From contig CAYUGQ010000001.1 in NCBI GenBank assembly GCA_964444305.1, forward strand, positions 1-62,441: a stretch of 62,441 nucleotides of DNA, written 5' to 3'. The translations under genes and the position numbers were made by a program. Origin of the DNA: an uncultured Candidatus Sumerlaeota bacterium (lineage in GTDB: Bacteria; Sumerlaeota; Sumerlaeia; Sumerlaeales; Sumerlaeaceae). Shown one piece after another: positions 1 to 62,441 of the stretch (its first letter is position 1; each line of letters begins with the position of its first letter). The notes beneath the pieces are model-generated. The model was given only the letters and a program-made list of their open reading frames with translations. It was not told the DNA's origin and did not search any database.

Positions 1-1
1 C

Positions 2-262
2 GGAGAAGAACTCGTAATGTTCGCCGAAGGCCTCGGAGTAATGCGCATCCCCATCCCCCCCCACGCCCACCCCCGCACAGTCCTCCAAACCCAAATCCGC
101 CAGCAAACCGGCGCAAACATCATCGCTATCACCCACAGAAAAAAAACCACCCTCAACCCACCCCCCAACACCATCATAGCCCCTGGCGATACCGTTATCC
201 TCATAGGCAACCCCGACACAGAACACCAGATAACAAAACTTCTAAGCGGACGAACCCACTAA
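2..262 (+). CDS. 3' fragment of a K+ channel/transporter-type protein ending in an RCK_C (TrkA-C) domain; the 5' end lies outside the window
   Basis: The frame is open from the window edge. PRTVLQTQIRQQTGANIIAI...NPPPNTIIAPGDTVILIGNPD follows the TrkA-C pattern (G.t..el.lr...ga.iiaI.r....nP.p.t.i..GD.l.l.G). Confidence 0.6.
   Translation, partial: GEELVMFAEGLGVMRIPIPPHAHPRTVLQTQIRQQTGANIIAITHRKKTTLNPPPNTIIAPGDTVILIGNPDTEHQITKLLSGRTH
49..74 (-). other. G-quadruplex-type motif: four C-runs on the + strand (4, 8, 3 and 5 C), which are G-runs on the - strand
   Basis: The + strand reads cccc-at-cccccccc-acg-ccc-a-ccccc. The complement fits G3+N1-7 repeated four times. Confidence 0.4.
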
Positions 263-315
263 ACCCCGCCGACTCTGGATTCAACATCCAGCAAGTCCTG
301 CTCCCTCCGGGGCTG

Positions 316-358
316 ACAAAAACAAACCCGCCGGCGCAACTTTTGGCTGGCCGGCGGG
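316..358 (-). terminator. Intrinsic terminator for the response-regulator gene
   Basis: A perfect 9-bp GC stem (327-335 cccgccggc pairs with 350-358 gccggcggg) with a 14-nt loop. On the - strand it is followed by TTTGTTTTTGT. Confidence 0.55.
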
Positions 359-447
359 TCGTTGCCCCATGAGGGCGATATTAGATATGGATAACGGTTT
401 ACGATATAAGTGCTACTGTTGCGTGCGCTGGATCCTTTTCACTTAAA

Positions 448-1263
448 TCAGGACAGCGCCAGGGAGCGAGAGCGGACGTTAATGATTTTCCAGCCCCCCT
501 GGGTCTTTTTCAGGGTGTATCGTTCATCTTTGCGGCTTTGACCTTCCGGCGTAGTGTCGTCCCTCAGACAGGCAACAGTTGCCGTGATCTCGCCACGTTT
601 AAGCGTCTCCGCATCCACCACCTGGTGACGCGTCACACCCCGGTCGTCAGCATAGCTCTGCATACGCCGTTCGATATACTGATTCTTGCCCAGGCCATGC
701 AGCATCTCTTCCCCAAGGCACTCGTACTCCAGAAGGAAGTCCTGTTCATTCCAGGCCAGGATAAACGCCCTAACAACATCAGCCGGGTCATCAGAGTTCA
801 AAACCTCAAGGCTCTTACTGGAAGCGTCCATAGTAGAACCGCCGCCGGCGCCACGTCGCTCCGAGACATAACTGTCTTTGCGAAGCAGGTACTCCACACG
901 CCCCAGCAAGCCCAGTGGATCAAACGGTTTCGACAGGAAATCGTCCGCTCCAAGACCAACAGTCCAAAACTCATCAGGTTTGTTAACCTGCGAGCCAAGA
1001 GACGAAACAACCAGGATAGGCGTTTCAGCGATCTCAGGGTTCGCCCGCACACGTTTTATAAACTCCATGCCGCTCATGCCCGGCATCTTCAAATCAGTGA
1101 TAATCAGGTCAGGCCGTTCCGTAGTAGCCGCTTCGAGCCCATCTTCTCCGTTATATGTGGGGATCACTTCGTATCCCCTGGTACTCAGGACGACTTTGAT
1201 GAGTTCGACCACATCAGCCTCGTCCTCCACGATCAGTATTCGCTTTCGCGATGAACCAGCCAT
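448..1263 (-). CDS. Orphan response regulator: CheY-like receiver domain plus a C-terminal NTF2/SnoaL-like domain
   Basis: KRILIVEDEADVVELI...DLIITDLKMPGMSGMEF...PILVVSS...FLSKPF is a canonical REC domain. The C-terminal ~115 aa (VVRAFILAWNEQDF...YTLKKTQGGWKIINV) looks NTF2-like. Confidence 0.85.
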   Translation of the reverse strand: MAGSSRKRILIVEDEADVVELIKVVLSTRGYEVIPTYNGEDGLEAATTERPDLIITDLKMPGMSGMEFIKRVRANPEIAETPILVVSSLGSQVNKPDEFWTVGLGADDFLSKPFDPLGLLGRVEYLLRKDSYVSERRGAGGGSTMDASSKSLEVLNSDDPADVVRAFILAWNEQDFLLEYECLGEEMLHGLGKNQYIERRMQSYADDRGVTRHQVVDAETLKRGEITATVACLRDDTTPEGQSRKDERYTLKKTQGGWKIINVRSRSLALS

Positions 1264-1395
1264 TTTGCTGAACTCCAGAAAAATAGAAATAATGGATATA
1301 AACCATCGCCTAACTTAAAGGCTAACCATATAAACATATATCGCCACAGCCCGTGTGGCAATCGTTTTTAAAACGCAACAGGGATGCCTGTACAC

Positions 1396-1432
1396 AAAAA
1401 AAGCCGAAGACGGGAAGAAACCCGTCTCCGGC
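1396..1432 (-). terminator. Intrinsic terminator downstream of the amidase gene
   Basis: A 12-bp stem (1403-1414 with 1421-1432, one mismatch) and a 6-nt loop. T7 follows on the - strand (the A7 run at 1396-1402). Confidence 0.7.
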
Positions 1433-1473
1433 CGAATGGTTCACCAGCGGATCGCGATGTCCGCCAGAAGAGG

Positions 1474-2424
1474 TTATTTAGGTCCGTAGTAGCGGACAGC
1501 GTCTGCCACTACAACATAACCCGTCGCGGCCCAGACCGATAGCTGAGTCGTGCGGTTGCCAGCACCCAGGCTCCGCGTGCCCAGCAAGTTCCAGCCACCA
1601 CCGTTGGCCTGCTGGTTCCGGGTAACCACGTCACCATTAGGCAAGATGTAGGGAGCAGCCGGGGAGCGGTTCGATCCGGCAGGCCACCAGGCGGAAATAT
1701 CATAGTTGCCCGAGGTCGGGACGTTAATCGTCCACGATGCCGCATCACTAATGGCAGCCGTCGCTCGCCATTTGTAGTTCGCACCATACTTGTCCGTAGC
1801 AGACGTAGCCGTCACCCAGTTAGAAGATGTCGCCGGCGAATCGTTGATGTAAGATTTGGGGTTAGTCTGATTCGGGTTACAGTAACTCATATACAGGTTC
1901 CAGTTCCAATGGACTCCGGGGTCTGTATGAGAGGCTCCAGGAACCTGGTTATGACCAACAATACGTGTACGATTCCAAAGCACATCATAATAGATGATGG
2001 TGCTACGGGTTTCAATGGCGCTTTCGCGATAGCAGATATCTGCCGTATCATTCAGGTGAACATAGCCGCCATGTTCGATACCAACAGACTGGGTGTTATA
2101 AGTCCAGTTGCCGGCGTGCCAGCCGAGATCTTTTTCCCGGACAGACTGGTAACAATAGCCGGACGTGTTATTATAGGTAAAGTGAGCCGACACGTTGGCC
2201 GCTGGGTTTTCAAACCAGCTGGCAGCGCTCGCCGCTGACCCCTGAACCTTATGGATGACGACATAGCGGATCGGATAGCTGGATGGCCGACTTGATACCG
2301 TGTAGTTGCTCGAATGAGCAGGGCGCCAGGAGTCGCAGGTGGGCAGGTCTGGCGTAGCCGCAAAGGCTGGTGCTACTGATAGAGCGCAGATTGCGCCCAG
2401 GACCGCAATTGAGTACCGATTCAT
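1474..2424 (-). CDS. Secreted N-acetylmuramoyl-L-alanine amidase (Amidase_2/PGRP type) with a C-terminal ~116-aa putative binding module
   Basis: Signal peptide MNRYSIAVLGAICALSVAPAFA. The amidase core reads RYVVIHKVQGS...LGWHAGNW...SVGIEHGG...IVGHNQV. I chose the internal ATG at 2424; the ORF can extend to 2529. Confidence 0.8.
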   Translation of the reverse strand: MNRYSIAVLGAICALSVAPAFAATPDLPTCDSWRPAHSSNYTVSSRPSSYPIRYVVIHKVQGSAASAASWFENPAANVSAHFTYNNTSGYCYQSVREKDLGWHAGNWTYNTQSVGIEHGGYVHLNDTADICYRESAIETRSTIIYYDVLWNRTRIVGHNQVPGASHTDPGVHWNWNLYMSYCNPNQTNPKSYINDSPATSSNWVTATSATDKYGANYKWRATAAISDAASWTINVPTSGNYDISAWWPAGSNRSPAAPYILPNGDVVTRNQQANGGGWNLLGTRSLGAGNRTTQLSVWAATGYVVVADAVRYYGPK

Positions 2425-3274
2425 CACTAAATGAACCCCTTTCAAATCTGTGGATTTCTCACAGGTTTCGCCTGATCCCGGGGGATCGCCGGAAGACGAC
2501 CATGGATCTGGCGCGCGGCGACCGGGCATTATGAAACTGCCGGAAGATCACCGTTTTCGGCCGCACTGAGCCGGCGGACCGTTAGAAAGGTTCTGCGGGT
2601 AAACTCCTCCTTCCATCGTTTGTTATAGCAGGGCCGGAGCCGCCGCCATTAAGGGAGGTGATCATCCTCGCGTCCGGAGATGCCAGTCCGGACAACCAGA
2701 GGAAAAGAGAAGGGCGACGCATGTGAGAAACGTCTGAGGTCGCTAGACTGATCTAAATGGAAGCAATGACAAAAGGCGTCAAAAGCTCCCGAACGAGCAC
2801 ATTGCATTAGGGATAGCACCTGAACGGTAATGTTCGCGCGAAGCGGTGACCGACTTAAAACAACTGCGACGCTCAGCTTTGCGCGTTACGCTGTTTTGTT
2901 TTCCAACTCGGCCAGTCAGGGAAATCCAGACAGGCAGTTCCAGGTCGAAGGAAAACGCGGCACAACAGGACAACCGGGTACAGCTCGCGGCCGTCGGATC
3001 AATGCGAACCGCGCGACCGTTTACAACCTACATCAACCTCGATGATCAGACCAGACTGAATGGCCCACGCGACCTGTTAGAGGCTTAAAGTCACCGCCGG
3101 ACGAGAACACATGGACAGGTTGAGTGGTCAGCGACTTTGGTAAAAATGACCATTTGGATCATCTCATCAGCAATTCGTTTGCCGATGGTAAAAAGAAGTC
3201 GTGGCCCAACCCGGCCGGCAGAGTCAAAGATAAAATTTAAAAAGTGCGATAATAGACAGCTTTTTCTCTACGAC

Positions 3275-4561
3275 TCAAGCTTTAACTGTATTAACAGCCT
3301 GGTTTTCATTAACCCGCCAGAGAAGCAGACCACCGCCCACCAGCATGAAAATGAGAACAAGAATGCCGTCCTGCGTCTTACCCGTCATCAACCCGACATA
3401 GCCCACCAGGAACGGCCCCAGCAGTGCGGCAAATTTCCCGAGCATGTTATAAAAGCCGAAAAACTCAACAGCCTTCTCTTCGGGAATCAGGCGGGAATAA
3501 TATGACCTGCTTAGACTTTGGACGCCTCCCTGAACCAGGGCAATGGCAATGGCCAGGGCGAAGAACTCCCAAACGGCTGTCATCTGCCAGGCCCACACGC
3601 AGACGCCAACATAAACGGCCAGACCAAGGTAAATGGCGCGCCGGGTTCCAAGCTTCTGTCCAAGAAACCCAAAGCCGATGGCTGCGGGAAAAGCCACAAA
3701 CTGGACCAGAAGCAGAGCTGTTATCAGGTGGTCGGTGGAAAAATCCAGGTCCTTGCCAACCTTAGTGGCCATGGCAATGATGGTGTCCACCGCATCAATA
3801 TACAGCCAGTAAGCCAGCAAGAAAACCACAACAGGCTTATACCGGCGGATTTCTTTGAAAGTTTGTTTTAGCTGCTGAAAGCCTTCCTTAACGGCACGCC
3901 CTAAGGGAATGGCCTCGCCGGGAGTATCTTTCACAAAGATTGCCAGGGGCAGACTGAAAAGAAACCACCAGATGCCGACGGTGAGAAAGGATATCTGAAC
4001 GGCCCTTTCCTGACCGGGAATGCCAAACCATTCAGGCCGGAGCACCATGGCGACATTAACCAAAAACAACAAACCACCGCCCAGATAACCAAGGCCGTAT
4101 CCCAAAGCGGAGATTTTGTCGCTGCTGCGGCCCCGAGCCAAATCGACAATCATAGAGTCGTAAAAAATGTTTCCGCCGAGGAAGCCGATGATCCCGAAGA
4201 TAAACAGGGTGCCAGCCAGTTGCCATTCGTTTGCCTGGATGAAAAACATGGCAGCCGTAGCCGCCGCACCCATCCAGCCAAGCGCCAGCAAAAAGCGTTT
4301 CCTTTTACCCGAACGATCCGCGATGGCCCCAAGGAGGGGAGCTGACAGGGCAATAACCAGTCCGGCGATACTGTTAAAAAGACCAAGCTCATAAGTGCTT
4401 TGAGCAGGAGAGACCCCCTGTCGCCAGAAATCGTTATAAAAGATCGGGAAAAATCCAGCAATAACCGTCGTTGCAAAGGCGGAATTTGCCCAGTCATAAG
4501 TAGCCCAAGCCACCACTTCCCGCCGCGTGGATTTTTCCGTGATGCGTCCAATGGATTTCAT
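3275..4561 (-). CDS. MFS transporter, UMF1/Atg22-like family
   Basis: The N-terminus EVVAWATYDWANSAFATTVIAGFFPIFY is typical of the UMF1 family, and there are about 12 hydrophobic segments. The start is uncertain: ATG at 4561, or GTG at 4648. Confidence 0.8.
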   Translation of the reverse strand: MKSIGRITEKSTRREVVAWATYDWANSAFATTVIAGFFPIFYNDFWRQGVSPAQSTYELGLFNSIAGLVIALSAPLLGAIADRSGKRKRFLLALGWMGAAATAAMFFIQANEWQLAGTLFIFGIIGFLGGNIFYDSMIVDLARGRSSDKISALGYGLGYLGGGLLFLVNVAMVLRPEWFGIPGQERAVQISFLTVGIWWFLFSLPLAIFVKDTPGEAIPLGRAVKEGFQQLKQTFKEIRRYKPVVVFLLAYWLYIDAVDTIIAMATKVGKDLDFSTDHLITALLLVQFVAFPAAIGFGFLGQKLGTRRAIYLGLAVYVGVCVWAWQMTAVWEFFALAIAIALVQGGVQSLSRSYYSRLIPEEKAVEFFGFYNMLGKFAALLGPFLVGYVGLMTGKTQDGILVLIFMLVGGGLLLWRVNENQAVNTVKA

Positions 4562-4738
4562 ATACCAGACAACTGAGCCAGGGAAGGCGGGTGACTCAAG
4601 GAGAAAGCATCCGCGGGGTGAGTTTGAAAAAACGTCATCTTTTGCCACGAAAACGCCATTGTTATGTCACGTGACGCGGATTAGGTAGTCGTGCTTCTTC
4701 ACTGCGGAGTCAAAATTAAGCTACGCAGGAGAAGTCTG

Positions 4739-5434
4739 ATGAAGCAGTACGGTTTCACCCTCATTGAATTGCTAATCGTTGTTGCAATTATCGCAATTCT
4801 TGCGGCAATTGCTGTACCAAATTTTATGGAAGCACATACCTGTGCCAAGGTGGCCCGAGTTCAAAACGATATGCGTACGATGGCGACGGCTATTGAATCG
4901 TATGTGATCGATTACGGGCAACTACCACGGGATAATGATTCCGATATGGATCGTGAGTACTCCGCTCCGGATTGGCACAAGGCTAATGGCGCGTTACAGC
5001 TCACCACGCCCATTGCCTACCTCAACGCTCTTTTAAAAGACCCGTTCACACCCCCGGGGGCAAAGGACATTACCGGGGGAGCCGCTGATGGATATCGTAT
5101 CGGCAGCGGAACGTGGAGCTATGGTCAGTACGGATCGGGAAACACAAGTCCGCCGGATCATCAGGATTCGAACGCCACCATGAGGGCTCATGGCCCTGTG
5201 ATGGCTTATGTGGTCTTAAGCCCGGGTCCGGATATTGTCCGGTGCCGCATGGGATATAAGTGTTTTCCGTTTAAACCTGTCGGTTCCAGCGACCGCAAAG
5301 AAGGTCAGCCGGATTACTATGTGGATTATGATCCCAGTAATGGGACTGTCAGTGGTGGTGACATCTATCGTTTCGGTGGCAGCTATATGAACGGTAACTG
5401 GGATCGCAATGTGGTCAGCGGCGGCCCATACTAA
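4739..5434 (+). CDS. Prepilin-type N-terminal cleavage/methylation domain protein (GspG/pseudopilin-like)
   Basis: MKQYGFTLIELLIVVAIIAILAAIAVPNF carries the G/FTLIE processing motif. An AGGAG Shine-Dalgarno sequence lies upstream of the ATG at 4739. Confidence 0.85.
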   Translation: MKQYGFTLIELLIVVAIIAILAAIAVPNFMEAHTCAKVARVQNDMRTMATAIESYVIDYGQLPRDNDSDMDREYSAPDWHKANGALQLTTPIAYLNALLKDPFTPPGAKDITGGAADGYRIGSGTWSYGQYGSGNTSPPDHQDSNATMRAHGPVMAYVVLSPGPDIVRCRMGYKCFPFKPVGSSDRKEGQPDYYVDYDPSNGTVSGGDIYRFGGSYMNGNWDRNVVSGGPY

Positions 5435-5521
5435 ATCAAAAGAGTCGTTTGCAAAGCAAGAGGTCGTGCGCGGCTGTGGTCCAGGGTGTCTCTGGATGCA
5501 GTCGCGTTAATTGTTTCCGGT

Positions 5522-6598
5522 TTATGCGGCGAAGCTGTCTGACCGACGCGCGAGAAGCCATAAAAAGAGCGGACCTCCAATCAGAGCTGTGATTACTCCT
5601 GCGGGGATTTCGGCGGTGGATTGAACCGACAGGCCTGCAGCTTGCAACCAGGAAAGGGCACGGCGGCCTGTTACGTCGCAAAGAACCAGAAACCCAGCTC
5701 CCGAAAAAGCTGCCAGCGGTACTAACAGGCGGTTATCTGGTCCGGCAAGCAAGCGAAGGATATGGGGAACAAGCAGACCCGCAAAACCGATCGGACCGCA
5801 CAAGGCGACGGCTGATGCTGCCATAATGGTTCCGGCCCCAAGCACCCAAAATATCTCTCGGTTTACATTCAGTCCTAAGTGACTAGCGGTTAGGGCATCT
5901 ATGCTAAGCAGGTTCATGCCTTGCGCCCGAATTATGAGAATGGTAATTCCTGCAGCGATTATCAGGGCGACGACGGCTGTGCCCATATAACCGGTAACCT
6001 CCAGGCCCCCCAGCCACCAGTAGGTGATCTGGCGGGCATTGTCCGGGCTGGCAAATACCTGTACGAGCATCATAGCGGCGCTAAGCACAAGGTTCATAAT
6101 CGCCCCGGCCAACAAGAGCGTTACCGGTGAAAATCCGCGCCGGCTACGCGCCAGGCTCATGAGTAGCAGTATCGGAATGATTGCTCCTGCGAAACACATG
6201 AGGGGGGCGATTAAAGCAGTCCCAATTGTTGCGGCAGGCAATAACAAAACGACCGCGGCGCGCCCGATGGCAGCGCCGGACGAAACGCCCAGGATATACG
6301 GATCAGCAAGAGGGTTGCGCAGTACAGCTTGATAAGCTAGACCCGAACAGGCCAGTCCGGCCCCGGCAACCAGCCCGGCCATGACACGCGGCAGGCGGGT
6401 CTGCCAGAAAATCAGACCGTCCATGGTACTATGATTGCCTTTGGCCGAAAAATCTCGAAGAGCGACCAGCAAATCCAACGGTTCACCCGCCAGGGGAGCG
6501 AAGCAGGCAATCAACAATGTGATAAAACCGGCCCCCACACACCAGGTCAGAAGGCGACCCCATGAAAGAATATGCGGGGGGGACGAAAACATTATCAT
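5522..6598 (-). CDS. FecCD/BtuC-family ABC transporter permease (iron-siderophore/cobalamin type)
   Basis: RLPRVMAGLVAGAGLACSGLAYQAVLRNPLADPYILGVSSGAA is the FecCD signature region, with about 9 TM segments. Confidence 0.85.
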   Translation of the reverse strand: MIMFSSPPHILSWGRLLTWCVGAGFITLLIACFAPLAGEPLDLLVALRDFSAKGNHSTMDGLIFWQTRLPRVMAGLVAGAGLACSGLAYQAVLRNPLADPYILGVSSGAAIGRAAVVLLLPAATIGTALIAPLMCFAGAIIPILLLMSLARSRRGFSPVTLLLAGAIMNLVLSAAMMLVQVFASPDNARQITYWWLGGLEVTGYMGTAVVALIIAAGITILIIRAQGMNLLSIDALTASHLGLNVNREIFWVLGAGTIMAASAVALCGPIGFAGLLVPHILRLLAGPDNRLLVPLAAFSGAGFLVLCDVTGRRALSWLQAAGLSVQSTAEIPAGVITALIGGPLFLWLLARRSDSFAA

Positions 6599-6640
6599 CG
6601 CCCCCCTCGCACGGGAAAATTAAGGTTTGTTACGCGTAAA

Positions 6641-7909
6641 TTATTTCGCAGCCACCGACGCATCCGCATCAGCGAGTTCGCCCTGATGAGCATGGATCTT
6701 TTTGATAGCTGTCGCGATCTCGCGCATGTCCTGTTCTTCTTCCAGAAGAAGGCGATGAGGGAGCCAAACGCATTCCTCAGAACAGAGTCGTTCTGCATTA
6801 GGACACGAAACGTCCTTATATTGGATTCCACGCTCATTGAGGAGGTCGGACAGCGCTTTATCTTCCGGTCGGGGTTCATCATTTAGGTTCTGGAAACATG
6901 GCTGCTTATGGACTGGCAACAGGTATCCTGGATTGCAAGGAACCCCTTCCGCTTCCAAGGCTTCCAGAAATTTACTGCGGCTAAGGCCGCCAAAGTCGGC
7001 CGCCAGGTAGCGAAACAGCACCATGTGCCATGACCGGCGGGTAACAGCTTCGGGGGTTTCCGGAAAGACGAGACCGGGCACATCGGCTAGTTCATCCAGC
7101 AGAATCTGCGCATTGCGCTCGCGCTTGGCCACCTGTTCAGGCAGACGATCAAGTTGAGCCAGCAGCAGCGCCGCCTGTATTTCTGTCATCCGGTTGTTGC
7201 CAGCTAACAGGTGATGTTCATACCAAGGGCCGGTTTCCGACCGGCCAACATGGGTATAAGACCGGACAGTCTGTGCGATTTCATCGTCATCGGTTAAAAC
7301 GATGCCGCCCTCAGCGGCGGTAATATTTTTGCTCATCTGGAAGCTAAAGCTTCCGACGTCGCCCAGAGCACCGGTGCCTTTGCCGCGCCACTGGGTGCCC
7401 CATGAATGGCAAGCGTCTTCGATCAGCTTGAGATTATGACGCTCTGCAAAAGCACGGGCTTTGTCCATGTCGACCGGCAGACCCGCAAAGTGAACCACCA
7501 TGATAGCCCGGGTGCGGTCAGTGACCAGCTTTTCTGCCAAGTCCAGATCGATATTTGCCGTGTCTAGTTCCACATCCGCAAAAATCGGAATGGCGTTCAA
7601 AGCTGTGATTGCGGTGGCCGAAGCAATGAAAGTGTAGTCCGGAACGATAACTTCGTCGCCCGCAGTAATGCCAACGGCGCGCATGGCAAGGATCAGCCCG
7701 ATGGTTCCGTTATTGCAGGTGATTCCATGTTTGGCTCCGTGGTACTCTGCAAAGCGGCGCTCAAACTCCCGGACGTTTTCACCCCACCACCAGTCACCAC
7801 TTTCGACTACCTGAGTTACCCGACCCAGCTCTGCCTGTCCATGGACAGGCCAATTGATCATTTCTTTGGAGCGCACGGGTGTGCCCCCAGACAACGCCAG
7901 TTCAGCCAT
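6641..7909 (-). CDS. DegT/DnrJ/EryC1/StrS-family PLP-dependent sugar aminotransferase
   Basis: GAKHGITCNNGTIGL...GDEVIVPDYTF...SFSFQMSKNITAAEGG carries the PLP lysine motif. Confidence 0.88.
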   Translation of the reverse strand: MAELALSGGTPVRSKEMINWPVHGQAELGRVTQVVESGDWWWGENVREFERRFAEYHGAKHGITCNNGTIGLILAMRAVGITAGDEVIVPDYTFIASATAITALNAIPIFADVELDTANIDLDLAEKLVTDRTRAIMVVHFAGLPVDMDKARAFAERHNLKLIEDACHSWGTQWRGKGTGALGDVGSFSFQMSKNITAAEGGIVLTDDDEIAQTVRSYTHVGRSETGPWYEHHLLAGNNRMTEIQAALLLAQLDRLPEQVAKRERNAQILLDELADVPGLVFPETPEAVTRRSWHMVLFRYLAADFGGLSRSKFLEALEAEGVPCNPGYLLPVHKQPCFQNLNDEPRPEDKALSDLLNERGIQYKDVSCPNAERLCSEECVWLPHRLLLEEEQDMREIATAIKKIHAHQGELADADASVAAK

Positions 7910-8324
7910 GAAATCGACCCTCTTGGGAATTATTTTTCTTTTAGTATAACTCTGGGAAACACTTATTTGTTTCGGAGGTATTACTTTTCAGCAATCTGCC
8001 AGTTTAATCGGTTTTCGGGGAGTAAATGTTCATATTTAAGACATTTATGCCTTTCAAGGCATCGGCACAAAATTTGTTGCCCAGAAGAGGCATAGATAGG
8101 AGCTGTGTATGCGCAACCGGTTATGGTGGCGCCACGGCAAAATTTCCCGAATTTCCTATTTGGAAAGCGTGTCACGTGCAGCCTATGTATCTTGACAGCC
8201 CACAAAATGGCGAAAAGCCACTTGCAATGCATAGAGCATCCGTGCAGGCGAATGTTTTGTGCCGTGCTCTGGCAACCGCAGTGAATACCTGGCTTCCCAG
8301 ATGGCAGTGAATGGTTAATAATCA

Positions 8325-11141
8325 ATGACGACTGACTTGGCCTTGGCATCAAACTCAGAATACCTGGAGAACAGCTACCAGGCCTGGAAAAAAGATCCGG
8401 GAAGCGTGCCCGCTGATCTGGCCAGTTTTTTTGAAGGCTTTGAGTTTGCGCAAAGCAGCAGCTGTGGAATTTCCGGTAAAAAGCAAGCTGCGGTTGACGC
8501 CCTTGTTTATCATTACCGCGATATCGGACATCGCTACGCCCAGATCAACCCTCTTGGCGATAACCCTGCCGAGACGCCTGAGCTGGAGCTGGAGGCATTC
8601 GGTCTTTCTGAAGACGACCTGGATACTATCTTTGACGCTGATGATATTCCAGGGCTATCCAGTGCCCCGTTGCGCGATATTATTGCCCACCTGAAGGCTA
8701 CCTATTGCGGTTATATCGGTGTGGAATATATGCATATTCAGAACACCGCCGAGCGCCGGTGGCTTCAGGAACGCATGGAGGGCACCCGCAATCAGCCCAG
8801 TTATAACCCCGACATGCACATGCGAATTTTGTGGAAGCTGCGTAAAGCCGAAATGTTCGAGCAGTATCTGCACACCACCTACCGGGGGCAGAAGCGCTTT
8901 TCTCTGGAGGGGGCGGAGACTCTGATTCCGGCTTTGGATCGCATGCTGGAGGTTTCGGTTGAGCATGGCGTGAAGGAAGTTATTGTCGGCATGGCCCATC
9001 GGGGTCGCTTGAACGTGTTGGCTAACATCCTTGAGAAAAGCTATGACGACATCTTCTCGGAGTTTGAAGACAACTTCCAAATCGACACCATCCACGGCGA
9101 CGGAGACGTTAAGTATCACAAAGGTTTCTCCAATGATCTGACCATTAATGGGCAGGACATCCACGTCTCCCTGACTCCGAACCCCAGCCATCTGGAAATG
9201 GTGGGCCCTGTGGTGAACGGCAAAGTCCGATCAAAACAAGCCATGCGGCAGGATCGCGAACGTCGCCAGGTGTTGCCTTTTATCATTCATGGTGATGCTG
9301 CATTTGCAGGGCAAGGCATTGTGGCTGAGACGTTTAATCTGTCGCAACTTCGTGGCTATCGCACAGGCGGCACGGTTCACTTTGTCATTAATAACCAGGT
9401 TGGGTTTACCACCACAGCCATTGATTACCTGAGCGGTCTTTATTGCACCGACGTGGCGAAAATGATGGCTGTCCCGATCTTCCATGTAAACGGCGACCAG
9501 CCGGAGCATGTCTTGCATTGTATGGATATCGCCATGGAATACCGCCAGACGTTTGGCAAAGACGTGGTTATCGACATGTGGTGTTATCGCCGCCACGGCC
9601 ACAACGAAGGTGACGAACCGTCCTTTACCCAGCCATTGCTGTATCATCGCATTCGCAAGCATCCGAGCGTTGATGATCTTTATGCGGAGGCGCTGGTCCG
9701 CCGGGGCGAGGATCTTTCGGCAGAAACCGCGGCCATGGCGGATGAATTCGAGAAACGCCTGGATGCTGCAAAGATTAAAGCAGCGGAGGCTCAGCGCGGT
9801 TATCAGGATGACGCGCTACGCGGCGGCAGATGGCGTGAGCTTCAGAGCGAATACAGTTTTGATCCTGTCTCAACGGCCGCCTCGCTAGGCGATTTACGCA
9901 GGGTGGGCGAAGTCCTTACCACCATCCCAGATGGGATGAAGATACACCGGGTGCCTCGTGAGCAGATGGAGCGTATCCGCCAGGCGACGCTTGGTAATGG
10001 GGCCCTTCGCTGGGCCGAGGCTGAACTGTTGGCTTTTGGCACGTTGCTGTTGGAAGATGCCGGTGTGCGCTTGAGCGGAGAAGACAGTGGCCGCGGCACT
10101 TTCAGTCAGCGTCATGCAGCTCTTTACGACCAGGTGACGGGCGAAAAATATGTGCCGCTTACGGCGCTGGACCATGATACCGTTGAATTTAAGGTTTATG
10201 ACTCAAGTCTCGCCGAACTTAGTGTGCTGGCATTTGAGTATGGATACTCCCTTGGTGATCCCAGCAAACTAATTATGTGGGAAGCTCAATTTGGCGATTT
10301 TGCCAATGGCGCCCAAGTGATTATCGATCAGTTTATTGCAGCCGGTCACAGTAAATGGAACCGTATGAGCGGACTCGTTCTTCTGTTGCCTCATGGTTAC
10401 GAGGGACAAGGACCGGAGCATTCAAACGCTTGGCTGAGCCGTTATTTGACGCTTTGCGCTGAGCAAAATATGGAAGTGGTTAATGCGACCACGCCCGCCC
10501 AGTATTTCCATGTCCTGCGGCGTCAAGTGAAGCGGAATTTCCGGCGGCCACTGATCATCATGACTCCGAAAAGTTTGTTGCGGCGGCCAGGGGTAACCAG
10601 TACCGTGGAAGAGTTGGCCACTGGACAGTTTGAAGAAATTATTGACGATCCGCGCCCGTTGCCCAGAGTCCGGCGAGTGTTGGTGTGCAGTGGAAAAGTC
10701 TATTATGATTTGATGCAGCAGGCGACAGAGGGTGCCATTGGCGACGATGTTGCTGTTGTAAGAATCGAACAGCTTTATCCGTTCCATCCCGATAAGTGGA
10801 ACGAACTGGTAGAAAAATACGAAAACGTAAAGGAATGGGCTTGGGTTAGCGAAGAACCCGTCAACTATGGTGCCTGGGGATTTGTGTTGCAACATCTCGA
10901 GTCCCTGCTGCCAACAGCCACTCTGTGGTATGTGGGGCGTGCTCGCTCTGCTTCTCCAGCGGTCGGCAGCAAACGCGCTCATGATAAACAGCAAGCTGCA
11001 ATTGTACGCTTTGCACTACAAGAGGAGCCACTCAGTGCGGAACTTGTTGACGGCGTTACCGTGTTTACCCTCGGTGATAAACTATGGCACATGAAATCAA
11101 AATCCCATCGGTCGGCGAGTCCGTCAGCGAAGGCACATTAG
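8325..11141 (+). CDS. sucA: 2-oxoglutarate dehydrogenase E1 component
   Basis: 938 aa. N-terminus [17 protein letters not shown]; thiamine-diphosphate region [42 protein letters not shown]; [15 protein letters not shown]. Confidence 0.95.
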
Positions 11142-12607
11142 CCCAGTGGCTTAAAGGCGACGGCGACAGCGTCACCAAAGGTGAAAACATCGTTGTTATT
11201 GATACTGAGAAAGCCAGCCAGGATCTGCCGGCAGATGTCTCCGGCGTTCTGCGTATCACCGTGCAAGAAGGCACAGACGTCCAGATAGGACAGGTAATCG
11301 GTTACATTGAAGAAGGAGCTGCCGATCAGCCCGCAGCCGAAAGCAAACCCGCTTCTGCCCCTATCGACAATAAGGCCGCGGCATCGACCAATGGTACAGC
11401 CTCGGACGATACTCCATCTCCAACGGGTGAAGTATTTGATATTGTTGTTCCTGCCGCCGGTGAATCTGTCAGTGAAGGGACCATCGCTGAATGGGCCAAG
11501 GCTGACGGCGACTACGTCGTGCGTGGCCAGGATATCGTCGTTATTGATACCGAAAAGGCGTCTGCGGATCTGCAGGCCGAACATACGGGAATCCTGCGCA
11601 TCTTGTCGAAAGCCGGGGAAGATGTAACTATTGGTCAGGTCATTGGACGGATTGAGGCGGTGGACAAAGAACCCGCAGCGGAACAGGAAAAACCTCTCCA
11701 TGTGGCAGCTCCCACGCCTAAGCCGGGAACGCTTCAGCCGCCCGACCAGGTTCCTGCCGCCGAGGCCCGCGCTGCCGCTCAAGAACATCGTCCTCCTGTA
11801 AGTCCCACATCGGGCCAGAGCGTCGCATCAGCTCCCGCTGCTGATAAGGCAAAATCCCAGGCGGTTGAACCTCCGGCCACTGCGTTTGCTTCAACCAGCG
11901 ATGGCGAGCAGGCCACAACGCGCGAACCTATGACGCGTATGCGTCGCACCATCGCGTCACACCTCCTGAAGGCAAAGCAGGAAACGGCCATGCTGACCAC
12001 CTTTAATGAGGTGGATATGTCGGCTATCATGAAAATCCGCAAGAAGTATGGCGAAGCGTTTATCAAACGCCACGGTGTCAAACTTGGATTTATGAGCTTT
12101 TTCATCCAGGCCTGTACCGACGCCCTCATGCGCTTTCCGCTGGTCAATGCCTCCATTGATGGAAACGACATTATTTATCATCATTACGTCAATATGGCTG
12201 TTGCGGTCAGCACTGAACGGGGCCTGGCTGTGCCCGTCATTCGGAATGCTCACACCCTTAGCCACTCAGAAATCGAAGCCGCGCTAATCTCTATGGCACA
12301 GAAGGCCAAAACCGGCCGTATACCCCTGGAAGATTTGAAGGGTGGAACTTTCACCATCACCAATGGCGGCGTTTTTGGCAGCATGATGTCTACGCCTCTT
12401 ATCAATCCACCGCAGGTGGCGATTCTGGGAATGCATTCCATTGATCAGCGTGCCGTCGTCATTGATGGTAAGGTTGAGGTCCGACCGATGATGTACTTGG
12501 CTCTCAGCTATGATCACCGTCTGATCGATGGTAAAGAAGCTGTGCTCTTCTTGAATCATGTGAAGGATCGCATTGCTTCGCCCGAGCAATTGCTGATCGG
12601 TTTATAA
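11084..12607 (+). CDS. sucB: Dihydrolipoyllysine-residue succinyltransferase (E2o) with two tandem lipoyl domains
   Basis: Two lipoyl domains (both carry VVIDTEKAS), then a catalytic domain with [13 protein letters not shown]. The start overlaps the sucA 3' end by 58 nt. Confidence 0.93.
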
Positions 12608-12617
12608 ACATGGCAGG

Positions 12618-12646
12618 CCGCGGGTCTGTTTAGCGCCCGCGGTTTT
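12618..12646 (+). terminator. Intrinsic terminator after sucB, overlapping the 3' end of the convergent GT2 gene
   Basis: A 7-bp GC stem (12618-12624 ccgcggg pairs with 12636-12642 cccgcgg) followed by TTTT. Confidence 0.5.
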
Positions 12647-13331
12647 GCCACACATATTGCAGGCTTCGCACAGCGATTCGCCAGTTAAAAGTGCTCTCGC
12701 CGGCGCGACGCTCTTCAAATAAAATCGGTCTCTCCGTCATTCGCAGCCCTTTCTGGCGCGCAGCGATCAGTACTTCCTGCACAATCTCCGGACCCTGTGC
12801 GTTCAAATGTTCCCAGGGGATTTGTTCCAGCGCCTTGCGGTTAAATGTTCTGAAGCCCGTAGTGCAGTCCTTCACCGGCAGGCGCAGCATCATGCGGATA
12901 TATAGATTGGCCCCCAGAGTGATCATTCGTCTAATACCGTGGCGTCCGGTCTCACCCCCTCCCGCTACCAATCGGCTTCCGATTACCACGTCAGCTTGAT
13001 CATTCAGCAATGGTTCCATTAGCGCCGGGATAAACTTGGGATGATGGCTGTAATCGGCATCCATTTCCACAGCAATGTCATAGTCGTTATCCCGCGCAAA
13101 TAAAAACGCCGCAATGCCCGCCGTGCCCCGGCCACGCTCGGTAGTGCGGTGAATCAGATGAATTCGACTGTTATGCACCGCTAACTCCTGCACCACTCGC
13201 CAGGTCCCGTCCGGCGAGTTGTCGTCCACCACGAGAACCTGCATTCGCTCATCCAGCGCCAGCAGTTCTTCAATTAGAGGCAGGATATTTTCCGCTTCAT
13301 TGTATGTCGGCAGGGTAGCCAGGACTTTCAT
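12630..13331 (-). CDS. GT2 polyprenol/dolichol-phosphate mannose synthase-like glycosyltransferase
   Basis: LPTYNEAENI...VVDDNSPDGT...MDADYSHHP...GSRLVAGGG is a Dpm1/Ppm1-like pattern. Confidence 0.85.
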   Translation of the reverse strand: MKVLATLPTYNEAENILPLIEELLALDERMQVLVVDDNSPDGTWRVVQELAVHNSRIHLIHRTTERGRGTAGIAAFLFARDNDYDIAVEMDADYSHHPKFIPALMEPLLNDQADVVIGSRLVAGGGETGRHGIRRMITLGANLYIRMMLRLPVKDCTTGFRTFNRKALEQIPWEHLNAQGPEIVQEVLIAARQKGLRMTERPILFEERRAGESTFNWRIAVRSLQYVWQNRGR

Positions 13332-13456
13332 TGGACGTTTAACTTCAGCAAAGGCATTGATCTTTCACTTTGAGCTTTGCTGATTAAAATCCGCATGACC
13401 CTAATAAATTCCCATGCCTGAGCAGGCGATCACGTTTCCCTCATACAGGAGTTGAG

Positions 13457-14152
13457 ATGAGCGCACCAAAGCAGGAGCCATCCCCACAAAAGAAAGACAG
13501 CCAGGCCACCTCGCCAAGACAGGGCCGTAAAGAGCCTGTGGAGCGAGACATCATCCCGGTCTGGCTGATTGTAAGTATCTTCGCTGTAGTACTGGCGGTG
13601 ACGGCGTGGCTTCTTCATGATAACTGGACCGTCGATATGGCGCGCTATCGCTCAATTCGCGCGCAACAGACCGGGGATTTTAAAGGTGCTATTAAACACC
13701 TGAACAAATTGATCGATATCGCTAAAGAAGCGGAAGACGAACGTCGCGTTAATAACCCAACATTTCTTTCGGAGCTTGGGTATTCCTATTCGCGTCTGGA
13801 AGATTATGAAAACGCGTTGAAGTATTATCTGCTTGCCCAGCAACACCGCGCAAATATGGGCAATGATGAACAGGGAAATCCCCGTCCGCCCGCTGATTTC
13901 AGTAACCGTCTTGGCCATGTCTATTTCAAGCTGGGGAACCTGGAAGCGGCGGAAGAAGCACTGAATACTGCTATCGAACGCGACAAGCTGGACCCATTGG
14001 CAAACTTCACCCTGGGTGAACTGGCCATGCAGCGCGGCCAGTATATGGAGGCCGCAGATCATTTTAAAGTGGTGGTGTCCAACCCGAACTATGCGGAACA
14101 GGTCAGTGCTTATTACGACGAGATCGAGGAAAAGCTGTTCGCTGGAATTTGA
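13457..14152 (+). CDS. Membrane-anchored TPR-repeat protein
   Basis: One TM segment (IIPVWLIVSIFAVVLAVTAWLL) followed by TPR-like repeats (LGYSYSRLEDYENALKYYLLA, LGHVYFKLGNLEAAEEALNTAIERDKLDP). A GGAG Shine-Dalgarno sequence is present. Confidence 0.75.
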   Translation: MSAPKQEPSPQKKDSQATSPRQGRKEPVERDIIPVWLIVSIFAVVLAVTAWLLHDNWTVDMARYRSIRAQQTGDFKGAIKHLNKLIDIAKEAEDERRVNNPTFLSELGYSYSRLEDYENALKYYLLAQQHRANMGNDEQGNPRPPADFSNRLGHVYFKLGNLEAAEEALNTAIERDKLDPLANFTLGELAMQRGQYMEAADHFKVVVSNPNYAEQVSAYYDEIEEKLFAGI

Positions 14153-14274
14153 TCTTCGGCATCCTTCGTAACAGCTGGATGAAAATACACAAGTTTAATT
14201 AATCGAAAAATAATTCCTCTTACACTGCGGGTTTTGGTTGATCATCGGCCTCGATAGCGCAAACTTTTATCTCC

Positions 14275-16215
14275 ATGAAAGCAAGAATCCGCACACTGGG
14301 CAGGCTGGTGTTTGTTTTTGGAGTGGGGATCGGACTCCTTGCCTCACAAGGCCTGGCTGAGCCGATTCCGGAAACGACTCAGACTCTGCCGCGCAGTTTT
14401 AATGAAGCCCCCATGCTGGCAGAACTTGTGGCAGAGGGCAAACTTCCTCCTGTGGAAGAGCGTCTACCGGAAAACCCCGCTATCGTTACACCGGTGGAAC
14501 AGATTGGCAAGTATGGCGGCACCTTGCGACGCCAGGCCTCTAACGTAAACGACATACAGTTTAATTACCGCATGGGTTATGAGCCGCTGGTTCGCTGGGG
14601 GCGTGATGGCACCACTATCGAGCCGGGCATCGCCGAGCGATGGGAAATGCTTGATGGGGGCCGCACCTTTATCTTTCATTTGCGAAAGGGCATGAAATGG
14701 TCTGACGGTCACCCGCTGACTTCTGCCGACTTTAAGTTTACTTTTGATTATGTGTTGGACTATCCAGGTTTCTCCCACTTTTTCCTCCAGTGGCTGCGCA
14801 TGGATAACGAGTTGCCCGAATGTGAAACGCCAGACCCGTATACGGTGATCTATCGCTTTAAAACTCCTTACGGCAGCTTCCTGCGCGGTCTGGCTGCCTC
14901 TGGCCTTCAGCATGGGTTTTTCGGGCCAAAGCATTACCTCGAGCAGTTTCATGAGGCCTTGGTGCCGGAAGAAGAAATGCGGCGTATGGTGCGGGAGGCG
15001 GGGTTCGTCACCTGGTCAGATTTTTTCCTCCAGAGACTCGACCTCCATCGCAATCCCGATCTCCCCACGGCGGCGGCCTGGAAAATTGAGATCCCGCCAC
15101 CGGCCACCCGATGTACTGCTGTCCGCAACCCATATTACTATAAAGTGGATCCCGAGGGAAATCAGCTTCCATATATCGATCGCATGACCATCGACATGAC
15201 CTATGACCGCACGGTTCTGAACCTCAAAGTGGCGTCAGGAGAAGTCGATTTCCAGATGCGAAATGTTGACGCCAGCAACTTTACCCTGTTCCGTGAGCGC
15301 GGACGTCAACTTGGCTATCGCACTCTTGTTACCCCCAGCACCAACCCGATCTGCATTTATCTTAATCAGCACAGCCGTAACGAGAAACTGCGGCCGTATC
15401 TGAAGGATAGACGATTTCGGAAAGCCTTGTCTCACGCTATTAATCGCGAAGAACTGATCGAGCTGATATTTTCCGGACTGGCAACGACGAGCAGTGCCAT
15501 TTCCATGCCCTCTGATCCTTTCTACGTTCCGGGTGTGGAGTCTGCCAATATCGAGTATGATCCTGAACTGGCGAACCGACTTCTGGATGAAGTTGGTCTT
15601 AAACGGCGCAAATCCGATGGCCTTCGAACGTTCCCAGACGGTACACTGTTCGCCGAAATCATGAATGTCTATCCCAGCGAGGAAGGCTCCAATGCCGATC
15701 TCTGGCAGCTTGTCGTCGATTATTGGCGCGAGGTGGGGCTGAAGTTTACACCCAAGTTAGACGACCAGACCTTGGGTTTCCTGCAGGCCACTAACGGTAA
15801 CAGCGATTTCTTCTGCTATGCCAACGCAACGCTCCACTGGGACGTGGACGGGGTGTGGAAGGTTCCTATTTCAAACATGAGTTACCTCGCTCCTCTTTAC
15901 GGGACTTATTTCCAAACCGATGGGAAGCGCGGCGAAAAACCATCTGAAGACATGCAGCGACTGCTGGACTTATTTTATAATCTGCGAAGCACACCAGACC
16001 CCGAGGTTCGCGTCCATTATGGACAGCAAATCATTCGTCAGTGGGCGGAGGAATGCTATGTGGTGGGCCTGTGTCAGCCGCCCGTTCTTACGATTGCTTC
16101 TAACCGCCTGCGTAACGTGCCCGAGGTGATCAACTACGATTATCGCTTGAAATCACCCGGCTATATTAACGTCGAGCAGTTCTATCTCGATGACGAGACA
16201 GGGGATGCAAAGTGA
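14275..16215 (+). CDS. ABC transporter substrate-binding protein, family 5 (peptide/nickel type)
   Basis: Has a signal peptide, is 646 aa long, and is the first gene of a 5-gene Opp/Dpp-type operon. Confidence 0.85.
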   Translation: MKARIRTLGRLVFVFGVGIGLLASQGLAEPIPETTQTLPRSFNEAPMLAELVAEGKLPPVEERLPENPAIVTPVEQIGKYGGTLRRQASNVNDIQFNYRMGYEPLVRWGRDGTTIEPGIAERWEMLDGGRTFIFHLRKGMKWSDGHPLTSADFKFTFDYVLDYPGFSHFFLQWLRMDNELPECETPDPYTVIYRFKTPYGSFLRGLAASGLQHGFFGPKHYLEQFHEALVPEEEMRRMVREAGFVTWSDFFLQRLDLHRNPDLPTAAAWKIEIPPPATRCTAVRNPYYYKVDPEGNQLPYIDRMTIDMTYDRTVLNLKVASGEVDFQMRNVDASNFTLFRERGRQLGYRTLVTPSTNPICIYLNQHSRNEKLRPYLKDRRFRKALSHAINREELIELIFSGLATTSSAISMPSDPFYVPGVESANIEYDPELANRLLDEVGLKRRKSDGLRTFPDGTLFAEIMNVYPSEEGSNADLWQLVVDYWREVGLKFTPKLDDQTLGFLQATNGNSDFFCYANATLHWDVDGVWKVPISNMSYLAPLYGTYFQTDGKRGEKPSEDMQRLLDLFYNLRSTPDPEVRVHYGQQIIRQWAEECYVVGLCQPPVLTIASNRLRNVPEVINYDYRLKSPGYINVEQFYLDDETGDAK

Positions 16216-17207
16216 TCGGTTTTGCTTTGCGCCGGATCGGCGTCATGCTTATCACACTGATCTTCGTGTCCATGGTGACGTTTGTCATCATTCAATTGCC
16301 GCCCGGAGATTACCTCACCACGAAAATGGCAAATATGGCTATGAGCGGCGAACCTACCGGCGCTGATCAGATTGAGCAACTTCGTGCTCAGTACGGCCTC
16401 GACAAGCCCATTTATGTTCAATACGGTAAATGGATTTGGGGGATGTTGCAGGGTGATCTGGGGAACAGTTTTTTGCGGGATACCCCCGTCCGTGATCTAA
16501 TATGGGACCGGCTCGGTTATACTACCCTTATCGCCATGCTGGCCATGCTCGTGGCCTGGATTGTGTCCCTCCCCATAGGCATCTATGCCGCCGTGCGCCA
16601 GTATGGAATCGTCGATTATATCGCCACGTTTTTCGGTCTGGTAGGAATGGCTACCCCACCGTTTTTACTTGCGCTGATTATGTTGTTTTTCGCGAACCGA
16701 TATTGGGGTCAAAACCTTGGTGGTCTCTTTGATGAGCACTATATTAATGCTCCCTGGAGCATCGGTCGCGTGTTCAATCTGCTTAAACACCTATGGCTGC
16801 CGGTCTTGGTCTTGTCCATTGGCGCTATGGGCGGGATGATCCGCACAGTCCGCGCAAACCTCTTGGATCAAATGCAGATGCCTTACGTTGACACTGCCCG
16901 GGCCAAAGGGATGTCTGAGTGGAAACTGATTATAAAATATCCTACTCGCATCGCTATCAACCCTCTTATCAGCACGATTGGCTGGATGCTTCCTCAGCTT
17001 ATCTCTGCAACCGTCATTGTGGATGTTGTTTTAAGTTTGCCCACAACCGGGCCCTTGCTTCTGGAATCTCTCCTGGCCCAGGACATGTACCTCGCCGGGG
17101 CACTGGTAATGATGCTCGCCATCCTCACCATGATAGGCACCTTAATTTCCGATGTGTTGCTTGCCTGGGCGGATCCTCGCATCAGGTTTGAAGGAGGAAG
17201 CCGATGA
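16212..17207 (+). CDS. ABC transporter permease (OppB/DppB-like)
   Basis: N-terminus LRRIGVMLITLIFVSMVTFVIIQLPPGDY. The GTGA start overlaps the stop of the preceding gene. Confidence 0.9.
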   Translation: MIGFALRRIGVMLITLIFVSMVTFVIIQLPPGDYLTTKMANMAMSGEPTGADQIEQLRAQYGLDKPIYVQYGKWIWGMLQGDLGNSFLRDTPVRDLIWDRLGYTTLIAMLAMLVAWIVSLPIGIYAAVRQYGIVDYIATFFGLVGMATPPFLLALIMLFFANRYWGQNLGGLFDEHYINAPWSIGRVFNLLKHLWLPVLVLSIGAMGGMIRTVRANLLDQMQMPYVDTARAKGMSEWKLIIKYPTRIAINPLISTIGWMLPQLISATVIVDVVLSLPTTGPLLLESLLAQDMYLAGALVMMLAILTMIGTLISDVLLAWADPRIRFEGGSR

Positions 17208-18334
17208 GCGTTTCCTCTCCGCTGGAAGTCCCGGAGCTTGCCGTTCCCGGCGAAACGGAACTCCAGCGTCTCACTCCCCGGCGATTGATGTGGCTAAAAT
17301 TCAAGGACCATAAAGTTGCCTGGTGGTCCCTGCTGCTTTTGGCCCTTCTATATATTATCGCTGTTTTTTGCGAATTTGTTTCTCCAGCTAACCCGTGGGT
17401 GCGAGACGCGGACCACCGCTTCGCTCCGCCACAGCGCGTCCGGCTCATCCATGAGGGACAGCTCCACCGGCCGTTTGTCTATCCGTTGATCCAGCAAAAA
17501 GATCCATATTCTCTTCGCCTCAGCTATACCCTTGATACCAGTCGTCCTACACCGCTGACGCTTTTTACCCGTGGTCACGAGTATGATATGTGGGGCATGT
17601 GGAGCGGAAATTTACATCTACTGGGCACCACCACCGGCGAACCGGTCTTCCTTCTCGGCGCCGACCGCATGGGGCGTGATCTCCTCAGCCGCGTATTTTA
17701 TGGCAGCCGCATTTCTCTCAGTATCGGGTTGGTAGGTGTGTTTCTCAGCCTCATTTTGGGCGTCATCATTGGTGGAATCTCTGGTTATTATGGCGGCTGG
17801 ATTGACGGCTTCATCCAACGAATTATTGAGGTGCTGAGGTCGTTCCCCACCATTCCGTTATGGCTCGCCTTATCGGCTGCAATACCCGCAACAGTCAGCG
17901 ATCTAACGGTTTATTTCTTCATGACTGTCATTATCGCTCTTATTGGCTGGACAAGCCTTGCACGAGTTGTCCGGGGAAAATTTCTAGCTTTGCGCGAAGA
18001 AGATTATGTTCTATCTGCTCGCGTTGCCGGCGTAAAAGAAATGACCATCATACGCCGCCATCTCGTCCCCGGATTCACGAGTCATCTGATCGTCCACGTG
18101 ACCCTGGCGATTCCCGGAATGATTTTAGCCGAAACTTCGCTGAGCTTCTTGCGCCTCGGCCTGCGGCCGCCCACCATTAGCTGGGGCGTGCTGCTACAAG
18201 ATGCCCAGGATATCACTGCCCTCACGCTTCACCCGTGGCTGCTCTCGCCGGCTGTATTTGTAATTGTGGCTGTGTTGGCCTATAATTTTGTCGGAGATGG
18301 TCTGCGCGACGCGGCCGATCCCTATCGCCAGTAA
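17204..18334 (+). CDS. ABC transporter permease (OppC/DppC-like)
   Basis: LLGADRMGRDLLSRVFYGSRISL motif. ATGA start-stop overlap with the preceding gene. Confidence 0.9.
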   Translation: MSVSSPLEVPELAVPGETELQRLTPRRLMWLKFKDHKVAWWSLLLLALLYIIAVFCEFVSPANPWVRDADHRFAPPQRVRLIHEGQLHRPFVYPLIQQKDPYSLRLSYTLDTSRPTPLTLFTRGHEYDMWGMWSGNLHLLGTTTGEPVFLLGADRMGRDLLSRVFYGSRISLSIGLVGVFLSLILGVIIGGISGYYGGWIDGFIQRIIEVLRSFPTIPLWLALSAAIPATVSDLTVYFFMTVIIALIGWTSLARVVRGKFLALREEDYVLSARVAGVKEMTIIRRHLVPGFTSHLIVHVTLAIPGMILAETSLSFLRLGLRPPTISWGVLLQDAQDITALTLHPWLLSPAVFVIVAVLAYNFVGDGLRDAADPYRQ

Positions 18335-18355
18335 AAGGATAAAGGAGGGGACCAA

Positions 18356-19423
18356 ATGGCTGATCTTTTAAGTATCGAAAATCTGCAGGTGAAGTTTAAC
18401 CTGCGTGAAGGTGATGTCTTTGCGCTGCATGATGTCACCCTTCCGGTCGCCGCCGGACGCGTCCTGGCCGTGGTGGGAGAAAGCGGCTGCGGCAAAAGCA
18501 TGACCGCGAAAGCTGTATTAGGCCTCCTTCCTCAGCGAGCCAAAATCACCGGAGGCCGCATTTTGCTGTATCCGGAAAAAGGCGGAGGTGCTCCTCTGGA
18601 TATTGCCGCCTTGCCGCCAAACAGCCCGCCCCTGCGTGCCTTGCGGGGTAAGCGAATTTCCATGATTTTCCAGGAACCAATGGCCTCATTCTCGCCGGTC
18701 CATACCATTGGCGAACAGATCGCCGAGGTCGTCCGTCTTCACGAAAAACTGTCAGCCGCCCAGGTGCGCGAACGGGTCATTGAGATTTTGGGACTCGTCA
18801 GCATTCCCTCTCCCGAAACACGAATGCATGCCTATCCTCACCAGCTATCGGGCGGCTTGCGCCAACGCGCCATGATCGCAATGGCCCTTGTTTGTAATCC
18901 TGAACTGGTCATAGCCGATGAACCCACCACGGCGCTCGACGTCACCATTCAGGGACAGATTCTTAATCTGTTGCGCGATCTTCAAAAACGCCTTCATATG
19001 GCTGTCATGCTTATAACGCACGATCTTGGCGTGGTAGCCCAGGTGGCTGACGACGTCGCCGTGATGTATCTTGGCCGCGTTGTAGAACGGAACTCCGTCG
19101 AAGGAATTTTTCAGTCGCCTCGCCACCCGTATACACGGGGGATGTTGGAAAGTGTTCCTCGTTTAGGAACAGGAAATACACAGCGCCTGACAGCAATACC
19201 GGGCAGTGTGCCCAGCGTTTACATGCGCCTTCCGGGGTGTCCATTTCATCCAAGATGCCCTTTTAAGATCGAAGGCGTATGTGATCGCGGGGCCCCACCA
19301 CCCATGGTCAGTTTTGATGACGGCGGACAGGCAGCATGCCATCTTTACACCGATGGCCGGAACGGTTTTCCTCCAGATGCCGAAACTCGATACAACCGCG
19401 AATCTGCGGAGGTGCCATCATGA
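18356..19423 (+). CDS. ABC transporter ATP-binding protein (OppD/DppD-like)
   Basis: Walker A GESGCGKS, signature LSGGLRQR, Walker B LVIADEPT, and a C-terminal oligopeptide-type Cys/His tail. A GGAGG Shine-Dalgarno sequence is present. Confidence 0.92.
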
Positions 19424-20496
19424 AGGCCCTGCTTAACTCCGAAGAAAAAAAACCGCTTTCCAATTTATCAAGCGCCGCCGAAAAACCACTGCTTGAAGTG
19501 CGGGGTCTTACAAAAACCTTTCACGTTAAAACCGGCTTTTTCAGTCGGCAGGAACAGGTTGTGCGGGCAGTGGATGATGTTACGTTTAATGTTTACGCCG
19601 GCGAAACGCTGGGCCTCGTGGGGGAGAGCGGCTGCGGTAAAACTACAGCCGGACGCATGATTATGCGCCTCATCGAACCAACCGCTGGCGAAATCATATA
19701 TAACACCGAAAGCAGCCGGATTGATCTGGGTCGATTAAAAGGGCAATCTCTTCGCCGCTTCCGCAGTAATGTGCAGATGATTTTTCAGGATCCGTACTCC
19801 TCTTTGAATCCGCGCATGCGCGTGAACGAGCTCATTGCCGAGCCGCTGTGGGCTTTACAACCAGAGCTGTCCGAACCTGAAGTGCGTGATCGGGTGGAAT
19901 GGATAGCCAAGGCCACCGGCCTTCAGACAGAGCATCTTTCCCGATATCCCCACGCGTTCAGCGGTGGACAACGCCAACGCATCTGCATTGCTCGGGCCCT
20001 TGTGGTACGCCCGCGACTGGTCGTTTGCGATGAACCAGTTTCCGCCCTCGACGTATCTGTTCGAGCGCAGATCATAAACCTTTTGAAAGATCTTCAGCAG
20101 GAGTTTGGTCTCACTTATATCTTCATCGCGCATGATCTCGCCGTGGTTGAGAACATCTCCACCCGCGTCGCCGTCATGTATGCCGGACGCATCGTAGAAA
20201 TTACCGATACAGACTCCCTGTATCGCAAACCACTGCATCCGTACACCGATGCCCTGTTACAGGCTGTGCCTACTCCCGACCCCTTTCATCGGCGCGATCT
20301 GGCGCCGTTGTCCGGAGAAATCGCTGAGGCCAGCAATCTACCTCCCGGATGCAGTTTCCATCCCCGCTGTCCACTTTGCATCGATGACTGCAAGACCGGG
20401 GTGCCTCCATTGCGCGAAATTGTCACAAACCATCAGTCGGCATGTCATCGGGCAGAATTGCTATTGGAAACGAATGGCAAGACAAGAACCCGTTGA
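19420..20496 (+). CDS. ABC transporter ATP-binding protein (OppF/DppF-like)
   Basis: Walker [10 protein letters not shown], signature FSGGQRQR, Walker [10 protein letters not shown]. The ATG at 19420 forms an ATGA overlap with the upstream stop, so the longer ORF from 19336 is unlikely. Confidence 0.9.
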
Positions 20497-20518
20497 GAAT
20501 TCGCCCGCCTGCTGAAAA

Positions 20519-21727
20519 TCAGTCTTCTGATTTCCCGTCAGAGGCCATCAGCACTATCTTCGGATGAAACGCTGCCACCCGTTCTACCAAATCGGTTTGC
20601 GCTGCCATTACCTCATCAATATTCTTATAGGCCATAGGCGCTTCGTCTACGCCGGCAGAAAGTAATTCGACCCCCTTGTCGGCCAGGTATTTTTTTATCT
20701 CGCTTTTCGTAATGGCCAGCTTAGCCGCCTTTCGGCTTAAGCGTCTCCCAGCCCCGTGCGAGGCAGAATTCAGGCTTGTTTCATTGCCTTTGCCGCGCAC
20801 CACATAGCCGGGATCAGCCATGGTGCCCGGAATGACCCCCAATACGCCTTCGCCCGCCGGAGTCGCTCCTTTGCGGTGAACTACCAGTTGCTCGCCGCCA
20901 TGCTCTTCCAGCCATGCGAAGTTATGATGATTCTCTACCTGAACCGCCGGTTCCAGACCCGCTGCCCCAAGCACTGTTCTGTGGATTAGGTCGTGATTAG
21001 CCGACGCGTAATCACCCGCCAGGTTCATGGCATTCCAGTAGGCCTGGCCGGCTTCGGAATCCAGATCAAGCCATGCCAGATGGCGATATGGCGACGGCAG
21101 TGGATGACGCGCCATGGCTTCTTTTGTAAAGTAATCCGCAATGCTCGCCCCCAAGCCGCGCGAGCCGGAATGAGACAGCAGCGCCAGGTAGGTTCCCGCC
21201 TCAAGACCCAGATCAGGTTTCGGTAAATGTAGCTCGCCCCATTCCACAAAGTGATTTCCGCTTCCAGATGATCCCAATTGGGACCAGGCTTTGTCCCGAT
21301 GGCGGCGCAGCGATTTCGGCAAGTCGTCCCACCGCGGAGAAAGCATTACTTCATGATCTCGGCGATCCCGCCCGGAAAATTTCGCTCCAATGCCAAAACG
21401 CGTTTCCGCTGTCAGGGTCTTTTTGAGGCGGTCGCGCCATCCCGTCAACCGCGACGCACTTTCCGGCATTATAGAAAGTTTCATGCGGCAGCCGATATCC
21501 ACGCCAACTCCATAGGGAATCACCGCATTACGACAGGCCAGAACGCCGCCAATAGGCAGGCCATAGCCCACATGTCCATCCGGCATCTGCGCTCCGCGCA
21601 CGGCCACCGGAAGTTGACACGCCCGGTGCATCTGTTGCAAAGTCTCTTCGTCTAAATCACCAGTGTCCCAAATCTCATAAGGCACCGGTTCTTCTCTAAT
21701 TGCGATTTCCATACTATAACCATACAT
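20519..21727 (-). CDS. rtcB: RtcB-family RNA 3'-phosphate ligase
   Basis: MPDGHVGYG...GVDIGCRM...GSGNHFVE...HSGSRGLG...ENHHNFAW...HRKGATPA are the RtcB metal- and GMP-binding motifs. Confidence 0.92.
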   Translation of the reverse strand: MYGYSMEIAIREEPVPYEIWDTGDLDEETLQQMHRACQLPVAVRGAQMPDGHVGYGLPIGGVLACRNAVIPYGVGVDIGCRMKLSIMPESASRLTGWRDRLKKTLTAETRFGIGAKFSGRDRRDHEVMLSPRWDDLPKSLRRHRDKAWSQLGSSGSGNHFVEWGELHLPKPDLGLEAGTYLALLSHSGSRGLGASIADYFTKEAMARHPLPSPYRHLAWLDLDSEAGQAYWNAMNLAGDYASANHDLIHRTVLGAAGLEPAVQVENHHNFAWLEEHGGEQLVVHRKGATPAGEGVLGVIPGTMADPGYVVRGKGNETSLNSASHGAGRRLSRKAAKLAITKSEIKKYLADKGVELLSAGVDEAPMAYKNIDEVMAAQTDLVERVAAFHPKIVLMASDGKSED

Positions 21728-21837
21728 GATAGTCAGGCGTTATGATCAAATGACAGCCCCCTGACGCCACTGCAAAGAGCACCCTCATCCGTAGCCGGAA
21801 AAAATAATCCCGCAAGGCGCGGTTAAAGTCTGTAATC

Positions 21838-23577
21838 ATGAAACCAATCCAGCAGCTAATCTCCGATGCCTTCCGTCAGGCTATTCAGAACGCCCTTTCT
21901 CTAGATGCGGAACCCATGGTGGCTCCCGCACAGAATCCGAAATTTGGCGATTACCAGTGTAATGCGGCCATGGGCCTGGTCCGGTCCGTGTCTAAACAGA
22001 CCGGTACCAAGGCCAATCCACGTCAGATAGCTGAGCAGATTAAAGCCGCCGCAGAGCCGCTGTTGCAGGATATGGCATCCGAGCTTTCCATCGCCGGACC
22101 CGGATTTATCAATGTAAGATTAAAATCGGATTGGCTCGCCGATCGGGTCGCGTCCGCACGTAATAATGCCCGTTTTGATTTGCCCTTAACAGAGACCCCG
22201 CAAACCGTAGTCGTCGATTACTCCGGGCCCAATATCGCCAAGCAGATGCACGTTGGCCATTTGCGCAGCACCATCATTGGGGACTGCATCGCGCGCGTGC
22301 TGGAGTTTCGCGGTGATAACGTTATTCGTCAAAATCACCTGGGCGACTGGGGAACCCAATTCGGTATGCTAATTACTCACCTGCGCACTGCCGGTGCTGC
22401 GGGCGGAGATTCTCACATCGAGGATCTGGAAGACTTTTATCGTCAGGCAAAAGAACGGTTTGATAACGAGCCGGGTTTTCAGGATAAAGCGCGAGAAACC
22501 GTCGTCGCCCTTCAGTCTGGCGGCCAGGAAGAGCTGGCTTTATGGTCAAAAATCGTCGATGAAACCCGTCGACATTTCCAACCTCTTTATGAAATGCTGG
22601 GTGTTTCGCTCACTCCCGAACACGAGCGCGGTGAGTCTTTCTATAACCCTTTTCTACCGGAAGTGGTTGCCCAGCTTCTGGAGAAAAACGTCGCCCAAAA
22701 AAGCGAAGGCGCCGTGGTGATTTTCACGGAAGGCTACGAGTCTCCCCTCATAATTGAGAAAAGCGGCGGCGGTTATCTCTATGGAACAACCGACCTCGCG
22801 TCGATCCGCTTCCGCACGACGGAGCTGAAAGCACGCCGGCTAATCTACGTCCACGACAGCCGCCAGAGCCAGCATTTTGCCCAAGTGTTTGATGCAGCCC
22901 GCCGGGCCGGCTGGGCTGATGGTGTGACTCTCGAGTTTGCGCCTTTTGGCACCATGCTTGGAGAAGATGGGCGTCCCTTCAAAACCCGCTCTGGTGGCAC
23001 AGTTAAATTGCGCGAACTATTGGAAGAGGCTCAGCAACGCGCCTTTGCTTTGGTCACTGAAAAGAATGCTAATTTAGACGAGTCACTCCGCCGTGAAATT
23101 GCCAGAGCTGTAGGCATTGGCGCCGTCAAATACGCTGACCTCTCCAAAGATCGCACTGGCGATTACGTGTTCACCTGGGATAAGATGATGAGCATGGACG
23201 GCAACACCGGTCCTTATCTGCAATACGCTCTCACCCGCATCCGTTCTATATTTCGGAAAGCCGAAACCACCGCAGAACAGTTCGCGGCTTCTGAAAGGGC
23301 CATTGCACTTGAAAACCCCTTCGAGCGAGCTCTCGCGCTACAGATTCTGAAGCTGGCCGAAGCGCTGGAAGTCGTTGCCCGCGAGCTCAAGCCTCATCAT
23401 CTTTGCACCTATCTCTATGATCTCGCCACAGCGTTTAATGGCTTCTATGAGAACTGCCCGGTTTTGCATAGCGAAGGTAGCACTCGCGAAAGTCGTCTGG
23501 CTTTGTGCAGCGCCACGGCCCGGGCCATGGATAAAGGTCTGGAGCTTCTCGGCATCCCTCGCCTTCAGCAAATGTAA
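21838..23577 (+). CDS. argS: Arginine--tRNA ligase
   Basis: HIGH-type motif NIAKQMHVGHLRS, 579 aa, with a class-I DALR anticodon-binding tail. Confidence 0.95.
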   Translation: MKPIQQLISDAFRQAIQNALSLDAEPMVAPAQNPKFGDYQCNAAMGLVRSVSKQTGTKANPRQIAEQIKAAAEPLLQDMASELSIAGPGFINVRLKSDWLADRVASARNNARFDLPLTETPQTVVVDYSGPNIAKQMHVGHLRSTIIGDCIARVLEFRGDNVIRQNHLGDWGTQFGMLITHLRTAGAAGGDSHIEDLEDFYRQAKERFDNEPGFQDKARETVVALQSGGQEELALWSKIVDETRRHFQPLYEMLGVSLTPEHERGESFYNPFLPEVVAQLLEKNVAQKSEGAVVIFTEGYESPLIIEKSGGGYLYGTTDLASIRFRTTELKARRLIYVHDSRQSQHFAQVFDAARRAGWADGVTLEFAPFGTMLGEDGRPFKTRSGGTVKLRELLEEAQQRAFALVTEKNANLDESLRREIARAVGIGAVKYADLSKDRTGDYVFTWDKMMSMDGNTGPYLQYALTRIRSIFRKAETTAEQFAASERAIALENPFERALALQILKLAEALEVVARELKPHHLCTYLYDLATAFNGFYENCPVLHSEGSTRESRLALCSATARAMDKGLELLGIPRLQQM

Positions 23578-24543
23578 TTAAGCAAAAGACCGACGGCCTT
23601 CAATCAGTCGTTGCATTATGATAAACATGAGCAGCAGTCCCGCGATAGCAATTTTCGTCCACCACGAGTTCAACGTGCCCTCAAAATCCACCGCGGAATT
23701 GATAATTCCAAATATCAGTACGCCTATAAACGTGCCGAACACTCCGCCGATGCCACCTGTGAGCAGCGTCCCCCCAATCACAACTGCGGCGATAGCGTCC
23801 AACTCCATGGCCACACCGGTGCCCGCATAACCGCTGAAGCTGTACATCGTATAAACCACCCCGGCCAAGGCCGAACAAAACCCGCTTACAGCATAAACGC
23901 CGACCCGGGTTTTGCCCACGGACACACCCATCAAAACTGACGCATCTTCATTTCCGCCAATAGCATAAACATTTCGGCCAAACGTCGTATAGCGGGCTAC
24001 AAACATTCCCGCGATTACCAACGCCAAGTAAATACATGGCACTACGCTGGCAATGGCATTTGGTCCGATACCAAAGCTTGTCGTCAGCAACTTGGAATAC
24101 CAGGGATGAGCCATCTGGACTGACTCCAAACTGATCACCAGCGCCAGTCCCCGAGCCATAAAAAGCCCCGCCAGAGTAACGAGAAAAGGCGGCAGTTTGA
24201 ATCCGTGGATAATCATCCCCATGGCCGCACCAAAAGCCGTTCCCCCTGCCAGGGCCAGGCCTGCCGCTGCTGCCGGATTCCAGCCATGATTGGTGATTAA
24301 AACCGCCGTCACGACGCTCACCAGGGCAATCATGGATCCTACCGATAGATCAATTCCGCCGGACAAAATCACAAACGTCATTCCCACAGCCGCGATCCCC
24401 AAAACGGCATTGTCCGAAAGAAAATTGATAAACACCTGCAGAGTGGCAAACCCCTCAAATCGTGTGGCTGCCGCCACATAAAGTACAACACAGACCAGCA
24501 CCGTAGCATAACGAGGCAATGAGCTCCTACTGATCAGCTTCAT
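23578..24543 (-). CDS. yjfF: Sugar ABC transporter permease, YjfF-like (galactofuranose-type)
   Basis: Close motif-by-motif resemblance to E. coli YjfF as I recall it: GMTFVILSGGIDLSVGS, VYAIGGN, ELDAIAAVVIGGTLLTGG, GTLNSWWTKIAI. Confidence 0.85.
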   Translation of the reverse strand: MKLISRSSLPRYATVLVCVVLYVAAATRFEGFATLQVFINFLSDNAVLGIAAVGMTFVILSGGIDLSVGSMIALVSVVTAVLITNHGWNPAAAAGLALAGGTAFGAAMGMIIHGFKLPPFLVTLAGLFMARGLALVISLESVQMAHPWYSKLLTTSFGIGPNAIASVVPCIYLALVIAGMFVARYTTFGRNVYAIGGNEDASVLMGVSVGKTRVGVYAVSGFCSALAGVVYTMYSFSGYAGTGVAMELDAIAAVVIGGTLLTGGIGGVFGTFIGVLIFGIINSAVDFEGTLNSWWTKIAIAGLLLMFIIMQRLIEGRRSFA

Positions 24544-25529
24544 GCTTTCGTTTCCCTCCGACGAAACCCGCTAAATAGCTTCTGACGCGTGACCGGTGAC
24601 TGGAGAATGCAGACAAGAAGAATCACTGACGCCTTAACTACCTGCGTCCATTCCATCTGGATCCCCCGCGCCAGGATCGTTGTTGTAAGCGCCTGCATAA
24701 GCAATGCCCCCACAACTGAACCAATCAGCGTAAATCGTCCGCCGGTTAAAGCAGTCCCACCGATCACAACCGCAAGAATTGCATCCAGCTCTGCATAAAG
24801 CCCAGCCGTATTTGCGTCCGCTGTTCGAATGTCTGAGGCAGCCAATACGCCCGCCATAGCTGCACACATTCCCGACGAAGCGTAAGCAAAAAGTAATGTC
24901 CCCGGCACCGGCAAGCCGCTCAGTCTGCTGGCTCGCGGACTGTTTCCTACGGATTCCAGATACAGGCCGAGCGCTGTCCGTCGGGTCAGGCTGCCCATCA
25001 TCAGCAGCATAAGCAGAACCAGCGTCACGCTAAACGGAAACGCTAAGAAGAAGCCATTGCCGAGATACTCGATGAAACCATTGGAAAAAGCCAGAGGTTG
25101 TCCGTCGGTCAAAAGCTGCGCCACACCCCTTCCGCTCACCATCAGGATCAATGTTGCCACAATGGGCTGGATCCCGATGAACGCCACCAGACCCCCATTA
25201 ATTAATCCTGCCAAAATACCGGCGCCCAGCGATGCCGCGAGCGCGGCTGGCCCGGTCATTCCAGCATTCAGACAAAGCGCGGCAACCGCACCGGAAATGG
25301 CCATCACCGATCCAACACTCAGATCAATGCCACCCGTCGAAATAACCAGCGTCATACCTAAAGCCATCAAAGTCACGGGAGCAGCCCGATCAAGCACATC
25401 GATCAAACTGCCATAGAAATAGCCGTTACGAAACTCGATGTCGAAAAATCCCGGGGTAAAAAGGGCATTCAAGCCAAGCAACAGTCCTAGCGCAGCCAAC
25501 GCCCAGATTACATTTTGATTTTTCATCAA
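24540..25529 (-). CDS. ytfT: Sugar ABC transporter permease, YtfT-like
   Basis: GMTLVISTGGIDLSVGSVMA and ELDAILAVVIGGTALTGGRF motifs. ATGA overlap with yjfF. Confidence 0.85.
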   Translation of the reverse strand: MMKNQNVIWALAALGLLLGLNALFTPGFFDIEFRNGYFYGSLIDVLDRAAPVTLMALGMTLVISTGGIDLSVGSVMAISGAVAALCLNAGMTGPAALAASLGAGILAGLINGGLVAFIGIQPIVATLILMVSGRGVAQLLTDGQPLAFSNGFIEYLGNGFFLAFPFSVTLVLLMLLMMGSLTRRTALGLYLESVGNSPRASRLSGLPVPGTLLFAYASSGMCAAMAGVLAASDIRTADANTAGLYAELDAILAVVIGGTALTGGRFTLIGSVVGALLMQALTTTILARGIQMEWTQVVKASVILLVCILQSPVTRQKLFSGFRRRETKA

Positions 25530-25628
25530 ACAAGGAGCCTTAAGATTGGTTGTCGCGTGTAAAAGCGCTGATTCTTCTCAGAAAATCTGACGGTGGGGGT
25601 CAAGGCAAATCAGGGTTGCCTTCACCCG

Positions 25629-28010
25629 CTAAGATTGCAAACCCGGGCTTTTAACCTCTCGAAGCAGCCGTAGCCCATTTAAACACACCAACACCGTGCT
25701 ACCCTCATGCCCAAGCACACCCAAGCTTAATTTCAGCTCAAATCCAAGAGCTATAACTACCAGTACCAATACCACGCTAATCGAGAAAATTAGGTTCTGG
25801 CCAATCACCCGTCGTGCCTTTCTTGCCGTCTGCAGAAAAACTGGCACCTGCTCAATATCATGAGCCATAAGCACCACATCCGCTGTCTCCATTGCCACAT
25901 CTGTCCCCGCCGCTCCCATTGCCGCCCCAAGATTTGCCGCCGCCAAGGCAGGGGCATCATTAATTCCGTCTCCTACCATCATCACTGGTGTATTTCGGGA
26001 CAGTTCACGGATCACCCGGACCTTTTCTTCAGGCATTAAGCCGCCATAAACAATGTCAATTCCGGCCTCCGCGGCCACAGCATTCGCCACACCGGGAGTG
26101 TCTCCACTGACCATTACGATTTGCTCAATTCCCATTTGCCGCAATCGGGCGATAGCTCCTTTCGCCTCAGGTCGCAGCACATCTTGCAGACCAAACAGCC
26201 CCAGTGCGCTTACTTTCCCTCCATCGTCACGGGCCACCGCGATTACCGTCTTACCTTCCATCTCCAGCCGTTTGGCGTGCGATTTCATTTCGTCCAGGTT
26301 GGAGCATTCCCTTTCACGCATAAGCTTAATGCTGCCAAACACAATACGAGTGCCATCATGCAGAATCGCTTCCCCACCCCGCCCGGTAATGCTGTTGTAA
26401 TGCCGAAGTGGACGCAATTCAATATCCTGACGGCGGGCCTCCTGAATTACTGCAATAGCCAGTGGATGCTCGCTGCGACCTTCCGCCTCTGCCGTCATAC
26501 GAATCAGCTTCCGTTTGGCTTCTTCCCCGACGTCAGAGCCGATCACGTTCACGTCTGTTACCACGGGCCGGCCAATTGTCAGGGTACCGGTTTTATCAAA
26601 AGCCACAGCCCCTATATCCGCGCCATCCTCCAGGTGACGCCCACCCTTTACTAGAATTCCCCGCCGCCCGAGGCCGGCAATGGCCGACAAGATCGCCGCC
26701 GGTGTGCTTAGAACTAGCGCGCAAGGCGATGCCACTACTAACACGGTGATCGCCCGATAAAATGCTGCCGTACCTTCAACGTCAGAAACCAGCGGGGGGA
26801 TAACCGCCAGACCAATGGTCAGGGCAATTATAACCACCGCATAATATTGCTCTGCCCGTTCCAGAAAATGTTGCGTAACTGCCTTTTCCGACTGAGCACT
26901 TTCAACTAGACTGATCATTCTTGCAAGAGTGGAGTCACTGGCAGGTCGTGTAACCCGCACCTCCAGGCTTCCCTCTTGATTTAATGTCCCAGCAAATACC
27001 GAATCACCTGGGGCCTTCTCCACGGGGATCGACTCGCCAGTCACTGACGCCTGATTCATACTTCCAAATCCTGAAACTACCTCGCCGTCCAACGGAACTC
27101 GATCCCCGGGTCTCAACACAATTATCTCCCCCGGCGAAATCTGCTCCACCGGTGTCTCAACCAGTCCGACGTCAGTTTTCAGTTGGGCAATTGGCGGCCG
27201 CAGATCCAGCAGGGAAGCTATGGCCCCTCGGGCTTTTCCGACAGCCATGTCCTGCAAAAGATTACTTAAGGAAAATAAAAACAGCAGCAGCGCTCCTTCT
27301 CCCGGCGCATTGATCATTGCTGCGCCAATCGCCGCCAATATCATGAGCACGTCCACATCGATTACCTTTAACCGCAGGCTGCTGATGGAAGCTCTGAGGC
27401 CCGAATACCCTCCCAGCACATAGGCAGAAATCCACGCCAAACTGGTAAATACAGCAGGGATAGCTTCTGTCCGGCTCAAGGCAAAACCCGCCGCAATAGC
27501 TACCCCCGCCCCGATGACCATAATCTTTTGCCACCGGGTTGAGTCCAGCTCAGCAAGAAAGCGGTGCCAATACGACAGGAATTCCGAGCTTGTTTCCAGC
27601 GGGACACCGATTTGCCGCACCCGCTGCACGAGTTCCTCCAGCCCCAACTGTGTCTTGTCAAAAACCACCGACACGGAACCATGGTTAAAGCTCACCGTGG
27701 CGTGTTTTACCCCTGAAACTTGTTGTAAGCGCTGTCGAATCCGGTCGCCACATGCTTCACAGGCGGTTCCTTGTAATGGCATAGTACATCGTGCCAAATG
27801 AGACTCAATAGTCTCTCCCGCCTCATTAACAAAAGCCCGCACTTCCCGTCGCGATATCTTTTCAGGGTCATAAGCAATGTCGACCTTTCCTGGCGAAGGC
27901 ACGCTGATGCAAACAATCCCCGGGTGAGCTCGCGCAATCTCATTCACATCATTAAGACAGGGTGGTCTGGATATGTCCGCATCGGATTGAAGACCCTTGA
28001 TTGTACTCAT
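25629..28010 (-). CDS. Heavy-metal P1B-type ATPase with SPC/HEGST (P1B-4-like, Co/Zn class) transmembrane signatures and N-terminal HMA-like domains
   Basis: DKTGTLT phosphorylation site, TGES, GDGINDAP, TM motif VVASPCALV, and C-terminal HEGSTVLVCLNG. The N-terminus has one degenerate HMA fold and one with CEAC. Confidence 0.9.
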   Translation of the reverse strand: MSTIKGLQSDADISRPPCLNDVNEIARAHPGIVCISVPSPGKVDIAYDPEKISRREVRAFVNEAGETIESHLARCTMPLQGTACEACGDRIRQRLQQVSGVKHATVSFNHGSVSVVFDKTQLGLEELVQRVRQIGVPLETSSEFLSYWHRFLAELDSTRWQKIMVIGAGVAIAAGFALSRTEAIPAVFTSLAWISAYVLGGYSGLRASISSLRLKVIDVDVLMILAAIGAAMINAPGEGALLLFLFSLSNLLQDMAVGKARGAIASLLDLRPPIAQLKTDVGLVETPVEQISPGEIIVLRPGDRVPLDGEVVSGFGSMNQASVTGESIPVEKAPGDSVFAGTLNQEGSLEVRVTRPASDSTLARMISLVESAQSEKAVTQHFLERAEQYYAVVIIALTIGLAVIPPLVSDVEGTAAFYRAITVLVVASPCALVLSTPAAILSAIAGLGRRGILVKGGRHLEDGADIGAVAFDKTGTLTIGRPVVTDVNVIGSDVGEEAKRKLIRMTAEAEGRSEHPLAIAVIQEARRQDIELRPLRHYNSITGRGGEAILHDGTRIVFGSIKLMRERECSNLDEMKSHAKRLEMEGKTVIAVARDDGGKVSALGLFGLQDVLRPEAKGAIARLRQMGIEQIVMVSGDTPGVANAVAAEAGIDIVYGGLMPEEKVRVIRELSRNTPVMMVGDGINDAPALAAANLGAAMGAAGTDVAMETADVVLMAHDIEQVPVFLQTARKARRVIGQNLIFSISVVLVLVVIALGFELKLSLGVLGHEGSTVLVCLNGLRLLREVKSPGLQS

Positions 28011-28211
28011 AGTAATTAACTAAGTCCGCAGCGCTAAATATTTGTAAAGTCAAACCACGCAAGTTATTATATTCTCCTTCTGCAATATCAGCCGCGCAAC
28101 GCTTTGCGTTTTCAAATGAATGCCACGAGACCCCTGTGGTCCAAATGCTAAACTCCTGCCCGATCAGGATCGCATCACTTACAATATTAAAACGAGGCTC
28201 CAAACAGCGTC

Positions 28212-29261
28212 ATGCCAAAGCTTTCTGTCGGTGTCATCGGCACCGGATCAATTGGAAATGTCCATCTTACAGGCTATGCTGCCGCCAGTCGCGATGTGCA
28301 GATTACGGCAATCTGCGATATCAACCAGAAGCGCCTGAATGAAATGGGTGAAAAATTTGGCGTCGCTCCCGAGCACCGTTATAAAGACTATCAAGTCATG
28401 CTTGAAAGTGAAACGCTGGATGCCGTCTCCGTCTGCCTGCCTAACAAATTTCATTACGAAGCTGCGGCTGCCGTCGTCAGCCGGAAAATTAATCTCCTGC
28501 TGGAAAAACCTGTTGTTCTTACCTTTGACGAAGCTCGCAAAATGCGTCGTCTGCTGGCGGATAACCCGGTAAAATTCATGGTGGCTTTCTCGCATCGCTT
28601 CTTCTACGCTAATAGTGCAGCAAAGAAGTTACTCCGCAAAGGGGTCATTGGCAAACCATACTCCATTCGAATCCGCTATGCCCACACCGGCCCCTACCCC
28701 GGCTGGGCCCAGGGGGATTGGTTCTACAAAAAAGCCATCGCCGGTGGCGGGGCCATGCTCGATATGGGGATTCATGCTATTGATATGGCGCAGGATCTTA
28801 TCGGCCCTATCCAGAGCGTTCAAGCCGAAGTCAGAACCCTCCGGAAGAAAATTCAAGTAGATGATAACGCCATTATGCTCGTCGATTTCGGGAAAGAAGC
28901 CGCTTGCCTGGGAACCCTTGAGGTCGGCTGGACAAGCCCCGCTGGCTACACCGGTATTGATATTTACGGGGATAACGGCAGCATTCGCCTGCCTCTGGGC
29001 GGACAAGGTATCGTCATCCGTGGCAAGCTGTCTCCGGACGGCACCCAGACCATCATCGAAGAAGAAATCAAAAATGACAAAGGGTCAGATCACTGGCCTG
29101 TCCAGATGGATCAGTGGGTGCGCCATTTGCGCGATAAAAAAACCGTCATTGATCTCCCGGGGTGGTACGAAGGCGAAAGCGCTCTCGCTGTAGCTCTGGC
29201 CGCCGGAGAAAGCAGTAAAACCGGCCGCCGTGTAAAAGTTAAACAGCCACCCAAAACCTGA
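28212..29261 (+). CDS. Gfo/Idh/MocA-family NAD(P)-dependent oxidoreductase
   Basis: Rossmann N-terminus LSVGVIGTGSIGNVHL plus the EKP motif (LLLEKPV). Confidence 0.88.
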   Translation: MPKLSVGVIGTGSIGNVHLTGYAAASRDVQITAICDINQKRLNEMGEKFGVAPEHRYKDYQVMLESETLDAVSVCLPNKFHYEAAAAVVSRKINLLLEKPVVLTFDEARKMRRLLADNPVKFMVAFSHRFFYANSAAKKLLRKGVIGKPYSIRIRYAHTGPYPGWAQGDWFYKKAIAGGGAMLDMGIHAIDMAQDLIGPIQSVQAEVRTLRKKIQVDDNAIMLVDFGKEAACLGTLEVGWTSPAGYTGIDIYGDNGSIRLPLGGQGIVIRGKLSPDGTQTIIEEEIKNDKGSDHWPVQMDQWVRHLRDKKTVIDLPGWYEGESALAVALAAGESSKTGRRVKVKQPPKT

Positions 29262-29399
29262 TCCGGTTTCACCTCCCTGGTCTTCGTCGTTTAAAATTTG
29301 CTTCAGGCCAGTAAGGGATTGGAATGTCGTTGAATGTGAACACACCCCCGCTTTTCGTTTTACTGCATTTCAACAACTCATCCTGGAGATAGGTTTTTA

Positions 29400-31832
29400 A
29401 TGCTGCTCAGTTACCGCTGGCTCACACGTGTCCTGGGGACGGAAATCCCGCTGGACGAACTGCTGTCCATTCTCACCATGGCTGGTCTCGAAGTGGAAAA
29501 TGTCCTGGATCTGGGCATTGGCAGCGGCAAAGTCGTCGTCGGCCGCATTTTGACCAAAGAGCAGCATCCCAACGCCGACAAGCTTTCCCTTTGCGATGTG
29601 CAGGCCGGTGAAGGCGAACCTCTACGCATTGTCTGCGGTGCAAGTAATATGAAGCCCGGCGACCTCGTCCCTCTGGCTCTCGAAGGCGCACAACTTCCCG
29701 GCGGCTTTAACATCAAGAAAAGCAAAATCCGTGGCGAAAGCAGCTATGGCATGATGTGCAGTGGACGCGAATTGGGCTTTGGCGACGACCATGAGGGCCT
29801 TCTCATTCTTCCCCCGGCGGACGACCCCAACAGCATCTATGTAGAAGGTGAGCCCTTCGACGCCATCATTGAAATCAAGGTTACCCCGAATCGGCCCGAC
29901 TGCCTGTCAGTCTATGGAATCGCCCGCGACGTCGCTGCCTTGAAAAATCTCCCCCCCATCATTTTTCCCGTCGATGAAACCATTCCCGCGCCCGGTTCTG
30001 TTCATGACGAACCGGCCCCTGTCAGTCTCCTTGTTCAGGCTCCAGAAGCCTGCCCCCGATATCTGGGCCGGGTGATCCGTGGCGTAAAAATCGCCCCCAG
30101 CCACCTGTGGCTTCGGCGTCAGGTCGAAAGCGCCGGACTGCGCAGCCTCAATAATGTGGTCGACATCACAAACCTCGTGCTTCTTGAACTCGGCCAGCCG
30201 CTCCATGCCTTTGATCTCTCCAAAATTAGCGGCGACTCCATTGTCATCCGTCATGCCTTTGAAAATGAAAGAGCCGCCACCCTGGACGGGCAGGAAGTGG
30301 AATTAAAGCCCACAGACCTTCTAATCGCCGACGCCGAAAAACCGATCGCTCTTGCAGGAATTATGGGTTGCGGCAACTCTGAAATAACCGATGCAACCAC
30401 CGACATTTTTCTCGAATGCGCATACTTTGATCCGGCGGTAATCCGACGCACCAGCAAAAGGATCGGCAAAAGCACTGACTCAAGTTACCGGTTTGAGCGC
30501 GGCATCGATTGGAGTGCCATGGAAATCGCCCTCAGCCGAGCCGTTTCCCTTATCCTCAGCACCGCAGGCGGTACCAGCGATGGTTCGGTCCAGTTTATCC
30601 AAGGTCCTGAGCCTGCCCCGCCTATCCGCATGGCTGTCCAGCGGGTTAATGCCCGTCTGGGTGTAACTCTGCGCCCTGATGAAATTGTCGATGGTCTGCG
30701 TCGTCTCGGCTTTTCTGTTCATCCTCTAAACGAGAATGAGTTTAATGTCCAGCCACCGGCCCACCGTCCTGATGTTTCAGGTGAAGCTGATCTGATCGAA
30801 GAGGTGGCCCGAATCGTAGGCTACGATAAAATTCCCGCCCGCCTCCCTGCCATCACCAGTCGGCCCGCCCTGCGTAATGCAGACGATGAACTGGCTTACC
30901 GTATCAGGCGCATTCTCACCGGTCACGGCTTTCTGGAAGCTTGTAATTATAGCTTTGAAGCAGAAGATGCCAGCCGCCGCGCCGGACTGGCCGATGTGCC
31001 CCAGGTGCGGCTCAGTAATCCTCTGTCCGCAGAATTCGCCGTCATGCGCACCAGTATGCTTCCCTCCATCCTGTCCACCGCCGCCTACAACCATAATCGA
31101 GGCCAGCTAAACCTGCGCATCTTTGAAATCGGTAAAATTTACAGTCCTGCCGCAGACAACGCCGTTCGTGAGGAATGGGCCTTTGCTGCACTCATGAGCG
31201 GAAATATCTTCGCCGACGGCTGGCGAAACGATGAGCGCCAGGCTGATTTTTACGACGCCCGTGCCATCGCTGAATCACTTTTGGCTTCATTGCACATTAA
31301 CAAAATAACTGCGACTGCGGTTCAAGCCGACCCCGATGCATCCATTGGTCACGGAGAAGCCGCCGCACTTCATCCGGGTAAAAGCGCCATCCTTGAGGTG
31401 GAAGGCAAAGGCCTGCTTCTCATCGGAAATCTCCACCCTAAAGTAGCCGCAGAGCTGGACCTGAAGCGTGATGCAGTCATTATTCTTGGTTCATTCCCGG
31501 CCCTCACCTCACTTCTCTCCCGTCGACCCCGGGTTTCAGAAGTGCCCATTTTCCCCGCCCTCACCCGTGATTTGGCTCTCGTGGCGGATAAATCAGTGGC
31601 CGCAGCCGACATCGAGGCCGCTATCGTAAAACGTGCCCAGGATCAGCTCAGCAATATCAGCCTCTTCGACGTTTACGATGGCGAAAAAATGCCTGCCGGC
31701 AAGCGCAGTTTGGCCTACAGCCTCAGCTTCTGCGCCCAAGATCGAACCCTCACAGACGAAGAAGTGAACACTACGATTGAGAAGATTCTTGGCGATCTGA
31801 ATGCCAAGCTGGGCGTAACCATTCGCGCCTGA
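29400..31832 (+). CDS. pheT: Phenylalanine--tRNA ligase beta subunit
   Basis: N-terminus MLLSYRWL...; tRNA-binding domain HPNADKLSLCDV; B3/4, B5 and FDX-ACB domains; 810 aa. Confidence 0.95.
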   Translation: MLLSYRWLTRVLGTEIPLDELLSILTMAGLEVENVLDLGIGSGKVVVGRILTKEQHPNADKLSLCDVQAGEGEPLRIVCGASNMKPGDLVPLALEGAQLPGGFNIKKSKIRGESSYGMMCSGRELGFGDDHEGLLILPPADDPNSIYVEGEPFDAIIEIKVTPNRPDCLSVYGIARDVAALKNLPPIIFPVDETIPAPGSVHDEPAPVSLLVQAPEACPRYLGRVIRGVKIAPSHLWLRRQVESAGLRSLNNVVDITNLVLLELGQPLHAFDLSKISGDSIVIRHAFENERAATLDGQEVELKPTDLLIADAEKPIALAGIMGCGNSEITDATTDIFLECAYFDPAVIRRTSKRIGKSTDSSYRFERGIDWSAMEIALSRAVSLILSTAGGTSDGSVQFIQGPEPAPPIRMAVQRVNARLGVTLRPDEIVDGLRRLGFSVHPLNENEFNVQPPAHRPDVSGEADLIEEVARIVGYDKIPARLPAITSRPALRNADDELAYRIRRILTGHGFLEACNYSFEAEDASRRAGLADVPQVRLSNPLSAEFAVMRTSMLPSILSTAAYNHNRGQLNLRIFEIGKIYSPAADNAVREEWAFAALMSGNIFADGWRNDERQADFYDARAIAESLLASLHINKITATAVQADPDASIGHGEAAALHPGKSAILEVEGKGLLLIGNLHPKVAAELDLKRDAVIILGSFPALTSLLSRRPRVSEVPIFPALTRDLALVADKSVAAADIEAAIVKRAQDQLSNISLFDVYDGEKMPAGKRSLAYSLSFCAQDRTLTDEEVNTTIEKILGDLNAKLGVTIRA

Positions 31833-31913
31833 TATACAAAAAGGCCATGGGCATGAAAAGCGCATGGCGAAAAGTTCAATATTTAGAAAACCTAATTTGC
31901 CAAGGAGCTCTTA

Positions 31914-32483
31914 ATGCCGCGCCCGCCTATTTTGCCTGTACTTGACTGGAAAGAGATTTTTGACAACGGAAAGACTTGGGAAGAGTGGCTCGACAGCGCT
32001 GAAAACCCGGATCAAGCCCGTGACATGCGCGAACGTTATGACCGTTACTCAGTGCCCGACATTTGCAATGCCCAGCTCGGAAAAATTTCTCGTCCCGTCT
32101 ATGTCATCGCCATAGCCGAAGATTGGTGTGGTGATGTCATAAAACACGCTCCCGTTGTTGCAAAGTTAGCTGATGCCTCCCCGCAGGTCCAGCTTCGCTT
32201 TATCTCCCGTGAAGACCGTCCCGACGTCTTTGTCCGCTTCCTCACAAATGGCGGCGAGGCTATTCCGAAGTTTATATTCCTCAGTAACGACTTTGTTGAG
32301 TGCGGGAACTGGGGCCCGATGCCCAGCGAGTGCCGCCGTTATATCGCTCGTGGCAAAGCTATGGGCAATGTGAAAGCCGCCCGCGAAAAAGTTCGTGAGT
32401 TCTATCAAGCGGATGCCAACTGTAATTCGGCCTTTAAAGAACTGGCAGACTTGATCGATCTTGCATCCGCCACGGAAGTTTAA
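31914..32483 (+). CDS. Thioredoxin-fold family protein (single-Cys WCGD motif)
   Basis: VIAIAEDWCGDVIKHAPV sits where the thioredoxin WCxxC motif would be. An AAGGAG Shine-Dalgarno sequence is present. Confidence 0.6.
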   Translation: MPRPPILPVLDWKEIFDNGKTWEEWLDSAENPDQARDMRERYDRYSVPDICNAQLGKISRPVYVIAIAEDWCGDVIKHAPVVAKLADASPQVQLRFISREDRPDVFVRFLTNGGEAIPKFIFLSNDFVECGNWGPMPSECRRYIARGKAMGNVKAAREKVREFYQADANCNSAFKELADLIDLASATEV

Positions 32484-32527
32484 CTCCAACAGCGCATCTT
32501 CGCTCAACCCGTCAGGGGGCTATACCT

Positions 32528-33535
32528 GTGTCTGAACTGGCACCACAAACGCTTCTGACTTTTCCGCGATTAACTGATCCAGACGCCTTTGACGTGATTA
32601 TTATCGGGGGTGGGCCTGCCGGCATGAGCGCTGCCTTGGTGCTCGCTCGTTGCCGCCGAAAGGTTCTTGTGGTAGACTCTGGCAAGCCTCGTAACCGGAG
32701 CGCCAGGAATATGCACGGTTTCCTTACCCGCGATGGACTGCCACCAAACGAGCTGGCACGCCTTTCCCGGGAAGAACTGCTCCGTTATCCCACCGTTGTC
32801 ATCACAAACGGAACCGTCGTCGATGGCATCGCCTTGGCAGATTCCCGCTTCATCATGGTTCTGGAAGACGGGCGCCGCTATCTTTCCCGCAAAGTACTGC
32901 TTGCTACAGGCGTTCAGGATGAACTTCCAGACATTCCAGGCCTTCTGGACCTCTACGGCTCCAGTGTCCATCACTGTCCGATCTGCGACGGCTATGAGTG
33001 GCGCGATAAAGCTATCGCCGTCTATGGGAAAAATTGCCGAGGCTTTGGACTCGTTCAGGAGATGACCGCCTGGTCTCGAGATCTCCTGCTCCTTACCGAT
33101 GGTCCGTGCGATTTCCCGCCCAATGAACTCACTTATCTGCAGAGCATGCGCATCCAGATAAATCACAAACCCGTAAGAGCCCTCGAGGGCTCCGACGGCC
33201 AGCTAAAGGCAGTCTTGTTCGACGACGGCACCCGAGTTGACCGTGATGCACTTTTCTTCACCGGCGATCAAACTTTGCACAGCCACGATCTCCCTACTCG
33301 TCTTGGATGCCGAATCACAGAAAATCATACCGTATGGGTAGGTCAAAACGAAATGACTTGCGTCGAAGGAGTCTACTGCTGTGGAGATGCTTCCCGCAAT
33401 GCTCAGATGGTTATAGTTGCCGCCGCAGAAGGCGCTGTCGCAGCCGTGGCAATCAACAAAGCCTTGACCCTGGAATATAAAGAGGCCAAACGACAACAAC
33501 ACGAGAAACCCTCTGCAGATATCTCCGTTCAGTAA
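32528..33535 (+). CDS. Thioredoxin-reductase-like FAD/NAD(P)-dependent oxidoreductase
   Basis: FAD motif DVIIIGGGPAGMSAAL, redox CxxC HHCPICDGYE, and C-terminal GVYCCGDA. GTG start. Confidence 0.85.
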   Translation: MSELAPQTLLTFPRLTDPDAFDVIIIGGGPAGMSAALVLARCRRKVLVVDSGKPRNRSARNMHGFLTRDGLPPNELARLSREELLRYPTVVITNGTVVDGIALADSRFIMVLEDGRRYLSRKVLLATGVQDELPDIPGLLDLYGSSVHHCPICDGYEWRDKAIAVYGKNCRGFGLVQEMTAWSRDLLLLTDGPCDFPPNELTYLQSMRIQINHKPVRALEGSDGQLKAVLFDDGTRVDRDALFFTGDQTLHSHDLPTRLGCRITENHTVWVGQNEMTCVEGVYCCGDASRNAQMVIVAAAEGAVAAVAINKALTLEYKEAKRQQHEKPSADISVQ

Positions 33536-33549
33536 CCTGCATACATACA

Positions 33550-35124
33550 TTACCGTCGCAAGACTCGCAAACCGTCACGCATCACTTCTGGGGTCAGCCA
33601 CTTAACCACGGCAAGGTACATAATCCCTGGCACCACTGACACGCCGATAATCATCAACGGCTTGATCGTCTCCTGTAGCCAGTCCCACGGCACATCGGCC
33701 TCGACGCGCACATCACCCATCAGCCACCCCATAGCGGCGAGTAGACATCCTAAAAACATCCAGGGAAAAACAAACCGCGCCCACGTTCCATGAAATCGCC
33801 TCTGCCCACAGCCCATCAAACGCCCCAGCATCAATCCCCACACGATCCAAAGCACCGACGAACTCAACGCAAATGCAGCCACTGCCGGCATAACCCCAAA
33901 CTTCAACCCGCCAATCACCGCCACCAGCCGCACAATCGTCGCTACAATGTTCCACCAGAAGCTATAGTCTGGCCGATCAAGTAAAAGATCGATAGACGAG
34001 ATCGGTGAAAACAAGGCTACCCAGATGCAATACACCGCGATCCATCGGACCACCGGTGCCGTAGATTCCACCCATGAGGCTCCCAGCGCAAGCTGAACCA
34101 GCGGCTCCGCCAGCACAGTAACATAAATCAACACCGGCACCACAAACGCGGCTGCAAGCCCCATAATCCGCAATACTGGTACCGTTAGTTCCTCCCGCGA
34201 TCGCCCCGCCAGGGCCGAATAAGCTACTCGGTGCAATGCCCCCACCAGCAGAAAAACCGGCACCGTTACCAAATAATGAGCCATCGAAAACGCCGCAGCC
34301 GCAGCCTTTGAGACCGTACTTCCAAAAATTAGAACAGGTGCATTTCCGCCTACGGCGTTCAGGGCCTGCGTACCGCAGTGATATAAACCAAACCGTCGCC
34401 AGTTCCAGGCATCCTCCAGGAAAGTCGCCAGCGCCACCCTTGCTTTTGGCAGAGCAATCGTCTTGCCCCGACCCAGCCAGATCAGCTCCATCACTTCCGC
34501 CACCACATACGCCACATAAAGGCTCAAAGCCACCGGCCAGACCAGCGCCAACCCGACCCCTACCACCGCAGCTACCACTGCATACAAGGCCTCTCCCAAC
34601 GAAATCCGGCGATAGTCCAGTCGCGCAGCCAGGCCCGTCTTATAAAAAACCTTCCACCCTTGCAGCAAAACCACCCCCGGGGCCAGCCACAGCATACCGT
34701 TCCAATCCCCAAAATCCATTAACCATGAAACTAAATAATGCCCCGCCAGTAACATCCCGGCGATTCCAACAGACATTATTCCTGTCGCCCCCGCCAGCAG
34801 TCGCACAAAATGTTCTCGCTGCTTCACCTCCCTGATGTAGAGCTGATCAAACCCCAGCGGCAATAACACGAATAACACCAGGTGCACGGTCAGTAATTGG
34901 CGATAGGCGCCCAACTCAGTCTCTGTAAGCAATCGGGCCAACACCGCCACAGCGAAAAAAGTAGCCAGCCGCTGAATAGCGCTTCCAAAAACAGTCCATC
35001 GCACCGCAGATACCGCTCGCGGGACAATCTCGGCCGGACGCTGCGCCGCCAAAGACTCCGTGCCTACGCTCCCCGGGGCATGCGTTATAGAATCTGGAGC
35101 ATCCTCGCAGTGATTTTCCGCCAA
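33550..35124 (-). CDS. Polysaccharide/oligosaccharide flippase (Wzx/MOP superfamily-like)
   Basis: 524 aa with about 12-14 TM segments. The N-terminal pattern WTVFGSAIQRLATFFAVAVLARLL is typical of polysaccharide biosynthesis proteins. Confidence 0.7.
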   Translation of the reverse strand: MAENHCEDAPDSITHAPGSVGTESLAAQRPAEIVPRAVSAVRWTVFGSAIQRLATFFAVAVLARLLTETELGAYRQLLTVHLVLFVLLPLGFDQLYIREVKQREHFVRLLAGATGIMSVGIAGMLLAGHYLVSWLMDFGDWNGMLWLAPGVVLLQGWKVFYKTGLAARLDYRRISLGEALYAVVAAVVGVGLALVWPVALSLYVAYVVAEVMELIWLGRGKTIALPKARVALATFLEDAWNWRRFGLYHCGTQALNAVGGNAPVLIFGSTVSKAAAAAFSMAHYLVTVPVFLLVGALHRVAYSALAGRSREELTVPVLRIMGLAAAFVVPVLIYVTVLAEPLVQLALGASWVESTAPVVRWIAVYCIWVALFSPISSIDLLLDRPDYSFWWNIVATIVRLVAVIGGLKFGVMPAVAAFALSSSVLWIVWGLMLGRLMGCGQRRFHGTWARFVFPWMFLGCLLAAMGWLMGDVRVEADVPWDWLQETIKPLMIIGVSVVPGIMYLAVVKWLTPEVMRDGLRVLRR

Positions 35125-35136
35125 CCCCTTACCCCG

Positions 35137-36051
35137 TCAGGATCTGCCATAGGTTCGATGCAGTTGCGAAAAAACGTCCTGCAAATCAGCATCGCCGGAA
35201 ATTTCCTCCAGGTGCCATTCTTCCTTATGGGAAGCCTCTCCACCCGCTGCTTTGATCGTTTGCAACGGACCTAGCGTTTCCAGTTCCAGAAAGTTTGCAT
35301 CCGTAAAAACTTCCCAGTTGCAGCCGAAATCTGGATACACCGCCTCGGGCTCCAGCTCCACAGTCTTTACAAAAGCCAGCCCGTCGAGCACATACGCCCC
35401 CCAGTTAAGCGAATTTCGCACGCCAAACTTAACCGGATCCTCAGTTTCAGCATCCTGTTTCAGTCCTGTAAAATCATCTTCCCACAGAATCCGTGCATCT
35501 TTCATCCGGGTATAACTCCACAGTGTCACAGACCGCGATGGCAAAAGCTGCTCCGGAAAAGGCACAAAAGGCTCGTTTGGAATCATGGCAGTTCCACCCG
35601 GGGCCAGCATTGTTAACGCCCATGGCGATCCCTGCACGTCCGTTTGCCCGCGATTCATCAGTTTGTGAACTAAAGAAACCCGCGGTTCCACCGGATCCAT
35701 CCGTATCTCCAGCATCTTCTGGATGCCGGTCAATTCTTCCATCCGCTGGGTAATGTGCAGAACCGACCCATCCCACTGGTAATCAACCGAATCATTATCT
35801 GGAGCATAGGTCTTAGGCTTCTCCTCCGGAGACAGCCACAGGCGATGGCCGCCGTAAGGGGTCCATTCACTACCGCCGCTGTCTCCCAGCGTCTCCTTGT
35901 CTAACCACATCAGGTTAACATCCTGTTGGGCCGGACCGAAATGGACAACCCGCGGGCCCACAAGAGTCGTAACTATCAGTTGAACCGAACCATTAGACAA
36001 GCGGAGACAATCCGCCCATCCCTCATAAGGTATCTTCTCAAAATTGACCAT
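35137..36051 (-). CDS. Conserved hypothetical protein, possibly with a galactose-mutarotase-like fold (DUF4380-like)
   Basis: Clean 304-aa ORF with soluble, beta-rich composition and GGHRLWLSPEE. The family assignment is from memory only. Confidence 0.45.
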   Translation of the reverse strand: MVNFEKIPYEGWADCLRLSNGSVQLIVTTLVGPRVVHFGPAQQDVNLMWLDKETLGDSGGSEWTPYGGHRLWLSPEEKPKTYAPDNDSVDYQWDGSVLHITQRMEELTGIQKMLEIRMDPVEPRVSLVHKLMNRGQTDVQGSPWALTMLAPGGTAMIPNEPFVPFPEQLLPSRSVTLWSYTRMKDARILWEDDFTGLKQDAETEDPVKFGVRNSLNWGAYVLDGLAFVKTVELEPEAVYPDFGCNWEVFTDANFLELETLGPLQTIKAAGGEASHKEEWHLEEISGDADLQDVFSQLHRTYGRS

Positions 36052-36157
36052 GCTCCCGAATTGCCTGCGCCCTTCACAGAAAGATAGTTTTTTCTTGCCA
36101 GCAGACTAAAAATCCGCTTTTTAGAAAACGTTTCAGTGTAGTTTAGTTGATTTTGCT

Positions 36158-36174
36158 GTCAATTTAAAATTGAC
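36158..36174. promoter_or_regulatory. 7-3-7 inverted repeat GTCAATT-TAA-AATTGAC in the AT-rich leader of the Hsp70-kinase gene (candidate operator)
   Basis: Perfect 7-bp arms, read directly, lying 48-64 nt upstream of the GTG at 36222. Confidence 0.3.
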
Positions 36175-36221
36175 GTGCTAAGAATAGAAAGGGCAGCTTA
36201 TCGCTGCGATGCGGTTTAAGG

Positions 36222-39200
36222 GTGGGCGCACAAGATTTGGTTGCTACTGACTATATAATCGGGATTGACCTCGGCACAACTAACTCTGTTGTGGCCATCC
36301 TCGAAGGGGAATCGCCCAAGGTAATCCCTAACTCCGAAGGCAGCACAAAGACGCCGTCTGTCGTCTCCATACTGGACGGCGATGAAGTTTGCGTCGGAGA
36401 AGTCGCCCGCAGGCAGGGTGCCGTCAACCCCACCCGCACCGTCTTCAGCGCCAAGCGGCTCATGGGCCGCACCCCGGAAGATATTGAAGCCATGGGCATC
36501 TACACGCCCTACGACCTCGAATCCACCGTTGACTCCCAATTAGTCATCAACATCGACGATAAGCTTTACACCCCTGCCCAGATCTCCGCCATGATTCTCC
36601 AAAAGCTGAAACAGGCTGCAGAGGATTATCTCGGCGAAACGGTCAGCAAGGCGATTATCACTGTCCCCGCTTACTTCGATGACCTCCAGCGACAAGCCAC
36701 GCGCGAGGCTGGGGAATTGGCCGGTCTCGAGATCCTTCGTCTCGTAAACGAGCCAACCGCTGCTGCTATGGCATATGGCCTTGGTAAAGAGCGCCAAGAG
36801 CGCGTCGCCGTCTATGATTTCGGCGGCGGCACCTTCGATTTGACTATCCTCGAAATTAATGACGGCACCTTCGAAGTCCTCACAAGTCAGGGCGACACCC
36901 ACCTGGGCGGCGATAACCTCGATTCCATGCTTGTCCAGCATCTTGTAGACGCCTTCCGTGACCAGAGCGGGATTGATTTCGAACCTGACGGGATGGCCAT
37001 GCGCCGCCTCACTGACGCTGCCGAAAAAGCCAAATGTGAGCTCTCTCTTGCCCGACAGGCTGTCATCCATCTCCCCTTCCTCGCCCAGAATGATGGCAAC
37101 CCCGTCCACTTGGATCTAACCATCCATCGCGACGATTTCGAAGACCTCATCGAGCCCGTTCTCCAGCAAAGCCTGGAATGCTGTCGTGCGGCCTTGGAAG
37201 ACTGCGATCTGAAGCCCTCGGATATCGACAAAGTTATCCTAGTCGGCGGCACCACCCGCATACCGCTGCTGCAAGAGATTGTAGAAGACTTCTTCGGTGT
37301 TCAACCCTTTAAAGGGATCAACCCGGACGAAATCGTGGCCCTTGGAGCCGCCACCCAGGCTGGTGTTCTGGCGGGTAAACTTAAAGAAGTCATCCTGCTG
37401 GATGTCACGCCCCACAGTCTTGGAGTGGAAGTAACCGAGAACCGGGTGACCCGCATCATTGAGAAGAACGCCACAATCCCTCTGAACGTTTCCCGCCTCT
37501 TTACTACGACGGAAGATGGGCAGGAAATGGTAACTATCCATGTCCTTCAGGGCGAGTCGGAGAAGGCATCCGAGAACCGTTCCCTTGGAAAGTTTACCCT
37601 CACCCAGATCGCTCCCGGAAAAGCCGGGGCCGCCCGGGTGCAAGTGACCTTCCATGTTAATGCGGACGGTATGGTGGAAGTCACGGCGGAGGATATGGCC
37701 ACTAACCGCCAGGAACGTCTGAAGCTTATCCTGGGCGAGAAAGATACGCTGCAGGCCGCGAGGGAACGTGCCCAGGGGGTAGCTTCATCCCGCCGGCGCA
37801 GACGGCGTAGGCAGCGTGATCGCGACGGCGCAACATCAGAATCCGAAATTCTCACAGGAACCACCCCCCGTCGTGCGGATGAAACCGGGTCCCGCAAGCT
37901 TCGTCCGCGCGAAAGCTCCACCGGCGGCCGTTCCCTGCGTCAGGCTACCATGGCTGAAGTGCCCGTAAACCCGGCCCAGGCTTCCCGTCCCCCTGTTGGC
38001 CCGATGCCGCCTCCGGGGCCATCGGAAACCGCGCCAAGTTTGCCTCCGGTTCAACCTTATCAACATGCCTCGGCTATGGCCGCATCTGCGTCTGCTGCTT
38101 ATTCCGAAGCTGAACCTACGCCAGATCCCACCACCGTCGTGGCCCCGCCGGAGATGTCGGAGCTCGCTGTTCAGGCCCTGACTCTCATTAAAGAAAAGGC
38201 CAACTCCGCCAGCGCCTACGAGACCTATCTCAAGGCTTACTCGGAGGTTAACGATTACGCCCGAAAACACCCTGATGACTTTGAGGTGGCGGAAGGGGCA
38301 GTTTTTATCCTGATGACTCTAGGGGAAAGCGATGGGGCGCGCACCCTTTTGAGCACTCTCACCAATCAGTCCAGCAATCCCACCCGCTATACGCACCTTC
38401 ATGATGAACTGGCGCGACGCTTTCCGGCAGACCCTTCGGTCACCGAGTCTATTTCTTCCACCAGCGGTACAAAGCAAGGTACCGACACGGCCATTCGTGC
38501 TATGGAAGAGATCGTTACGGAAACCAGTGGGACTTCTGAACAGATCAACCAGCTTGTTCAATTGTATCGTCGCAAGCTGGCCCATGGGGACGATCCGCCC
38601 ACTCAGTATAAGCTTGTTAATCTGCTTCTTCGTCTTGAACGTGTAGACGAAGCCATCAATATGCTGCAGAGGCTGGCTCAGCAGGAAACTTATCGGCTGC
38701 CTTCCCTCAAAATCCTTGGGCTCTGTTTCTGGCAGAAAGGTCTCCATTACCTTGCATGGCAGAAGTTCCAGCAGCTTCAGCCTAACGAGGAGATCAAGGA
38801 CATCCTGTACCGGCTCGCGTCGGACATGGAAGACACGGACCAGCTCCTTAACGCCAAGGTTGTTTTCCAGCATATTGTCAACGCGGATCCCGAATTCCGT
38901 GACAGTTCCAGCCGCCTTAAGAAGATCGAACAGATCATCCGTATGGAAGCGGGAAACCGGGAGGCCAGCCTTACTCCCAGCATCTTTCTCACCCTCAAAG
39001 ACTCCCGGTTTGTTATCCTGGAAGAAGTCAACCGGGGCAGTATGGGGATTGTTTACCGCGCCAGGGACAAGGTTTTGGAAGAGATCGTTGCTCTCAAAAT
39101 CCTCAACGATTACATGACGACTGACCCGACTGCCGTGGAGCGTTTTAAGCGTGAAGCCCGGGCCGCAAAGCGTCTTTCTCATCCCAACATCGTTCGGATC

Positions 39201-39785
39201 CATGACATGTTTGAGTATGGTCAAAAGAAGCTGCTCTCCATGGAGTTTATCGAAGGTGTTGACCTGAAGTCTGTCCTGGCGGATCGTAAAACGCTTCCGG
39301 TCCATGAGGTGGTCAGTATTGCCCGTCCTGTTTGTGACGCCCTGGCGTATGCTCATCAGCAATCGATTGTCCACCGGGACATTAAGCCGGCGAACATCAT
39401 GATCACTAACACCAATCAGGTGAAGGTGACAGATTTTGGTATCGCAAAGGTCCTTCTCGCGGGTGCGGATGCGACCCGGTCCGGATCTCAGATCATTGGC
39501 ACGCCCCTGTATATGTCGCCGGAGCAAATCCTTGGCAGTGAAGTTGATGCTCGCACGGATATTTACAGCCTTGGTGTCATGCTTTACGAAATGGTTGCCG
39601 GCAAGCCTCCGTTCCTTGAAGGCAATATCGAATACCATCATCTCCATACTATGCCTCCGCCTATGAACGATAGCGTGCCGCAGGCTATAAGGGAGATCGT
39701 CATGAAATGCCTTGAGAAGAATCCTGAAGACCGTTTTCAGGCGATTTCAGAACTGGGTGACGCCCTCGGCAAAATCGGCGATTAA
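36222..39785 (+). CDS. Hsp70(DnaK-like NBD + SBD-beta)-TPR-like-Ser/Thr protein kinase fusion protein
   Basis: Hsp70 signatures [24 protein letters not shown] and [15 protein letters not shown]; linker [12 protein letters not shown]. An Arg7 run and a Pro-rich linker span about 37.79-38.15 kb. Helical TPR-like repeats span about 38.17-38.93 kb. The kinase (about 39.0-39.78 kb) has [20 protein letters not shown] and MSPEQ. The start may instead be the TTG at 36237, which has better Shine-Dalgarno spacing. Confidence 0.9.
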   Translation: [1187 protein letters not shown]

Positions 39786-39799
39786 TCATCCGCTATGAC

Positions 39800-39838
39800 G
39801 ACCTGTTACGCACGGCGCAGGGTCTGAGGTGTTTTTTT
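39800..39838 (+). terminator. Probable intrinsic terminator after the Hsp70-kinase gene
   Basis: An imperfect GC hairpin (gacctg...cagggtc) is followed within 8 nt by a T7 run (39832-39838). Confidence 0.45.
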
Positions 39839-39840
39839 AA

Positions 39841-40380
39841 GAGTTTGATGATTGATTCTACTAAGGTTATCAAGCTGGGAGTCGATGGTATTTTTATTGA
39901 GTTCGATTGCTGATTTTGTTGAGCTTGGAGATAGGCTTGTCGGATTTAGGGAGAAATTTTATGTTTGTGGTTTCTAAGGTTCGTAAAGGGTCGCCTGGGA
40001 AGAGATGAGTGGAAAAGCGCGGATGGGGCGAGTGCTTTTGCGGGAACAGATTAAGGCTGGTTTTATGGTTTGTGTTGATCATGGGTGGGGAATTATCATT
40101 GGCGGGACGGGCTGGGTATTCCCGTATGGGTACTTGGGATGCGACAGGCTGTTTTTTGAAGGGGTCTTGCCTACTTTCAGGTAATCTGTAGCTGTCACGT
40201 TTGTGGGCTGCGTGGCTTAAATGGGCCAATTGCATGGATCTTGTGAGACATTTTAACGCATTGTTCGATATAAGGCCACGGGAATCATTGCGGAATTGCG
40301 AGTGCTTGCCATTGGTTTTAAATGGGTTAGATGTGTATTTCGAGTGTGGTGTTTGCGTCGGCACACGGCGTGCTCTTGGT
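39841..40380. other. C-depleted, G+T-rich (on the + strand) region with no convincing gene
   Basis: Hand count: 31 C in 39841-40140 (about 10%) and 43 C in 40141-40380 (about 18%). Neighbouring genes look compositionally balanced by eye. Confidence 0.6.
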
Positions 40381-40443
40381 TGAGAAAACTCAGCTGATCA
40401 TACTCAACGTTTAGCCGATCGGCGAAGAAAATTAAAGGGCTCT

Positions 40444-40767
40444 ATGAAAACACAGACTATTACGCTTCAAGCGCAGGGTGTTGACCCTGACTATTTAGCT
40501 AATCCTTCAAGTGACCCGCTTCAGTATGCCATCCAGGCTTTACCTGAACTTGATATTCCCGCGAAGGGACGCATTGCCCATCATATTCGCCGGGGCCGGA
40601 TTGACCGGGCTATTGCTCTTTGTGCGGCTGGCCAGCTTCATCTCTGGGAAAATATCTGGAAAAATGCACGTAACATGTCAGTCCTGGAACAACTCAGCCG
40701 CCTTAAACAGGTGGAAGCTTTGTTGCGTGCCTATGCGGGCTATGGGCCTGCCGCATCTGCGTTATAA
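40444..40767 (+). CDS. Hypothetical small protein (107 aa), no recognisable domain
   Basis: ATG-initiated ORF with codon usage like its neighbours. A bidirectional terminator follows it. Confidence 0.5.
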   Translation: MKTQTITLQAQGVDPDYLANPSSDPLQYAIQALPELDIPAKGRIAHHIRRGRIDRAIALCAAGQLHLWENIWKNARNMSVLEQLSRLKQVEALLRAYAGYGPAASAL

Positions 40768-40835
40768 TCGGCAGCTTAGATACCTGCAGCGCCTGGAAGC
40801 ATCCTTGTAATCTACTATCGGAAAATCCAAAGGGT

Positions 40836-40896
40836 AAAAAAAGCCGATGAACCGGAGCCTTATATTATCGGGCTCTGGATCACCGGCTATATTTTT
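40836..40896. terminator. Bidirectional intrinsic terminator between the small ORF and the convergent GHL10 gene
   Basis: A 17-bp imperfect stem (40843-40859 with 40871-40887; 14 of 17 positions Watson-Crick paired, one more a G-U wobble). An A7 run precedes it and a T5 run follows. Confidence 0.6.
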
Positions 40897-40918
40897 CCTG
40901 GCGGTTTTGCCAGTTGGG

Positions 40919-42799
40919 TTATTTGGGGGAAATACGGATAGCGTCTGCGATTACAACGAAGCCCGGAGTTGTCCAGCAGGACAGCCTGACAGTGTTGCTT
41001 CCCGCATTAATGTTATAGGTACCGAGGCTCTGCCAGCTTCCGCCGCTGGTCTGTTGATTTCGATTAACAGTCGTACTGCCGCCCGCCCGGCTGATCATAT
41101 ACGGTGCTGTCGCCGACCGGTTCGGTCCCTGGCTCCACCATGCATAGACTTCATAGCTGCGAGTCTGAGGCGCGGTCCAGTTCCAGGTGGCGGGGTCTGA
41201 CACTGATTCTGTATGACGGAAACGGTAATTCGGCCCGTACTTATCGGAGGCCGATGTCGCCGTGATCCAGTTGGCGGATGCGGCCAGCGCATTCGTATCC
41301 AATATGATATCCGCAGGATTGGATGGGGAGGATTTTGGGCTTTCGTTTCCTGCACGGTCCACGGCGGAAACAGCATAATCCTGTGTGTTTCCCGGAGCGG
41401 AATAGTTTGTAGCTGATCCGGGCAGGACTACGGTGTTCCAGGTTGATCCGTTATAGGTATGGACCACCCACCATTTTGCTTTTTCATCGCCCGGGTTTTG
41501 GGAGAATGTGATCAGGCGGCGTGATGGTGACCCGGTGGGTGCGCCTATGGAGGAGACGGGGGTCGGTGGTGGTGTATTATCCAGCCAGGTAGCTGCAGGC
41601 CGCAGGGCTGGTTTTGCGTAGGGTCCTGCTTTCAAAGCTGTCCGGACACCTGTGGGGTTATCGGTCAGCCATTTCAAGCTGTAATGGACGTTACCAACTC
41701 CATTGCCCTGCCGGGTACGGTTCACCTGGTTTACAATTTCTGCAGATGTGGTGTTGCCCCATCCTGCAAAGGTTGAATCTCCCACACGATAAACTGCCGT
41801 GCTGGCAAGGACATGGCGGGACGTGTTTTGGATTACCCACCAGTCTATGAGTGCACCAAAAGGCTGACCGGACGATGCAAGTGTCCAATATAGCTGTGGC
41901 GAAAGGGAATCGACCCAGCCCTCCTGAAGCCATTTGCGGCTGTCGCAATAATGGGTTGCGTAATAATCTGCCCCGACGATTCCGGCGGGGTTTCCGGGCC
42001 GCCAGATACCGAAGGGTCCGACGCCGAATTGACACGTGTTCCGGATGTCATGGACCAGTTCGTAAACTTCGCGAATTAGGGTGTTAACATTTTCACGGCG
42101 CCAGTTCGCCAGCGACATGGTTCCGCCGCTGTTTACATAGGCCTGGTAAGTGGCGCTGTCGGGGAAATTTGTGCCGGGATAGAAGTAGTCGTCAAAAACT
42201 ACGCCATCCACATCGTAATTTGTAACGATGTCTGCGATGACATTTTTGATCCAGTTGATGCTGTCCTGTTTGCCGGGATCAAGATAGGTGCGGCCGTCCG
42301 AATACTGCACGCACAAATCCGGCCGTTGGCGCATCACGTGGCTGGGCGATTTGTTTGAGGTGTTATGATCAATGGCCACGCGGTACGGGTTGACCCAGGC
42401 ATGAATTTCAATTCCTCGGGCATGGCCCTCCTGGATGGCAAAAGCGAGTGGATCCCAGGTGGCTGCGGTGTTTTGGGATCCAGTCAGCCATTGGCTCCAG
42501 GGCTCGATGCTGGAATCATAGAAAGCATCCCCTGCGGGCCTTACCTGAAAATACATGGCATTCATATTGGCATCAGCCATTGCATCGAGATGCTGGATCA
42601 TCCGCGCTTTTTGCGCCGCTACCACGGATGGACTGACTCCGGACTGTGGGGGCCAGTCTATCCGCGACACCGTCGCACACCACGCTGCCCGTGTTTCACG
42701 GGGAGTCGCCGGAACAGGCGGCGCTGCAATGGCCCCCGCTCCCAGCGACATTACAACAGACATCATTACACCAGACTTCCAACGGAAACGTTGCTGCAT
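40919..42799 (-). CDS. Secreted glycoside-hydrolase-like family 10 (GHL10/YngK-type) protein with an FN3-like region and the same C-terminal module as the amidase at 1474-2424
   Basis: NMNAMYFQVRPAGDAFYDSSIEPWSQWLTG and the IEIHAWVNPY TIM-barrel motifs. The signal peptide begins at MQQRFRWKSG..., whose ATG at 42799 has a GAGGGAG Shine-Dalgarno sequence. The ORF can extend to 42847. Confidence 0.8.
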   Translation of the reverse strand: MQQRFRWKSGVMMSVVMSLGAGAIAAPPVPATPRETRAAWCATVSRIDWPPQSGVSPSVVAAQKARMIQHLDAMADANMNAMYFQVRPAGDAFYDSSIEPWSQWLTGSQNTAATWDPLAFAIQEGHARGIEIHAWVNPYRVAIDHNTSNKSPSHVMRQRPDLCVQYSDGRTYLDPGKQDSINWIKNVIADIVTNYDVDGVVFDDYFYPGTNFPDSATYQAYVNSGGTMSLANWRRENVNTLIREVYELVHDIRNTCQFGVGPFGIWRPGNPAGIVGADYYATHYCDSRKWLQEGWVDSLSPQLYWTLASSGQPFGALIDWWVIQNTSRHVLASTAVYRVGDSTFAGWGNTTSAEIVNQVNRTRQGNGVGNVHYSLKWLTDNPTGVRTALKAGPYAKPALRPAATWLDNTPPPTPVSSIGAPTGSPSRRLITFSQNPGDEKAKWWVVHTYNGSTWNTVVLPGSATNYSAPGNTQDYAVSAVDRAGNESPKSSPSNPADIILDTNALAASANWITATSASDKYGPNYRFRHTESVSDPATWNWTAPQTRSYEVYAWWSQGPNRSATAPYMISRAGGSTTVNRNQQTSGGSWQSLGTYNINAGSNTVRLSCWTTPGFVVIADAIRISPK

Positions 42800-42979
42800 A
42801 TTGAGATCTCCCTCAGGTTGATTTTTTACATCGGGGACAACAGACAACAGGTCAGGAAGTGCCTGGATCGGATTGGAGCCGAGACACTGTCATGATTGGA
42901 CTAACGCATGGCAAGCCGAGTGCCTGAGAGTAAAGCTCATAGTTGCAAAAACGCACCATGAGCATTTTCATAATCTGTT

Positions 42980-45061
42980 ATGTATACCGGTCCCGTGATG
43001 GAGACTCTGCGCGATCGGTTGCAGCGTATGGTCCGACCCAAACCATTAGCGGCTGCGGGGCTTGCGGCAGGTTTAATGGTTGGTGTCTGGGCCTGGGCCC
43101 AGCACGCCATTGAAGAGTCCATTCGAGACCTGACGTCGGATAGCCTGACGGCTCTTCTTCAATCCAACGTCGAGGCGCTCGAGATGTGGATTGAGACAGA
43201 GATTCTCGAAGTTCAATCCTGGGCCAGCGCTGGTATTACGAAAAATGCGGTGCAGGAACTGGAATCGCTGGCGCGGGCAAACGGCAGCAGCGAGACCTTG
43301 CTTCAATCGCCTTCCCTGGAACACTTGCGCACGTTCTTGAGTCCTGCTCTGGCCGAACCTGACGTTTTTGGATTTCTTGTAACCAACCGGGAGGGGCAAG
43401 TCATCGCGGCGGCTACAGACAAGCTCGTTGGGCGTCGTTTGACGCCACAGGGTCAGGCTCGCAACGCAGCAGCTTTTTCTTCCGGGTGGGGTATCTATAA
43501 ACCTGTAGATGGCAGCCTGTTGGTGGAGGATGTGGACACCACGGAAGCCATTCCCGTGATTCTTTCCGCTGCAACCGTATTAAATGATGCCGGCGAGCCG
43601 ATTGCCGCATTGACCATGTTTCTTGATCCGGAACAGGATTTTAGCCGTATTCTTTCGGTGGGTCGCCTGGGCTCTACCGGATCCACTTATGCTTTCGACG
43701 GCAATGGCATCATGCTGTCTGAGCTGCGATATGAAAAGGACCTGGTTCGGCTGGGGCTGGTAGAGGATAAGAACGATGCTCAGTCTACCCTCATTGTTCC
43801 TGTCCGCGATCCAGGGGGTAACCTGTTAGAAGGCTATCAGCCGGACCGGGATCTGGATGAAATGCCTTTGACGCGGGCTGTAGCGTCGGCGGTCCGCGGC
43901 CGTTCGAGAGTCACGCTTGAACCCTATCGAGATTATCGTGGGGTGGAAGTGGTGGGCGCGTGGACGTGGCTTCCGCGTCATAACTTTGGCGTTGTTACGG
44001 AGATTGAAGCCCACCAGGTGATGAACATTTTGCGGCCTTTGCGCCTGGCATTCTGGGGCATGTTTATCCTGATTGCGCTGTTAATGGCGGGTGTTTTTAT
44101 TACTGCTTATGTCATCAGTATCATGCGTCAGAAACAAAAAAGTCAGCGCGTGATTGGGCAGTATACGCTGTTGGAGAAAGTTGGCGAAGGGGGGATGGGT
44201 AAGGTTTATTGTGCCCGGCACGCCTTGCTGCGGAGGCCTACGGCTGTAAAGCTGTTAAGAAGTGGAGACCTGACGCAGGAATTGATTTCTCGTTTTGAGC
44301 GGGAGGTCCAGATCACCAGCCGTCTGACTCATCCAAACACCGTGGAAATTTATGATTACGGGCGGACCGACTCAGGGGAGTTCTATTATGTGATGGAATA
44401 CATTGACGGTATCACGCTGGCGGATCTTGTGGAAAGGCATGGGCCGGTAAAGCCGGCGCGGGCGGTGCATTTTCTTAAACAGGTTTGTGCTTCTTTGGTG
44501 GAAGCTCATGAAGAAGGAATTATCCACCGTGACATTAAGCCGTTAAACGTCATGATCTGCAAGCGGGGCGGGGACTATGATGTGGTTAAGGTGCTGGACT
44601 TCGGGCTTGTGAAAAATGTGATCAGTGACGACGCCCTGGAGTTGACTGGGAAGGATATCGTCCGGGGAACGCCTATGTATATTTCGCCGGAGCGCCTGCG
44701 TGATCCTTCGATCGCCACGCCTGCCTCGGACCTGTATTCTATTGGCGTTTTGGCGTTTAATCTCCTGTCGGGTAAAGACCCTTACCGGGGAGCCAGCTCG
44801 CTTGATATTGCGGAGCAGGCGCTCCATGCGGAGCCACGTCGTCTTCGTGATGTTATGGATGATGATTGCCCGGCGGAGCTGGATGAGATTGTATGGAAAT
44901 GTATGCAAAAGAATCCCGCAGACCGCCCGGCCAGTGCGCGGGAGCTGCTGGATTCGCTGGCCGCGATTCCTCTGGTGTGGACCCGGGATGATGCTGAGCA
45001 GGCTTGGATTACGGAGAAGTTTAACGGAAATCGACCGCCGAAATCCGACGTTCAGTTTTAG
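42980..45061 (+). CDS. Receptor Ser/Thr protein kinase: TM - periplasmic Cache-like sensor - TM - Hanks kinase
   Basis: Two TM segments flank about 300 aa containing Cache-like strands (GFLVTNREGQVIAA, YRDYRGVEVVGAWTWL). The kinase has GEGGMGKVY, AVKLL, HRDIKPLN, DFGL and ISPER. Confidence 0.88.
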   Translation: MYTGPVMETLRDRLQRMVRPKPLAAAGLAAGLMVGVWAWAQHAIEESIRDLTSDSLTALLQSNVEALEMWIETEILEVQSWASAGITKNAVQELESLARANGSSETLLQSPSLEHLRTFLSPALAEPDVFGFLVTNREGQVIAAATDKLVGRRLTPQGQARNAAAFSSGWGIYKPVDGSLLVEDVDTTEAIPVILSAATVLNDAGEPIAALTMFLDPEQDFSRILSVGRLGSTGSTYAFDGNGIMLSELRYEKDLVRLGLVEDKNDAQSTLIVPVRDPGGNLLEGYQPDRDLDEMPLTRAVASAVRGRSRVTLEPYRDYRGVEVVGAWTWLPRHNFGVVTEIEAHQVMNILRPLRLAFWGMFILIALLMAGVFITAYVISIMRQKQKSQRVIGQYTLLEKVGEGGMGKVYCARHALLRRPTAVKLLRSGDLTQELISRFEREVQITSRLTHPNTVEIYDYGRTDSGEFYYVMEYIDGITLADLVERHGPVKPARAVHFLKQVCASLVEAHEEGIIHRDIKPLNVMICKRGGDYDVVKVLDFGLVKNVISDDALELTGKDIVRGTPMYISPERLRDPSIATPASDLYSIGVLAFNLLSGKDPYRGASSLDIAEQALHAEPRRLRDVMDDDCPAELDEIVWKCMQKNPADRPASARELLDSLAAIPLVWTRDDAEQAWITEKFNGNRPPKSDVQF

Positions 45062-45079
45062 TTTGTTCTGCTGGCGTCG

Positions 45080-46042
45080 GTGGGATTCAAACTGAATACT
45101 TTCGCCCGAAGACTGCCCCAATATCTAATGCGTACGAGTGGAGACAGGGGACTTCAGCCCGGCGAATTTTATCGTTCGGATCGGGAAGACACAGTGCGGA
45201 AGATTCAATCGTGGATCGCATCCGATGGAGCCGCGTTGCGTTTCATTGCCCATCAGCCCTGCCATGGGCAACGGGCGTCGGTTGCCTTTTTGTATTTGCA
45301 TGGAATTGAGAGTCACGGTGGGTGGTTTGATGAGGCGGCGGATGAACTTTGCGGGCGGGGATTCTCTGTGTATTGCATGGACCGTCGCGGAAGCGGATTG
45401 AACCAGGATGACGCCGGCTTTGTATCGGGGCATATTGATTCTGCAGATATTTTGCTGGATGACGTGGACGGATTTATCCAGCATCTGCGTAAGCGTCATG
45501 AATCGGTATTTATTATCGGTCTTTCGTGGGGCGGGAAGCTTGCTTTGGCTCATGCTGTATCGCGTTTGAATTCTCCCGATGCGCTTATATTAATTACGCC
45601 CGGGCTTGTCGCTCAGGTGAGTCTTCCGTTATCTATACGGCTTAATATTTTAGCGTCGGCATTCGCGCGGCCGACAAGAAAATTTCCGATTCCGATTACG
45701 CCGGACATGTTTACGCATGACCCGTTTTTTCAGGAGCGAATCAAGCAGGATCCGCTGCGTTTGAGGTATGTCTCTGCTCGATTTTATCTTGAGAGCCTGC
45801 GCCTTGACAGACAGCTCAGGCGGTGCATTGGGATTTTGAAGACGCCGGTGATGTCGGTTTTTGCCCAGGAGGATATTATTATCGACAACGAGAAATCCTG
45901 TGAGCTGTTAAATCAGGCTTTGGGTGCTGATCGACATATTATCTGCTATGAAGACCAGCTTCATTCGATCCAGTTTGATGCGCCGGTTCGGCTGGTTGAG
46001 GACATTATCAAATGGTTGCAGGAGGAGAAGTTACTGGCATGA
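45080..46042 (+). CDS. Alpha/beta hydrolase (lysophospholipase/monoacylglycerol-lipase-like)
   Basis: YLHGIESHGGWF oxyanion region and nucleophile elbow GLSWGG. The start is uncertain: GTG at 45080, or ATG at 45128. Confidence 0.8.
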   Translation: MGFKLNTFARRLPQYLMRTSGDRGLQPGEFYRSDREDTVRKIQSWIASDGAALRFIAHQPCHGQRASVAFLYLHGIESHGGWFDEAADELCGRGFSVYCMDRRGSGLNQDDAGFVSGHIDSADILLDDVDGFIQHLRKRHESVFIIGLSWGGKLALAHAVSRLNSPDALILITPGLVAQVSLPLSIRLNILASAFARPTRKFPIPITPDMFTHDPFFQERIKQDPLRLRYVSARFYLESLRLDRQLRRCIGILKTPVMSVFAQEDIIIDNEKSCELLNQALGADRHIICYEDQLHSIQFDAPVRLVEDIIKWLQEEKLLA

Positions 46043-47187
46043 GTTCATCGCCGCTGAGGCTTTCGTCGTTTCAATGTCGGGTGGTGCAGATTCCTCTGCG
46101 GGTGAAAGTCAGTCATCACCTGGCGCAACGGGTTGTGGCCGAGAACGTATTGGTGACTGTGCGCGGGGCTGATGGCCGGGAAGGCTGGGGCGAGTGTTGT
46201 CCGCGAGAGTACGTGACCGGGGAGACGGTTGCGACGGTTGAGGAGGCGCTGGGCGGTCATTTTATCCCGCAGTATCTTCGTCGGGAATTTGATTCTTTTG
46301 AGGATGTGGTGGAGGCTTTATCAGAATCAGCAGCAGGGCTGGCTAAGAATGAGCAGGCGGCGTTTTGTGCCATTGAGCTGGCTGTGTTGGATCTTGCGGG
46401 CAAGCATTTCGATCGGTCAATTTCGGAGGTGATTGGCGGTTCCCGGAGGGACGATTTTCGCTATACCGGTGTGCTGGCGGCGGATGATCTGCCAGCGGTG
46501 GATTCCCAGGGGCAGCGGCTGCGGGAATTTGGGTTTACCACTGTGAAGGTAAAGGTTACGCAGGATCTGGAATTTAACTGCACGGCGCTTCAGACGGTTC
46601 GGCAGCTTTTTGGAGATGAGGCGAGTGTGCGGGTAGACGCGAACGGGGCCTGGACTGCCCAGGAAGCGATTCGGCATTTGAAGGGTATGGCGGATTACCG
46701 GCTGGATGGGGTTGAGCAGCCGGTAGCGGGAGATGATTTGGCGGGTATGACAGAAGTGACAGCGGCCGGGTTGACTCCGGTGGTGGCTGATGAGTCTCTT
46801 TGCAGCATGGATGATGCTGAAGGGCTTATCAAAAAGCGCGGCTGCATTATTTTTAACATTCGCATATCGAAATGCGGCGGGTTGATAAACTCGGCCCGGA
46901 TTGCGCGGAAGGCTTTTGACGCTGGCCTGAAGTGCCAGCTAGGAGCGCAGGTGGGAGAGAGCGGGTTTCTTTCGGCGGCGGGTCGACATTTTGCGGCGGT
47001 GTTTCCAGAGCTTGTCTGGCTGGAAGGGTCTTTTGATGCTTATCTTTTGGAGCAGCAGATCACTACGCCTGACATCACGATTCAGCCCGGGGGGCGGGCC
47101 GAAAGAATAACGGGGGCCGGACTTGGGATTCTTCCATTGCCGGAAGCCATTGAAGCAACATGCATCAGGCAACAGGAATTTTATTAG
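46039..47187 (+). CDS. Enolase-superfamily enzyme, muconate-lactonizing-enzyme (MLE) subgroup (dipeptide epimerase / N-acylamino-acid racemase / OSBS-like)
   Basis: KxK motif (TVKVKV), metal ligands in RVDANGAW, GVEQP and VADES, and a second catalytic Lys in NIRISKCGG. ATGA overlap with the hydrolase gene. Confidence 0.82.
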   Translation: MSSSPLRLSSFQCRVVQIPLRVKVSHHLAQRVVAENVLVTVRGADGREGWGECCPREYVTGETVATVEEALGGHFIPQYLRREFDSFEDVVEALSESAAGLAKNEQAAFCAIELAVLDLAGKHFDRSISEVIGGSRRDDFRYTGVLAADDLPAVDSQGQRLREFGFTTVKVKVTQDLEFNCTALQTVRQLFGDEASVRVDANGAWTAQEAIRHLKGMADYRLDGVEQPVAGDDLAGMTEVTAAGLTPVVADESLCSMDDAEGLIKKRGCIIFNIRISKCGGLINSARIARKAFDAGLKCQLGAQVGESGFLSAAGRHFAAVFPELVWLEGSFDAYLLEQQITTPDITIQPGGRAERITGAGLGILPLPEAIEATCIRQQEFY

Positions 47188-47207
47188 TCTAGAAGATTGA
47201 GGTTTCC

Positions 47208-48908
47208 ATGTCCTTAGCAGGATTTATCATTGGGGTAATGACGCGAAAATCTGCGGCCCGGTTTGAAGCTGCAACGCAAAATCCGGTGAAGGTTCAACAG
47301 GATCTTCTGGCGGAGATTCTTCAAAAGAATGCTGATACAGAATATGGTCGTCGGTATGGTTTTGCGTCTATTAAAAGTCATGAGGATTATGTCCGGCAAG
47401 TGCCCCTGGTAACTTATGATGATATTGCCGACGACATGGCTCGCGTCGCGGCGGGGGAGAAGGGGATTTTTACGGCGGAAGACCCGGTTATGTTTGCTCA
47501 GACAAGCGGCACGACGGGGGAGCCGAAGCTGATTCCTGTTACTCCATCTGACCAGGGAACGCGACATCAGGATGTGATGCGGACGTGGTTGTTTCATTCG
47601 AAGAAGGACCACCCGGATATTTTTGATCAGAAAATCGTGACGCTGGTTTCGCCGGCAATTGAGGGTTACACATCGGCTGGTATTCCTTACGGGTCGACTT
47701 CGGGTCATATCTATCGCGGAATGCCGGGCATTATCCGGCGGGCGTATTCGATTCCGTATGAGGTGTTTGAGATCGCCGATTACACGGCGCGCTATTATGC
47801 TTTAATGCGTATTTCTCTGCAACATGACGTGCGTTTGCTGTGCACCGCAAATCCTTCGTCGGTAATGAAAATGGTGGAGAAAGCGAATGAGTTCAGCGAG
47901 GAAATCATTCGCGATATTCACGATGGCACGTTTTCGGAAAGTCAGGATATTGAACCTGAGATTCGCGCGGTTGTGCAGAAGGTGCTGAAGCGGGATCCGC
48001 GGCGTGCTAAGGAACTGACGGATTTCCGTGCGCAGCGGGACGGCCGGTTGTTACCGGCGGATTACTGGAACCGGCTGAGCTTGATCGGTTGCTGGAAAGG
48101 GGGGACGGTGGGGCATTACATTGAGAAGTTTGAGCCTTGGTTTAACCCGGACCGGAATCGGCAGGTGCCGGTGCGCGACTGGGGTTTTCTGGCCAGTGAG
48201 CTGAGGGGGTCTGTGCCGTTGAGTGATGAGGGTGCGCACGGGGTTTTGAGCGTTGCGGCGAATTACTATGAGTTTTCGCCGGTGGATGCCGTGGAAGCCA
48301 ATCCCGATGATCCGACCAAGTGGCCTTTTCTTACTGTGGATGAAGTGGAAGATGGGGCCGAATACTACATCTTTCCAACAACTCCCAGTGGTCTTTATCG
48401 TTATGATATTAATGACGTGGTTCGGATTGAGGGCTGGTATAATCGGACGCCTCAGATTGCTTTCCTGCGCAAGGGGCGGGGTATGACCAACCTGACAGGG
48501 GAAAAGGTGAGCGTGAACCAGGTAATTGATGCTTTTGATGAAGCCATGACGGTTACGGGTTTACTGCCGGATCACTTTAAGGCGGAGGCGGATGCGGATC
48601 GAAGCCGCTATCTGTTCCGGGCGGAATTTTCTTCGTTGCCGTCAGATGAGGAGAAAGCTAAAATTTTCCTCCATTCGGTGGATCAGGCGCTGCAGAAACT
48701 GAACATTGAGTATGCAGAGAAACGGAAGTCTCAGCGGCTGGGGGCACCGGTGCTTCATATCATGCGTGAGGGCTGGTATGAGCGGGAGCGGAAGCGTCAG
48801 GTGGCTGAGGGAAAAAGGATGTTCCAGGCTAAGACAGAAGTTTTGTCGGCATCAAAACTGGCCACCAGTGCTATCAAGCCGGAGCTATTGGGAGTGGTGG
48901 AGTTGTAA
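47208..48908 (+). CDS. GH3-family acyl-acid amido synthetase (adenylate-forming; annotated in bacteria as 'GH3 auxin-responsive promoter' family)
   Basis: QTSGTTGEPKLIPVT adenylation motif, N-terminus FEAATQNPVKVQQDLLAEIL, 566 aa. A GAGG Shine-Dalgarno sequence is present. Confidence 0.8.
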   Translation: MSLAGFIIGVMTRKSAARFEAATQNPVKVQQDLLAEILQKNADTEYGRRYGFASIKSHEDYVRQVPLVTYDDIADDMARVAAGEKGIFTAEDPVMFAQTSGTTGEPKLIPVTPSDQGTRHQDVMRTWLFHSKKDHPDIFDQKIVTLVSPAIEGYTSAGIPYGSTSGHIYRGMPGIIRRAYSIPYEVFEIADYTARYYALMRISLQHDVRLLCTANPSSVMKMVEKANEFSEEIIRDIHDGTFSESQDIEPEIRAVVQKVLKRDPRRAKELTDFRAQRDGRLLPADYWNRLSLIGCWKGGTVGHYIEKFEPWFNPDRNRQVPVRDWGFLASELRGSVPLSDEGAHGVLSVAANYYEFSPVDAVEANPDDPTKWPFLTVDEVEDGAEYYIFPTTPSGLYRYDINDVVRIEGWYNRTPQIAFLRKGRGMTNLTGEKVSVNQVIDAFDEAMTVTGLLPDHFKAEADADRSRYLFRAEFSSLPSDEEKAKIFLHSVDQALQKLNIEYAEKRKSQRLGAPVLHIMREGWYERERKRQVAEGKRMFQAKTEVLSASKLATSAIKPELLGVVEL

Positions 48909-49006
48909 GGTCAGGTCGGTTTTCGTCGGGCAATATCTGCCTGCGGGGTTCACTGCTTTGGAATTAAATTGGACTGGCACTCATCTGGTAAGGCCTCATT
49001 CAAACA

Positions 49007-51031
49007 ATGATTGAACGATTCGTAGAACAGCTAGCCTTCAGTTTGGAAAAGTTCGGCACTGGTGCTTATGCCATCGTGACTTTGTTGGCTCTGCTGGAGA
49101 CGCTGATTGTTGTCGGCCAGTTCATCCCGGGCTCCATTTTCCTGGTGCTCGTGGGCTTCTTGTGTTACATGGATGTGTTTGAGTTTTACGGCATGGCCAT
49201 TTCAGTGATCCTGGCCCGGGTTGGGGGGGAATATATTAATTATGCTCTCGGGCGCTACCGGGGCCGGGCATGGTTTCATCCGGAAAGCCGGTTTCTGAAA
49301 CCGCGTTTTCTGGAAATGGCTGAGACCCGGTTTGCGGTCAGCGGGGCCAACCTGCTGGTGTGGGGGCAGTTCCTGGGATTTCTCCGTCCGTTTATTACGG
49401 TGGCCGCCGGAGCGGCGCATTATTCGGTGCCGAAATTTACGATCAGCGTTTCCATTGGAGCGATTTTGTGGGGGATGTTGCACCTTGTGGTGGGATATGC
49501 TTTCGGAGCAAGCTGGGAGCGCGCGGTTGAGTATCTGAAGGATTTCTCGCTTGTCCTCATCGTCGCCATTCCGGTGGCGTTCCTCAGTGGCTGGGCTGTG
49601 CGACAGTTGCTGCAGATGAGCGGTTATCTTTATAAGTTTCTTGAACGGCTGAACCGCCTCATCCGAAACAGCCAGTGGTACCAGTCGTTGCGAAACCGGC
49701 ACCCCGCGTTCTTTCCGTTCTTGGAACGGCGGGTGAGCCTGAGCCGAAACTGGGGCTTGGGGGCGACGTTTGGTTTTGCGTGTGCGCTTGCTTGTCTTGG
49801 TGCGTGCCTGGCGCTTTACTGGGATGTTCACACGCGAGATACCTGGTATGTGTTTGATCTGTCCATGGTGAACCTGCTGGCTCAGTTGCGCACCCCCGGG
49901 GCGGACCACCTTTTTATTATTATCACGAACCTCGGGGCGGTTCCGGTGGTGGCAGGGGTTCTGCTGGCGACGGCGGTGATCTGTTATTTTTGCGGCCAGC
50001 ATAAGAGCTTGTTTGTGATTCTGGGTTCGGTTCTGCTGAGCCTGGGGCTTGCGCTGGCGGTGGAATATATCTTTCAGAGGAACCGGCCGGATTTATCTGT
50101 TCGTCTGATCGAGGCGAATGGTTTCAGTTTCCCAAGCAGCCGTTCCACGGTGGTGTTTGCGCTGTTCGGGGCGATTTATTACTGGCTATGGAATCACCCC
50201 GGCGTGCTGCGGGTGCGGGCGGCGGTCGCGTTTCTGCTTTTGCTGATGGCGTTCCTGGTGGGATTCAGCCGGGTTTACCTGGGAGTGCATTACCCCAGCG
50301 ATATCGTATCGGGTTTTTGTCTGGGATTTGCGGCGGTGCTCACTTGTGGAACTATTGCGGCGAATTGGCCGCGCCTGAAGGATGTGGCGAGCCGCGCAGA
50401 TTATAAGGCGGCCTCTATCCTTGCCGTATATGGTCTTGGAGCCTGGCTCTATACCGAGGCACGGCCTGCAAACATCGCCGTGCAGCCGGTGAACGTCAGT
50501 GGTGGCATTCAAGCGGCAGAGCTGAACGATATTCTGCCGTATCTTCCGCGCAAATCGACAACACTTTTTGGTGCGGCGTATGTGCCGGTTAACCTAATTT
50601 TGCAGTCAGATCCAGCTCCGGCCAAGGAACTGCTGGAGGAGGCAGGATTTGATCCAGTTGCGTCTCAGGACTTTTTCACCATAGGGGTAGCAAATCCGGT
50701 TTTTCCGGCATTTGTTAATGGCAAGCCTGCGGCATTTACTTATGAAAAGCGGCTGGAGGGGGGGCGAGATGTGGTGCGGCTGTGGGCCACCAATGCGCAG
50801 ATTAACGGTGAACAGATCTGGGTGGGCTCGATCGTGACTCACGATCAGGAGCTTCGCTGGAAGATGGATATGTTTCAGCAGGTGCCAGATCTGGATTACT
50901 CGGCGGATAAACTGGTGAAAATCTGGGAGGAATTCAACCCGCAGAAGATCTCTGGCTTTCGTCCGCGGGGGCTGTATTCCTGGCGCAACGTGTTTTTCAC
51001 GCATGGCGATGCATGGTTTTTTGCCTTGTAA
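49007..51031 (+). CDS. Tri-domain membrane protein: DedA (SNARE-associated) + PAP2 phosphatase + LssY_C-like domain
   Basis: DedA N-terminus (LLETLIVVGQFIPGS); PAP2 motifs (FPSSRST..., SRVYLGVHYPSDIVSG); a soluble C-terminal ~190 aa resembling the LssY C-terminus. Confidence 0.78.
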   Translation: MIERFVEQLAFSLEKFGTGAYAIVTLLALLETLIVVGQFIPGSIFLVLVGFLCYMDVFEFYGMAISVILARVGGEYINYALGRYRGRAWFHPESRFLKPRFLEMAETRFAVSGANLLVWGQFLGFLRPFITVAAGAAHYSVPKFTISVSIGAILWGMLHLVVGYAFGASWERAVEYLKDFSLVLIVAIPVAFLSGWAVRQLLQMSGYLYKFLERLNRLIRNSQWYQSLRNRHPAFFPFLERRVSLSRNWGLGATFGFACALACLGACLALYWDVHTRDTWYVFDLSMVNLLAQLRTPGADHLFIIITNLGAVPVVAGVLLATAVICYFCGQHKSLFVILGSVLLSLGLALAVEYIFQRNRPDLSVRLIEANGFSFPSSRSTVVFALFGAIYYWLWNHPGVLRVRAAVAFLLLLMAFLVGFSRVYLGVHYPSDIVSGFCLGFAAVLTCGTIAANWPRLKDVASRADYKAASILAVYGLGAWLYTEARPANIAVQPVNVSGGIQAAELNDILPYLPRKSTTLFGAAYVPVNLILQSDPAPAKELLEEAGFDPVASQDFFTIGVANPVFPAFVNGKPAAFTYEKRLEGGRDVVRLWATNAQINGEQIWVGSIVTHDQELRWKMDMFQQVPDLDYSADKLVKIWEEFNPQKISGFRPRGLYSWRNVFFTHGDAWFFAL

Positions 51032-51177
51032 TACCTGCCCGGGGACAGACTATCGGAAAATCTGATCCGGGGGAATATATATCCCCGGGTCTGACTGTTT
51101 AGATCCTGAGAATTATCCCGCAAGGGCGCACGATATGTGCCCTTCAATAGATCTGGAAAGACCTGGAAAGAGCAAAC

Positions 51178-51924
51178 ATGAGCGCACTGAAGCGGTTTAT
51201 GATCGACCTGCTGGCGGATCGATTTAACGTCCGCGCGAAAAAGATTCGTGGCAACTGGGGACGTTATACGGAGATTTATAACCGGTGCAAATCTCACAGT
51301 ATGCTGGGAGGAGACGGCTACCGCAGCAACCTGCAGATTGTGGACACGTGCCAGGATGTGGAGGGCGATGTGGTGGAATGCGGCGTGTGGAAAGGTGGGA
51401 TGTCGGCTGGAATGGCACATATCCTGGGGCCAGGGCGGAAGTATTACCTCTTTGACAGCTTTGAGGGTCTGCCTGAGCCGGGCGAACTGGATGGCGAATA
51501 CGCGGTGGAATGGCAAAACAGCGGCGATGCGGAATTGACGTATAACAACTGCACGGCCGATGAAGCGGATGCTGACGCGATCATGCGCGAAACCGGAGTG
51601 GAGTATGAGCTGGTAAAGGGCTGGTTTCAGGATACGATTCCGGGTTTTGACAAAATCGAAAAGATAGCGGTTTTGCGGCTGGATGGTGACTGGTATGAGT
51701 CGACGATGATTGGCCTGGAAAAGTTTGAGCCACTGGTTGTGCCTGGAGGCATTGTTATCCTGGATGATTATTACTACTGGGAAGGCTGCTCAAAAGCCGT
51801 GCATGATTATTTCTCGAAGACGAAAAGCACGGCGCGGCTGGTGAGCGGTGATGGATTTGTCTACTTCAGGAAACAGGAAGCAGATAGCACTTCCGGTGCG
51901 CGGACGCTGGTGTCGGCTTTTTAA
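51178..51924 (+). CDS. TylF/MycF-family SAM-dependent O-methyltransferase
   Basis: GDVVECGVWKGGMS, LFDSFEGLPEP and LRLDGDWYEST are TylF-family motifs. Confidence 0.85.
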   Translation: MSALKRFMIDLLADRFNVRAKKIRGNWGRYTEIYNRCKSHSMLGGDGYRSNLQIVDTCQDVEGDVVECGVWKGGMSAGMAHILGPGRKYYLFDSFEGLPEPGELDGEYAVEWQNSGDAELTYNNCTADEADADAIMRETGVEYELVKGWFQDTIPGFDKIEKIAVLRLDGDWYESTMIGLEKFEPLVVPGGIVILDDYYYWEGCSKAVHDYFSKTKSTARLVSGDGFVYFRKQEADSTSGARTLVSAF

Positions 51925-53246
51925 ACCCCCGCACTTTCGTCAGGAGCTGCCGTCGGTGTCGTGGGGGGCGTCAGGCTTTTGAAGGTATTGTTGCGAACGG
52001 CTACCGCTGTGGTGAGGGTCAGAATATAGTTAACGATCAGAGCGACAAGGGCGCCAGTGATGCCATAGGGGGGAATCAGCAGGGCGCTCAAGCTGTAGTT
52101 TGTAATGGCTGAGATTAGGGAGATGACCAGACCCCAACGCATGCCGCGGACGCCTTGCGACGCAAGGATCTGGCCGTAGGTTGTTGTGATGGCGATGAGA
52201 GTGGAGGCGATGGCGAACAGGACGATATAGGTCCAGACGAGGGGAAACTCGCCGCCGGAGAGAGTGACGGTGATCACCAGGACTACGGCAAACAGGATCA
52301 TGATGGGGAAAGCCGCGCGAACCCAGGCAGCGGTGAGGCGACGCCAGATGCCCTGTTTGTCTGAGCTGGCGGAGACTTTCGGGAAAAAGACTGTATAAAA
52401 AATCGTGGTGGCAAAGGTGGCCAGGGCGATGCTGCTCATGCTGTAGAGGCGAAACATGCCTACTTCGTCTTCGCCATAGATCCACTGGATTTGCAGCGGC
52501 TGAATTAGGAATGTGACAATATAGCCGGTGTTGCTGAGCAGGGAAAGGGCACTGTAAAATATGAGTTCTTTTGTGTGTGGGCTGAAAAGATTTTTGGGGG
52601 AGAGCTGGCGTCGGAATCGCCAGATCATGGGCGGAAGGCAAAGGAAATAGGCAAATCCATAGGCGATCAGAGCGGTAGAATAATCACGCCCGATAAGAAA
52701 ATGACCAATGGCCAGACCGGGCAGCAGCAGTGCGGCGAAGGTCATTTCGATTATGCCGCGTTGTCTGAACTCGCTGAAAATCTGGTAAATGGTGCTAAGC
52801 ATGGTGTATCCGGAGAACAGCAGTCCTACGCCTATGGCCCAGTATATCTTGGTTTCGTTGAGGCCGAGCTGTTCGCCTATGGTGTCGCGGAGCATCCAGA
52901 AGATGGCAGTAAAAATTATGGTGGTAAGGCCGGACAGGTAGATGGCTGTGGCTATCACGGGGTCGGGATTGGATTCTCTGGCGGTGTACCGGATTATGCC
53001 GACGTGAAATCCGAACAGCAAAAAGAGGCTGAGGAGCTGGGAGACCAGCAGGACCACCTGGGCTTCGCCGAATCCCGCGAGACCCAGGTAGCGTGCCATG
53101 ATGATTGCGGCGATGCTGGAGAAGACTTTGCTCAGGCTGAAAAAGATGGTGATGACGCTGAGGCTTTTCAGAAACGAATGAGTGCCCGGGCCTAGGCTCA
53201 TGCTGCGGTTGCGCACACCGTTGCGCAGGCGGTGCCAAAGTTGCAT
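51921..53246 (-). CDS. Oligosaccharide flippase (Wzx-like polysaccharide biosynthesis protein)
   Basis: 441 aa with about 12 TM segments, located in a glycosyltransferase/epimerase cluster. Confidence 0.72.
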   Translation of the reverse strand: MQLWHRLRNGVRNRSMSLGPGTHSFLKSLSVITIFFSLSKVFSSIAAIIMARYLGLAGFGEAQVVLLVSQLLSLFLLFGFHVGIIRYTARESNPDPVIATAIYLSGLTTIIFTAIFWMLRDTIGEQLGLNETKIYWAIGVGLLFSGYTMLSTIYQIFSEFRQRGIIEMTFAALLLPGLAIGHFLIGRDYSTALIAYGFAYFLCLPPMIWRFRRQLSPKNLFSPHTKELIFYSALSLLSNTGYIVTFLIQPLQIQWIYGEDEVGMFRLYSMSSIALATFATTIFYTVFFPKVSASSDKQGIWRRLTAAWVRAAFPIMILFAVVLVITVTLSGGEFPLVWTYIVLFAIASTLIAITTTYGQILASQGVRGMRWGLVISLISAITNYSLSALLIPPYGITGALVALIVNYILTLTTAVAVRNNTFKSLTPPTTPTAAPDESAGV

Positions 53247-53280
53247 CAGCGAATTCTCAACCTGATTGGAAAAATGATGT

Positions 53281-54531
53281 TCATCGGGCGTCCAGGGCCA
53301 GAGTCAGAAACTGGTTTCTATAGGTATCCAGGATGTTATCCAGTGCAAAGGGGGAAACGGTTTCGCGCAAGGTGGCGTGGCAGGTCTGCCAGAATTGTTC
53401 GTTTTCCATCAGGAGGCGGGTAGTGGTTTCTGCCAGGTTTATATCATCGCGGATGCAATAGCCGGGGGCGGGAGGGAGCTCTGCGGCGTCGACGGGTTCG
53501 GTGAGGATCTCGTTGGGATTGTGATCGTAGGTGATCACGGGACAGCCGTTTTTCATGGCTTCTATGACGACGTTGGAGAAACCTTCTGCTTCGGATGTTA
53601 GAACGAACAGGCGGGCGAGGCGATAGAGCTGGTTAATCTCGCTGGCTGCCACCCCGGGGATCAGGGCGAGATTCGGCAAAGAAGCTGCCTGTTGCTGAAC
53701 CTCCCGGAATAAGTCGGGGTGGTTTGGTTCCGGGGGCATAATCATGACAAACTCGTGCTGCGGGAATCGGGAGGCCAGATCGAGGAAGAGGTGGGGGCGT
53801 TTCATGGGATGGGCTCGGCCGACCCACAGGACTGACTTTCTCTGGTCAAAACGGGATTCAATTTCGGACGGATCAGGCAGGGGGTGTCCATTGGGAATCA
53901 GGGTGGTTTTGATTCCGAAATTGTCTGTTAGAGCCGTGGCCTGTCGGGTTGTCTGGACGATTACGAGATCGGCCCTTTTCAGGCAGTGAATGAAGAATCG
54001 CGCCGGCAGAATTCGTCCGCGAAAGATATGGCGGGTCATGTCTTGCAGATTGGTTTCCCAGTCATGCTCGATGCGGAAGACAAATTTAGCGCCGGTGATC
54101 CGGGCGGCCAGCCAGACGATGGATGCTTCTCCGGAGGCGAGCTTTGCGTAGTAGATTTTTGCGCGCTGACGGCGGAGTGTGCGGAAAAAATTAAAGTAAT
54201 ATTGTCCGACTGCGATGCGGCGCTTGATCCAGGAATCTTGGTAGGTAAGCGCGGGTGGGGGCTGAACGGGATATACGGTTGGGTTCGAGGAGACAGGAGT
54301 ATCGGGGATTCCCGGGGCTAATGTAAGCACGCGGAGATCGAAATTCTGGTCCGATGATAGGGCGCGGGCGAGGGTCCACATCTCGGTTTCTGCACCGCCA
54401 AACCCTGTTCTTTCTCCCATGGCCAGGGGATAAAGCTGGGTGGCAAAAAATACGATGGGAACGGGCGTGGGTGAAGTTTGAGGTGGTGCATTGTCAGGGG
54501 TAGCAGCCAGATCATCGGCGCCTGAATTCAC
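53281..54531 (-). CDS. Glycosyltransferase family 4 (GT-B, group 1)
   Basis: E-x7-E motif SEAEGFSNVVIEAM. The N-terminus has GGAETEMWTLA. Confidence 0.82.
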   Translation of the reverse strand: MNSGADDLAATPDNAPPQTSPTPVPIVFFATQLYPLAMGERTGFGGAETEMWTLARALSSDQNFDLRVLTLAPGIPDTPVSSNPTVYPVQPPPALTYQDSWIKRRIAVGQYYFNFFRTLRRQRAKIYYAKLASGEASIVWLAARITGAKFVFRIEHDWETNLQDMTRHIFRGRILPARFFIHCLKRADLVIVQTTRQATALTDNFGIKTTLIPNGHPLPDPSEIESRFDQRKSVLWVGRAHPMKRPHLFLDLASRFPQHEFVMIMPPEPNHPDLFREVQQQAASLPNLALIPGVAASEINQLYRLARLFVLTSEAEGFSNVVIEAMKNGCPVITYDHNPNEILTEPVDAAELPPAPGYCIRDDINLAETTTRLLMENEQFWQTCHATLRETVSPFALDNILDTYRNQFLTLALDAR

Positions 54532-55593
54532 TTAAACTCGCCCCTTCAACCCCTCATAAATCTCCCGCATGAGAGCGTGGATGTCGTACTGATACTTCCA
54601 GTCGGGGTAGTGCTGCTGGAACTTTGAGACATCGCTGACCCACCAGATGTGATCGCCGATGCGATTGTCGTCGAGATAGGTGATGTTGGCCTTTTTGCCG
54701 GAAATTTCTTCGCACATGGCGATGGCTTCTTTCATGCTGCAATTGCTGTGGCGGCTGCCGCCCATGTTGTAGACTTCGCCGGAGCGGGGCGCTTTGTAGA
54801 AGTGATAAAAGGCATCTACGAGGTCGTGAGAATGGATATTGTCGCGGACCTGCTTTCCCTTGTAGCCGAAAATCCGGTATTCGCGGCCGGACATGATGCA
54901 TTTCATAAGATAGCTCAGGAAGCCGTGAAGTTCTGCGCCCGAATGACCGGGGCCGGTGAGACAACCGCCGCGGAAAAGGCCTGTTTTCATGCCGAAATAG
55001 CGGCCGTATTCTTGCACCATGATGTCTGCGGCTACTTTTGAGGCGCCGAAGAGGGAGTGCTTTGACTGGTCGATAGACATGGATTCATCGATGCCGCGTT
55101 CGTACCAGCGGTGAGATTCGTCGAGTTCCCAGCGGTCTTCTAGTTCGACAAGAGGCAGGTAGTTTGGTGTGTCGCCATAGACTTTGTTGGTGGAAGTAAA
55201 AATGAATGGTGCGTCGGAGCAATGCTTGCGGGCGGCCTCCAGGAGTATCATGGTGCCGGTGGCGTTTACGGAGAAATCTGTCATGGGTTCGCGGGCGGCC
55301 CAGTCGTGGCTGGGCTGGGCGGCGGTGTGTACCACGAGGACAACGTCGCTGCCGTACTCGGCAAAAATTTTGTCGATGGCGGCTTCGTCGCGGATGTCGG
55401 CATCGTGGGCTCTAAAATTTGGGAACTCATTTTTGAGGCTTTCGGTCGACCAGCGGGTGGAGGCCTCGGGCCCGAAAAAATAGGCTCGCATGTCATTGTC
55501 GATTCCAGCCACGGTGTGGCCTTCCTGGCTGAACCGCCTTACGGTTTCTGCTCCGATCAGGCCGCTGGACCCTGTGACAATCACCACGCTCAT
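54532..55593 (-). CDS. NAD-dependent sugar-nucleotide epimerase/dehydratase (SDR, CDP-paratose-2-epimerase-like)
   Basis: [13 protein letters not shown] Rossmann motif, STNKVYGD, and YxxxK in FGASKVAAD. The ATG at 55593 was chosen because the 43-codon upstream extension lacks homology. The stop abuts the GT4 start codon. Confidence 0.85.
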
Positions 55594-55765
55594 TAATGTG
55601 AGTTCCTTAATTTTGATTTGTTTTGGGGGTGGCCGGGCCTTGAAAATGGTGATAAAAAGGCTATCGGCAGACCTCTGAAAATCATGTCGATCGACACAAT
55701 TGCTGCGCAACCTTATTTTCACACTTGAATAGTCCGCTTTAAACCCCTGTTTAATCGTTTCTGGT

Positions 55766-56482
55766 ATGAAGACTCCAACTTATTCCGAATTCGTTTTGCG
55801 CCGTCTACACTCACTGACGGGCGTTATCCCATTGACGTTCTTTATCTTTTTCCACTTTTTCGCCAACAGCACGAGCCAGGGCGGAGAAGAGGCATTTGAT
55901 AGTACGGTCACAGTTTTGCGAGGGGTTCCCTACCTCCTGGCCGTGGAGTGGGCGTTGTTGTTTGCGCCGTTTCTCTTCCACATGCTGTATGGCATGTATA
56001 TCATCTTTACGGCCAAGCCCAACGCGGGCAAGCTGAACTATCGGCGCAACTGGGCCTATGTGTTTCAGCGGGTGACAGCGATGATCGTGTTTGTCTTTAT
56101 CATTTATCACGTGATCGGGCTGCGGTTTATTGATGTACATGGCGAGACCGCTGTTTACGCAATCATGCACGAGAAGCTCAGTCAGCCGTTTACGTACTGG
56201 TGGTATGTGGTGGGTATCGCCTGCACGTGTTTCCACCTCGCGAACGGTCTGGTTACGTTCTGCATGACGTGGGGTCTTACGGTTTCGACTCGCAGTCAGC
56301 GCGCGGCGGAGTGGGGCATGGGAGCGCTTGGTGTGTTGCTTTTTGTTATCGGTATCGGTGCCATTAACGGCTTCTTGAAGGCGGAGCCTGTGAAGGTGCC
56401 CGGCACGAACCTGGAGCCGCCTGTCACCGTTACGTCTGCGACGGCCCCTGAAGCTGCGGACGATTTGGTGGCTTTTAACTAG
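55766..56482 (+). CDS. sdhC: Succinate dehydrogenase/fumarate reductase dihaem cytochrome b subunit (b558 type, 5 TM)
   Basis: Aligns along its whole length with B. subtilis SdhC as I recall it ([54 protein letters not shown]). All four His ligand positions are present. Confidence 0.85.
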
Positions 56483-56711
56483 TTAGCCTGTTGGACGCGC
56501 AAGGCGGTTTGGTTTGCTGTTAAAACAAACCTTGTCAAAATTGCAACTTTTGGGCTTATCAGGTGTCTAGTTCCATATATGGGCGCGTATCAAACTGCAG
56601 GCTCCAGATATGGTGCCAAAAAAAGCTTCCTTAAATCAAGTCATCCTTGACAGTAGTCCCTTGGAAGCGCTGTGGTTTGATTCGTAAAGTTTGGGGAAAA
56701 AAGGGATTGGG

Positions 56712-57377
56712 ATGAAAAAAACCGGGCCTTCCGGTTGGCGCGGAGTAATGAATCGCAGGCCGCAGCCTAGCGATTTTGGGTTGTCGCCATTGGCGAACAA
56801 CGTGGACTCGCTCACCCAACGCGATCTTCACAAGCCTCGCCCTTCCCGTTTGCAGCATGGAATCGGCGGGGGAATGCGATTTTCTGAGGGGCATGAGATC
56901 AGCGGCTTGGTTCCTGCCAGTTTTTCCAGAAACGTCTTTGCGCGTCAGATTTCGTTGACGACCCCCCGGGTGGTTGTGGGTATTTACTGTACGGTGCTTT
57001 TGACAATCCTGATGGTCAGTCACATCCACCTTCGTTTTCACATCCATGATATGAAAATGCAGGAGCATTCTTTGCAGAGTGTGCAGCAACAACTGGAGCG
57101 CCGGATTTCGTTTTTGGATCGTGGGGTTGCGAGTCGTATGGGTGATCTTGCGCCGATGAGGGACGTTGCCGTTAATCACCTGAACATGGTGCGCACGGGT
57201 CGCTCCTCAGAGCTGGTTATTGCGCCGCATGTTGCTCAGAAGTATTCTCCGGAGGCTATTGCCGCCGCGACGCAGAGAAACACTCAAACTGCTTCTTTAG
57301 GTGCGGAGGAACCGGTTCTTAACCCCTTCTTCCGGTTTGCTGATTTTGCCATGGCCTTTGTTCCTACAGAGAAGTAG
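56712..57377 (+). CDS. Hypothetical bitopic membrane protein with a juxtamembrane coiled coil (FtsL/FtsB-like topology)
   Basis: One TM segment (VVVGIYCTVLLTILMVSHI) followed by heptad-like MKMQEHSLQSVQQQLERRISFL. The start is uncertain: TTG at 56691, or ATG at 56712 or 56748. Confidence 0.45.
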   Translation: MKKTGPSGWRGVMNRRPQPSDFGLSPLANNVDSLTQRDLHKPRPSRLQHGIGGGMRFSEGHEISGLVPASFSRNVFARQISLTTPRVVVGIYCTVLLTILMVSHIHLRFHIHDMKMQEHSLQSVQQQLERRISFLDRGVASRMGDLAPMRDVAVNHLNMVRTGRSSELVIAPHVAQKYSPEAIAAATQRNTQTASLGAEEPVLNPFFRFADFAMAFVPTEK

Positions 57378-57398
57378 TGTCAGCGCGGTGGTTCTGCC

Positions 57399-58490
57399 CT
57401 AGGGCAGGTTGCTGTCGTCCGGATCTTTTACCAAGCGAAACCCCAGATGGCTCATGCCGGTATCAGGCGTGTTGCCGAGGCGGGCGCTGGGGCGGTAGCT
57501 GCTGCAATAGCTTTCATGACAAAGGAATGATCCGCCTCGAATTACTCGTTCTTGCAGGTGTGGGCTGGCGGGATTAGCTGGAGATTTGGGATCGATGGTC
57601 GGCGCAGTGAGGCTGCGGGCTTTATAAATTTCCGGATGGAACCAGTCGGCGCACCACTCCCACACATTGCCGCCCATATCATACTGGCCATAGCCGTTGG
57701 CGGGAAAAGACCATACGGGAGCGGTTCGATAATAGCCATCTTCCATTAAGTTTTTGACGGGAAATACGCCCTGCCAGATATTGGCCATGGGTCGCCCTTC
57801 CGGCTGGAGTTCGTTGCCCCAAACAAACTGGTTCTGATCAAGACCGCCGCGAGCAGCATATTCCCATTCGGCTTCGGTGGGCAGACGTTTTCCCGCCCAC
57901 CTGGCATAGGCTTGGGCATCATCCCATGAAACCATGACGACGGGATGTTTTTCGCGTCCGGCGATATTGCTATCGGGTCCTTCCGGGTGTTTCCAGCTCG
58001 CACCGGGTGTCCAGGTCCACCATTGGTCGACGGTATCAGGATCGGTTCCGGGCACTGGCGGATTAAACACCAGCGCGCCTGGCACCAGCACTTCTTTCGG
58101 CGGAGGCGGGGTGCCGGGGGGGACCTGGGCCATGATCTCCTGCAGGCTGGGTGTTGTTTCGGCGGTGGTCATATAGCCCGATTCCGCCACAAACCCGGCA
58201 AATTCTTCGTTAGTCACTTCATGGGTATCAATCCAGAAGGGACTGATTTGTACCGGGTGAGCCGGGCGTTCGGAAGGCCAGTGGGAGGCGTCGTTTGTTC
58301 CCATCATGAAGACTCCGCCCGGGAGGTAAACCATGCCCGCTGGGGTTGTTGGAGAATCTTTAGCTTCGGTGGCGGTGGTGCGGGGATCAGCGTAAATGCC
58401 TGATGTGAGGAGCAACAGGCTGCCCACATTAAGAAGAATCCGCAGGCTGTTCCAATGTCTTGCGCTCATCATAAACCTTTGTATGGACAA
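57399..58490 (-). CDS. Formylglycine-generating enzyme family protein (SUMF1/FGE-sulfatase domain), secreted
   Basis: Has a signal peptide. Motifs: THEVTNEEFAGFV, RLPTEAEWEYAARGG, GNVWEWCADW and RGGSFLCHESYCSSYR. Confidence 0.88.
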   Translation of the reverse strand: MSIQRFMMSARHWNSLRILLNVGSLLLLTSGIYADPRTTATEAKDSPTTPAGMVYLPGGVFMMGTNDASHWPSERPAHPVQISPFWIDTHEVTNEEFAGFVAESGYMTTAETTPSLQEIMAQVPPGTPPPPKEVLVPGALVFNPPVPGTDPDTVDQWWTWTPGASWKHPEGPDSNIAGREKHPVVMVSWDDAQAYARWAGKRLPTEAEWEYAARGGLDQNQFVWGNELQPEGRPMANIWQGVFPVKNLMEDGYYRTAPVWSFPANGYGQYDMGGNVWEWCADWFHPEIYKARSLTAPTIDPKSPANPASPHLQERVIRGGSFLCHESYCSSYRPSARLGNTPDTGMSHLGFRLVKDPDDSNLP

Positions 58491-58554
58491 TAGCTGCCAG
58501 GTTCCGGTTTCTGTCCACAGGATTTGATAATGTTTTTCAGGGATAACACAGGAT

Positions 58555-59649
58555 ATGCTGCAAACGAAACAGAGGTCTGATTGTCGCTGGGATATCGTAA
58601 GTCTTGGTGAGGTGATGCTGCGTTTGGATCCGGGCGAAGGGCGAATTCATACGACGCGGTCTTTCCAGGCTTGGGAAGGCGGTGGGGAGTATAATGTTGC
58701 GAGGGGCATGAAGCGCTGTTTCGGGCTTGAAGCGGCCATCGTGACAGCGCTGGCAGATAATCCCGTGGGCTGCCTGATTCAGGATTTGATCTACCAGGGT
58801 GGCGTTGATCAGTCGTTTGTGCGCTGGGTTGATTATGACGGTGTGGGTCGGGAGGTGCGCAACGGGCTGAATTTTACGGAGCGGGGATTTGGTGCCCGTG
58901 GGGCGGTGGGATGCAGTGACCGGGGACATACGGCGGCATCAAAGTTGAGGGCTGGGGATGTGGACTGGGAGGAGATTTTCGTTAAACATGGTGCGCGGTG
59001 GTTTCACACGGGGGGCATCTTTGCGGCGTTGAGCGAGACCACGCCAGATGTGGCCCGGGAAGCTATGCAGGCTGCCCGTAAGCATGGCACGCTGGTTTCT
59101 TATGACTTGAACTATCGTCCCAGTCTGTGGAAATCCATCGGCGGCCAAGCCCGGGCGCAGGAGGTTAATCGATCGCTTGCCCCTTATGTGGACGTGATGA
59201 TTGGTAATGAAGAAGACTTCACCGCAGCGCTGGGTTTTGAGGTGGAAGGTTTGGACGAGCATCACAGCAAGCTGGATGTGGCGAATTTTGAAAAGATGAT
59301 CCATCGGGCCTGTGAGACTTTCCCTAATTTCCAAGTGGTGGCCACGACCTTGCGTCATGCCAAGACGGCATCCATCAACGACTGGGCGGCGGTTTTGTGG
59401 CACGGTGGAAAGCTTTATAAGAGCCGAATCCGGGAGAACCTGGAAATTTACGACCGCGTGGGCGGCGGTGACAGTTATGCCAGCGGGGTGATTTACGGGA
59501 TTTTGTCGGGGAAGGATCCGCAGTATTGTGTGGACTGTGGAGCAGCGCATGGAGCGTTGGCCATGACAACCCCGGGTGATACGACGATGGCTTCGCTGGC
59601 TGAGGTGGAAAAAGTGATGAAAGGCGGGACAGCGCGCGTCGATCGCTGA
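58555..59649 (+). CDS. PfkB-family sugar kinase (2-keto-3-deoxygluconate-kinase-like)
   Basis: N-terminus DIVSLGEVMLRLDP, DLNYRPSLW, and C-terminal anion-hole motif DRVGGGDSYASG. Confidence 0.82.
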   Translation: MLQTKQRSDCRWDIVSLGEVMLRLDPGEGRIHTTRSFQAWEGGGEYNVARGMKRCFGLEAAIVTALADNPVGCLIQDLIYQGGVDQSFVRWVDYDGVGREVRNGLNFTERGFGARGAVGCSDRGHTAASKLRAGDVDWEEIFVKHGARWFHTGGIFAALSETTPDVAREAMQAARKHGTLVSYDLNYRPSLWKSIGGQARAQEVNRSLAPYVDVMIGNEEDFTAALGFEVEGLDEHHSKLDVANFEKMIHRACETFPNFQVVATTLRHAKTASINDWAAVLWHGGKLYKSRIRENLEIYDRVGGGDSYASGVIYGILSGKDPQYCVDCGAAHGALAMTTPGDTTMASLAEVEKVMKGGTARVDR

Positions 59650-59671
59650 CGGGCGGGCGTTTTAATTTTTT

Positions 59672-60433
59672 ATGGTTTCCAAATCACAAATTCAATTTGT
59701 CCGGAGCCTGCAGTCGCGCAAGGTGCGTCATGAGCGGAGGCTGTTTGTGGCGGAAGGACCGAAGGTTGTCGCGGAACTACTGGCGGAGTCTGCGTTGCAG
59801 GTGCAGGATGTTTTTGCCACTGAGACATGGGCCGAGAAGCTGGAGCGGGCCGTGCGTGACGGGGGCGGCACAATGACTGAGGTGGGTGATCAGGCTCTAA
59901 AGCGGCTTTCCAGCCTGACGACAGCTAACGGTGTTGTGGCGGTGTTTTCGATGCCAAACCTGCCGTCCTGGCCTCCGGATGATGAGACTGCGGCATTAAG
60001 TCTCATTTTGGATACGATTCAGGATCCAGGCAATATGGGTACGATCATACGTTGTGCGGACTGGTTTGGTGTGCGCAATATTATCTGTAGTGCGTCTTGT
60101 GCAGATGCGTTTAACAGCAAGGTGATCCAGGCGACCATGGGCAGTATCACCCGGGTACGGGTTTATTACGAGGATGACCTGGCCGGGTTTCTGGATGAGC
60201 ACCGAGGCGATAAACTAGTGATGGCGGCGGCGCTGGATGGCGAAAGCGTGCATCATGTGAAGCCTGCGACTACGGGTGATTTTCTTATTATCGGCAATGA
60301 GGCGCGTGGCATCAGCGAGGGCCTGCTCGCGCGGGCCGATAAGGTAGTAACGATTCCCCGGCTGGGTCAGGCGGAGTCGCTAAATGCGGGCGTGGCCACG
60401 GGAATTCTGCTTTCTCATTTGACGCAAAACTGA
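59672..60433 (+). CDS. TrmH/SpoU-family RNA 2'-O-methyltransferase
   Basis: SpoU motifs DTIQDPGNMGTIIRCADWFGV, IIGNEARGIS and IPRLGQAESLNAGVATGILL. Confidence 0.88.
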   Translation: MVSKSQIQFVRSLQSRKVRHERRLFVAEGPKVVAELLAESALQVQDVFATETWAEKLERAVRDGGGTMTEVGDQALKRLSSLTTANGVVAVFSMPNLPSWPPDDETAALSLILDTIQDPGNMGTIIRCADWFGVRNIICSASCADAFNSKVIQATMGSITRVRVYYEDDLAGFLDEHRGDKLVMAAALDGESVHHVKPATTGDFLIIGNEARGISEGLLARADKVVTIPRLGQAESLNAGVATGILLSHLTQN

Positions 60434-60642
60434 TTTGTGAGGCGGGAGCCTTGACGTTCGGGGTGTGGTTTTTTGCTGGTATGGGCATCAAATAAATTTT
60501 TTCGGCCATGACGGGGGCAAAAGACAATTTTCTTTGTGGTTTTTCTTTATACAGTCATTGATGTCGTGTCGGCATCAGGGCGCACCGTCATCAGCACCCG
60601 TGTGCGCCAACCTCCAATAAACAAGGCCATGACACCGATCCC

Positions 60643-62175
60643 ATGATTCTGATACTTGATTTCGGCTCCCAGTACACTCAGCTCATCGCACGGAAAATCC
60701 GTTCCTTTAAAGTTTACTGCCAGATAGTCCCTTTTAATACCCCGCTTGAGGAGTTAAAGGCGCTGAATCCCGATGGCATCATCTTTTCCGGCGGCCCGGC
60801 CTCGGTCTCGGCGGAAGGGGCGCCCAAGGTGGATCCGGCTATATTGGAGCTGGGTATGCCGGTGCTTGGCATTTGCTATGGGATGCAGCTTCTGGTGCAT
60901 CTGCTGGGAGGAGACGTTCGTGCTCAACAGCACAGCGAATATGGCCGCGCGACCATTGATCTGAAGGGCGAAGACCCCATTTTGATCGATGTGCCAAACC
61001 CGGATGTTGTATGGATGAGCCACATGGACGCCGCCGTGAAACTGCCGGAGGAATGGCAGACGCTGGCTCGTACGGAGGGTTGTGAGCAGGTGATCGTGCG
61101 TCATGCGTCGCGGCCGCTATATGGTTTGCAGTTTCATCCTGAGGTGCATCATACGCCCAACGGCACCCAGATTTTGCACAACTTTGTTTTCGAGATTTGC
61201 CAGGCGCGCCCTGACTGGAAAATGGAAGATTTTATTGATAAAACCGTGGCGGAGGTGCGGGCTCAGCTTGATGCCAAGCCTGGCAGCCGTGTGATTTGTG
61301 CGGTTTCCGGTGGGGTTGACAGCACGGTTCTGGCTGCGCTACTTTATCGCGCCGTCGGGGATCGGTTTGTGCCGGTGTTTGTGGATAATGGTTTGTTGCG
61401 TGCTGGCGAGGCTGAGGCTGTGGAGCGAAATTTCCGGGAGCACCTGGACATTCACATCGAGGCAGTTGACGCGCGCGACCTGTTTCTGGATGCCCTGAAG
61501 GACGTGACTGATCCGGAGCAGAAGCGGAAAATCATCGGGAAGCTGTTTATCGATGTGTTTTATCGCACGTTGAAACCGGGGGATTTTCTGGCCCAGGGGA
61601 CGCTGTATCCGGACGTGATTGAAAGCGTTAGCCTGAAAGGGCCAAGCGCTGTCATTAAGACGCACCATAACCGCGTGAGCGAGGTGCTGGCATTGATGGA
61701 ACAGGGTCTGGTCATTGAGCCCCTGCGGGAACTGTTTAAGGATGAGGTCCGGGTGCTGGGGGCCCAGCTTGGAATCCCGGACGATATGCTGTGGCGTCAG
61801 CCTTTCCCCGGACCTGGTCTGGCTGTGCGGGTGCTGGGTGAGATCACCGCGGAGCGTCTGGATATCCTGAAGCGGGCCGACAAAATCGTCTTGGACGAAA
61901 TGAAAGCTGCGGGGGTGTACCGAACCCTGTGGCAGAGCTTCGCCGTTCTGCTCCCCGTGAAAGCTGTCGGTGTGATGGGCGACACCCGCACTTATGCTAA
62001 TGTCATCGCTATCCGCGCCGTTGAAAGCGTTGATGCCATGACGGCTGATTTCGCCCGCCTGCCCTGGGATATCCTCGGCCGCATCTCTACGCGAATTATC
62101 AATGAAGTTGCAGGCGTAAACCGTGTGACATATGACATCAGCAGCAAACCCCCCGCTACTATTGAGTGGGAGTAG
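60643..62175 (+). CDS. guaA: GMP synthase (glutamine-hydrolysing)
   Basis: ILILDFGSQYTQLIARKIR, GATase Cys in GICYGMQ, ATP-PPase SGGVDS, and C-terminus ATIEWE. Confidence 0.96.
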   Translation: MILILDFGSQYTQLIARKIRSFKVYCQIVPFNTPLEELKALNPDGIIFSGGPASVSAEGAPKVDPAILELGMPVLGICYGMQLLVHLLGGDVRAQQHSEYGRATIDLKGEDPILIDVPNPDVVWMSHMDAAVKLPEEWQTLARTEGCEQVIVRHASRPLYGLQFHPEVHHTPNGTQILHNFVFEICQARPDWKMEDFIDKTVAEVRAQLDAKPGSRVICAVSGGVDSTVLAALLYRAVGDRFVPVFVDNGLLRAGEAEAVERNFREHLDIHIEAVDARDLFLDALKDVTDPEQKRKIIGKLFIDVFYRTLKPGDFLAQGTLYPDVIESVSLKGPSAVIKTHHNRVSEVLALMEQGLVIEPLRELFKDEVRVLGAQLGIPDDMLWRQPFPGPGLAVRVLGEITAERLDILKRADKIVLDEMKAAGVYRTLWQSFAVLLPVKAVGVMGDTRTYANVIAIRAVESVDAMTADFARLPWDILGRISTRIINEVAGVNRVTYDISSKPPATIEWE

Positions 62176-62343
62176 GATACCTCGCAGCGGTGATAATGTG
62201 ATTGCCTGACTGGATTGGCCAACTTCTTGTTTAAACGACGTTGTGGTCGTGTGCCCTTTGCAAAATCCGATTTTTCTAAGGCCCTTGTTGATAACTCAAA
62301 CTGCGACTGCTTCTAATATCAATTCTTTCAAGGAGATATCGTC

Positions 62344-62441
62344 ATGACTAAAAGGACGCTGGGTCGTTCCGGGCTTCAGATAAAGCCGCTGGTGTTCGGG
62401 GGGAATGTCTTTGGCTGGACTGCTGATGAAAGCCGTTCTTT
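62344..62441 (+). CDS. Aldo/keto reductase, N-terminal fragment (continues beyond the window)
   Basis: MTKRTLGRSGLQIKPLVFGGNVFGW is a typical AKR N-terminus. An AAGGAG Shine-Dalgarno sequence lies 8 nt upstream. Confidence 0.7.
   Translation, partial: MTKRTLGRSGLQIKPLVFGGNVFGWTADESRS

What the first reader, a model, noticed from the sequence alone, without database searches (positions are those of the whole stretch)
36222..39785. One uninterrupted ORF fuses a lid-less DnaK-type Hsp70 to a TPR-like region and a Hanks Ser/Thr kinase
Seen in the sequence: a single 1187-codon frame with no stop or frame change. The first ~510 aa carry all three Hsp70 signature motifs ([39 protein letters not shown]). 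They also carry the DnaK interdomain linker ([12 protein letters not shown]) and a beta-sandwich substrate-binding domain that aligns residue by residue with DnaK ([36 protein letters not shown]...). The alpha-helical lid is missing. In its place come an Arg7 run, a ~130-aa Pro/Ser-rich segment, ~250 aa of TPR-like helical repeats, and a catalytically complete kinase (VALK, [11 protein letters not shown], SPE). There is no TM segment, and no DnaJ/GrpE-type partner nearby. Established knowledge: canonical Hsp70s end in a lid, and eukaryotic TPR co-chaperones dock Hsp70 C-termini in trans. Inference: here a chaperone-type peptide clamp is wired in cis to a kinase. That suggests client-gated phosphorylation, or a kinase switched by unfolded-protein load. 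I do not know of a characterised bacterial example, but I cannot search to confirm novelty.
Basis: partly seen in the sequence, partly recalled or inferred. Interest (0 to 1): 0.78.

Follow-up and report, generated by a model that had tools for sequence, protein, structure and literature searches.

The report
Lid-less Hsp70 fused to TPR–kinase
This is a real, intact gene, conserved across the candidate phylum Sumerlaeota, that joins a working-looking Hsp70 chaperone lacking its lid to a TPR domain and a PknB-type protein kinase; nobody has described it, and it may be a built-in sensor linking protein-folding stress to phosphorylation.

Summary
Window 36222..39785 (+) is one 1187-codon ORF encoding, in order:
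- a DnaK-type NBD, interdomain linker and SBD-beta;
- a short helix-A remnant of the lid;
- an Arg-rich patch;
- about 105 aa of disordered linker;
- a genuine TPR solenoid of 15-16 helices;
- a PknB-like Ser/Thr kinase.

All Hsp70 ATPase, allosteric and J-domain-contact residues are invariant across 44 homologues, and so are all kinase catalytic residues.

It is not an assembly artefact. More than 120 protein clusters share the full architecture, and 57 species-level genomes carry it, all of them Sumerlaeota/BRC1 where named. It is an intact ORF in 52 of 58 loci. No neighbouring gene is conserved, and no DnaJ or GrpE lies nearby. Sumerlaeota genomes carry other dnaK, dnaJ and grpE genes elsewhere.

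The linker holds conserved short motifs, including a basic patch and "E-[VI]-L-x-G", which resembles the DnaK model substrate NRLLLTG.

An exhaustive search found independent Hsp70/kinase fusions in other lineages (kinase-Hsp70, and Hsp70-GrpE-kinase). I found no publication describing any of them.

My best guess (inferred, about 0.4) is a chaperone-titration switch resembling BiP-IRE1/PERK, built in cis. A CHIP-like "present the client to the kinase" model is nearly as likely.

The parts
36222..39785 (+). Whole ORF, 1187 aa (GTG start; alternative TTG start at 36237)
   Evidence: identical protein P0001
36252..37385 (+). Hsp70 nucleotide-binding domain (res 11-388); all ATPase residues present
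   Evidence: AF2 pLDDT 84-96
37386..37412 (+). Hydrophobic interdomain linker (res 389-397, EVILLDVTP; DnaK DVLLLDVTP)
37413..37730 (+). SBD-beta peptide-binding sandwich (res 398-503). Pocket residues F427, V437, I439 kept; arch residues T405 and T430, and latch residue A468, diverged
37734..37781 (+). Remnant of lid helix A (res 505-520; AF2 helix 507-517)
37782..37826 (+). Arg-rich basic patch (res 521-535, includes Arg7 at 524-530); present in all 44 homologues examined
37827..38144 (+). Pro/Ala/Ser/Thr-rich disordered linker (res 536-641, pLDDT below 50); its length varies among homologues
37845..37859 (+). Conserved linker motif 1, EILTG (res 542-546). Family pattern is E-[VI]-L-x-G: column 544 is hydrophobic in 37 of 44, column 546 is Gly or Ala in 37 of 44
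   Evidence: small pLDDT rise and beta-bridge at 547
37947..37967 (+). TMAEVPV (res 576-582), a possible degenerate counterpart of linker motif 2 (F-A-x-[VLI]), which occurs in 31 of 44 homologues but lacks its Phe in this clade
   Evidence: weak
38145..38954 (+). TPR solenoid (res 642-911, 15-16 helices). The C-terminal repeats are highly conserved ([20 protein letters not shown], res 830-849)
38955..39005 (+). TPR-to-kinase junction (res 912-928), low model confidence
39006..39773 (+). PknB-like Hanks Ser/Thr kinase (res 929-1184). Features: K959, E978, HRD 1051-1053, DFG 1071-1073, activation-loop T1085 and S1087, and the family-specific invariant GNIEYHH at 1134-1140

Best explanation
What it is (shown): a cytoplasmic, stand-alone, three-module protein conserved throughout Sumerlaeota. 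It consists of an ATP-driven DnaK-type peptide clamp without its lid, a disordered tether carrying conserved short motifs, and a TPR-PknB-type kinase unit.

How I think it works (inferred): it is a chaperone-titration switch built in cis.
1. At rest, the lid-less SBD-beta, loaded with help from a housekeeping J-protein acting in trans, grips a pseudo-substrate in its own tether. The candidate is the basic patch plus E-[VI]-L-x-G and, in most clades, F-A-x-[VLI].
2. This grip holds the TPR-kinase unit in a monomeric or occluded, unphosphorylated state.
3. When unfolded proteins accumulate, they compete for the clamp. Cis-binding compensates for the fast off-rate of a lid-less SBD, so the equilibrium would be sensitive to client load.
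4. The freed TPR-kinase self-associates and phosphorylates its activation loop (T1085/S1087, equivalent to PknB T171/T173).
5. The active kinase then phosphorylates downstream targets, which are unknown.

This would be a one-polypeptide analogue of BiP repressing IRE1/PERK.
For: Hsp70 competence:
- ATPase residues, NBD-SBD allosteric residues, the interdomain linker and the J-domain contact residues (E. coli R167, N170, T173) are invariant in 44 of 44 homologues.
- The pocket residues F426, Q433 and V436 (E. coli numbering) are invariant.
- The AF2 model is in the domain-docked state, TMt 0.89 to 7kzu and 0.78 to 4b9q.

Lid loss is a family trait: DnaK alignments end at about residue 500-514 in all loci.

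Conserved motifs inside an otherwise divergent disordered tether:
- A basic patch is present in 44 of 44.
- [IVLM][ILVM]xG after the patch occurs in 16 of 44 against 2.9 +/- 1.6 in shuffles, with column-level conservation of 37 of 44.
- F-x-x-[VLI] occurs in 31 of 44 against 2.5 +/- 1.5 in shuffles.

Kinase: it is a complete RD kinase, with activation-loop Thr and Ser aligned to PknB's phospho-sites.

Partners in trans: DnaJ and GrpE exist elsewhere in Sumerlaeota genomes (dnaK 1-6 copies, dnaJ 1-2, grpE 0-4).

Precedents:
- Lid-truncated DnaK self-binds downstream Leu residues, and the Geobacillus DnaK(1-504) crystal has a linker in its pocket (PMC3696110).
- BiP with a J-protein binds unstructured regions of IRE1 and keeps the kinase monomeric (PMC5733394, PMC6996924).

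Independent Hsp70/kinase fusions in other lineages, one of which includes GrpE, argue that the Hsp70 cycle and kinase activity are functionally coupled.
Against: - There is no direct evidence that the tether enters the SBD. Model coordinates and PAE were not available. The tether has pLDDT below 55, and the only hint is isolated beta-bridges at 547 and 558-559.
- The motif patterns were defined after looking at the data, and the sequences are phylogenetically related, so the shuffle statistics overstate significance.
- Motif 2 is missing in the window's own clade.
- The motifs could equally be ligands of the TPR domain or of a third protein.
- The arch residues differ from DnaK (M404 becomes K/E/T/A, A429 becomes T, V407 becomes R/K), so the substrate specificity is unknown.
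- The co-variation between the arch residue and the motif type is confounded by clade structure.
- There is no heat-shock operator upstream and no conserved genomic partner to hint at a pathway.
- The kinase N-lobe is poorly modelled.
Confidence: 0.4

Rival explanations
1. Client-presentation (CHIP-like triage) model. The Hsp70 clamp captures exposed hydrophobic segments of client proteins, either misfolded proteins in general or one dedicated client. It holds them next to the tethered TPR-kinase, which phosphorylates them, for example to mark them for degradation or sequestration or to change their activity. The long flexible tether lets the kinase reach a bound client, and the TPR adds a second docking surface.
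For: - The clamp is competent and J-protein-responsive.
- A flexible tether of 105-250 aa separates clamp and kinase, and its length is free to vary among homologues.
- The TPR is a peptide or protein-docking fold.
- The family-specific invariant GNIEYHH lies next to the kinase alpha-G region, a typical substrate-docking area.
- Recurrent independent fusions in both domain orders fit a 'recruit the substrate' logic, which does not depend on domain order.
- From my own knowledge, CHIP (TPR plus U-box) modifies Hsp70-bound clients, and McsB marks proteins by phosphorylation for ClpCP.
Against: - A lid-less SBD releases peptides quickly, which suits prolonged holding poorly.
- This model does not explain the conserved motifs and basic patch in the tether.
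- No candidate client, protease or adaptor gene is linked to the locus.
Confidence: 0.3
2. The kinase regulates the chaperone. The kinase domain phosphorylates its own Hsp70 module or tether, or other DnaK paralogues, to tune a specialised chaperone activity. On this view the chaperone is the output and the kinase is the regulator.
For: - The tether is rich in Ser and Thr.
- Sumerlaeota carry several DnaK paralogues that could be targets.
- Phosphorylation of bacterial DnaK is documented (for example PMC4835898, listed).
Against: - The kinase then has no obvious input domain other than the TPR.
- Ser/Thr positions in the tether are not conserved.
- A lid-less Hsp70 is a poor general foldase.
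Confidence: 0.1
3. Component of an anti-phage or conflict system. The kinase would be triggered by phage proteins that the Hsp70 clamp senses.
For: PADLOC kinase models (PD-T4-6, mad6, PglW) match the kinase domain strongly.
Against: - The matches cover only the generic kinase fold, residues 924-1185.
- The gene occurs at one locus per assembly across the phylum, with 44-100% identity, which looks like vertical descent.
- The neighbours are housekeeping or metabolic genes and are not conserved.
- There is no defence-island context.
Confidence: 0.03
4. Artefact: two adjacent genes (dnaK-like and TPR-kinase) joined by a mis-assembly or by a sequencing error in the low-complexity linker.
For: - The linker is low-complexity and GC-rich, which makes it error-prone.
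- One related contig (L072) has an in-frame TAG just after SBD-beta, so the gene was called as two genes there.
Against: - The ORF is intact at about 1150-1320 aa in 52 of 58 independent loci and in more than 120 clusters from NCBI, JGI, ENA and Logan assemblies.
- The L072 stop is a single GAG-to-TAG change at a conserved Glu codon, and both halves stay in the same frame.
- The other apparent 'TPR-kinase only' representative that I inspected (P0132) is cut by a contig end.
Confidence: 0.01

Closest known systems
E. coli / Geobacillus DnaK (canonical bacterial Hsp70), especially lid-truncated constructs (PDB 2v7y, DnaK 1-509; 7kzu, truncated DnaK fused to a substrate peptide)
   Same: - 49% identity over the NBD, linker and SBD-beta.
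- All catalytic, allosteric and J-contact residues are kept, and so is the hydrophobic pocket.
- The model superposes on 7kzu at TMt 0.89.
- The natural truncation point matches that of the engineered lid-less constructs.
   Different: - No helical lid bundle and no C-terminal tail.
- The arch and latch residues are replaced.
- It is followed by a basic patch, a disordered tether, a TPR domain and a kinase.
- It is not in a dnaK-dnaJ-grpE operon.
Mycobacterium tuberculosis PknB and other Hanks-type bacterial Ser/Thr kinases
   Same: - PknB is the best PDB sequence match, at 186 bits.
- It is an RD kinase with a complete catalytic set, and its activation-loop Thr and Ser align with PknB T171 and T173.
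   Different: - No TM helix and no PASTA domains; NF033483 scores 313 bits against a cut-off of 450.
- The P-loop is N-R-G-S-M-G.
- It has a family-specific GNIEYHH motif.
- The regulatory modules are N-terminal (Hsp70 and TPR).
- It is not among the 42 families or domain combinations described in the bacterial STK atlas text.
BiP-IRE1/PERK (an Hsp70 repressing a stress-sensor kinase) in the eukaryotic ER
   Same: The proposed logic is the same. An Hsp70, helped by a J-protein, binds unstructured regions attached to a kinase and keeps it inactive, and unfolded proteins compete (PMC5733394, PMC6996924).
   Different: - In the eukaryotic system the chaperone and the kinase are separate proteins on opposite sides of a membrane.
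- Here they are one cytoplasmic polypeptide and the Hsp70 has no lid.
- There is no homology between the sensor parts.
- The resemblance is functional inference only.
CHIP/STUB1 and Hop-type TPR co-chaperones; P58IPK (TPR plus J-domain inhibitor of PKR/PERK)
   Same: - A TPR solenoid sits in the same functional neighbourhood as an Hsp70 and a modifying enzyme or kinase.
- The P58IPK TPR domain is among the generic fold and sequence hits.
   Different: - There is no EEVD tail for a carboxylate clamp to bind.
- TM-scores are only 0.3-0.4, which indicates a generic TPR.
- The output enzyme is a kinase rather than a U-box.
PknG (mycobacterial kinase with a TPR domain)
   Same: Kinase and TPR lie in one soluble protein. 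The PknG_TPR Pfam family is hit weakly by 4 of 36 family members.
   Different: - In PknG the TPR is C-terminal to the kinase, and a rubredoxin domain lies N-terminal.
- Here the TPR is N-terminal to the kinase, and no rubredoxin-type family appeared in the Pfam scan.
Other natural Hsp70/kinase fusions found here (kinase-Hsp70, e.g. P0131, P0135, P0148; Hsp70-kinase, e.g. P0134; Hsp70-GrpE-kinase, P0168), and the oncogenic DNAJB1-PKAc chimera
   Same: - Hsp70 machinery is physically coupled to a protein kinase.
- The DNAJ-PKAc chimera recruits Hsp70 to a kinase (PMC6533061).
   Different: - They lack every signature of this family: NRGSMG, GNIEYHH, CFWQK and the Arg patch.
- The two I searched are singletons whose Hsp70 halves resemble ordinary DnaKs of other phyla.
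- They have a different domain order, or an intact lid, or both.
- All are uncharacterised.

Membership tests
Hsp70 / DnaK | Actin-fold NBD with the catalytic set (E. coli D8, K70, E171, D194, T199, D201) | tested here: met
   All are present in the window protein and invariant in 44 of 44 homologues. Pfam HSP70 E=1.7e-188.
Hsp70 / DnaK | Conserved hydrophobic interdomain linker and NBD-SBD allosteric residues | tested here: met
   VLLLD is VILLD here. P143, R151, K414, N415 and D481 are kept. The model is in the docked state.
Hsp70 / DnaK | SBD-beta sandwich with a hydrophobic substrate pocket | tested here: met
   F426, Q433 and V436 are invariant. I401, L411 and I438 are conservatively replaced. 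The arch residues M404 and A429 and the latch residue R467 are changed.
Hsp70 / DnaK | Alpha-helical lid (SBD-alpha, helices A-E) | tested here: not met
   Only a helix-A remnant is present (AF2 helix 507-517). There is no homology beyond about residue 530. The same truncation is seen in all 50 loci with a DnaK-like hit.
Hsp70 / DnaK | Curated equivalog thresholds (NCBIfam) | tested here: inconclusive
   PRK00290 scores 687 bits against a cut-off of 648, which passes. TIGR02350 scores 665 against 822.55, which fails. It is of DnaK type but not a canonical DnaK.
Hanks-type Ser/Thr kinase (PknB-like) | Catalytic Lys, alpha-C Glu, HRD, catalytic Asn, DFG, APE/SPE, and the subdomain IX Asp and XI Arg | tested here: met
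   K959, E978, H1051-R-D1053, N1058, D1071-F-G, P1100-E1101, D1113 and R1171 are invariant in 44 of 44.
Hanks-type Ser/Thr kinase (PknB-like) | PknB/Stk1 equivalog: TM helix plus extracellular PASTA repeats | tested here: not met
   NF033483 scores 313 bits against a cut-off of 450 and matches the kinase domain only. There is no TM segment.
TPR repeat proteins | Tandem helix-turn-helix repeats of about 34 aa that match TPR profiles and form a solenoid | tested here: met
   TPR_19 is above its gathering score. The A3 profile matches consensus TPR at E=3e-26. 36 of 36 members hit TPR Pfams. The model has pLDDT 92 with 15 helices. Foldseek hits are CTPR8, OGT and SPY.
Hsp70-docking TPR co-chaperones (Hop/CHIP type) | Binds a C-terminal EEVD-type motif through a carboxylate clamp | tested here: not met
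   There is no EEVD at the protein's C-terminus (…ALGKIGD), and the Hsp70 module has no free C-terminus. The clamp residues themselves were not examined.
PknG-like kinases | Domain order rubredoxin - kinase - C-terminal TPR | tested here: not met
   Here the TPR precedes the kinase, and no rubredoxin-type family appeared in the Pfam scan.
Chaperone-repressed stress kinases (BiP-IRE1/PERK logic) | Hsp70 binds an unstructured segment of the kinase protein and blocks its oligomerisation; unfolded proteins relieve the block | not testable with these tools
   Only circumstantial evidence: conserved tether motifs and invariant J-contact residues.
Anti-phage kinase systems (PD-T4-6, MADS mad6, BREX PglW) | Full-length match to the system protein, and genomic linkage to the other system genes | tested here: not met
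   The matches cover only the kinase domain. No linked genes are conserved.

The most novel reading that the evidence does not exclude
Sumerlaeota carry a self-contained cytoplasmic 'unfolded-protein-response' kinase. A lid-less Hsp70 clamp, covalently tethered to a TPR-kinase, holds a pseudo-substrate in its own linker and releases and activates the kinase when misfolded clients compete. This would be a bacterial, single-polypeptide counterpart of BiP-IRE1/PERK. Other prokaryotic lineages have reached the same design principle independently (kinase-Hsp70, and Hsp70-GrpE-kinase).
Probability: 0.3. Interest if true: 0.85.

Novelty: new variant of a known kind. Interest (0 to 1): 0.68.

Why it matters
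Hsp70s are normally regulators of signalling proteins in trans, for example of sigma-32, HSF1, IRE1 and PERK. A natural protein in which an apparently active Hsp70 cycle is hard-wired to a Hanks kinase would have three uses.

First, it would give a minimal, genetically compact model for testing how chaperone occupancy is converted into a phosphorylation signal.

Second, it would add a new class of input module to bacterial Ser/Thr kinases. The recent STK atlas lists no such module.

Third, it would show what a naturally lid-less Hsp70 is good for.

The family is universal enough in Sumerlaeota to be a phylum marker and probably a core regulator in these uncultivated, widespread bacteria. The independent fusions in other lineages, one of which carries GrpE in cis, suggest a general and overlooked design principle. 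All the modules are soluble and the reference assays exist (DnaK ATPase and peptide binding, PknB autophosphorylation), so the hypotheses can be tested directly with recombinant protein.

Tried and rejected
1. Assembly artefact or two genes: rejected. The one 'split' case (L072) is a single GAG-to-TAG change in frame, and the 'TPR-kinase only' representative P0132 is cut by a contig end.
2. Conserved operon partner: none. I clustered 614 flanking ORFs from 58 loci, and the best neighbour family occurs in only 6 loci. The window's upstream genes are syntenic only in L002 and L003.
3. DnaJ or GrpE in the window or in the +/-10 kb flanks of 57 loci: none found by tblastn with E. coli probes.
4. 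Defence-system membership: PADLOC hits are kinase-domain only.
5. A specific structural twin for the TPR domain: only generic solenoids at TM 0.3-0.4. A PDB sequence search with the single-protein C-terminal half matched only the kinase.
6. Contacts between the tether or TPR and the SBD in the AF2 model: coordinates and PAE are not exposed, so this could not be examined.
7. Co-variation between the SBD arch residue and the linker-motif type: present, but it follows clade boundaries, so it is not usable.
8. Heat-shock CIRCE operator: none within 3 mismatches in the window. There are no inverted repeats in the 5' intergenic region, and the promoter and terminator scans were not above chance.
9. 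oriC near the GC-skew minimum: no DnaA-box cluster. There are no Rfam hits in the window.
10. Literature: six full-text searches and three papers inspected gave no description of an Hsp70-kinase fusion.
11. Organism names for the non-Sumerlaeota fusions: the sources give none.
12. Source record of the window protein: not on record in the gene-position index.

Full report
**1. The observation**

Window 36222..39785 (+) is a single ORF of 1187 codons with a GTG start, no internal stop and a TAA stop.

| Segment | Residues | Evidence |
|---|---|---|
| Hsp70 (Pfam HSP70) | 12-555 | E=1.7e-188 |
| TPR_19 | 788-821 | above gathering score |
| Pkinase | 932-1174 | E=2.5e-57 |

NCBIfam's DnaK model PRK00290 scores 687 bits against a cut-off of 648. 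The maximum 19-residue hydropathy is 1.08, so there is no TM segment.

A TTG at 36237 would give MVATDYIIG..., which matches the N-terminal length of the homologues better than the GTG does. This is a minor annotation point.

**2. Anatomy**

*Hsp70 part.* I aligned the protein explicitly with E. coli DnaK and tabulated 44 family members.
- The ATPase set (D8, T11-13, K70, E171, D194, T199, D201 and others) is present and invariant.
- So are the linker (VLLLD is VILLD here), the allosteric residues (P143, R151, K414, N415, D481) and the J-domain contact residues (R167, N170, T173).
- The SBD-beta pocket is kept: F426, Q433 and V436 are invariant, and I401, L411 and I438 are conservatively replaced.
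- The arch is changed: M404 becomes K/E/T/A (Thr here), A429 becomes Thr in 42 of 44, and V407 becomes Arg or Lys in 38 of 44.
- The latch residue R467 is Ala in 34 of 44.

*Lid.* The lid is truncated rather than wholly absent. Residues about 505-520 align with lid helix A, and AlphaFold2 predicts one short helix at 507-517. Beyond that there is no lid homology. The HMM alignments that run to about 555 pass through the Arg-rich low-complexity stretch.

*Tether.* After the Arg-rich patch (521-535, with Arg7 at 524-530) comes a Pro/Ala/Ser/Thr-rich segment. Its pLDDT is below 50 up to residue 641.

*TPR.* Residues 642-911 form a confident all-alpha domain.
- Modelled alone, it has pLDDT 92 with 15 helices.
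- Its profile matches consensus TPR proteins at E=3e-26.
- All 36 members scanned hit TPR Pfams.
- Foldseek returns only generic TPR solenoids (CTPR8, OGT, SPINDLY, P58IPK, Pex5) at TM 0.3-0.4.
- The last repeats (…[20 protein letters not shown]…, 830-849) are among the most conserved parts of the protein.

*Kinase.* The kinase is closest to M. tuberculosis PknB, at 186 bits.
- All catalytic residues are invariant.
- T1085 and S1087 align with PknB's activation-loop phospho-sites T171 and T173.
- Two features are family-specific and invariant: the P-loop N-R-G-S-M-G, and a GNIEYHH motif after the PPF of the alpha-F/alpha-G region.

*Model conformation.* In the full-chain model the Hsp70 part adopts the domain-docked conformation. 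It gives TMt 0.89 to 7kzu (a lid-truncated DnaK fused to a substrate peptide) and 0.78 to ATP-DnaK 4b9q, against 0.58 and rmsd 17 Å to ADP-DnaK 2kho.

**3. Is it real, and how widespread?**

- The 120 best hits in a 5.8-billion-protein collection are nearly all of similar length (1141-1317 aa; one is 933 aa). All carry both Hsp70 and Pkinase domains, at 44-100% identity.
- Every hit that carries an informative organism name is from Candidatus Sumerlaeota, Sumerlaeia or Sumerlaeaceae. They are labelled only 'molecular chaperone DnaK' or 'Hsp70 family protein'.
- I scanned one genome per GTDB species with the family-specific TPR/kinase junction. This found 57 loci, each from a different assembly. 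All are Sumerlaeota/BRC1 or unclassified 'bacterium'. The proteobacterial hits match only about 33-41 residues of the kinase N-lobe.
- The fusion is an intact ORF (median 1181 aa) in 52 of 58 loci.
I do not know how many Sumerlaeota species that collection holds, so I cannot give a prevalence.

One related contig (L072) has the gene called as two ORFs. The cause is a single GAG-to-TAG change at a conserved Glu just after SBD-beta, and both parts stay in frame. This is an error or a recent nonsense variant, not a natural split. Another apparent 'TPR-kinase only' representative is cut by a contig end.

**4. Context**

The neighbours in the window are unrelated:
- a GFO/IDH/MocA oxidoreductase;
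- PheT;
- a thioredoxin-like protein;
- a pyridine-nucleotide disulphide oxidoreductase;
- a polysaccharide-synthesis flippase-type protein;
- an unknown 304-aa protein;
- then, downstream, a GHL10 glycosidase-like protein;
- a dCache-Pkinase;
- a hydrolase;
- an enolase-superfamily enzyme;
- a GH3-family enzyme;
- a PAP2/VTT protein.

Only the two upstream genes are syntenic, and only in the two closest genomes. An unbiased clustering of 614 flanking ORFs found no family in more than 6 of 58 loci.

There is no DnaJ, GrpE or second Hsp70 in the window. There is no DnaJ or GrpE within +/-10 kb in any of the 57 loci.

The supplement of the Sumerlaeota genomics paper lists these counts for 16 MAGs (PMC8092238):

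| Gene | Copies per MAG |
|---|---|
| dnaK (K04043) | 1-6, mostly 4-5 |
| dnaJ | 1-2 |
| grpE | 0-4 |

So the fusion is one Hsp70 paralogue among several, and co-chaperones are available in trans. There is no CIRCE operator.

**5. The tether is not featureless**

Its length varies: the region I compared spans 138-283 aa among homologues. Its sequence is poorly conserved, with 18-27% column majority. Three features nevertheless recur:
1. A basic patch directly after the helix-A remnant in 44 of 44 members, with at least 6 Arg/Lys in the densest 12-residue window.
2. About 10-70 residues later, an E-[VI]-L-x-G motif (EILTG, 542-546 here).
   - Column 544 is hydrophobic in 37 of 44, and column 546 is Gly or Ala in 37 of 44.
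   - The strict pattern [IVLM][ILVM]xG occurs in 16 of 44 against 2.9 +/- 1.6 in shuffles.
3. In most clades, an F-A-x-[VLI] motif (FAVLGD, FAEVxE, FRMVGE, GFQPL).
   - It occurs in 31 of 44 against 2.5 +/- 1.5 in shuffles.
   - The window's clade lacks the Phe and has TMAEVPV at the equivalent offset.

These patterns were chosen after inspection and the sequences are related, so the statistics are indicative only.

A hydrophobic core flanked by basic residues is the classical DnaK-binding signature (my own knowledge: Rüdiger et al. 1997). EILTG also resembles the C-terminal half of the model substrate NRLLLTG.

In the AF2 model the only part of the tether that rises above pLDDT 50 is 543-561, with isolated beta-bridges at 547 and 558-559. 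I could not see what these pair with, because coordinates are not exposed.

**6. Hsp70/kinase fusions elsewhere**

An exhaustive phmmer search over 1.84 billion representatives, classified locally and by Pfam, shows these architectures among the top 150:

| Architecture | Clusters | Notes |
|---|---|---|
| Hsp70-TPR-kinase | about 12 | this family |
| Kinase-Hsp70 | 12 | mostly lid-less; P0131 and P0139 are lidded |
| Hsp70-kinase, no recognisable TPR | about 11 | includes P0168 |

P0168 carries a GrpE domain between the Hsp70 and the kinase. Its cluster has 10 members seen on many contigs, and its very acidic composition suggests a haloarchaeal origin.

These proteins lack all the signatures of the Sumerlaeota family. 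The two I searched with (P0131, P0134) are singletons whose Hsp70 halves are 56-58% identical to ordinary DnaKs of other phyla. They are therefore independent inventions.

Recurrent, independent fusion of the two machines, once with the nucleotide-exchange factor included, is Rosetta-stone-type evidence. It suggests that the Hsp70 cycle and kinase activity are functionally coupled.

**7. Mechanism**

*Shown.* The protein combines a clamp that keeps everything needed for ATP- and J-protein-controlled peptide binding, but has no lid; a flexible tether with conserved motifs; a TPR solenoid whose kinase-proximal repeats are highly conserved; and a complete, activation-loop-regulated kinase.

*Inferred, preferred model (about 0.4).* A titration switch in cis, in which the SBD grips the tether motif and restrains the TPR-kinase, and unfolded clients compete and release it for self-association and autophosphorylation. 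Three precedents make this plausible:
- Lid-truncated DnaK SBDs bind their own downstream Leu residues.
- The Geobacillus DnaK(1-504) crystal has a neighbour's linker in its pocket (PMC3696110). 2v7y, the top sequence hit, is a Geobacillus DnaK of the same kind.
- BiP with the J-protein ERdj4 binds unstructured parts of IRE1 to keep it monomeric (PMC5733394, PMC6996924).

*Main rival (about 0.3).* A CHIP-like presentation device, in which the clamp recruits clients for phosphorylation.

*Other rivals.* The kinase regulates the chaperone (0.1), a defence-system component (0.03), or an artefact (0.01).

The data do not discriminate between the first two models. The conserved tether motifs tip the balance slightly towards the switch, but they could equally be TPR ligands.

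**8. Comparison with what is known, and novelty**

The protein is of DnaK type but fails the lid criterion and one of two equivalog thresholds. It is a Hanks kinase of the PknB type, but without the TM helix and PASTA repeats. Its TPR is genuine but generic. It does not have the PknG domain order, and it has no EEVD tail for a Hop/CHIP-type clamp.

Six full-text searches and three papers found no description of an Hsp70-kinase fusion. The papers inspected were the bacterial STK atlas (42 families, Hsp70 never mentioned), the Sumerlaeota genomics paper, and a survey of Myxococcus Hsp70s. The library does not cover subscription journals, so absence there is not proof.

I rate it a new variant of known kinds: known domains in an undescribed, deeply conserved architecture with an untested coupling mechanism.

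**9. Verdict**

Interest is 0.68: the protein is real, conserved, undescribed and experimentally tractable, and it bears on how chaperone load is turned into a signal. The mechanism is still inference.

Noticed in passing
window 42980-45061 (+): A second Ser/Thr kinase lies 3 kb downstream. It has an N-terminal dCache_1 sensor domain and a C-terminal Pkinase domain (693 aa). Its kinase domain is only about 30% identical to that of the fusion.
   Followed up: partly
window 38000-41000 (GC-skew minimum) and 39786-40918: The cumulative GC skew reaches its minimum here, negative upstream and positive downstream. A stretch of about 1.1 kb has only two dubious ORFs (156 aa on the minus strand, 107 aa on the plus strand, neither with a Pfam hit). 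I found no DnaA-box cluster, no Rfam family and no CIRCE, and only one weak 15-nt inverted repeat at 40379-40408. Its nature is unexplained.
   Followed up: partly
P0168 and its cluster (P0274-P0278): An independent family of about 1042 aa with lid-less Hsp70, a GrpE domain (res 616-755) and a Pkinase domain in one chain. It is very acidic, which suggests a haloarchaeal origin, and it is seen on many contigs. A nucleotide-exchange factor fused in cis to an Hsp70-kinase seems remarkable in its own right.
   Followed up: partly
P0131, P0135, P0139, P0148, P0149, P0155, P0192, P0199, P0204, P0207, P0224, P0236: Twelve 50%-identity clusters have the opposite domain order, with an N-terminal Pkinase and a C-terminal Hsp70 that is mostly lid-less. 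P0131 is a singleton whose Hsp70 half resembles DnaK of Spirochaetota or Zixibacteria. The organisms are unknown.
   Followed up: partly
L072 3782-4051: One Sumerlaeota-type contig carries an in-frame TAG in place of a conserved GAG (Glu) just after SBD-beta, so the gene was called as a 494-aa Hsp70 plus a 750-aa TPR-kinase. It is a nonsense variant, a sequencing error or possibly read-through. It is not a designed split.
   Followed up: yes
P0137, P0160, P0163, P0166 and others: About eight clusters are tandem Hsp70-Hsp70 proteins of 1000-1220 aa. There are also giant proteins with four to six kinase domains (P0140, P0141, P0145, about 2500 aa).
   Followed up: no
window 36222 vs 36237: The annotated GTG start has almost no spacing to the upstream AAGG. 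The in-frame TTG at 36237 follows AAGGGTGG with reasonable spacing and gives an N-terminus of the same length as in the homologues.
   Followed up: partly
window 40919-42847 (-) and 47208-48908 (+): A GHL10 glycosyl-hydrolase-like protein carries a C-terminal Golvesin_C domain. Separately there is a bacterial GH3-family protein (of the acyl-acid amido synthetase type). Both are unusual annotations for a bacterium, and neither appears related to the finding.
   Followed up: no
L059-L070: Kinases in Gammaproteobacteria and Thiotrichaceae share the unusual P-loop E-[IVL]-N-R-G-S-M-G with this family, but nothing upstream of it. They may be the closest stand-alone relatives of the kinase domain.
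   Followed up: no

Follow-up and report, generated by a model that had tools for sequence, protein, structure and literature searches.

The window analysed here is a stretch of DNA of 62,441 nucleotides from an uncultured Candidatus Sumerlaeota bacterium (GCA_964444305.1 CAYUGQ010000001.1:1-62441). Within it, four consecutive genes encode a receptor-type kinase, an alpha/beta hydrolase, an enzyme of the enolase superfamily and a GH3-family ligase (Table 1). The original prediction described co-directional genes with tiny spacers, and this description holds for the last two junctions: the hydrolase stop and the enolase start share an ATGA overlap (46039-46042, -4 nt), and 20 nt (47188-47207) separate the enolase gene from the GH3 gene, whose ATG is preceded by GAGG. 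The first spacer, given there as 19 nt, is 18 nt if the hydrolase starts at GTG 45080 (320 aa) or 66 nt if it starts at the in-frame ATG 45128 (304 aa). The latter start agrees with the 304-aa hydrolase gene call in a sister contig, where the kinase is 92% identical. Promoter-like and terminator-like matches are not commoner than in shuffled sequence.

Table 1. Genes of the four-gene array, with positions counted from the first nucleotide of the window.
Gene product	Position	Strand	Profile matches
dCache-like membrane Hanks-type Ser/Thr kinase, 693 aa, at the head of the cassette	42980..45061	+	Pfam Pkinase 166 bits, dCache_1 35.6 bits
Hydrolase_4 / monoacylglycerol-lipase-type alpha/beta hydrolase	45080..46042	+	Pfam Hydrolase_4 137 bits
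MLE-subgroup enolase-superfamily enzyme, Arg-variant family, 382 aa	46039..47187	+	Pfam MR_MLE_C 146 bits plus MR_MLE_N
GH3-family ATP-dependent acyl-acid amido synthetase, 566 aa	47208..48908	+	Pfam GH3, GH3_M, GH3_C

When checked across genomes, the linkage between these genes proved to be kept. Among 65 GH3 loci from species-representative genomes, 26 have a homologous MLE gene in the 10 kb on either side of the GH3 gene, in most cases as its immediate neighbour, and these MLE-GH3 loci span at least seven phylum-level groups (Binatia, Rokubacteria, Acidobacteria, Dehalococcoidia, Nitrospirae, Rheinheimera and Sumerlaeota). The hydrolase is missing from many of them, for example from the Binatia-type and Rokubacteria-type loci. 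All six contexts sampled by starting from the enolase (49-61% identity) show the order Hydrolase_4, MLE, GH3. Only three of 41 Sumerlaeia genomes encode an MLE protein scoring at least 200 bits, and these are the genomes with a GH3 protein of at least 285 bits. Fusion proteins of the types Hydrolase_4::MLE and Haem_oxygenas_2::MLE are also known from sequence; the haem-oxygenase-like partner (PF14518), common in other versions of the module, was not found in this genome. Because the linkage recurs in many unrelated genomes it is more than chance, and these comparisons support the view that the four genes form a conserved functional unit. The outcome that the original prediction had named as refuting it, a linkage not conserved in related genomes, is thus not what was observed. 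A search of the literature on GH3 proteins together with muconate-lactonizing/enolase or haem-oxygenase-like enzymes returned nothing relevant.

The sensor kinase predicted at the head of the array is part of this unit. Read from its sequence, the protein has a first transmembrane segment at residues ~22-40, an extracytoplasmic dCache-like sensor at ~41-355, a second transmembrane segment at ~357-382 and a kinase domain at 395-657, in which the HRD and DFG motifs and the catalytic Lys are all intact. Its dCache_1 score in the profile scan lies under the Pfam cut-off of 45 bits; PF02743 (dCache_1) is present in the precomputed Pfam list for this kinase and for most of its homologues, and the protein belongs to a large dCache_1+Pkinase family. 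The GH3-side loci had suggested that the kinase is a lineage-specific neighbour, an interpretation that we reject because five of the six close cassettes reached from the enolase side begin with a homologous kinase, and in four of the five this kinase has a dCache_1 match. Full-length homologues (36-42% identity) head the cassette in loci L100-L104, a GntR-type regulator takes the place of the kinase in one close cassette, and an independent sample, whose kinase is 92% identical, shows the very same gene arrangement. An orthologue with 66-68% identity occurs in an unrelated context from which the cassette is absent.

We also examined the genes around the unit. In other versions of the cassette an outer-membrane phospholipase A1 adjoins GH3, in one version (L031) an LpxL-type acyloxyacyl-forming acyltransferase and a methyltransferase lie between GH3 and MLE, and in Rheinheimera tilapiae a PKS plus thioesterase are among the neighbours. 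FAA_hydrolase genes are inserted in two cassettes. The array had been proposed to continue into the DedA/PAP2/LssY fusion and the TylF methyltransferase, but we rejected these as pathway members, since orthologues of the fusion occur in 9 of 11 genomes of the same family, all without GH3, and the fusion is adjacent to none of the sampled cassettes; in a genome of the same genus it follows an unrelated divergent gene. In Binatia, flanking radical-SAM and MFS-acyltransferase-AMP-ligase genes considered as cluster members exceed the cut-offs of the NCBIfam models for BioB and Aas/LplT, which makes them probable housekeeping neighbours.

On balance we favour, with moderate confidence, the interpretation that the kinase, the lipase-like hydrolase, the Arg-variant enolase and GH3 make up a conserved, horizontally scattered cassette for a signal-controlled N-acyl-amino-acid pathway. 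Its products would probably be modified fatty-acyl amino acids, made from free fatty acids.

Alignment of the enolase-family enzyme with YkfB and with the dipeptide epimerase of E. faecalis identifies the KxK lysines (K170, K172), at the end of beta-strand 2, and the metal ligands (D200, E226, D251), which correspond to YkfB K160/K162, D191, E219 and D244 and are present as predicted. The second catalytic Lys, which had also been counted as present, is not: the position of YkfB K268, at the end of beta-strand 6, is occupied by Arg275 (codon 46861-46863), and the lysine counted was probably K278, which aligns with the non-catalytic YkfB K271. All 18 of the GH3-linked enolases compared have Arg275, its conservation among 141 family representatives is at least 90%, and the strand-6 motif of the family is FN[ILV]R[ILV][SA]KCGG. 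The family also has its own invariant residues (H26, R31, R56, Y58, E329).

It is against this background that the proposed epimerisation step has to be weighed. A true N-acyl-amino-acid or dipeptide racemase/epimerase would yield an N-acyl-D-amino acid product, and the hydrolase would then cleave the conjugate. The intact KxK and metal ligands agree with such an activity, as do the closest solved relatives: the AF2 model (pLDDT 92.7) has the N-succinyl Arg/Lys racemase 2p88 as its best Foldseek match (TM 0.90), with 2zc8 at TM 0.88, and the nearest MLE relatives by sequence and structure (2p88, 2zc8, 1jpm, 3jva) act on N-acylated amino acids or dipeptides. However, the step had been based on the second catalytic Lys, and a classical two-base racemase is unlikely because that residue is a family-wide Arg, whereas Lys is kept by the enolase paralogue of the same genome (G000 contig C22, 3163-4173) and in all five best-matching PDB chains, the five whose alignments were read. 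Dipeptide epimerases bind the N-terminal ammonium of the substrate through a DxD motif on beta-strand 8. In the family of the window enzyme this motif (DFD in YkfB, DLD in E. faecalis) is replaced by EGS[FY][GDN], the aligned residues being EGSFD or EGS[FY][GN], and overall we regard a true racemase as unlikely.

The ligase shows clear family membership. Its GH3, GH3_M and GH3_C matches (PF03321/PF23571/PF23572) score 254, 67.5 and 52 bits against a cut-off of 23.6 each; the nucleotide-binding motifs TSGTTGEPK, ASE and YRYDxxD are all present and align with those of plant GH3.5; and the protein shares 60-77% identity with the cassette's GH3 at loci L099-L104. Bacterial GH3 proteins had been described as largely uncharacterised, which is out of date. 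OlsH, a bacterial GH3 from the ornithine-lipid pathway of Singulisphaera acidiphila, uses ATP and a free fatty acid to produce N-acyl ornithine, and OlsI O-acylates in the same pathway, which also includes OlsG and follows a GH3 plus alpha/beta-hydrolase operon design (Rivera-Najera et al., J Biol Chem 2025, PMC12493201). This pathway is the only characterised precedent for the window cassette.

The precedent raises the question of whether the cassette is itself a pathway of that type, in which GH3 would turn a 3-hydroxy fatty acid into a lyso-aminolipid, the hydrolase would attach the second chain as an O-acyltransferase and the enolase would tailor the head group. The shared gene design (PMC12493201) and the LpxL-type acyltransferase and methyltransferase of L031 are consistent with this, but the profile searches are not. 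Against the OlsH model NF052613 the window GH3 scores 83.6 bits, far under the curated equivalog cut-off of 620 (its relatives at L007 and L008 score 106 and 89 bits), and its identity to an OlsH-like protein is only about 23%. The hydrolase has no match at E<=0.01 to the OlsI model NF052614 (cut-off 385 bits), which was usable in the search, as another protein did match it. We therefore rejected orthology with OlsH or OlsI, and the lipid analogy holds by family only. The hydrolase beside an OlsH-like GH3 (L087) was considered as a proxy for OlsI, but it is itself far under the OlsI cut-off and the comparison weighs little. The nearest solved relatives of the window hydrolase are monoglyceride lipases rather than characterised acyltransferases, and we consider an OlsH/OlsI-type pathway improbable. 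The GLSWGG nucleophile elbow was rightly predicted to be intact: Ser149 (codon 45524-45526) forms a triad with Asp265 and His295, and the three columns are invariant in the alignments of homologues (A3 and A8). Other Sumerlaeota copies of the hydrolase, at loci L041 and L053, have Cys in place of the Ser nucleophile.

The acid that GH3 joins to the amino acid might also be an aromatic, a dicarboxylic or another small acid, in which case the cassette would make or recycle a soluble signal or catabolic intermediate. Plant GH3s accept many non-lipid acids (enzymes for IAA, JA and benzoate are among the GH3 matches), FAA_hydrolase genes occur in the two cassettes mentioned above, a dCache kinase suggests small-molecule sensing, and an acidic substrate could be bound by several Arg residues conserved in the enolase family (R31, R56, R198, R275). 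On the other hand, the recurring neighbours handle lipids (lipase-type hydrolase, phospholipase A1, LpxL-type acyltransferase, PKS plus thioesterase) and fatty acids are the substrates of the one bacterial GH3 characterised so far (PMC12493201), which leaves a non-lipid conjugate with a rather small probability. Accidental adjacency of functionally unrelated genes is effectively refuted by the conserved linkage, with the same order in six independent contexts, the MLE-GH3 pair in all of the phylum-level groups named and the hydrolase and enolase fused in some proteins.

The predicted product, an N-acyl amino-acid conjugate made by GH3 with a lipid or envelope flavour, remains the most plausible one in light of OlsH/OlsI (PMC12493201) and of the recurring lipid-handling neighbours. 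In the favoured pathway, the hydrolase, being similar to monoglyceride lipases and lysophospholipases, would split a lipid ester to free a fatty or other carboxylic acid, or else it may carry out O-acylation, as OlsI does. With ATP/Mg2+, GH3 would adenylate the free acid and then couple it to the amino group of an amino acid to yield an N-acyl amino acid, a step that OlsH performs with ornithine. The free alpha-carboxylate of this conjugate would be held on the Mg2+ site of the enolase (D200/E226/D251), where a KxK lysine would take the alpha-proton. Since a conserved Arg replaces the opposite-face Lys, the enolate would probably collapse in a reaction that needs one base, beta-elimination for instance, or with some other non-classical outcome, a symmetrical two-base racemisation being less likely. 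The role of Arg275 itself is a matter of conjecture, and the enolase could instead act before GH3, on the acid substrate. The extracytoplasmic dCache kinase would tie the pathway to an external or periplasmic signal.

A bolder and more tentative possibility is that Arg-variant MLE plus GH3, often with Hydrolase_4 and a dCache kinase, constitutes an undescribed widespread pathway in which a non-racemase reaction is carried out on a GH3-made lipoamino acid, for example beta-elimination to a dehydro-amino-acid conjugate or one-way stereoinversion. If so, the product would be an envelope lipid or lipid-derived signal of a new, signal-regulated class. Membrane aminolipids from bacterial GH3 ligases were shown only in 2025 and in only one clade (OlsH), and the window cassette is a second GH3-based design, far more widely scattered. 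A conserved Arg at a textbook catalytic Lys predicts new chemistry in a much-studied mechanistic superfamily, and the gene content predicts a family of acyl-amino-acid products, lipids or signals, under a receptor kinase. The question is directly testable, because at least one carrier of the enolase-GH3-hydrolase core, Rheinheimera tilapiae KCTC 23315, is in culture.

Each enzyme of the cassette can be compared with known systems. The ligase shares its three-domain architecture and adenylation motifs with plant GH3s (JAR1, GH3.5, GH3.6, GH3.12; PDB 4epl, 5kod, 7vka, 4epm), with which it aligns over most of its length at an E of only about 1e-28; it differs from them in being bacterial and in having hydrolase, enolase-family and kinase genes as neighbours. 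The hydrolase has the alpha/beta fold, GxSxG motif and Ser-Asp-His triad of monoglyceride lipases and lysophospholipases (Hydrolase_4; PDB 6qe2, 6eic, 3hju), but the similarity is weak (E about 1e-10), the enzyme is fused to the enolase in some organisms and some module versions have the Cys nucleophile. The enolase-family enzyme finds its best sequence and structure matches among the NSAR/NAAAR enzymes and dipeptide epimerases (2p88, 2zc8, 1sja, 1jpm/YkfB, 3jva), with the same fold (TM 0.85-0.90) and shared KxK and D/E/D Mg2+ ligands; their substrates are N-acylated amino acids of the kind that GH3 would make. It departs from them in the strand-6 Arg, in the replaced DxD and in that its gene is always linked to GH3.

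With OlsH/OlsI the cassette shares a GH3-family ligase gene grouped with that of an alpha/beta-fold hydrolase, in one operon there and in a putative operon in the window, as well as the nucleotide-binding motifs for the ATP-dependent N-acylation of an amino acid with free fatty acid, which are kept in both ligases. Apart from the low score and identity of its GH3, the cassette differs in that its hydrolase is of the Hydrolase_4/MGL type and OlsG is absent. An enolase-superfamily enzyme is its obligatory partner and a sensor kinase belongs to it as well, whereas the Ols operon as described (Sinac_1599-1601) has neither (PMC12493201).

Judged from comparison with other genomes, the cassette (table) is genuine and conserved. 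It represents an undescribed variant of putative GH3-based acyl-amino-acid synthesis, set apart by a receptor kinase and by an unusual partner from the enolase superfamily. A full-text literature search yielded no account of a module combining GH3 and enolase. The hydrolase gene begins with a GTG 18 nt after the kinase stop or, at the in-frame ATG 45128, 66 nt after it; the latter start agrees with the 304-aa hydrolase gene call in the sister contig. An ATGA overlap (46039-46042) is common to the hydrolase and enolase genes, and 20 nt, including GAGG, precede the GH3 ATG. The gaps to the genes downstream of GH3 are 98 nt and then 146 nt. Promoter-like and terminator-like matches across the cassette region were not commoner than in shuffled sequence, the terminator scan covering loops of up to 8 nt.

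Coordinates of the cassette genes, their neighbors and related features at other loci
Feature	Location	Coordinates	Strand	Details
Ser/Thr kinase	window	42980-45061	+	Pkinase 166 bits; N-terminal dCache_1 35.6 bits, under the cut-off of 45
Alpha/beta hydrolase	window	45080-46042	+	Hydrolase_4 137 bits
Enolase enzyme	window	46039-47187	+	MR_MLE_C 146 bits, and MR_MLE_N
GH3 ligase	window	47208-48908	+	all three GH3 domains matched
Hsp70/MreB-like, TPR and Pkinase fusion	window	36222-39785		1187 aa; upstream of cassette
Same synteny, other sample	L095	338-3901
DedA(VTT), PAP2 and LssY_C triple fusion	window	49007-51031		674 aa
Inverted repeat	window	51040-51100		GC-rich CCGGGG...CCCCGG, AT-rich loop of about 10 nt
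Rheinheimera tilapiae KCTC 23315 version	L034	2658-13924
Six-gene version	L031	414-7661
Outer-membrane phospholipase A1	L102	9860-10852		PF02253; convergent, directly after GH3
Outer-membrane phospholipase A1	L103	9853-10845		PF02253; convergent, directly after GH3
Kinase orthologue	L097	9001-10998
Kinase orthologue	L098	3950-5947
MLE-subgroup paralogue with Tyr	L088	G009:C21:154908-155864
MLE-subgroup paralogue with Tyr	L089	G002:C402:19251-20075

The original prediction that the linkage is conserved in other genomes was borne out from the GH3 side, from the enolase side and by fusion proteins. Scanning one genome per species gave 65 GH3 loci, and a homologue of the window-type enolase was encoded inside the 10-kb flanks of GH3 in 26 of them, mostly as the direct neighbor; these loci are labeled as Binatia or 'Deltaproteobacteria', Rokubacteria, Acidobacteria, Dehalococcoidia, Nitrospirae, Rheinheimera and Sumerlaeota. 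The Phycisphaerae and Planctomycetota GH3 genes in this survey (32-38% identity) were without an enolase gene, and the one locus of this type that we inspected (L047) has a different alpha/beta hydrolase upstream of GH3. Among 41 Sumerlaeia genomes, enolase scores of at least 200 bits were confined to the three with a GH3 of at least 285 bits; three others encode a weaker GH3 (140-151 bits, 28-30% identity) and no enolase of at least 200 bits, and the remaining enolase matches are paralogues of at most 130 bits. The enolase-side search returned 2183 clusters at E<=1e-40, from which six contexts of 49-61% identity were inspected. All six have the order Hydrolase_4, MLE, GH3 seen in the window, with GH3 proteins 60-77% identical to the window's and hydrolases 38-52% identical, in which GLSWGGKL, Asp265 and His295 are invariant. 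The window's synteny recurs on a contig of an independent sample (L095; kinase 92% identical), where the Hsp70-kinase gene is followed by GHL10, the kinase, the hydrolase and the start of the enolase gene, which indicates that the arrangement is not an assembly artefact. Parts of the module are also tied together by Hydrolase_4::MLE fusions (P0196, P0198, P0252) and Haem_oxygenas_2::MLE fusions (P0122, P0125, L013, L021).

Two other Sumerlaeota (L041, L053) encode GH3, enolase and hydrolase in an order unlike the window's and with Cys as the hydrolase nucleophile, and the window's genes are closer to copies from other phyla than to these. Together with the absence of the cassette from the searched genomes of the window's own genus and family, these divergent copies point to horizontal spread.

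Other versions of the module differ in gene content. The cultured Rheinheimera tilapiae KCTC 23315 encodes, co-directionally, a type I PKS (KS-AT-DH-KR-ACP), a thioesterase, GH3, Hydrolase_4 and an Arg-type MLE, and is an experimentally accessible model for the enolase-GH3-hydrolase core. Six genes in L031 encode GH3, a methyltransferase weakly resembling 2-ketoarginine methyltransferase, a DUF362/4Fe-4S protein, Hydrolase_4, an LpxL-type acyltransferase and MLE. The kinase-headed cassettes L102 and L103 adjoin a phospholipase A1 gene (table); in L101 and L102, kinase and hydrolase are separated by FAA_hydrolase genes.

Alignment with Bacillus subtilis YkfB and the Enterococcus faecalis dipeptide epimerase shows that the window's enolase enzyme has the KxK motif (K170, K172) and the metal ligands D200, E226 and D251. 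Its AlphaFold model is confident (pLDDT 92.7), with N-succinyl Arg/Lys racemase 2p88 (TM 0.90), N-acylamino-acid racemase 2zc8 and YkfB as the best structural matches. On the basis of these residues, alignments and structural matches, the enzyme belongs among MLE-subgroup enzymes acting on N-acylated amino acids, a placement with which classical racemisation, one of the main rival readings, agrees. Proton transfer of the 1,1 type by N-acyl-amino-acid racemases and epimerases of this subgroup needs two bases. Arg275, within FNIRISKCGG, aligns with the second catalytic Lys (K268 of YkfB, as counted from the printed alignment), and K278 is the counterpart of the non-catalytic YkfB K271. On this alignment the enzyme is without one of the two bases. 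Arg275 is invariant in 18 of 18 GH3-linked homologues. Of the 150 top-ranking cluster representatives, all of which reach 326 bits or more with the family profile, 140 were aligned with the window protein, and in this alignment the Arg is conserved at a level of 90% or higher. The best solved structures reach at most 232 bits with the same profile and have Lys in all five whose alignments were displayed; NIKLMK or NIKLVK is kept in a paralogue on another contig of the window's genome and in paralogues of two other Sumerlaeia genomes. The substitution leaves the epimerase step originally proposed for this enzyme unsupported. Also particular to the Arg-type family are the conserved residues H26, R31, R56, Y58 and E329, and EGS[FY][GDN] stands where dipeptide epimerases have DxD. 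MLE-subgroup paralogues of two related Sumerlaeota (L088, L089) have Tyr at the catalytic-Lys position, in the motif F/I-S-V/I-Y-x-G-K-x-GG, and may be a second non-canonical type.

The window's kinase has intact HRD and DFG motifs; its sensor domain, some 315 residues long, is flanked by two hydrophobic segments. A Ser/Thr kinase heads five of the six contexts sampled from the enolase side, with a dCache_1 match in four of those five; the three aligned (L100-L102) match the window's kinase over their full length at 36-42% identity. The sixth context (L099; GH3 77% identical to the window's) has a GntR-type regulator in place of the kinase. The nearest orthologues outside L095 (L097 and L098, 66-68% identity) neighbor TPR, Amidase_3, NusB and Der genes, with the cassette absent there. 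The L099 run accession is numbered similarly to that of the L097/L098 relative, in which kinase and cassette may be unlinked.

Extension of the pathway into the downstream DedA and TylF genes, as also proposed, is not supported by gene distribution. Full-length orthologues of the DedA-PAP2-LssY fusion (33-60% identity) occur in nine of 11 Sumerlaeaceae genomes, none of which has the GH3. In the same-genus genome G001 the gene sits after an unrelated divergent gene and before a different methyltransferase, and none of the six sampled cassettes adjoins it; on these grounds it was ruled out as a cassette part. It appears to be a housekeeping envelope gene common to the family and is independent of the cassette, possibly with a role in undecaprenyl-phosphate recycling, as suggested by weak matches to UptA and undecaprenyl-diphosphatase models. 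The inverted repeat inside the 146-nt spacer between this gene and TylF may be a terminator; its loop, longer than 8 nt, kept it from the terminator scan.

In the pathway that we propose, the lipase-type hydrolase would supply a free acid, a role that a thioesterase after the PKS or a neighboring phospholipase A1 could take in other versions. GH3 would then join the acid to an amino acid, the Arg-type enolase enzyme would take the alpha-carbon proton of the conjugate and resolve the enolate by a one-base route, and the dCache kinase would provide signal control. Besides racemisation, the main rivals are that the enolase enzyme acts before GH3 and that the GH3-made conjugate is not a lipid. The LpxL-type acyltransferase and methyltransferase of L031 fit an aminolipid product.

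The ornithine-lipid pathway of Singulisphaera acidiphila provides the closest published parallel: OlsH, a GH3 protein, uses ATP and Mg2+ to couple a free fatty acid to ornithine, giving N-acyl ornithine, OlsI, an alpha/beta hydrolase, attaches the second acyl chain, and olsH, olsI and olsG form one operon (PMC12493201). By analogy, the window's hydrolase could be an OlsI-like O-acyltransferase instead of a lipase, a reading that the L031 gene content would fit. Its nearest solved relatives are monoglyceride lipases, and it had no match to the NCBIfam OlsI model, which was present in the searched library. Several hydrolases of L101-L104 start with a hydrophobic segment resembling a signal peptide or anchor, which the window's hydrolase is without, so that localisation may differ between lineages. 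The window's GH3 retains the adenylation motifs, scores 83.6 bits against the OlsH equivalog model (cut-off 620) and shares 23% identity with an OlsH-like protein whose own score on that model is 438 bits. Neither PMC12493201 nor a 2026 review mentions a racemase, epimerase or enolase partner. The window's cassette thus shares with the OlsH/OlsI system a GH3 ligase and an alpha/beta hydrolase, but differs from that system as published in having an enolase-superfamily partner and a receptor kinase.
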